Assembly: GCF_015207375.1 (NCBI RefSeq) | Contig: NZ_JADEWY010000043.1 | Location: forward strand, 12,200 to 44,199 | Reading direction: 5' to 3' | Length of the DNA stretch: 32,000 bases | Source of the DNA: Coleofasciculus sp. LEGE 07092 | Lineage (GTDB): Bacteria > Cyanobacteriota > Cyanobacteriia > Cyanobacteriales > Coleofasciculaceae | In this document: one piece after another, positions 1-32,000 of the stretch | Layout of the letters: every line of letters begins with the position of its first letter | Position numbering within the stretch: position 1 is the stretch's first letter | The notes under the pieces: generated by a model | Databases searched by the model: none | What the model was told of the DNA's origin: nothing | What the model saw: the letters and a program-made list of their open reading frames with translations, nothing else | Position numbers and translations under genes: made by a program

Positions 1-865
1 CCGTTAGCCCATGAGAACAAGCGTAGAAGTACAATGAAGCGGCGGCAATGACTGCTGCCTCAAAATCGTCCCAATGCCAATGGAACGAACTATCTAAACA
101 AATGATAATATCTTGGGAACCCGTAAAGACTTCTAACTCGCGTACCAGCAATTCCCCGTAACGAGCGCTAGTGCGCCAGTGAATGAGTCGGGTAGAATCT
201 CCCACCCGATAAGGTCGAAGCGATCGCGTCAGGTCTTCTGTAGCAGCGTGAGAGCGCCGATGGCTATAAATTTGGGGACTATCTTGCTGACCCATCTTAT
301 CCACTAAAGGACAATTAACTAGAGGTAGTACTGTCGGGTAAACAATGGCTACGGCTAAGGCAGTCTGACTGCGACGGCACCAAAACAATCCCAAAGGATT
401 GCCGGTTCTGAGTTGTACTTCATGCCATCGATACACGCCTCGTTTGTGAGTGGGATGGAAATAAACCCAGTGATGGGTACTGTGAGGCGGAATGCTTTCT
501 ACGGGTGTTTGTACGGGTTTTCCCAGTTCCGATTGCAAAACGTCCTGCACTTGCAACAGATTTTTTGGCTTAGACGTAGGATTTTCGATTTCCAGTTCAA
601 TCGTAAGCTGATCATTTACTGTTACTGGTGAGATGGGGCGTCGTTGGATGCGGAGGTGGCGCAGAGATCGCGGTGGCAGAAGTGCTGCCAGTCCCAACAG
701 GGCAAAAATGATGCCGCTGATGACATACAGCCACCCTGCCATCGTATTGGTAGCTGCCCCAAAGAAAGAAACAGCAATGCCCCCCAACAACCAACCGGCA
801 TAGGCGGGATTTACCCAGTGGGTTTCTAGCCAGTCAGTAGTGCGATTGATAATACTCATTCTCAT
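1..865 (-). CDS. DUF58 (vWA-like) domain protein, partial; the 3' end runs off the left edge of the window
   Basis: Absent from the ORF track because no stop lies in the window. My translation of the minus strand from ATG 865-863 gives MRMSIINRTTDWLETHWVNPAYAGWLLGGIAVSFFGAATNTMAGWLYVISGIIFALLGL (two TM helices). It continues to ...LRPYRVGDSTRLIHWRTSARYGELLVRELE, the R-x-Y-x-x-GD-x-x-R-x-IHWR-x-SA signature typical of DUF58. The frame stays open to position 1. Confidence 0.65.
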   Translation of the reverse strand, partial: MRMSIINRTTDWLETHWVNPAYAGWLLGGIAVSFFGAATNTMAGWLYVISGIIFALLGLAALLPPRSLRHLRIQRRPISPVTVNDQLTIELEIENPTSKPKNLLQVQDVLQSELGKPVQTPVESIPPHSTHHWVYFHPTHKRGVYRWHEVQLRTGNPLGLFWCRRSQTALAVAIVYPTVLPLVNCPLVDKMGQQDSPQIYSHRRSHAATEDLTRSLRPYRVGDSTRLIHWRTSARYGELLVRELEVFTGSQDIIICLDSSFHWHWDDFEAAVIAAASLYFYACSHGLT

Positions 866-976
866 CCAGCACTAAGTTTTGAACCTTGCGATCGCCTGAT
901 AGGATACTTTCTCTATCATCACATACCTCTAATTAATACAAATTTGTAGCTCAATTGCGTAATGAGAGAAATTTCC

Positions 977-1025
977 ACTCCCTACTCCCTACTCCCTACT
1001 CCCTACTCCCTACTCCCTACTCCCT
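977..1025. repeat. STRR-type heptamer tandem repeat (ACTCCCT)x7
   Basis: Seven perfect head-to-tail copies are read directly from the sequence. The array overlaps the stop codon of the permease gene. Confidence 0.95.
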
Positions 1026-1912
1026 TTTAGCTGTTCCAGTATTTTGGCAACCCACTTTACAGTTCCCGGTTCTGTCAAAATTCCTTGGGTAGGACTCAAC
1101 AAAAATGCTAGAACGAAGAAACCAAAGATAACCAGAACAATTGCCGGACCTGATGGCAAATCGAAGTGATAGCTCAAATACATTCCACCAATACCAGAAA
1201 TTATCCCAATTACCGCACCCAATCCCATCATGTGATGAAGTTCTTTGACTAATAGATAGGCGGTAGTTGCCGGACCAACCAGCAGGGCAATGACTAACAG
1301 AACTCCCACGGTTTGCATACTGCCAACGATGGTGAGCGTAATGGCACAGACTAAACCCAAATACATACTCGTTACGGGTAAGCCACTAGCTTGTGCTCCC
1401 AGCGGGTCAAAGGTATAAAACAAAAGTTCTTTGTAAAAAACTTTAGTCAATAGCAAAATTACAACCGTAATGACCAAAGTTTGCCAAACATCCGACGGTC
1501 TGACTCCTAGAATATCGCCAAAAAGGATAGAATTTAGGTCGGTTTGATTTGTTTTCAGTAAGGAGATGAGAATAACTCCCAACGCCAAAAAACTACTTAA
1601 AATCAGTGCCATTGCTGCGTCTAATTTGATTCGCGATCGCTTGTGAATCCCTGCAACCAACAAAGCACTGAGAGTACCCGAAATAAACGCACCTAAAGAC
1701 AGATATTGCTCTCCAAAAAAAAAGGCAATCGATAGTCCGGGGACGACGGCATGGGAAATCTCTGCGGCAATCATACTCATTTGTTGCACAATCAAGTAAC
1801 TGCCCACGACGGCACTTAAAATACCGAGTAAAACTGCCGTAGCGATCGCATTTCTCATAAACTCGAAACTGAGAGGCTCAATGAGCCACGCTATCATAAA
1901 ATTACCCCACAA
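1010..1912 (-). CDS. Metal (Zn/Mn) ABC transporter permease, ABC-3 family (ZnuB/MntB-like)
   Basis: The 300-aa ORF is very hydrophobic with about 8-9 TM segments and lies directly downstream of the cognate ATPase gene. The real start is probably the internal Met at 1897 (MIAWLIEP...). The last codons and the TAG stop lie inside the heptamer array. Confidence 0.8.
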   Translation of the reverse strand: MWGNFMIAWLIEPLSFEFMRNAIATAVLLGILSAVVGSYLIVQQMSMIAAEISHAVVPGLSIAFFFGEQYLSLGAFISGTLSALLVAGIHKRSRIKLDAAMALILSSFLALGVILISLLKTNQTDLNSILFGDILGVRPSDVWQTLVITVVILLLTKVFYKELLFYTFDPLGAQASGLPVTSMYLGLVCAITLTIVGSMQTVGVLLVIALLVGPATTAYLLVKELHHMMGLGAVIGIISGIGGMYLSYHFDLPSGPAIVLVIFGFFVLAFLLSPTQGILTEPGTVKWVAKILEQLKGSRE

Positions 1913-1982
1913 CTAGTAAAATCGAAGCCTGATAGCTATCTCTCAGACTATTTTTCAAGTAACCGATAATTGTGAGTATTAC

Positions 1983-2702
1983 CTATACCATGACAAGGCT
2001 CATTACTTGACCGTAAGCATTTTTAAGATTCTCTCTGGTTAGAACGTCTGTCTTTGAACCCACAGCGATAATTTTCTTGTTTAGCAATAAAAAGCGATCA
2101 TAGTACTCTAAATTTTCTCCTAAATCGTGGCTAATCACTACTATGATTTTATTGTTCTGCTTGAGTTCAGATAAAATGTCAAAAATAATTTCTTCGGTCT
2201 TTTTATCTATACCTGCAAACGGTTCGTCAAAACATAACAAATCGGCTTGTTGAGCGATCGCCCTTGCCAGAAATACCCGCTGCTGCTGTCCACCCGACAG
2301 TTCACCAATCTGACGATTGCGGTACTCCAACATACCAACCCGTTTCAGGGCATCTATAGCAATCTCTTTAGATTGGCGGCTGGGTTCTCTAAACCAACCC
2401 GTATGGACTGTACGACCCATCATCACTACATTTCGCACCGCGATTGGGTAATCCCAGTCTATTTGATTGCGCTGCGGCACGTAAGCCACACGCCGCAATT
2501 GGCTTTTCAGTGGTTTTGAGCAAAACTTTACCACACCGCTAGTTACGGGAATTAGTCCTAGAATCGCCTTAAGCAGAGTACTTTTACCCGCGCCGTTAGG
2601 ACCGAACAAACCAGTCAGTTGTCCGGGTTGCAGGGAAAAGGAGACGCTGCTAATCGCCTCGGTATCCCGATACCGAACTGCCAAATTTTGGACTTCGAGC
2701 AT
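1983..2702 (-). CDS. Metal ABC transporter ATP-binding protein (ZnuC/MntA-like)
   Basis: Carries Walker A GPNGAGKST, ABC signature LSGGQQQR, Walker B LLCFDEP and H-loop ISHD. At 239 aa it has the typical size for metal-type ABC ATPases. Confidence 0.85.
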   Translation of the reverse strand: MLEVQNLAVRYRDTEAISSVSFSLQPGQLTGLFGPNGAGKSTLLKAILGLIPVTSGVVKFCSKPLKSQLRRVAYVPQRNQIDWDYPIAVRNVVMMGRTVHTGWFREPSRQSKEIAIDALKRVGMLEYRNRQIGELSGGQQQRVFLARAIAQQADLLCFDEPFAGIDKKTEEIIFDILSELKQNNKIIVVISHDLGENLEYYDRFLLLNKKIIAVGSKTDVLTRENLKNAYGQVMSLVMV

Positions 2703-2712
2703 TACTAAATAT

Positions 2713-2765
2713 GAGAATGACTACCATTAACAAATTATGCCTTAAATATAAGGATAATCATTCTC
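2713..2765 (-). promoter_or_regulatory. Proximal Fur/Zur-like operator region upstream of the ABC ATPase gene
   Basis: GAGAATGACTACCATT (2713-2728) and GATAATCATTCTC (2753-2765) are both built from Fur-type GATAAT/ATCATT hexamers. GAGAATGA (2713-2720) and TCATTCTC (2758-2765) are exact inverted repeats. On the minus strand a TATATT -10-like hexamer lies between them. Confidence 0.4.
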
Positions 2766-2846
2766 GTATTTAATTGAGAGAGTTAGTTATAGCTATAACA
2801 GGCTTACCGCCAAAGAAAACCAAAGGGTGACTCTTGTCCTTATAAA

Positions 2847-2865
2847 GATAATGATTATCATTCAA
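2847..2865 (-). promoter_or_regulatory. Fur/Zur box (distal), GATAATGATTATCATTCAA
   Basis: By my count it matches the classical 19-bp Fur consensus GATAATGATAATCATTATC at 15 of 19 positions. The core AATGAT-T-ATCATT is a perfect 6-1-6 palindrome. On the minus strand it is followed 2 nt later by TATAAG, a -10-like hexamer. Confidence 0.5.
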
Positions 2866-2904
2866 AGGGGTTCTTCGCTCTCAATCGTTCAATAGAACAG
2901 AACC

Positions 2905-3987
2905 CTATTCCTCACTGTCCTGAAAGACTTCCGAAGAAAACATCTCCGTCAATGTGCGCAGGTAGGATAAAAACACTGCCATATCGTCGGGGGGCAAGCG
3001 ATTGTACATTTCCCACCCCATTATTTTCAGCATTTCCTGCACTAGTCTCCAACTCACCCGTAAACGAGGGTATAACATGATGCAAAGGGGAAAGAGTTCT
3101 CGCTGCACCGAACGGATATCATCTTCTAAAACGCAAAGGCACAGATAAATCTGGAACATCTCCACATCGCGGATACTGGCAATTTTGACGATATTGCTAT
3201 TGAGACGACCGCTGTAGCTTTCATAGCTGGGATTGAGACGGCAGACTTGCTGGCAAACCGATGTGGCAATTTTAGAACTAGCGGGTAGAAGATGCTGAAC
3301 AGCAACAAGAGACGGAGAATTAAAGGGATGGTTGGCAGCGGCTCCATAGGCAGCGTGTAGTGGCATATACATATGGTCATCCATCACCTTTAGGTAAGGC
3401 GACCACAGCTTTTGTTCCGCACGTGAAAGCCAACTGAGTAACTTTTGCCCCGTGTAGTGAAACTGCATACTAACAAAGCCAATGGCACGGCGGTCAACGC
3501 TGGTGTATTTCTGCCGAACTTGACCGAAGTCTTTCCCCACAATTACGGACAGGCGGCGAGGGGTAAAGCCTTGAGCGTAGGCATCAAGGGTTTTGTGAAA
3601 CAGATAGCGAGTATCAGCGGCAATTTCCAAAGGATTGACTAAGTTTGGGTCAACGCCGTGACGCCGAATTTCTTCAGAGAGTAAGTTTTCTGTCTCAGAC
3701 CAAGCTTGAGCACTGGCTAAGGTCAGGTTTTGCATTAGCTTCTCAGTAGTGCGTTCTCGACCCTCTTTAGAGGTTACTTCCTTGAAATCGTCGGTTTCCT
3801 CTAACGGCGACGACTCGTCCTCTTGGGCAGTAACGGAAACATAGTATTTCCGCGCCCAGAGAACTGCCAGAGAATGAACATTTGATTTTTGGGAAGTCGT
3901 GTTTTTGGAAGTCGTGTCTAAAGAAGAACGGTCTTCAACGGGAGATTTGGAAGCTGAATGTCCTGGCGATGCCAATGGATAATTCAT
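2905..3987 (-). CDS. Hypothetical protein (family not recognised)
   Basis: Long 360-aa ORF with only short shadow ORFs opposing it. It has a Ser/Thr/Glu-rich, low-complexity N-terminal ~100 aa followed by a globular-looking region. Confidence 0.6.
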   Translation of the reverse strand: MNYPLASPGHSASKSPVEDRSSLDTTSKNTTSQKSNVHSLAVLWARKYYVSVTAQEDESSPLEETDDFKEVTSKEGRERTTEKLMQNLTLASAQAWSETENLLSEEIRRHGVDPNLVNPLEIAADTRYLFHKTLDAYAQGFTPRRLSVIVGKDFGQVRQKYTSVDRRAIGFVSMQFHYTGQKLLSWLSRAEQKLWSPYLKVMDDHMYMPLHAAYGAAANHPFNSPSLVAVQHLLPASSKIATSVCQQVCRLNPSYESYSGRLNSNIVKIASIRDVEMFQIYLCLCVLEDDIRSVQRELFPLCIMLYPRLRVSWRLVQEMLKIMGWEMYNRLPPDDMAVFLSYLRTLTEMFSSEVFQDSEE

Positions 3988-4349
3988 AAAGTAAATCCTG
4001 GTGGAAACTAAATTCCCTTGGATGAAAAGGATAGAGAGGTAAGTCTCTCTTGCCTGCTAACGAATAGGAGAGGTAGAGGACTAGGGAAGCATCCTTTCCT
4101 CTTTGGATTTTAAAGTTTAGATTTTGGAGTGAGTTCTAGGAGAGCCGATTGTGCCTATGCATATCCCTCAGCCCTAGGACGGTTCTCGAGTTGCTACCCT
4201 GATTTGGCTCAAAAACGGCTTTTGTCATATTTTTACTTTTTTTGTATTCCATAATACATTAAAGTGTTGATTGTTAAAAGAAATAACTATTTCTCATTTA
4301 TGTTCTGGCAGGTTGGCACAAGCTAAGGGGTGTCAAAGCTTGATAAGCC

Positions 4350-4367
4350 TAATAGCGATCGCTATTA
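4350..4367. repeat. HIP1-centred 18-bp perfect palindrome TAATAGCGATCGCTATTA
   Basis: Read directly from the sequence. GCGATCGC (HIP1) occurs many times across the window, which is a cyanobacterial genome signature. Confidence 0.9.
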
Positions 4368-4449
4368 GAGTGACTGGCGATGAGGGATTAGAGACTCTCA
4401 GAAACCTGATGGGCTGAATGGATGAGTGACTTAGATCACTTTGAACAAG

Positions 4450-5373
4450 TTACTGCGCCCATTGCCGTAAGAGATAAGCGTAGTATAGCTCCTTATTTAC
4501 TTTATCCATAGCCCAAATTTTTCTGCCATCCTTCTCTAGCTTGATTTTTCCCTGACTCAAACCCGTCGTTACGATCGCACTTTCCCATTCCCGCAGTTCA
4601 AAAAACTCTGGATGAGCGAGATAGGTGGTAGCCAGAACGTCCCAGAAGTAATAATCTTGGGGGATAACAAGGGCGTAACACTGTCCGGCAAAATCTGAGA
4701 GAGGATACTGACGCTGTTTACCTAACTGACGAACAAACTCGGAGGTAACGGGGACAGTGTTAGTGATGTCGAGGGGACACAGGATGATGGGAATCTGGGT
4801 TTGCCAAACCCGATGCACGGCGAGAGAGTCCCAGTAGGCATTCCATTCGGCTGAACCGTCCTGTCCCGCTTCTAGGCTTTTTTCAACGTTGCCAGGAACG
4901 TTGATAGCTCCTCCCATCCAGACAAGTTGCTCAATTTTGGCTTCGATTTCCGGTGCTAGGTCGAGGGCGGTGGCAAGGGTCGTTAATGGTCCTGTTACCA
5001 TGAGTGTGACAGGTTGAGCAGCACTTAAAAGCGATCGCACCATAAAGTCTTGACCCGTTTCTCTCAGCAGAGGAGTCTGAATCGATTCGTGTTGGTTGAG
5101 AATCGGCAGATGATCGACAATAAAAGAATCGCGGCGGTAGAGAGTAGGGAAGGGATTGATACCCCGTACTGTACTTTCGGCAACAGGAATATCCGAACGT
5201 CCCATCAAATCTAGAATTTTGCGAGTGGCGCTGACAGCAGGTTGAATGTAGCAGTCGGCAGGGGTGACAATGATACCTAAGGGTTGGATGTGTTCCATCG
5301 TCAGCAGCAGTAGGGTAGCGAGATAGTCATCCACACCGCCATCGTGATCTAGAATTACCAGTGGTTTGGACAT
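4450..5373 (-). CDS. Nucleoside hydrolase (inosine/uridine-preferring, IUNH family)
   Basis: The N-terminal aspartate cluster ILDHDGGVDD (DxDxxxDD) is characteristic of IU-nucleoside hydrolases, and 307 aa is the typical length. Confidence 0.8.
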   Translation of the reverse strand: MSKPLVILDHDGGVDDYLATLLLLTMEHIQPLGIIVTPADCYIQPAVSATRKILDLMGRSDIPVAESTVRGINPFPTLYRRDSFIVDHLPILNQHESIQTPLLRETGQDFMVRSLLSAAQPVTLMVTGPLTTLATALDLAPEIEAKIEQLVWMGGAINVPGNVEKSLEAGQDGSAEWNAYWDSLAVHRVWQTQIPIILCPLDITNTVPVTSEFVRQLGKQRQYPLSDFAGQCYALVIPQDYYFWDVLATTYLAHPEFFELREWESAIVTTGLSQGKIKLEKDGRKIWAMDKVNKELYYAYLLRQWAQ

Positions 5374-5500
5374 AGTGTTAAGTAGCTCAGCACCATTAAA
5401 TTTAACAAGTGAGGGTCGTCATTTGTCATTGGTTATTTGTCCTGGTTTGACATGGGACTTCTCGCGGAAACGTTTAAGTACTGCGAGGTGAAATAGTGAT

Positions 5501-6604
5501 TTGGTGAAGAAAATACTCAATAGATTTATCCTCTGGTTTAGGAAGCTTTCGTTTAAGCTAGTCAACGGGTTGTGGAAGTTACCAACTTGGTCAGTTGTTG
5601 TGGGTGCAATCCTGCTTTTAATAGGAGTTATCCTTACTACTGATGAACAACCTCAACTCTCCAAGATTCTGAATAATGTTGAAGCAATTAGTATTCTTGC
5701 CGCTGTTGTTGTCTTCTTCAAAGAAACTCCTAATCGAAAAAAGCAATTTTACTACCAAGCGTGGCGCACGATAGATACAGCGCACGGATTAAAAACCAGC
5801 TATGCAAGAGTTCAAGCACTGCAAGATTTAAACGAAGAGGGTGTCAGCTTAAGAGGATTAAACAGTCCTGGAGTTGATCTACAACGGATTAACTTACATC
5901 GAGCGTTTCTCTACGAAGCCATCCTCGAAGGAACCAACCTCCTTGCAGCCGACCTCAGTAGCAGTAACCTGAACAAAGCTAACCTCAATGCAGCCAACCT
6001 CAGTGAAGCCAACCTCAATAGAGCTGATCTCTGTGGAGCCAATTTGACTGGAGCTAATTTGAGTGAAGCTGACCTTTGTGGAGCTGACCTCATTGGCGCT
6101 CAACTCAGTCTAAGCAACCTGATGGGAGCTAATTTGAAGGAAGCCGACCTCAGTAGAGCTGACCTCGATAGAGCCAACCTTGGTAGAACCAACTTGACTA
6201 GAGCGGATCTGATTGGCACCAACCTGAATCAAGCTGATCTCAGTGGAGCCGACTTGAGTGGAGCCGACCTCAGTGGAGCCAATCTCAGTGGAGCAACCCT
6301 GATTGGCACCAACTTGAGTGGAGCCGACCTCAGTGAAGTCAATCTGAGTGGAGCTAACTTGAGTGGAGCTAACTTGAGCGAAGCTGACCTGAGTGGAGCC
6401 GACTTGAGTGGAGCCAACTTGAGCGAAGCGAATCTCCTAGGAGCCTACCTCAGTGAAGCCGAGCTTTTTGGTGCAAACCTGAAGAAAACTAACCTGCACA
6501 CAACCAAGTTTTTAACTCCAGCCCAAATTAAATCTGCGCAAAATTGGCAGATCGGTAACTATAATGAGCAACTCCGCAAAAAACTAAACTTACCGCCAGA
6601 CTAA
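5501..6604 (+). CDS. Membrane-anchored pentapeptide-repeat protein
   Basis: N-terminal hydrophobic segments are followed by more than 40 consecutive A(D/N)LxX pentapeptides (ANLSGANLSEADLSGADL...). The track start is TTG at 5501, and a GTG follows at 5504. Confidence 0.9.
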   Translation: MVKKILNRFILWFRKLSFKLVNGLWKLPTWSVVVGAILLLIGVILTTDEQPQLSKILNNVEAISILAAVVVFFKETPNRKKQFYYQAWRTIDTAHGLKTSYARVQALQDLNEEGVSLRGLNSPGVDLQRINLHRAFLYEAILEGTNLLAADLSSSNLNKANLNAANLSEANLNRADLCGANLTGANLSEADLCGADLIGAQLSLSNLMGANLKEADLSRADLDRANLGRTNLTRADLIGTNLNQADLSGADLSGADLSGANLSGATLIGTNLSGADLSEVNLSGANLSGANLSEADLSGADLSGANLSEANLLGAYLSEAELFGANLKKTNLHTTKFLTPAQIKSAQNWQIGNYNEQLRKKLNLPPD

Positions 6605-6731
6605 AGATTGGGTGAATCTAAGATCTTGCACCAATTGCAACAATCTGCCAGTGGTTAAAACCACTATTGGTAACAATTTAAAAAAGTGTGCTTTTTGTCA
6701 ATGAGTCAATATACTCAATGGTTTTGTTGTG

Positions 6732-6750
6732 GAGAATGATAATCATACCC
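6732..6750 (+). promoter_or_regulatory. Fur/Zur-like box GAGAATGATAATCATACCC abutting a TTGACA -35 hexamer
   Basis: Matches the 19-bp Fur consensus at 15 of 19 positions by my count. TTGACA follows at 6751-6756. It lies upstream of the HTH-GAF gene. Confidence 0.4.
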
Positions 6751-7014
6751 TTGACAAGTGGGAGAAAAACTAGCTGTACTCGCCTTTTTCCCTACTTATC
6801 ACGATTATTATTATCAAACCTTGTCATCAACTGGGGTTAAGAGACAGAATTCTCAACTTACCGTTAATAGTAGCGGTAGTATTAACCTTGAAAAGTCAGT
6901 AGTCTCGATGATCAGCAGGGAGCGTAAAGATTTTTACCCTAAACCATAGAAAATTTCTTGATTCTAGGCATTCTAGTCTATGATTGGATTGAATTAGATT
7001 TTCAATATTTTTAT

Positions 7015-7974
7015 ATGTCAAACTATTATAGCGTACATCCTAACTCCATTCAAAAAGTTCAATTAGCCTGGAAGCGCAAGAGTAATGGATGGGATCACCA
7101 ACTAGCTGAAGAATTAGGGATATCGCTGCAAACGGTTAATCTTTTCCTAAAGGGTCAACCCATCGCGCAGCTAAATTTTGTATTAATCTGCCAAGTATTA
7201 GGGATGAATTGGCAAGAAATTGCCGGGATGAATATACCCGAAAATGCCCTAACTACTTCACCTATAGAAGTGAAGCTTTTGGAAATGGATGACAATCTCA
7301 ATCCATCAGAAAAGAGTAGGATTGTTGATGAAGCCCTAAGAGATTTAGTCAGAACACTCTGTGAAATGTTAAGCCGGATAACCCGAAAAGCTGGAGATTT
7401 ATTAAAGGCAGACCGGACTAGTATTTTTTTACTGGATAGAGAACGCCAACAACTCGGTTCAATCATTGCTGAAGATGGTGGTGGTGGTTCTCTTTTAATC
7501 GATTTACCTGTGGATAAAGGAATAGCCAGTTTAGCTGCTACATCCTTAAACACTATTAATATTCCATTTGATGTCTATGAAGATCCACGCTCTGAAGTCG
7601 CCAAACGTGTTGATGAAAGGACAGGATACCGTACCTATACCATTCTGGCTTGGCCCCTGTTAAATGAACAAAAAGATTTAGTAGCCGTTGTGCAATTACT
7701 TAACAAGCTAAAGCCAAATTATAACCCAAACGATGATTTATTAATAAGAATTGATCCGCATGGATTTACATCAGAGGATGAAGCGGTGTTTGCTAAATTT
7801 GTCCCTTCAATTATTAAAGTTCTTGAACGATGCCAGTTTTGCTATCAACTTGCCCAGAAACTGAGCAGAGACATTGCCCCCTTTCAATCGGGTGTGGGTT
7901 TAAAAGAGTCTGAACTCATTGCTCAACTCAGACGACAGGAGAAACAATTGCGGCAAATACTCCAACGAATTTAA
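7015..7974 (+). CDS. HTH + GAF domain protein
   Basis: The N-terminal segment QLAEELGISLQTVNLFLKGQPIAQLNFVLICQVLGMNWQEIAG resembles the HTH that heads many cyanobacterial signalling and STAND proteins. The C-terminal ~160 aa is GAF-like (ADRTSIFLLDRERQQLGS...ILAWPLLNEQKDLVAVVQLLNK). The track start at 6958 is TTG, and the first ATG is at 7015. Confidence 0.65.
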   Translation: MSNYYSVHPNSIQKVQLAWKRKSNGWDHQLAEELGISLQTVNLFLKGQPIAQLNFVLICQVLGMNWQEIAGMNIPENALTTSPIEVKLLEMDDNLNPSEKSRIVDEALRDLVRTLCEMLSRITRKAGDLLKADRTSIFLLDRERQQLGSIIAEDGGGGSLLIDLPVDKGIASLAATSLNTINIPFDVYEDPRSEVAKRVDERTGYRTYTILAWPLLNEQKDLVAVVQLLNKLKPNYNPNDDLLIRIDPHGFTSEDEAVFAKFVPSIIKVLERCQFCYQLAQKLSRDIAPFQSGVGLKESELIAQLRRQEKQLRQILQRI

Positions 7975-8016
7975 GCCCAACAAATGGTGCTATGGAAAAG
8001 ATTGTGGGAGGGAGTC

Positions 8017-8107
8017 TTTACCCGCATTCTCTACGCCGGACTTCGTGCCGCTAACGCTTTACTCGCTTCGTGATCGCACTCCTCGGAGCCTTTCCCTGCA
8101 GGGTAAA
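8017..8107. repeat. MITE-like small palindromic element
   Basis: Terminal inverted repeats TTTACCC (8017-8023) and GGGTAAA (8101-8107) enclose GC-rich stem-forming sequence (cgctaacgc, tcgcttcgtgatcgc) of the kind scattered in Nostocales-type genomes. Confidence 0.4.
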
Positions 8108-8130
8108 CATATCAGTCATCAGGCAAGTTC

Positions 8131-8359
8131 TCAAAACTGGCAAATATTTGGGGGACTGACTGGGCAAGTTGGCAGTGCGTTAGCGGAGCTATCCGAAGGA
8201 ATCGGATTGTCTCCAAGAGAAAGCGATTCTAGGTTTATGAGTCCTGCTAGAGGAGTGATATCTGTGATTTGGTTATTATGGAGGTGAAGCGACTCCCCAT
8301 CCCCAACCACTGAACACCCACATACTGATCATCAGAGCAACGGTACTAGTTGATTTCAT
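8131..8359 (-). pseudogene. Relic paralogue of the LRR gene at 9546-10172 (signal peptide plus last LRRs, internally deleted and frameshifted)
   Basis: Minus-strand ATG 8359 gives MKSTSTVALMISMWVFSGWGWGVASPP*, versus MKSTSAVAVMISMWVFSGWGVAHAAEP in the intact gene. The +1 frame continues LHLHNNQITDITPLAGLINLESLSLGDNPI... to TGA at 8133-8131. Relative to the intact gene's gtcgctcac, the relic reads gtcgcttcac, a 1-nt insertion. The 5' leader gagttcatcaac is also shared. Confidence 0.7.
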
Positions 8360-8405
8360 GGTTGATGAACTCCCTATAAAATATTGTCTTTAAATTGCCA
8401 GATGC

Positions 8406-9488
8406 TTAGTGTTGACGTGGTTCTTCCAAAGGTTTATTCAGGAAAAAGCGGATGAGGTCGGCAATTTCACTAGCGGCATATCTAGTAAAGGCATAGCCGG
8501 ATAAATTTATTTTTTTGGAGTGAGAAGCTATTTGTAAAATAACTACCCATGAGTCGGTTTCGTAATGCCGTAAGCCTCTTCTGTGAGTCTTGTATCTCTT
8601 TGGGGTAAACACATTGACATCATCCAGTGAATATTTCATTTTTTTTACATATAAAAATCTTTCAATTTTGATACTTAACTTATTCTCAGATTTGTCAAAT
8701 TCAACCCTTTTATTAGAGGGAAAGAAAACTCCTAGGATACCCAAGACAAGAAAAATAATGATAGGTAAATTAGGAAAAATTTTTTCACTAATGCATAACA
8801 AAAGTCCCAAAATACCAAGAATCAAAAAGGGAATAGATATCAATCTCACTGTCCAAATCAATTTAGCTTGGTCTTTAAGAGTTAAGTGAGTCGGAGTATG
8901 TTGTAAAATTTTTATGGGAATTTCTCCATCTACATCCCATTTTTGCTTTAGATTATTAGAAACTTGCTGCTGAAGTGGTTTTCCATAAGATGTATTCAGA
9001 AAACTACGGATCAGCTCTGCAAATTCAAGCGCTTGCTCTCGCTGCCAGAAATAACTTGCCGATAAGAGCCAAGAAAAATTAATTTTTCTTGAATGAGATA
9101 TTGTTCCTAAAATAACTTTATAGAATACTAATACGACTTCTCCTTTCTTTCCTTGGGCTGCGGTTCTTTTTACCCTTACCGAGATATCCTTGAAAGAATA
9201 TTCTCGAAAATGTTTTCCCAATAATCTTTCAGATTCAATGGTTAACTTACTTTGATTGTTGTCAAAGTAAAAGGTTTTGTGTGGAGCAAAAAATATCCCG
9301 ATGCCACCTAACAGCACAAAGAGTCCAGACGTATAGAAAATCGAAATGTTTTTTTCATTAATGTGATTAATGATCAAAACGATACTCCCAAGAACTAAAA
9401 CTACACCACAAAATAATCTTACCAACCCAGTCACGATCGCTGACTGTTGAAGACTCAGATGAGTTGAAGTATTCTCTACAATTTTCAT
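8406..9488 (-). CDS. Membrane protein made of two tandem copies of a [2 TM + ~110-aa soluble] module (possibly bacterial-PH-like)
   Basis: The two halves align by eye: KIVENTSTHLSLQQSA/KILQHTPTHLTLKDQA, FFAPHKTFYFDNNQSKLTIESERLLGK/FFPSNKRVEFDKSENKLSIKIERFLYV, ISHSRKINFS/ASHSKKINLS, ALEFAELIRSFLN/ASEIADLIRFFLN. The gene is visibly more A+T-rich than its neighbours. Confidence 0.65.
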   Translation of the reverse strand: MKIVENTSTHLSLQQSAIVTGLVRLFCGVVLVLGSIVLIINHINEKNISIFYTSGLFVLLGGIGIFFAPHKTFYFDNNQSKLTIESERLLGKHFREYSFKDISVRVKRTAAQGKKGEVVLVFYKVILGTISHSRKINFSWLLSASYFWQREQALEFAELIRSFLNTSYGKPLQQQVSNNLKQKWDVDGEIPIKILQHTPTHLTLKDQAKLIWTVRLISIPFLILGILGLLLCISEKIFPNLPIIIFLVLGILGVFFPSNKRVEFDKSENKLSIKIERFLYVKKMKYSLDDVNVFTPKRYKTHRRGLRHYETDSWVVILQIASHSKKINLSGYAFTRYAASEIADLIRFFLNKPLEEPRQH

Positions 9489-9545
9489 TGATGAACCTTA
9501 TCCAAGTGATAATTAACTACAGTTAATACGTGTCTTTGCAAACTG

Positions 9546-10154
9546 CTAATTGATTTTGCAAGTTGGCTCCGCGACTGGATCACCTTGAATGTAAGTCACA
9601 AACATCCGGTTTTGTAATTCTGTGAGAAGGCTAACATCTGTTATTTGGTTGTTACCGACGTAAAGAAACTCTAGGTTTGTGAATTTTAGTAGGGGACTGA
9701 AATCGGAAATTGGGTTGGCGATGAGGATAAGAGACTCTAGGTTTGTTAGTTCTGCCAAAGGGCTAATATCTGTGATTGGGTTAGCGGGAATGCCAAGATC
9801 CTCCAGATTCATAAGTTCTGCGAGAGGACTGACATCTGTGATTTGGTTATCTCTGAGGTAAAGCACCTCTAGGTTAGGAAGTCCTGCCAGAGGACTGACA
9901 TCTGTAATTTGGTAGCCACTGAGGGAAAGCTCAGTGCGACTTAACAGATTCTCGGCAGCTTGTTCACAATCACTTGTGCCTGCGGCTTCTAACAGCGCCT
10001 CTACTGTTTTTCTCGCTTCGGCTGACAAACTTGCTTTTTGTTGACACCACTCTTTAAAAGAACTCCCAAGACTGGGTTCAGCAGCGTGAGCGACTCCCCA
10101 GCCACTGAACACCCACATACTGATCATCACAGCAACAGCACTAGTCGATTTCAT
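9546..10154 (-). CDS. Secreted leucine-rich-repeat protein (internalin-like 22-aa LRRs)
   Basis: Signal peptide MKSTSAVAVMISMWVFSGWGVAHA is followed by a short helical region and about 6 units of NLExLxLxxNQITDVSPLAxL. The track start is 10172, but ATG 10154 is the one conserved in the relic copy and is preceded by GGGGAG. Confidence 0.8.
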   Translation of the reverse strand: MKSTSAVAVMISMWVFSGWGVAHAAEPSLGSSFKEWCQQKASLSAEARKTVEALLEAAGTSDCEQAAENLLSRTELSLSGYQITDVSPLAGLPNLEVLYLRDNQITDVSPLAELMNLEDLGIPANPITDISPLAELTNLESLILIANPISDFSPLLKFTNLEFLYVGNNQITDVSLLTELQNRMFVTYIQGDPVAEPTCKIN

Positions 10155-10476
10155 AGTTGATGAACTCCCCATAAGTCTTGTCTAGATTGTTATCGAACTT
10201 CCGAGCAACTATCTCAGCCAGTCCTTAAAACGTAACCCTTTAGTCAAGGTTCTCCCTTCATGAACTATTTAGGGCTGCTATAGTGCCTATTACTGAATGC
10301 TGAACACTTATGCAATAAATCTAATTTTTTAACCTTCAGTATTAATACCTAGCAAAAACATACTGCATATCCTCACTCTCGATGAGAGATAGATAAATTA
10401 ACAGCCATCTGTACTTTCTCTTAATGAAGGACTGAATCATGCGTCTATATCTAGTCAGCCTCTGCTTTGCCAGTAT

Positions 10477-10689
10477 GCTGCTTTCGGTAACTCCTGCTTT
10501 CTTATCACCTACATTGGGCAAGTTTATGAAGAAATAGAAAAAGACGATCGGGCGTTGGATTACTACCAGCGAGCTTTGTCAATTTGGAGGGAAGTCGGCG
10601 ATGATTATGACTATAGTGAATCTAGGGAAAGAGAAATCTCCGTTGTGCGGGATTCTCTGCTGGGAAATCCCCAGAGTAGCCCACCATGA
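10477..10689 (+). pseudogene. TPR-protein fragment (one TPR unit, no start codon)
   Basis: The frame is open from 10402 to TGA at 10687-10689 with no start codon. It encodes ...ITYIGQVYEEIEKDDRALDYYQRALSIWREVGDDYDYSE..., a typical TPR_12-like unit. Confidence 0.35.
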
Positions 10690-10919
10690 TCAAGCTGAGA
10701 ATAAAGTTCCTCAGCCAGCACCGATACTGGAAAAGGATTCACCCATAGCACGCCGTATAATTCTCCCAACGGCTTATCGAGTCTTAAGAGCGCCCAATCG
10801 TCGGCATTTGGAAACTGGTTACCCTCGCTGAAGTCCGTACCAACTAGAGATTCAACAACCATAGCCGCATCAGATAATTTTTTAATAAAACTACTATTTC
10901 CGCCCCGAAATCCTGACAT
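10611..10919 (-). pseudogene. Trypsin-like (S1/V8-type) serine peptidase fragment
   Basis: The 102-aa ORF contains DWALLRLDKPLGELYG....GFPS, matching the catalytic-Asp block (D-[YWI]-ALLRL-x-x-P) and the GYP-type block of trypsin-like peptidases. The His and Ser blocks are absent, and A/T-rich non-coding DNA abuts its 5' end. Confidence 0.4.
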
Positions 10920-11000
10920 TAAAAATAAAAAAATCGTCCTGAAAGGAGCCTGAATTTAAGTAGCTTATAGTAGCTCCTACCTTAAGCTTTCGTTACAATT

Positions 11001-11291
11001 ATGGCATTAACGACTGATCGTAATAAAAATAATAAAAGAGTTAAACTTAGTACAGGACTTGTATTTATAATGATTCTATGTTCTGGCTGTTTCGACCAGA
11101 TCGATCAAGTAACATTCCAGACTTGTACAGATGCTGAAAAAACAGTAGACGCCGCTCAGAAAGACTATCAGCAGTTTCTTTATGGGCTAGCCAAAGAGGA
11201 TACAGAGAAAGAAGCGATCGCACAGGCTGTAGTGATGGAAACGCTCAAAGATGCCGAAGAAGAAGCTTTTCGGATTTGCGAAGGGAATTGA
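11001..11291 (+). CDS. Small putative lipoprotein
   Basis: The 96-aa ORF has a basic N-terminus, a hydrophobic stretch and a lipobox-like ILCSGC, followed by an acidic helical region. No family recognised. Confidence 0.4.
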   Translation: MALTTDRNKNNKRVKLSTGLVFIMILCSGCFDQIDQVTFQTCTDAEKTVDAAQKDYQQFLYGLAKEDTEKEAIAQAVVMETLKDAEEEAFRICEGN

Positions 11292-11316
11292 TGCCGAAGT
11301 TAACGCTTTCTAGATA

Positions 11317-11340
11317 CCCCACACCCCACACCCCACACCC
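11317..11340. repeat. Heptamer tandem repeat (CCCCACA)x3.4
   Basis: Read directly from the sequence, in the 70-nt gap between the two genes. Confidence 0.9.
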
Positions 11341-11360
11341 GAAGCGCCTAACAATGAGCA

Positions 11361-12686
11361 ATGAAAAATATCAAACTGAGTACATTTTGGGAGTCGCTGC
11401 GCTCTAGCTACTGGTTTGTGCCAACACTCATGGCAGGGGGAGCGATCGCTCTAGCGTTTACGATAGTAACGCTTGACCAGTCCGGTAAATCTGGACCGAT
11501 TCAGAAGTTGGGCTGGGTATACACGGGGGGACCCGATGGTGCGAGGACAGTGCTTTCAACGATTGCGGGTTCGATGATTACCGTTGCGGGTACTGCTTTT
11601 TCGATTGTCATTGTTGCTCTTACACTGGCTTCCTCACAGTTCGGTCCACGACTGCTGCGGAACTTTATGCAGGATACGGGTAATCAGGTGGTGCTGGGTA
11701 CGTTCATCGCCACGTTTATCTACTGCTTGCTCGTTCTGCGGACTGTGCGGGGAGATGACTACAATGTATTTGTACCGCAGATTTCAGTAACAGTTGGTAT
11801 CTTATTAGGCATAGCCAGCATCGGTGTGCTGATTTACTTTATCCATCATGCCTCTACTTCGATTCAATCCTGGTATGTTATTAGAGAGGTAAATAAGGAT
11901 TTAGACTATGCCATTGACCACCTCTTCCCAGAACAGATCGGGCATGGCATACCAGAGAAGCGGCGGTGGGTTGAAGAAATTCCTGTAAATTTTGACGAAG
12001 AAGCTTCGCCAATTTTGGCAATTAACAGTGGCTATCTTCTGGCGATAGATGAGGAGCAGTTGCTGAAGATTGCCAAGTCAAAAGACCTCTTGCTGCGTCT
12101 CAACTATCGCCCAGGTCACTTTATCGTGCATAGACATGAAATTGTGAGGGTTTGGCATGGGGAACGGGTGAATGAGAAACTCACTCATCAAATTAATGAT
12201 GCATTTATTCTGGGTTCGGAGCGCACCGAGCAGCAGGATGTGGAATTTTCTATTCAGCAATTGGTGGAAATTGCCCTACGAGCCATCTCCCCTGCTATCA
12301 ACGATCCGTTTACCGCCATTCGCTGTATTGACAGGCTCAGTGCCGGACTTAACCGCTTGGCTCAAAAAGAATTCCCTTCCCCTTATCGCTACGATGAGGA
12401 TAACAATCTGCGGGTGATTGCTAACCCAGTGACATTCGTAGGGTTAATCGATGAAGCGTTTAACCAAATTCGACAGTATGGTAGTTCTGATGTCGCAGTA
12501 ACAATGCGCTTGTTAGAAGCGATCGCAATTATTGCCACCCAGACTCGTAACAAGAAAGACCGAACCGCGCTGCTGCGTCATGCTGAAATGATTAAGCGCG
12601 GTAGTCAAGAGGCAGTGTCGGAGGAGTGCGATCGCCAGGATATTGAGGAGCGATATTTGGCGGCGGTGAAGGTGCTACGACGGTAA
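11361..12686 (+). CDS. DUF2254-type membrane protein
   Basis: The N-terminus FWESLRSSYWFVPTLMAGGAIALAF plus 4-5 TM helices, followed by a ~230-aa soluble C-terminal domain, matches my memory of the DUF2254 architecture. Length 441 aa. Confidence 0.55.
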   Translation: MKNIKLSTFWESLRSSYWFVPTLMAGGAIALAFTIVTLDQSGKSGPIQKLGWVYTGGPDGARTVLSTIAGSMITVAGTAFSIVIVALTLASSQFGPRLLRNFMQDTGNQVVLGTFIATFIYCLLVLRTVRGDDYNVFVPQISVTVGILLGIASIGVLIYFIHHASTSIQSWYVIREVNKDLDYAIDHLFPEQIGHGIPEKRRWVEEIPVNFDEEASPILAINSGYLLAIDEEQLLKIAKSKDLLLRLNYRPGHFIVHRHEIVRVWHGERVNEKLTHQINDAFILGSERTEQQDVEFSIQQLVEIALRAISPAINDPFTAIRCIDRLSAGLNRLAQKEFPSPYRYDEDNNLRVIANPVTFVGLIDEAFNQIRQYGSSDVAVTMRLLEAIAIIATQTRNKKDRTALLRHAEMIKRGSQEAVSEECDRQDIEERYLAAVKVLRR

Positions 12687-12714
12687 GAATGGGGAGTGGG
12701 GAATAGGGAATTCT
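12687..12714. repeat. STRR-like heptamers (GAATGGG GAGTGGG GAATAGG GAATTCT)
   Basis: Read directly from the sequence. The motif gtaagaatggggagtgggga recurs at 17847. Confidence 0.8.
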
Positions 12715-12881
12715 GCTTCACCGAGTCGCGCCCTTTGCTGAAGAGTTTGTGATCTACTGGTGGTGCAAGATAGGAGTTGTATGCACTCTTCACAACAGGA
12801 TCGTCAAATTTGATAGAAAAACTAAAACCCCAAAACTTTATAGTGGAACTTCACGAATACATCAATAAGGTTAAAGATTGC

Positions 12882-12909
12882 TTGTAGACTGGAAGTAGGG
12901 GGTTATACT
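12882..12909 (+). promoter_or_regulatory. Candidate sigma70-type promoter for the NLR-like gene
   Basis: TTGTAG (12882-12887), a 16-nt spacer, then TATACT (12904-12909), about 27 nt upstream of ATG 12936. Confidence 0.3.
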
Positions 12910-12935
12910 CTGTAGCAGCTTTTCAGGATTAAGTT

Positions 12936-13376
12936 ATGGACCCGATCACACTTTCTGCAACAGCGATCGCAACTCTGGTAATCACCAAGGCGTTTGAAAA
13001 GTCTGGCGAAGTCTTGGGGGAAAAGGCACTGGAGCAAGGCGGGAAGTTGGTAAAATTGCTGAAAGAGCGATTTCCCAAGGCAGATTCGGCACTGGCGCGG
13101 GTGGAGGAGAAACCGGAAGATTGGGGGGAAGCGGTGCTGGAAATTGAAGCAGCGGCGCAGGCAGATCCGGAGGTGGCAGAAGCAGTTCAGGAGGTAGCGA
13201 CGGCGGCGAAGGATAACGCGAATGCCGAGATTGTGCAGAAACTGGAAGCGATAGAAGCGGCGATAAAGGCGCAACAACCTACCACTAGACAGGAATTTGG
13301 TAAGGTGGCAGAGGTCGTTGAAAAAGCCGTTTTTGGTAATACCTTTCGGGATTTTAGTGGTGGCATTCACTTCTGA
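12936..13376 (+). CDS. Helical N-terminal head module of the downstream NLR-like protein, terminated by an in-frame TGA
   Basis: The 146-aa Ala/Glu/Lys-rich product is predicted all-helical with a hydrophobic first helix (MDPITLSATAIATLVITKAF). It is in the same frame as 13452-16433, and the only stop between them is TGA at 13374-13376. Confidence 0.6.
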   Translation: MDPITLSATAIATLVITKAFEKSGEVLGEKALEQGGKLVKLLKERFPKADSALARVEEKPEDWGEAVLEIEAAAQADPEVAEAVQEVATAAKDNANAEIVQKLEAIEAAIKAQQPTTRQEFGKVAEVVEKAVFGNTFRDFSGGIHF

Positions 13377-13451
13377 CTCCAGTCGCCCGAACCGGAACGG
13401 GTAACGTTAAATCCGCCACAAAATCTTCCCTTCAGCGGCGTTGTTAAGTTT

Positions 13452-16433
13452 GTGGGACGGGAAGACATACTCAATACTCTACACCAGCAGTTGCAGGAAA
13501 ACGAGCGGGTAGCGATTTGTGCAGTTGCGGGGATGGGGGGTGTTGGGAAAACGGAATTGGCGCGGCAATATGCTGGGGAACAGTGGCAGCAGGGGACGTA
13601 TCCCGGTGGGGTGTGCTGGTTGCAGGCGCGGGGAGTCGATTTGGGGATTCAGATTGTTGAGTTTGCCAGAACTTATTTACAATTATCGATTCCGGAGGGG
13701 TTAGAGTTACCGCTTCAGGTGGCGTATTGCTGGCGGAATTGGTTCCACCCCCCAATCCCCCCTTACCAAGGGGGGGACACAGGGGGGGTTCTTATCGTCA
13801 TTGATGATGTCATAGATTATCAGCAGGTGCGGCAATATCTGCCCCCAGATACGTCTCGGTTTAAGGTACTCATCACGACGCGGTTACAGTTGGGTGCGTC
13901 AATTCCCCATATCGCGCTGGATGTGCTGAAACCCTTAGCCGCATTCGCTTTATTAAAATCCTTTATTGGACGAGAACAACTGCAACCCGAACCCTGGGAA
14001 GGGCGAAAACTCTGTCGCTGGTTGGGATATTTGCCGTTGGGGTTGGAGTTGGTGGGGCGATATTTGGGGCGGAAACCCCATTTATCGTTACAGGAGATGC
14101 TGTCTCGGTTGCAGGCAAAACGGTTGGAACAGTTAGCGCTGAAAAAGCCGAAGTCAGAGGATGATATGACGGCGCAATTGGGGGTACGAGATGCGTTTGA
14201 GTTGAGTTGGCAAGAGTTGGATGAGTCGGCGCGGGAATTGGGGATAGGGTTAAGTTTATTTGCTTCTGCACCGATTCCCTGGCGATTGGTGGAGGGGTGT
14301 TTGGCGGAGATTGATGGGGAGGAGTTGGAGGAAATTAGGGATTATGGGTTAGTGAATCTGCATTTAGTGCAGCGTCAAGGGAAGGATTTGTATCAATTAC
14401 ATCCGTTGATTCGGGAATTTTTGATCAGTAAGCGGGAAGCGTCAGGGATAGCGGATGAGTTGAAGCGGGATTTTTGTCGGGTGATGGTAGGGGAGGCAGA
14501 TAAAATTCCGGAGACACCGACATTGGCAGAGATTAAAGCAGTCAATCCGGTTATTCCTCATCTTGCAGAAGCGGCGACGAGTCAACAAGACTGGTTGATG
14601 GATGATGATTTAATAATGCCTTTTGGTGGTTTGAGTCGTTTTTATAAAGGTCAAGGACTCTATAATCAAGCTGAACCTTGGTATGAAGATTGTTTATCCG
14701 TCATTCGCCAGCGTTTGGGAAAAAATCATCCCCATGTTGCTACTAGCCTGAATAATTTAGCATTACTCTACCTTTTTCAAGGACGCTACCAGGAAGCTGA
14801 ACTTGTTTATCTAGAGGCTTTAGCACTATTCAAACGCCTGTTGGGAGAAAATCATCCCGATGTTGCTACTAGCCTGAATAATTTAGCAGGACTCTACTAT
14901 TATCAAGGACGCTACCAGGAAGCTGAACCTGTTTATCTAGAGGCTTTAGCGCTGAGAAAACGCCTGCTGGGAGAAAATCATCCCCATGTTGCTTCTAGCC
15001 TGAATAATTTAGCAGGACTCTACTATTCTCAAGGACGCTACCAGGAAGCAGAACCGCTTTATCTAGAGGCTTTAGCGCTGAGAAAACGCCTGCTGGGAGA
15101 AAATCATCCCCATGTTGCACAAAGCCTGAATAATTTAGCAGAACTCTACTCTTCTCAAGGACGCTACCAGGAAGCAGAACCGCTTTATCTAGAGGCTTTA
15201 GCGCTGAGAAAACGTCTGCTGGGAGAAAATCATCCCGATGTTGCACAAAGCCTGAATAATTTAGCAGGACTCTACAAATCTCAAGGACGTTACCAGGAAG
15301 CTGAACCTCTTTATCTAGAGGCTTTAGCGCTGAGAAAACGCCTGCTGGGAGAAAATCATCCCTCTGTCGCTACTAGCCTGAATAATTTAGCAGGACTCTA
15401 CCTTTTTCAAAGACGCTACCAGGAAGCTGAACCTCTTTATCTAGAGGCTTTAGCGCTGAGAAAACGCCTGCTGGGAGAAAATCATCCCTCTGTCGCTACT
15501 AGCCTGAATAATTTAGCATTACTCTACCTTTTTCAAGGACGCTACCAGGAAGCTGAACTTGTTTATCTAGAGGCTTTAGAACTGACTAAACGCCTGCTGG
15601 GAGAAAATCATCCCGATGTTGCTTCTAGCCTGAATAATTTAGCATTACTCTACCTTTTTCAAGGACGCTACCAGGAAGCTGAACTTGTTTATCTAGAGGC
15701 TTTAGCACTATTCAAACGCCTGTTGGGAGAAAATCATCCCGATGTTGCTACTAGCCTGAATAATTTAGCAGGACTCTACTATTATCAAGGACGCTACCAG
15801 GAAGCTGAACCTGTTTATCTAGAGGCTTTAGCGCTGAGAAAACGCCTGCTGGGAGAAAATCATCCCCATGTTGCTTCTAGCCTGAATAATTTAGCAGGAC
15901 TCTACTATTCTCAAGGACGCTACCAGGAAGCAGAACCGCTTTATCTAGAGGCTTTAGCGCTGAGAAAACGCCTGCTGGGAGAAAATCATCCCCATGTTGC
16001 ACAAAGCCTGAATAATTTAGCAGAACTCTACTCTTCTCAAGGACGCTACCAGGAAGCAGAACCGCTTTATCTAGAGGCTTTAGCGCTGAGAAAACGTCTG
16101 CTGGGAGAAAATCATCCCCATGTTGCTTCTAGCCTGAATAATTTAGCAGAACTCTACTCTTCTCAAGGACGCTACCAGGAAGCAGAACCTGTTTATCTAG
16201 AGGCTTTAGCGCTGAGAAAACGCCTGCTGGGAGAAAATCATCCCGATGTTGCACAAAGCCTGAATAATTTAGCAGGACTCTACTATTCTCAAGGACGCTA
16301 CCAGGAAGCAGAACCGCTTTATCTAGAGGCTGTCGCCATTGCCGATCGCACGTTAGGCTCTAATCATCCCAATACTATTCTCTACCGTAATAATCTGCAA
16401 ATCCTGCGCGATAGATTACGCCATTCTCCCTGA
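13452..16433 (+). CDS. NB-ARC (STAND) NTPase with a C-terminal array of about 14 TPRs (bacterial NLR-like)
   Basis: Carries FVGRE lead-in, P-loop GMGGVGKTELA, Walker B VLIVIDDV and KVLITTR (RNBS-B-like). These are followed by a winged-helix/linker region and 13 canonical plus 1 degenerate 42-aa kinesin-light-chain-type TPR units (SLNNLAxLYxxQGRYQEAEPLYLEALALRKRLLGENHPxVAx). The track start is GTG, and coding sequence evidently continues upstream through the TGA. Confidence 0.85.
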   Translation: MGREDILNTLHQQLQENERVAICAVAGMGGVGKTELARQYAGEQWQQGTYPGGVCWLQARGVDLGIQIVEFARTYLQLSIPEGLELPLQVAYCWRNWFHPPIPPYQGGDTGGVLIVIDDVIDYQQVRQYLPPDTSRFKVLITTRLQLGASIPHIALDVLKPLAAFALLKSFIGREQLQPEPWEGRKLCRWLGYLPLGLELVGRYLGRKPHLSLQEMLSRLQAKRLEQLALKKPKSEDDMTAQLGVRDAFELSWQELDESARELGIGLSLFASAPIPWRLVEGCLAEIDGEELEEIRDYGLVNLHLVQRQGKDLYQLHPLIREFLISKREASGIADELKRDFCRVMVGEADKIPETPTLAEIKAVNPVIPHLAEAATSQQDWLMDDDLIMPFGGLSRFYKGQGLYNQAEPWYEDCLSVIRQRLGKNHPHVATSLNNLALLYLFQGRYQEAELVYLEALALFKRLLGENHPDVATSLNNLAGLYYYQGRYQEAEPVYLEALALRKRLLGENHPHVASSLNNLAGLYYSQGRYQEAEPLYLEALALRKRLLGENHPHVAQSLNNLAELYSSQGRYQEAEPLYLEALALRKRLLGENHPDVAQSLNNLAGLYKSQGRYQEAEPLYLEALALRKRLLGENHPSVATSLNNLAGLYLFQRRYQEAEPLYLEALALRKRLLGENHPSVATSLNNLALLYLFQGRYQEAELVYLEALELTKRLLGENHPDVASSLNNLALLYLFQGRYQEAELVYLEALALFKRLLGENHPDVATSLNNLAGLYYYQGRYQEAEPVYLEALALRKRLLGENHPHVASSLNNLAGLYYSQGRYQEAEPLYLEALALRKRLLGENHPHVAQSLNNLAELYSSQGRYQEAEPLYLEALALRKRLLGENHPHVASSLNNLAELYSSQGRYQEAEPVYLEALALRKRLLGENHPDVAQSLNNLAGLYYSQGRYQEAEPLYLEAVAIADRTLGSNHPNTILYRNNLQILRDRLRHSP
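14700..16330 (+). repeat. 126-bp coding tandem repeat (x13, TPR units) with a perfect 7-unit-offset duplication
   Basis: The period of 126 bp is read directly. Block 14761-15236 reappears at 15643-16118 (offset 882 = 7 x 126), with no difference that I can see. Confidence 0.9.
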
Positions 16434-16463
16434 CGGTGCTGATGGGAGTGGGTTGGAAGAGTT

Positions 16464-16550
16464 TGGCAACGGATGGGGTAACGGATGTAACGGATGGGTT
16501 ATTGATGTCACCGAGAAATTATCGAAATTACCGATAACTCGTCCGCTATT
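16464..16550. repeat. MITE-like palindromic element, copy 1
   Basis: Sequence is ttggcaacggatggggtaacggatgtaacggatgggttattga...attaccgataactcgtccg. The internal arms cggatgggttat and ataactcgtccg are inverted. Related copies lie at 16947-17004 (inverted) and 17784-17849. Confidence 0.7.
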
Positions 16551-16677
16551 AAAACGGGATTAGGTTCTGCCAAGAGAGCCAACAGGAGCATCAATTTTCT
16601 CGCTCATCGCTTAAGTCTAGGCTCTGTAGACTAAAATACTCATCCAGGCGTCTTGGCGATCACTCCTCGATATTCTA

Positions 16678-24282: not shown

Positions 24283-25902
24283 TTGAAAGCTAGTCTTACA
24301 CCCTTTAGAAAACTTCCCAAAGCGCTGATTGTCATCTTAATGCTCAGCTTTTTGGTGTACCTTTATGGAATCGATTGGGGATTGCCTAGCGTTACGGGCT
24401 GGACGGCTGATGAGTTAACACCATCGATAGTTCTCAAAGGAGTTGAGCGCAGCTTTTCTAATGGTTGGCGTTATAAATATCCCCCATTCCATTTTTATGT
24501 ATTAACGGTTTTATATTCGCCTCTTTTAATTCTAGATCTACTCAACTTTGTCGATGTTCATAGTTTACCGATTCAGACCTTACTTTTTTGCATAGGTAGA
24601 TTCTTGAATGTAATTTTAGCTGTTTCTATTTTAATTATTGTTTACTTCTGCGGAAAAGAAATTTACGAAAAAAGAGCCGCTGTTTTTGCTGCCTTGATTA
24701 CGGCATTAATTATGCCTTTCACGTACTATTCTAAGATGATTAACTTAGATATTCCTTATTTATTTTGGTTTATAGTATCGTTATTCTTCTATATCCGTAT
24801 TCTTAAACATCATCGATATAAAGATTACCTGTTATTTTCAGCGATGGCTGTGGTTGCCGTTTGCACAAAAGATCAAGCGTATGGATTGTACATCCTGACT
24901 CCAATCGTCTTAGTTATTAATCATCATTTATACTTAAAGCATAAGAATCCCAGTATTTCTTTAAAAGAGTCCTTGCTGGATAGAAAAATAACGCATTCTT
25001 TGCTGCTAGGTGTAGCTTTGTTTGCTATTTTGCAGAATTTATTGTTTAACTTAGAAGGGTTTTTAGGACGCATTGAATTAATTACAGAAGGACAAGCAAG
25101 TATACATCCTCGTTTTGGAAATAAACTCTTTGAGCATTTAGATATGCTTGTTCAAAGCTTTATGCATCTTAAATTTTCCTTGGGACTGCCGCTATTTATT
25201 GTCTGTATCCTGGGATTACTGAGAAGCTTATGGCAACTGGATCAGCTTTACTTGCTCTGGTATCTCTGGATTCCCGTTTTATCCTATTACCTATTTTTTA
25301 TTACTGTTGTTCTCTATAACGACGTTCGTTACTTACTATCAAGCTGTATAGTTTTAGCCTTTTTTGGCGGCAAATTCCTAGCTGATTTTCTTAAACCCTC
25401 TCATTCCTTCTTTAAGACTAAAATAATTTTAGTGACGGCAATATTAACGTACAGCTTCTTTTATGCCTTAACCGTAAACGTTTTAATGCACAGTGATTCC
25501 AGATACTATGTTGAGAACTGGATGGAGCAAAATATCGATAAAAAAGCTTTGGTTTTTGGGGCAAGCGATGTCAAATTCTTACCCAGACTCAAACCCTTTA
25601 ACTCTATCCTTGACACGGAACTAACCCTAGACGTTCTCCAGCACTATCATCCAGACTACATTATCGTCTCTAAGGCATTTGATGGACGGCGATTTGAACC
25701 CGATACAAAGGAATACGAATTTTTCTCAAAGTTAGAGAATCAAGAGCTAGATTACACCTTAGTATTGCAATATCAATCCAACCCCAGCTTAAATTTATTT
25801 AATCGGGAGAAAGTCGAATATACTAAAGTCCGACAGCGCTACATCCAATCTAATTTTGACAAAATTAATCCAGAGATAAAAATATACAAGCGCACCGATT
25901 AG
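24283..25902 (+). CDS. GT-C fold membrane glycosyltransferase-like protein (second, A+T-rich)
   Basis: The 539-aa product is polytopic, with first-loop motif GWTADELTP and WRYKYPPFHFY, and a soluble C-terminal domain. TTG start. Visibly more A+T-rich than the flanking genes. Confidence 0.5.
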   Translation: MKASLTPFRKLPKALIVILMLSFLVYLYGIDWGLPSVTGWTADELTPSIVLKGVERSFSNGWRYKYPPFHFYVLTVLYSPLLILDLLNFVDVHSLPIQTLLFCIGRFLNVILAVSILIIVYFCGKEIYEKRAAVFAALITALIMPFTYYSKMINLDIPYLFWFIVSLFFYIRILKHHRYKDYLLFSAMAVVAVCTKDQAYGLYILTPIVLVINHHLYLKHKNPSISLKESLLDRKITHSLLLGVALFAILQNLLFNLEGFLGRIELITEGQASIHPRFGNKLFEHLDMLVQSFMHLKFSLGLPLFIVCILGLLRSLWQLDQLYLLWYLWIPVLSYYLFFITVVLYNDVRYLLSSCIVLAFFGGKFLADFLKPSHSFFKTKIILVTAILTYSFFYALTVNVLMHSDSRYYVENWMEQNIDKKALVFGASDVKFLPRLKPFNSILDTELTLDVLQHYHPDYIIVSKAFDGRRFEPDTKEYEFFSKLENQELDYTLVLQYQSNPSLNLFNREKVEYTKVRQRYIQSNFDKINPEIKIYKRTD

Positions 25903-25920
25903 CACCCAACGCTTTTCCCC

Positions 25921-27690
25921 ATGTGGATAACCCGCCTGCACCAATTTCTTACAGCACCAACTCCTCATAAATCCAGCCCCCGCACTCTCTTTTGGCTCAC
26001 CCTCAGCCTGATATTTGCTGCCCTTTACGGTATCTTGGCACTGCAACAGGCTTTCAGCAGCAACTACATTGTGCAAGACGATGCGCGTCAGCACGTCTTT
26101 TGGATGCGGCGGTTTTTAGATGAGTCCTTATTTCCCAAGGATTTAATCGCCGACTATTTCCAATCCGTCGCACCGTTAGGCTATAGGGCGTTGTACCAGT
26201 TGATGGCAACATTAGGTATTGAACCCGTGGTATTCAGCAAAATCCTGCCTTTGTTTCTAGGGCTGGTGATGACGGGTTACTGTTTTGCCGTTTCCATGGA
26301 ACTGCTTCCCGTACCCCTCACAGGATTTATTTCTTCCTTACTCCTGAATCAAAATCTCTGGATGCAGGATGGATTGGTATCGGGAACACCTAAAGCCTTT
26401 ATTTACCCAATTCTGCTAGCATTTTTATATTATTTATTACGACAGTCCCTAGTAGGAGTTGGAATTGCGATCGCTCTTTTAGGGTTATTCTACCCCTCCC
26501 TCGTCCTAGTCTGCGCTGCCCTATTAATTCTGCAACTGTGGCAGTTTAACCGAAAATTACCCTATCTGACTCAAAATCGCCGTGACTATATTTTCTGCCT
26601 CACCAGTCTAACTGTCGCATTCTTGGTGTTACTCCCCTACACCCTCAGCATTTCAGAATTTAGCCCTGTCATAACCGCCGCCATAGCTAAAACCTTACCC
26701 GACTTCTTACCCCAAGGACGAACCAGTTTTTTTGTTGAGGATGCTTGGGAATTTTGGTTCAATGGACGCAGTGGTATCCGTATCGATACGGCATTAGCTC
26801 CCCCCTTAGCCTATAGTGGGTTACTCCTGCCAATTTTATTAAACCTTCCCTCGCGCTTTCCCCTAACCCAACAGATAACAAGGGGTATCGGAGTATTACC
26901 CAAACTATTACTCGCTTCTGGTATCCTATTTTTTGCCGCCCACGCCCTGCTATTCAAGCTCCACCTCCCCAGTCGCTATACTCAACATAGCTTGCGAATT
27001 GCGATCGCACTAGCCGCAGGAATCACCCTCACCCTCTTAATAGACGCAATTTCCTTAGGAGCTAAATCAACTCAACTCCGGCAAATCCTAGCCCTAGGTT
27101 CAACGGCACTCATCAGTATTACCTTACTGGGATACCCCCACTTAGCCCTAAATACCTTCCCCTGGACTTACTATACTGTCGGAGGCGTCCCCAAGTTATA
27201 CGAATTTTTTCAACAGCAACCCCAACATACTCTGATTGCCTCCCTAGCTGAAGAAGCCAATAACTTGCCAACCTTCGCCCAACGGTCTATATTGGTGGGT
27301 CGAGAATATGCCGTTCCCTACCACTGGGGTTACTATCGTCAATTTCGTCAGCGTACCCTCGATTTAATTAACGCCCAGTACAGTCCAAATCCAAGAGTCG
27401 TGCGCGATTTTATTGAAAAATATGGTATCGATTTTTGGCTGTTACCCGCTACCCCTTTCACCCCTGATTCTATTGCCAATAATAATTGGCTGATGCAATA
27501 CCAACCCGCTGCTAACGAAGCGATCGCCCAACTAGAAGCCGGGAAAATACCCGCCCTAAAACCCTTAGTAGTACCTTGTTCCGTCTTAGAAACCCAAGAT
27601 TTAGTGGTTCTGAAGGCAGATTGTATTTTGAACTCACATTCCGCACTTCAGTTTGTAACACAGAAAAAACATACTGAAAATGATCGCTAA
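25921..27690 (+). CDS. Large polytopic membrane protein, possibly a third GT-C-like enzyme
   Basis: The 589-aa product has more than 10 TM segments, an acidic first loop (IVQDDARQHVFWMRRF) and a soluble C-terminal ~190 aa. An 18-nt gap from the previous gene suggests one operon. Confidence 0.4.
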   Translation: MWITRLHQFLTAPTPHKSSPRTLFWLTLSLIFAALYGILALQQAFSSNYIVQDDARQHVFWMRRFLDESLFPKDLIADYFQSVAPLGYRALYQLMATLGIEPVVFSKILPLFLGLVMTGYCFAVSMELLPVPLTGFISSLLLNQNLWMQDGLVSGTPKAFIYPILLAFLYYLLRQSLVGVGIAIALLGLFYPSLVLVCAALLILQLWQFNRKLPYLTQNRRDYIFCLTSLTVAFLVLLPYTLSISEFSPVITAAIAKTLPDFLPQGRTSFFVEDAWEFWFNGRSGIRIDTALAPPLAYSGLLLPILLNLPSRFPLTQQITRGIGVLPKLLLASGILFFAAHALLFKLHLPSRYTQHSLRIAIALAAGITLTLLIDAISLGAKSTQLRQILALGSTALISITLLGYPHLALNTFPWTYYTVGGVPKLYEFFQQQPQHTLIASLAEEANNLPTFAQRSILVGREYAVPYHWGYYRQFRQRTLDLINAQYSPNPRVVRDFIEKYGIDFWLLPATPFTPDSIANNNWLMQYQPAANEAIAQLEAGKIPALKPLVVPCSVLETQDLVVLKADCILNSHSALQFVTQKKHTENDR

Positions 27691-27966
27691 CCGACCCAAA
27701 GAATCAAGTAAAAATACTCAGTTAACTTAGAATTCGCGGCAATTCGATTGTCCCTCTTGGGTGTTGATTCATTTAGTCAAATTTTGGCTAGTCAACCAAC
27801 TAAATATTTTTACTCAGTCACTACCTCGTTTTAGCGATCGCTCTTTATGTTTCTGTTATATTACATCTTGAAGTGCGGAAGGTGGGTTAAAATTTGGCGG
27901 AGGAAAGCGCACGTACTCTTGGGTTTTTCTACAATAGAGAGTTAGCGTAAGGCTTGCTGTAGCAGG

Positions 27967-29169
27967 GTGAGGTCAGCGATGGAGACAGCACAACAATGGT
28001 ATGACAAAGGTGTTCAGGAATATAATGCGGGGAATTACGAAGCAGCATTGGCTAGTTTTGACAGGGCGTTGGAGATTCAACCTGACTCCCCTCAAGCTTG
28101 GTGTTACAAAGGCAATTGTTTATGGTATTTAGGGCGGTATGAAGAAGCCTTGGATTGCTACGGACAAGCTTTAAGGATTGACCCTAACGACTCTGCTGCA
28201 TGGAATGGCAAGGGTTTAGTTCTCAATGCATTAGGGCGCTACGAAGAAGGATTAGTTTACTTGGAGCAAGCAATAGCCAAACAACCAGATAACTACAATG
28301 CCTGGAATAATTATGGAATTGTACTCCATGGCTTAGGTCGCTGGAAAGAAGCCCTAGCTAGCTATGAAAAAGCTATAGAAATTAATCCTAATGACTCCAG
28401 TCCCTGGCATGGTAAAGAAAATGTTCTCAAAGAATTAGGAGATCATGAAAAAGCATTACTGTCCTACGAAAAGGCACTAGAAATAAAGCCAGATGCATAT
28501 ATTATCTGGCATAACAAGGGCAATCTATTAAAAGACTGCGGATGCTATGAGGCAGCCTTGGCGTGCTATGAAAAAGCACTGATTATTAAACCTGACTATT
28601 CTATCTCATGGGATGCTAAAGGTAGAGTCCTCAAAGTTTTAAAACGCTATAAAGAAGCACAAGCTAGCTATAAACAGGCACTACAGTTCCAACCTCAAAA
28701 CTATGACGATTGGATAACTAATGGTGATGTGTTTTCAGAGTTAATGCAGTATAAAGAATCACTGTATTGCTATAATTATGCGTTAAATTTACAAGGAAAA
28801 GGATATTATACTACATGGCGAAAAAAAGCTTTTGCTCTTTATAAGTTAAGACGCTATCATGAAGCTTTGCAATTGCAACAAAAAATATTAGAAGTTCAAC
28901 CAGAATCCTATGATGATTGGCTGAGAATAGGTGATACTCTCAGTGCCTTAGAACGCTATAGAGAAGCGCTATATAGTTATAACAGAGCTATTGCTCTAAA
29001 ATCAAGCGATTCTTCAGCTTGGAATAAAAAAGGCAATATTTTTTATAGCCTAAAAAAATACAAACAAGCTTTAAAATGTCATAAAAAAGCCACGAAAATA
29101 CAACCAAATTATTATTTTGTTTGGTATGGACAGGGAAGCGTTTTCTATATGCTCAGTCAATATCAATAA
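27967..29169 (+). CDS. TPR-repeat protein, in fact the N-terminal part of a TPR-CHAT gene cut by an in-frame TAA
   Basis: About 11 classical 34-aa TPRs (AWxxKGxxLxxLGRYEEALxxYxxALxIxPD). The first ATG is at 27979. The TAA at 29167-29169 sits inside a TPR consensus position (YQ*AIDAYDHAL). Confidence 0.75.
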   Translation: MRSAMETAQQWYDKGVQEYNAGNYEAALASFDRALEIQPDSPQAWCYKGNCLWYLGRYEEALDCYGQALRIDPNDSAAWNGKGLVLNALGRYEEGLVYLEQAIAKQPDNYNAWNNYGIVLHGLGRWKEALASYEKAIEINPNDSSPWHGKENVLKELGDHEKALLSYEKALEIKPDAYIIWHNKGNLLKDCGCYEAALACYEKALIIKPDYSISWDAKGRVLKVLKRYKEAQASYKQALQFQPQNYDDWITNGDVFSELMQYKESLYCYNYALNLQGKGYYTTWRKKAFALYKLRRYHEALQLQQKILEVQPESYDDWLRIGDTLSALERYREALYSYNRAIALKSSDSSAWNKKGNIFYSLKKYKQALKCHKKATKIQPNYYFVWYGQGSVFYMLSQYQ

Positions 29170-30417
29170 GCCATTGATGCTTATGACCACGCCTTACAGC
29201 TAACTAATAATCAAGATTGGATGGCTTGGGCGAATCGAGCTTTAGCTGTCTCTTATATAGATGGTTATGAAGCAAGAATTCAAAACTATAATAACGGATT
29301 GCAAGCCCTCCAACCCGATAACCCCGAATATAACGAAGGGTGTGGCTATTTACATTGGAAAAAAGGTCAATTCTACTATTCCCAAGGACAACAACAACAA
29401 AACTGTTTACCCTACTGGCGTGATGCCAAACGATGTTATCAACAAGCCCTAAAATTCCTCACCTCACCGCATTTACGATTACGGCGTCTAGAAGTTTTAC
29501 AAGATCTCATTCAAGTCTACCGTGGCTTAAATCAAACCCAAGACGTGCAGGTATTACTCGCAGAAGCCACCGACTTACTGGGACGTTTACTGCAAGAAAT
29601 GTCCTTAGACGCTGATAAAATCAGACTCTCCCGAAAATTTGCCAGCTTGGTGCAATTGCGGGTTGATGAACTCGCCCACTCCCCCGAACCCACTCACCCG
29701 ATAAAAGCCCTGGAATTAGCCGAAGAACGCAAAAATCTCTGCCTGCGCTGGCTGCGCTACGGTACTTATAAATCTACCGAAGACAGTTCCAGTTATCAGC
29801 AAATGCAACACCTATTAAATCCCCATACCGCGATTATTTACTGGCACATCAGTCCGGCGGCGATTACCACATTTATCCTGGGACACGAACAGCCACTTCA
29901 TGTTCTCAAACCCAGGAATCCAGCCACTGAAAATAACCATCCCCAATCCCCGCCCCCATCCTTTCAACAACTGCTCAAATTTGAAGACTGGATGAAAACC
30001 TGGAAACAGGATTATCAAGCTTATCGCCAATTTGACCAACGGCGCAACCAAGCCAATTCCAGAGACAGGGGAAATCCTCAACCCTGTATTCCCTCAGACG
30101 AGGAGAAGCGCTGGGCAAAAACTATGCCCAAATCCTTAAAACGCCTCAAGGAACTGCTGGATATTCCAGGAATTAGGCAGCACCTCAAGCAGCATTGTCC
30201 CTCCATCACCCATTTAATTTTAGTTCCCCACCGAGACTTGCACTTATTACCAATTCATGGCTTATTTCTCGATACCTTTACGATTACCTATCTCCCCAGT
30301 ATCAAAGTCGGACTTGACAACCAACAGCGAAAAGCCACCCAGCGAACTCAATCCCCATCCTTATCTTTCCTAAGTATCGAAAATCCTCTCGGTGATCTCA
30401 AATATGCTTCCCTTTGA
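29170..30417 (+). pseudogene. Continuation of the TPR-CHAT gene: helical region plus only the first strands of a CHAT (caspase-like) domain, 3'-truncated
   Basis: It is in the same frame as 27967-29169 with no other stop between them. It ends ...HLILVPHRDLHLLPIHGLF...ITYLPS...LSFLSIENPLGDLKYASL*, which matches the start of a CHAT domain, but the catalytic His and Cys blocks are missing. Confidence 0.65.
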
Positions 30418-30443
30418 AATTTTATAAATTGTATAAATTGTAG

Positions 30444-30469
30444 GGTGCGTTACGCTTCGCTAACACACC
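30444..30469. repeat. Small hairpin element GGTGCGTTA-cgcttcgc-TAACACACC at the truncation point
   Basis: A 9-bp stem with one mismatch, of the 'gcgttacgcttcgctaac' type of dispersed cyanobacterial hairpin. It is preceded by the direct repeat tataaattg x2 (30423-30440). Confidence 0.4.
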
Positions 30470-30510
30470 ATGATTCTATTCCCTATTCCCTGGCGCGTAG
30501 CGCTATAGCA

Positions 30511-31461
30511 TCACCGACTCATTCCATTTTCTTGTAGCCAGTTTGATAAGTCTTCTAAACTATTGAAACCTAAAACATCATTTCCTAACTGTTCTACTTG
30601 TTCAAAGGACAAGTTTTGAATTTGGTTAATAATTTCTGGAGCAATTAATCCAAACTGTCGCTCCAGTAAACGGAGTGTCCATCGGATTCCTTCCTCTCGA
30701 CGCCCTTGCTCTAATCCTTGCTCCAAGCCTTTAGCTAATCCATCCTGCTCTGCCTGAATAATAAATCCCCGTTGGTCTTCGAGAAACATTTCTTGTTTAC
30801 GCAATTTTTCCAATTCCTCTACACTTAAATTCGCTTGATTCGCGATATTCATGGCTTTATCCAGTGCCGGAAGTTGACTAAATGTGGGTGGAATGACTTC
30901 CAAGCTGGGAGCTTCTTTAATAAAGTAAATCCATTTATCCGTTAAACTGTCTAATTCATCCAGGGTTTTCGTGAATTTGGGTAATTCCACAAAAATCAAC
31001 TCGATTTCCGGATCAGGATAATCAAACAACTCCTGTGTTTCCTTTAAGCCAAAGCGTGTCAGGAACCGTTGCGTTTGGTTAAACATGAGAAAATCGGTAA
31101 TGGTTAAGGCAATAGCGGGTTTAAGATAAGAGTATCCTTCCCCATATTTGAGTTGATTCGCATAAGTTTTGGTTAGGTTATAAATGACACGCTTCTCAAA
31201 GGATGCCACGTTGAGTACCTGCATTTCAATTAATACGGTTGAGCCATTATCTAGTAAGGCTTTTACATCTAGATAGCTATCTTTGAGATCAACGACATCT
31301 CTGGGATTATAAGGGTCAATGATTTCTAAATCCTGAATCACAGGATTGGCATCATAGATTAAGGCATTTAAAAAGCTAATCAAGATATCTCTGCTGTCGT
31401 TTGAGCCAAATATTTTCTTGAAAGCAAAGTCGGTTTTAGGGCTAATAAATCTCAGCTTCAT
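30511..31461 (-). CDS. Rpn-family recombination-promoting nuclease / putative transposase (PD-(D/E)XK) with DUF4351-like C-terminus
   Basis: N-terminal SPKTDFAFKKIFGS...ISFLNALI, a nuclease core DLKDSYLDVKA...VLIEMQV, and a C-terminal LLERQFGLIAPEIINQIQNLSFEQVEQLGNDVLGFNSLEDLSNWL are all typical of this family. Confidence 0.8.
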   Translation of the reverse strand: MKLRFISPKTDFAFKKIFGSNDSRDILISFLNALIYDANPVIQDLEIIDPYNPRDVVDLKDSYLDVKALLDNGSTVLIEMQVLNVASFEKRVIYNLTKTYANQLKYGEGYSYLKPAIALTITDFLMFNQTQRFLTRFGLKETQELFDYPDPEIELIFVELPKFTKTLDELDSLTDKWIYFIKEAPSLEVIPPTFSQLPALDKAMNIANQANLSVEELEKLRKQEMFLEDQRGFIIQAEQDGLAKGLEQGLEQGRREEGIRWTLRLLERQFGLIAPEIINQIQNLSFEQVEQLGNDVLGFNSLEDLSNWLQENGMSR

Positions 31462-31488
31462 AATTCCTCAACACTTGAAAAGCGAACG

Positions 31489-32000
31489 TTAAACCACAAA
31501 ACTTTCCCTAACCCGAACATCCCCTAATCCCAATTCAACTGTAAACCCTTTCCCCAAAGGAATCGTTAATCCCACCTGACTGTAATAATCCCCCGCCTGT
31601 GCTGTCATTTTTCGCCAAATTTGCCCCAATTCATCCAATACAGTTAACTCTAACCCTTCCGGTAATGTATCCTCTAACTCTGTCGAATACACCTGCAACA
31701 CAACATCAATCTGTTGTTCTGAATTCCGCTTCACCCCCACCAATAACTCCACCGCTTGTCCAGCTAATTCTATCGTTTTATGTTGGGCAAATGCGGCTTG
31801 CGAATGGCTGGGTTCCAGTTCTCCTAAACTTAACGCAATTTGCCAAGAGGTTTCCTCATGGTGACAGGTTTGCAATCCTTTGACTAATGCCTGAATAATC
31901 GCTGGATCAGGATTTCCTGTTTCCCCTAATTCCAAGGCTGCTTGAAAACTCACCTGTTTATCGGGATTATCCAGTAATTCTATATAGCGACGAATCACCC
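31489..32000 (-). CDS. DUF1822 family protein, C-terminal part (the gene continues beyond the right edge)
   Basis: HEAT-like ALVKGLQTCHHEETSWQIALSLGELEPSH, then LELTVLDELGQ..., then the terminal GFTVELGLGDVRVRESFVV match my memory of DUF1822 C-termini. The frame is open to the window end. Confidence 0.6.
   Translation of the reverse strand, partial: VIRRYIELLDNPDKQVSFQAALELGETGNPDPAIIQALVKGLQTCHHEETSWQIALSLGELEPSHSQAAFAQHKTIELAGQAVELLVGVKRNSEQQIDVVLQVYSTELEDTLPEGLELTVLDELGQIWRKMTAQAGDYYSQVGLTIPLGKGFTVELGLGDVRVRESFVV

Follow-up and report, generated by a model that had tools for sequence, protein, structure and literature searches.

Probable Programmed UGA Read-Through between a Bell-Like Head and an NB-ARC/TPR Protein in Filamentous Cyanobacteria

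In filamentous cyanobacteria, a short helical protein of the Bell type and an NLR-like NB-ARC/TPR protein are encoded in one reading frame, which is interrupted at a conserved position by a single UGA, with a putative RNA pseudoknot directly 3' of it. From the sequence comparisons presented below, we consider it probable that this UGA is subject to programmed read-through, by which an abundant Bell-BASS effector and a rare Bell-BASS-NLR sensor would be made from the same message.

Organization of the Locus

The window, that is, the whole stretch of 32,000 nucleotides analyzed here, carries the locus on its forward (+) strand, on which all features given below lie. The head ORF has 146 codons (12936–13376, with its ATG at 12936 and its TGA at 13374–13376), and a Shine-Dalgarno-like AGGA (12925–12928), read from the sequence, is located 7 nt 5' of the ATG. 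The TGA at 13374–13376 (context UUC UGA CUC), our proposed recoding site, is the sole stop between the head ORF and the NB-ARC/TPR ORF. After it, the common frame stays open for 1018 codons up to the stop codon at 16431–16433, which gives a full frame of 146 + 1 + 1018 = 1165 codons. The preliminary description had seen one frame of about 1165 codons split by a single TGA, which the sequence confirms, and its translation over the stop is also correct (...FSGGIHF, the stop, then LQSPEPERVTLNPPQNLPFSGVVKFVGRED...GMGGVGKT). The linker codons LQSPEPERVTLNPPQNLPFSGVVK (13377–13448) are in frame with both the head and the NB-ARC and have no start codon of their own. The only canonical starts ahead of the P-loop are GTG 13452, which is codon 26 past the stop and has no SD-like sequence 5' of it, and a TTG at codon 39. 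The lead-in to the P-loop is encoded past the stop and ahead of any credible start, as first stated, with the TTG as an additional candidate. No promoter-like or terminator-like site was found within 12600–13700. Because another assembly contig (L087, GCA_015207445.1) matches the locus at 100% identity along 2276 bp, TGA included, and because homologous loci share the stop, an assembly error is excluded, and with it the read error or hidden sense codon that had been envisaged.

The NB-ARC NTPase module (13449–14660; Pfam NB-ARC PF00931, E = 1.5e-13) contains FVGRE (13449–13463), the P-loop GMGGVGKT (13530–13553), the Walker B motif LIVIDDV (13791–13811), LITTR (TTR/RNBS-B; 13869–13883), GYLPLGL (GLPL; 14025–14045), and the MHD-like LHPLIREF (14397–14420). 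It is followed by a TPR sensor region (14661–16430) of about 14 TPR_12/TPR_10 units (Pfam TPR_12, E = 1e-240, 14 stretches), in which 126-bp tandem repeats are present in 12.8 near-identical copies (92% identity; 14716–16331). The protein is therefore a STAND NTPase of the NB-ARC (AP-ATPase) type with all motifs intact and in order and a C-terminal repeat sensor, which bears out the NLR-like architecture initially proposed.

A Bell-Like Head with a Candidate Amyloid Motif

On the basis of its homologs, an AF2 model, and the published description of Bell domains, we assign residues 1–118 of the head (12936–13289) to a Bell-like helical domain, and residues 119–146 (13290–13373) to a BASS5-like amyloid signaling motif, QEFGKVAEVVEKAVFGNTFRDFSGGIHF, which finishes exactly at the stop codon. 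Published Bell domains, for which Saccharothrix ONI86675.1 is the founder of the profile, are short and mostly stand-alone proteins (about 120–140 aa; 146 aa here), are rarely found at the N-terminus of NLRs, and form a helical bundle with an N-terminal hydrophobic helix, in which position 2 or 3 is negatively charged. The head has the same traits: its N-terminus is a hydrophobic helix with an acidic residue at position 2 (MDPITLSATAIATLVITKAFEK), beginning M-D-P-ITLSATAIATLVITKAF where the family consensus reads MEP..L.AAAIATLVITKAFEK, and its AF2 model is all-helical (pLDDT 75.6, pTM 0.72), with low confidence or disorder at residues 136–146. The 56 head homologs are all 104–248 aa long and nearly all stand-alone, and the family forms 490 clusters (50% identity), nearly all of 120–160 aa.

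A BASS motif at the effector C-terminus is found across the family, with a weaker match in the window copy. The window motif GKVAEVVEKAVFGNTFRDFSGGIHF aligns with family tails of the form KLAEKIGMVVQGG...NF, and its likeness to BASS5, of which NKLAEKIGMVVQDGGKVDIQTFN and similar sequences are published examples (Dyrka et al. 2020, bioRxiv 10.1101/2020.01.06.895854), is by alignment and eye only; in the Nostoc relatives, the C-terminal sequence of the head is ENWQGINIKGGTNTISGNTFNF, identical to published BASS7 rows. These similarities suggest that the head is a Bell domain with a C-terminal BASS motif, BASS5-like in the window and BASS7 in the Nostoc relatives, and lend support to the earlier guess of a HeLo/Bell-type module, given the length, N-terminal helix, acidic residue, and all-helical model. 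The head had no match in Pfam, and neither Pfam nor PADLOC contains a Bell model; a Foldseek search against PDB gave no significant match (best E = 1.3), and a profile search against PDB sequences returned only designed coiled coils.

Conservation of the Stop and Coding Signature Downstream

We compared 84 related loci from Coleofasciculus, Nostoc, Calothrix, Scytonema, Potamolinea, and others. The frame stays open for 200 codons or more past the stop in 53 of 62 heads ending in TGA (240–1018 codons), versus 1 of 22 heads ending in TAA or TAG (Fisher p = 8e-12, for loci that are not phylogenetically independent). All 53 in-frame loci have TGA, the adjoining C (+4) and U (+5) hardly vary in the aligned loci, and this arrangement is far beyond chance. 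No sense codon occupies the site in any of the 84 loci, nor did a database of 5.8 billion proteins contain a sense-codon ortholog across the junction. Moreover, heads ending at the same position in TAA or TAG do occur, from which it follows that termination there yields a complete protein. The TGA, the CUA context, and the frame are kept across genera in which the heads are only 40–55% identical, and this contradicts the view that the locus is a very recent pseudogene.

Among the in-frame loci, no start between the TGA and the P-loop is conserved. In L008 and L072, ATG, GTG, and TTG are all absent ahead of the P-loop, the sole candidate in L001 is a GTG at codon 52, and the TTG frequent in Nostoc varies synonymously with TTA and CTT. 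The PQNLPxSGV..FVG part of the linker has a pN/pS of 0.27–0.30, compared with 0.24 in the NB-ARC; purifying selection acts on the peptide NPPQNLPxSGV, which precedes the first start in the window clade; and every linker indel is a multiple of 3. Judged from these patterns of substitution, the region ahead of any start evolves like coding sequence. The first ~21 codons past the stop are dominated by RNA-level constraint, and their pN/pS of ~1.0–1.3 means that the coding signature begins only after them, which leaves room for a non-canonical start in this interval. The preliminary description had also offered a free head plus a headless sensor, and had considered that the orthologs might consistently be gene pairs in which the NTPase has a conserved start of its own. 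The stop is indeed found in the orthologs; the conserved independent start is not, and the purifying selection on a peptide 5' of every possible start speaks against a headless sensor.

A Putative Pseudoknot 3' of the UGA

The UGA is separated by an 8-nt spacer, CUCCAGUC (13377–13384), whose length is fixed in all aligned loci, from a putative H-type RNA pseudoknot (13385–13415) supported by compensatory changes in the aligned loci. Its first stem, S1, joins 13385–13389 (GCCCG) to 13398–13402 (CGGGU) and is 98% paired; S2 joins 13393–13396 (CGGA, in the loop) to 13412–13415 (UCCG), with its four inner pairs 89–98% paired; and the loop L3 (13403–13411) is A-rich. When the pairing was slid as a control, 20–50% was paired. 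Compensatory (double) changes were counted in 27 cells versus 7.1 ± 2.3 in shuffles, none of 500 shuffles reaching 27, and the presence of G-U pairs places the structure on the sense strand. Synonymous sites are constrained at the pseudoknot (pS 0.17 versus 0.46–0.54 elsewhere). In three loci (L089–L091), the same pseudoknot RNA sequence is read in a different codon phase, and the element is kept in such a different phase behind an unrelated alpha/beta-hydrolase head. In 757 kb searched with a covariance model, no copy of the element lay outside these junctions, and no family in Rfam matches it. S2 has only 4 bp, the outer fifth pair being poorly supported; the energy of the nested fold is not better than that of shuffled sequence (z about +0.5 to −0.4); and one group of 7 loci (ESIV) has a different, longer hairpin instead. 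Three features had not been seen in the preliminary description: the pseudoknot, the BASS motif whose end coincides with the stop, and the difference from classical two-gene pairs described below.

Comparison with Classical Pairs and Fused Relatives

The NLR of the 14 classical Bell/NLR pairs starts at an ATG of its own, behind which the C-terminal motif of the head usually occurs a second time. The heads of these pairs mostly end in TAA or TAG, no pseudoknot is present, and only 2 of the 14 pairs are in frame, versus 53 of 53 TGA-type loci. Past its ATG and BASS7 motif, the classical NLR of L040 reads SQSERAKLNPPKHLPYQGV, a homolog of the post-TGA linker, and a homologous linker lies 3' of the ATG and BASS motif in both L040 and L028. 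The window NLR has neither a second motif copy nor a start, the sequence past the TGA being LQSPEPERVTLNPPQNLP.., and a matching motif ahead of it would be obtained only through read-through, using the motif of the head itself. Fused Bell-NLR proteins exist (P0190, 909 aa, with the NACHT-type P-loop GKPGTGKT, and L003, 769 aa, with a Pfam NACHT domain), and the read-through product is therefore a viable architecture.

Proposed Mechanism and Alternatives

In the read-through scenario, the majority of ribosomes would stop at the UGA (13374–13376) and release the 146-aa Bell-type domain, a putative membrane-targeting helical domain, with its BASS5-like motif. A minority would decode the UGA, most plausibly by near-cognate tRNA-Trp, helped by the weak UGA-C(UN) context and by the compact pseudoknot, which, starting 8 nt 3', would be placed at the ribosome mRNA entrance; in-frame continuation would then produce a 1165-aa Bell-BASS-linker-NB-ARC-TPR protein. 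We infer that such a leaky context and 3' structure stimulate read-through on cyanobacterial ribosomes, presumably with low efficiency. One message would thus supply sensor and effector in a fixed, effector-rich ratio and with the same amyloid motif on both. Triggering of the TPR sensor would cause the NB-ARC to oligomerize, the clustered motifs might nucleate an amyloid fold, and this fold would template the free heads and turn on their presumed toxic, cell-death activity. A two-product arrangement with low-level read-through was among the alternatives first listed, and it is the one that the conserved stop, the frame, and the pseudoknot support. We know of no bacterial cellular gene with pseudoknot-stimulated read-through, so that the mechanism would be without precedent in this domain of life.

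It is rather unlikely that two proteins are made independently, the head ending at the TGA and the NLR being initiated separately (by reinitiation, by 70S scanning to a GTG or TTG, or at a non-canonical start in the linker), with an RNA structure that would ensure translational coupling, mRNA processing, or differential mRNA stability rather than read-through. Gene callers do annotate two genes, for example from a TTG at codon 21 in L005, and many Nostoc loci have a TTG or GTG at codons 18–27; classical Bell/NLR pairs are two genes; and the high pN/pS over the first ~21 post-stop codons fits this explanation, as does the A/U-rich single strand past the hairpin (AAAGUUAAAU), which looks like an RNase E site. 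However, the position of the start is never conserved and some loci have none ahead of the P-loop, the NPPQNLPxSGV peptide is under purifying selection although it lies 5' of the first start in the window clade, the frame is always kept, unlike in classical pairs, with indels in multiples of 3 only, and 12600–13700 contains no promoter-like or terminator-like site. A separately initiated NLR would also be without a BASS motif to signal to the adjacent Bell-BASS partner.

The other explanations have much lower probabilities than read-through by a near-cognate tRNA. Specific decoding of the UGA with the long protein as main product, whether a SECIS-like hairpin directs selenocysteine insertion or a dedicated suppressor tRNA reads the codon, is very improbable. 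In bacterial SECIS elements, the loop begins about 16 nt from the U. The distance of the hairpin from the UGA fits this geometry and its loop contains G residues, but these Gs covary and pair with downstream sequence, and thus belong to a pseudoknot and not to a free SECIS loop. Furthermore, the site is a sense codon in none of the 84 loci and Cys in no homolog, the one fused relative with DNA sequence has Ser there, termination at the site makes a complete protein, as the TAA- and TAG-ending heads show, selenocysteine in a Pro/Glu-rich linker would have no chemical rationale, no suppressor tRNA was found within the window, and those cyanobacteria with selD that were surveyed have been grouped with organisms lacking the Sec-decoding trait (PMC1273633). 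Slighter still is the chance of translational bypassing (“stop hop”), in which the ribosome with its peptidyl-tRNA-Phe would slide past the UGA and some nucleotides and resume in frame, yielding a fusion short of a few residues rather than one residue longer. The same genomic signature would be expected (in-frame stop, no start, downstream structure), and, according to the review by Atkins, stop hops could account for some of the presumed cases of read-through (PMC5009743), but a matching landing codon is absent, the next UUC/UUU past the stop not being conserved, and no natural case is known (PMC5009743). Least probable of all is that the locus is a relic without function or the decaying pseudogene of a Bell-NLR gene that was once fused. 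A lone in-frame stop in a long ORF does look like a fresh nonsense mutation, and some relatives have truly decayed (the L003/L004 remnant, L021, L065, L047, and L066); yet their decay is visible as extra stops and frame loss, whereas here the same stop position and codon recur across genera with 240–1018 open codons behind them, the stop is accompanied by structured RNA, the NB-ARC has kept all its motifs, and the downstream sequence is under purifying selection.

Comparison with Known Systems

The published Bell/BASS-NLR pairs (Dyrka et al. 2020, bioRxiv 10.1101/2020.01.06.895854) resemble the present locus in that a helical protein of ~120–150 aa, which begins with a hydrophobic helix, is acidic at position 2–3, and has a C-terminal BASS motif, is encoded directly upstream of, and collinear with, an NB-ARC/NACHT gene with TPR or WD repeats, in the same taxonomic range (Nostocaceae and other multicellular cyanobacteria). 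They differ in that their NLR has its own start and a second, N-terminal motif copy, and in that distances and overlaps put the two genes in any frame, whereas here the NLR, without start or motif copy, is always in frame behind a UGA with a pseudoknot next to it. Stop codons and read-through are not mentioned in that study (Dyrka et al. 2020, bioRxiv 10.1101/2020.01.06.895854). The Bab/Agp pair of E. coli, an anti-phage abortive infection system, provides experimental proof of amyloid templating and cell killing by such pairs (Ibarlosa et al. 2024, bioRxiv 10.1101/2024.11.07.622273). There, too, a small helical killer related to Bell proteins has an amyloid motif at its C-terminus and is switched on by a neighboring sensor with the same motif, but the two genes are separate, with no recoding, and the sensor is TPR-GreA/B-C-PIN and not a STAND NTPase; the window head has no detectable sequence or fold match to Bab/Agp. 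In fungi, HET-S/NWD2-type amyloid signaling and “all-in-one” HeLo-NLR proteins show two layouts within one family, the effector being either fused to the NLR or separate from it and linked to it by a prion-like motif that both share. These layouts, which are also summarized by Dyrka et al. (2020, bioRxiv 10.1101/2020.01.06.895854), are either fused or split, whereas the locus described here would be both, via read-through.

Bacterial selenoprotein genes likewise have an in-frame UGA with a conserved stem-loop (SECIS) close behind. Here, the loop takes part in a second helix, termination gives a complete conserved protein, and the host group is reported to be without Sec decoding (PMC1273633); a selenoprotein gene was rejected, since none of the 84 loci has a Cys codon there and the fused relative has Ser. 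As for viruses, the gag-pol junction of MuLV shows in-frame read-through with a 3' pseudoknot (PMC5009743), and in E. coli, tRNA-Trp reads the UGA that ends the coat gene of Q-beta (PMC7764779). Viral read-through (at the UAG of MuLV, the UGA of alphaviruses and plant viruses, and the Q-beta coat/A1 UGA) similarly gives an abundant short and a rare extended product, with a UGA-C(UA) context and a structure from ~8 nt 3' of the stop. The alphavirus and plant-virus signals, UGA-CUA or UGA-CGG, are followed by a 3' stem-loop; no pseudoknot is known for Q-beta. The viral cases concern viral, mostly eukaryotic, RNAs, whereas the putative signal described here is found in chromosomal bacterial genes of immune type and is common to a whole gene family.

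A Single In-Frame TGA Divides the Coleofasciculus Gene

The head ORF starts at ATG 12936 of the window (forward strand, preceded by AGGA) and ends after 146 codons at the TGA at 13374–13376, beyond which the same frame stays open for 1018 further codons, to 16431–16433. The preliminary description had proposed that one TGA splits a single reading frame, and our translation across the stop matched its peptide exactly. Pfam searches identified, 3' of the TGA, an NB-ARC module and about 14 TPR_12/TPR_10 units; the NB-ARC signature motifs are complete (GMGGVGKT, LIVIDDV, LITTR, GYLPLGL, and LHPLIREF). Ahead of the P-loop, canonical starts are limited to two codons, GTG at codon 26 after the TGA, with no SD-like stretch before it, and TTG at codon 39. 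We ruled out an assembly error as the source of the TGA because a second assembly contig matches the window at 100% over 2276 bp, TGA included. No Rfam match was obtained for positions 12800–13700 and no promoter or terminator for 12600–13700, and a tRNA scan of the whole window returned tRNA-Ser alone.

Within the TPR sensor, a 126-bp unit encoding 42 aa is repeated in tandem 12.8 times at 14716–16331 with 92% DNA identity, which suggests recent repeat expansion or shuffling, as described for fast-evolving NLR sensors. Directly 3' of the NLR stop, a 21-bp unit is repeated 11.5 times (16678–16918), yielding repetitive, mechanical ORFs at 16617–17003 (reverse strand) and 16696–16887 (forward). 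Two small forward ORFs beside the NLR gene (17072–17482 and 17482–17778; 136 and 98 aa), which overlap by stop and start and have no Pfam match, could form a toxin/immunity-like pair. Neighboring genes encode an LRR protein (9546–10172, reverse) and a DUF2254 membrane protein (11361–12686, forward), and the wider surroundings (GT2, DUF2064, NadA) look like ordinary chromosome, not a defence island.

The Head Resembles Bell Domains and Carries a BASS-Like Motif

Published Bell domains, which are short helical effectors, measure about 120–140 aa, are mostly stand-alone and rarely N-terminal in NLRs, are enriched in Nostocaceae, adjoin NLR genes, and combine an N-terminal hydrophobic helix, an acidic residue at position 2–3, and a helical bundle (bioRxiv 10.1101/2020.01.06.895854). 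The predicted head protein matches this description, its putative membership resting on these features and on motif identity. Its AF2 model is an all-helical domain with a low-confidence C-terminus; neither Foldseek comparison of this model with the PDB nor a head profile run against PDB sequences gave a significant match, whether to HeLo, MLKL, or Bab folds or to any other, and Pfam and PADLOC returned noise alone. The tails of Nostoc relatives carry ..ENWQGINIKGGTNTISGNTFNF, which is the published BASS7 amyloid signalling motif, and those of other relatives carry BASS5, KLAEKIGMVVQGG..NF, with which the window tail, GKVAEVVEKAVFGNTFRDFSGGIHF, aligns as a putative divergent BASS5-like motif. 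A link to the published Bell alignment through RCJ33357.1 was discarded, as the head of L057, a Nostoc locus, is RCJ41357.1, a different protein of the same genome. Amyloid templating and cell killing by such pairs have been shown experimentally for Bab/Agp of E. coli (bioRxiv 10.1101/2024.11.07.622273).

The TGA Is Conserved at 53 Loci of the Head Family

The 56 close homologs of the head are all 104–248 aa long and almost all stand-alone, none being fused to a long protein; likewise, the 490 head clusters retrieved by a profile search of 1.8 billion representatives are almost all 120–160 aa long, with few long fusions. We then considered DNA from 80 genome loci and four others (Nostoc, Komarekiella, Calothrix, Scytonema, Potamolinea, Aulosira, Coleofasciculus, and more genera), reading every head frame through its stop. 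At 53 of these 84 loci, the head ended in TGA and was followed by 240–1018 in-frame codons without further stop, whereas among 22 heads with a TAA or TAG stop a single one did so (Fisher p = 8e-12). The junction is near-uniform (..F-[NH]-F UGA CUA [CA]AG [UC]CG CC[CU]..) and continues into the peptide LQSPE..RVKLNPP..NLPLSGVxxFVGRE..GMGGVGKT; it also occurs 5' of an nSTAND1-WD40 gene (L016), a NACHT-HEAT gene (L077), other NB-ARC genes, and a few non-STAND ORFs. A pseudogene had been offered as one reading of the window locus, with orthologs as a check on it. The TGA is instead old, being kept at 53 loci, and a junction-spanning query of 5.8 billion proteins found no ortholog with a sense codon at the stop site, the matches with 68–82% coverage being NLRs that bear other N-terminal domains.

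At two loci, L047 and L066 (4501–4920 in each), the Bell ORF contains a premature TAA (codon 85 or 29) while the junction element and the downstream in-frame NLR are still intact, which may reflect recent inactivation or sequencing error. At L010 (3393–5207) and L012 (4501–5655), the same head type and TGA are followed by a CHASE2 protein and by a PsbP-like protein of 240 aa, so the head/junction cassette also occurs with non-NLR partners; the CHASE2 case reads TGA GTG, with the start adjacent to the stop.

The NLR Leader Has No Conserved Start but Evolves as Coding Sequence

No start position is conserved across loci in the interval from TGA to P-loop: two loci have no start at all before the P-loop, one has only a GTG at codon 52, and the TTG common in Nostoc swaps synonymously with TTA and CTT. 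By Nei–Gojobori counts and codon-position entropies, the PQNLPxSGVxxFVG stretch (pN/pS 0.27–0.30 vs. 0.24 in the NB-ARC core) evolves as the core does and, judged by this signature, the NLR leader is probably translated. This stretch precedes all potential starts in the clade of the window. Linker indels are all multiples of three. The NLR of L040, a classical pair (Bell gene plus separately initiated NLR), reads MTTENWNGINIKGGNPVINI-SQSERAKLNPPKHLPYQGV, with the linker placed after an ATG and a BASS motif; the homologous linker is thus unquestionably coding in classical relatives. At TGA-type loci, gene callers currently annotate one "hypothetical protein" and a separate NLR whose start is arbitrary.

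A Putative Pseudoknot Lies 3' of the UGA

Over the first ~21 codons after the UGA, pS falls to 0.17, versus 0.46–0.54 elsewhere, while amino acids are variable (pN/pS 1.0–1.3); such constrained synonymous sites combined with variable amino acids are the signature of an RNA element within coding sequence. In an alignment of 47–53 junctions, a 5-bp stem (S1; 13385–13389 with 13398–13402, forward strand) starts 8 nt after the UGA, and its loop pairs 9 nt downstream of S1 to form a 4-bp stem (S2; 13393–13396 with 13412–13415, forward strand). Together, they would constitute an H-type pseudoknot in which the third loop is A-rich. In the main group, 98% of S1 cells and 89–98% of the inner S2 pairs are paired, as compared with 20–50% of cells in slid controls. 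Pair types vary at S1 columns 24–36 (CG 23, UG 12, UA 8, GC 3) and 22–38 (CG 40, UA 5) and at S2 columns 30–52 (GC 33, CG 5, AU 3, GU 3), and double (compensatory) changes affect 27 cells, versus 7.1 ± 2.3 in shuffles, none of 500 of which reached 27. The G-U pairs assign the structure to the sense RNA. A covariance model run over both strands of 757 kb found one element per locus, each at the junction, and no Rfam counterpart of the element was found. Nested MFE folding of six junctions gave, for five of them, z-scores of about +0.5 to −0.4, no better than shuffles, so the element is not singled out by thermodynamics alone; pseudoknots are outside the scoring of this tool. The shortness of S2 is a caveat on the pseudoknot.

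A Nostoc subgroup with ESIV/ESIL linkers (seven loci: L036, L038, L046, L048, L049, L057, and L058; junctions near 4867–4950) has no compact pseudoknot. Its place is taken by a hairpin of longer range, formed by GCCCCAAGGGG and CCCCU..UGGGGU (fold z-score −1.8), which likewise begins 8 nt after the UGA.

A pattern scan of metagenomes returned four loci, of which L088 was a chance match and the other three were informative. There, the UGA and putative pseudoknot (L089, 861–915; L090, 1588–1642, reverse; L091, 3715–3769, reverse) lie behind an alpha/beta-hydrolase of about 310 aa (DUF676/PGAP1-like, GxSxG) that has a BASS-like tail of its own. Owing to one additional nucleotide in the loop, the pseudoknot RNA is read in another codon phase, the peptide over it reading EQGTGKVKSP versus EGERVKLNP, with NB-ARC still in frame. 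The hydrolase loci therefore indicate that conservation acts at the RNA level and that the cassette is modular; the effectors that it links are of at least two types (Bell and alpha/beta-hydrolase) and their STAND partners of at least three (NB-ARC-TPR, nSTAND1-WD40, and NACHT-HEAT).

Proposed Programmed Read-Through and Alternative Explanations

From these comparisons of sequences, we consider it rather probable that the family uses pseudoknot-stimulated programmed UGA read-through, which would be the first of its kind in chromosomal bacterial genes, one ORF pair giving both an amyloid-triggered killer and an NLR sensor with a shared prion-like motif. Most ribosomes would terminate at the UGA and release Bell-BASS, and a fraction would read through to make Bell-BASS-linker-NB-ARC-TPR, by which the NLR would gain the motif borne by its free partner. 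Once oligomerized, the NLR could seed conversion of the abundant heads, and motif match and effector-rich stoichiometry would be hard-wired by the single ORF pair. We infer in this scheme the read-through, the inserted residue, the templating, and the toxicity. Three features would favor read-through: among stop codons, UGA is the leakiest; in E. coli, termination is weakest when C occupies +4; and a spacing of 8 nt between stop and structure is that of viral recoding signals. Precedents are MuLV, where read-through occurs with a 3' pseudoknot (PMC5009743), and the Q-beta coat gene, whose UGA is decoded by tRNA-Trp in E. coli (PMC7764779). More speculatively, because sensor dosage would depend on UGA termination efficiency, the junction UGA could itself act as a readout of termination altered by infection, for example through phage suppressor tRNAs or RF2 depletion.

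Other ways of expressing the downstream frame were weighed against read-through. Frameshifting was rejected: for −1, a slippery heptamer is lacking and a stop ends the frame about 25 codons on; for +1 at UUC-UGA-C, a conserved TAA follows 11 codons on, the NLR being in frame 0. A headless NLR made by independent initiation or reinitiation, in which case the RNA element would act in coupling or processing, seems unlikely, given that no start is conserved, the peptide before the possible starts is under selection, the frame is strictly conserved, and the product would miss the motif. It is much harder still to credit selenocysteine or a dedicated suppressor tRNA at the UGA, as no homolog has Cys at the site, the loop takes part in S2, and a published survey lists its selD-bearing cyanobacteria among organisms without Sec decoding (PMC1273633). 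Stop-hopping, in which ribosomes would bypass the UGA, appears slightly more improbable again, and the pseudogene, faced with a TGA of such age, is the least credible reading.

Comparison with Known Systems

Fourteen classical pairs occur inside the head family. Most of their heads have a TAA or TAG stop, and each NLR starts at an ATG of its own, behind which the motif of the head is usually repeated. The frame offsets are 1, 1, 2, 1, 2, 2, 0, 1, 2, 1, 1, 2, 2, and 0; no pseudoknot was found in any of the 14. In the TGA type, the motif occurs once, the NLR lacks an ATG, the offset is invariably 0, and the putative pseudoknot is present (another hairpin at the seven ESIV loci). Wholly fused Bell-NLR proteins are rare, examples being the 909-aa P0190 and the NACHT protein of L003. 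At L003 (196–3256; also L004), a Bell gene with TAA and a decayed junction remnant precede this 769-aa protein, in which an N-terminal Bell-BASS is fused without stop, a Ser codon occupies the stop position, and S1 has lost its 5' strand.

Bacterial NLR-like proteins and amyloid signaling are now viewed as ancestors or analogs of eukaryotic innate immunity. If read-through is correct, dozens of cyanobacterial "orphan" Bell-BASS genes and adjoining "N-terminally truncated" NLRs would be mis-annotated halves of one recoded gene, and a virus-style signal (leaky UGA-C plus 3' pseudoknot) would be used in bacteria's own chromosomal genes. It would explain simply how the amyloid motifs of sensor and effector stay identical and how their stoichiometry stays safe, and it would provide a compact element of about 45 nt, directly testable in reporters. 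For annotation, the case is a warning that a STAND gene of a multicellular bacterium is not automatically a pseudogene when it contains an in-frame TGA. We found no literature on read-through in Bell/BASS/NLR or cyanobacterial STAND genes. The Bell/BASS/NLR system was already known, as was viral read-through with a 3' pseudoknot; what appears to be new, no published description having been found, is that both are combined in genes of bacterial chromosomes, and this throughout a gene family.
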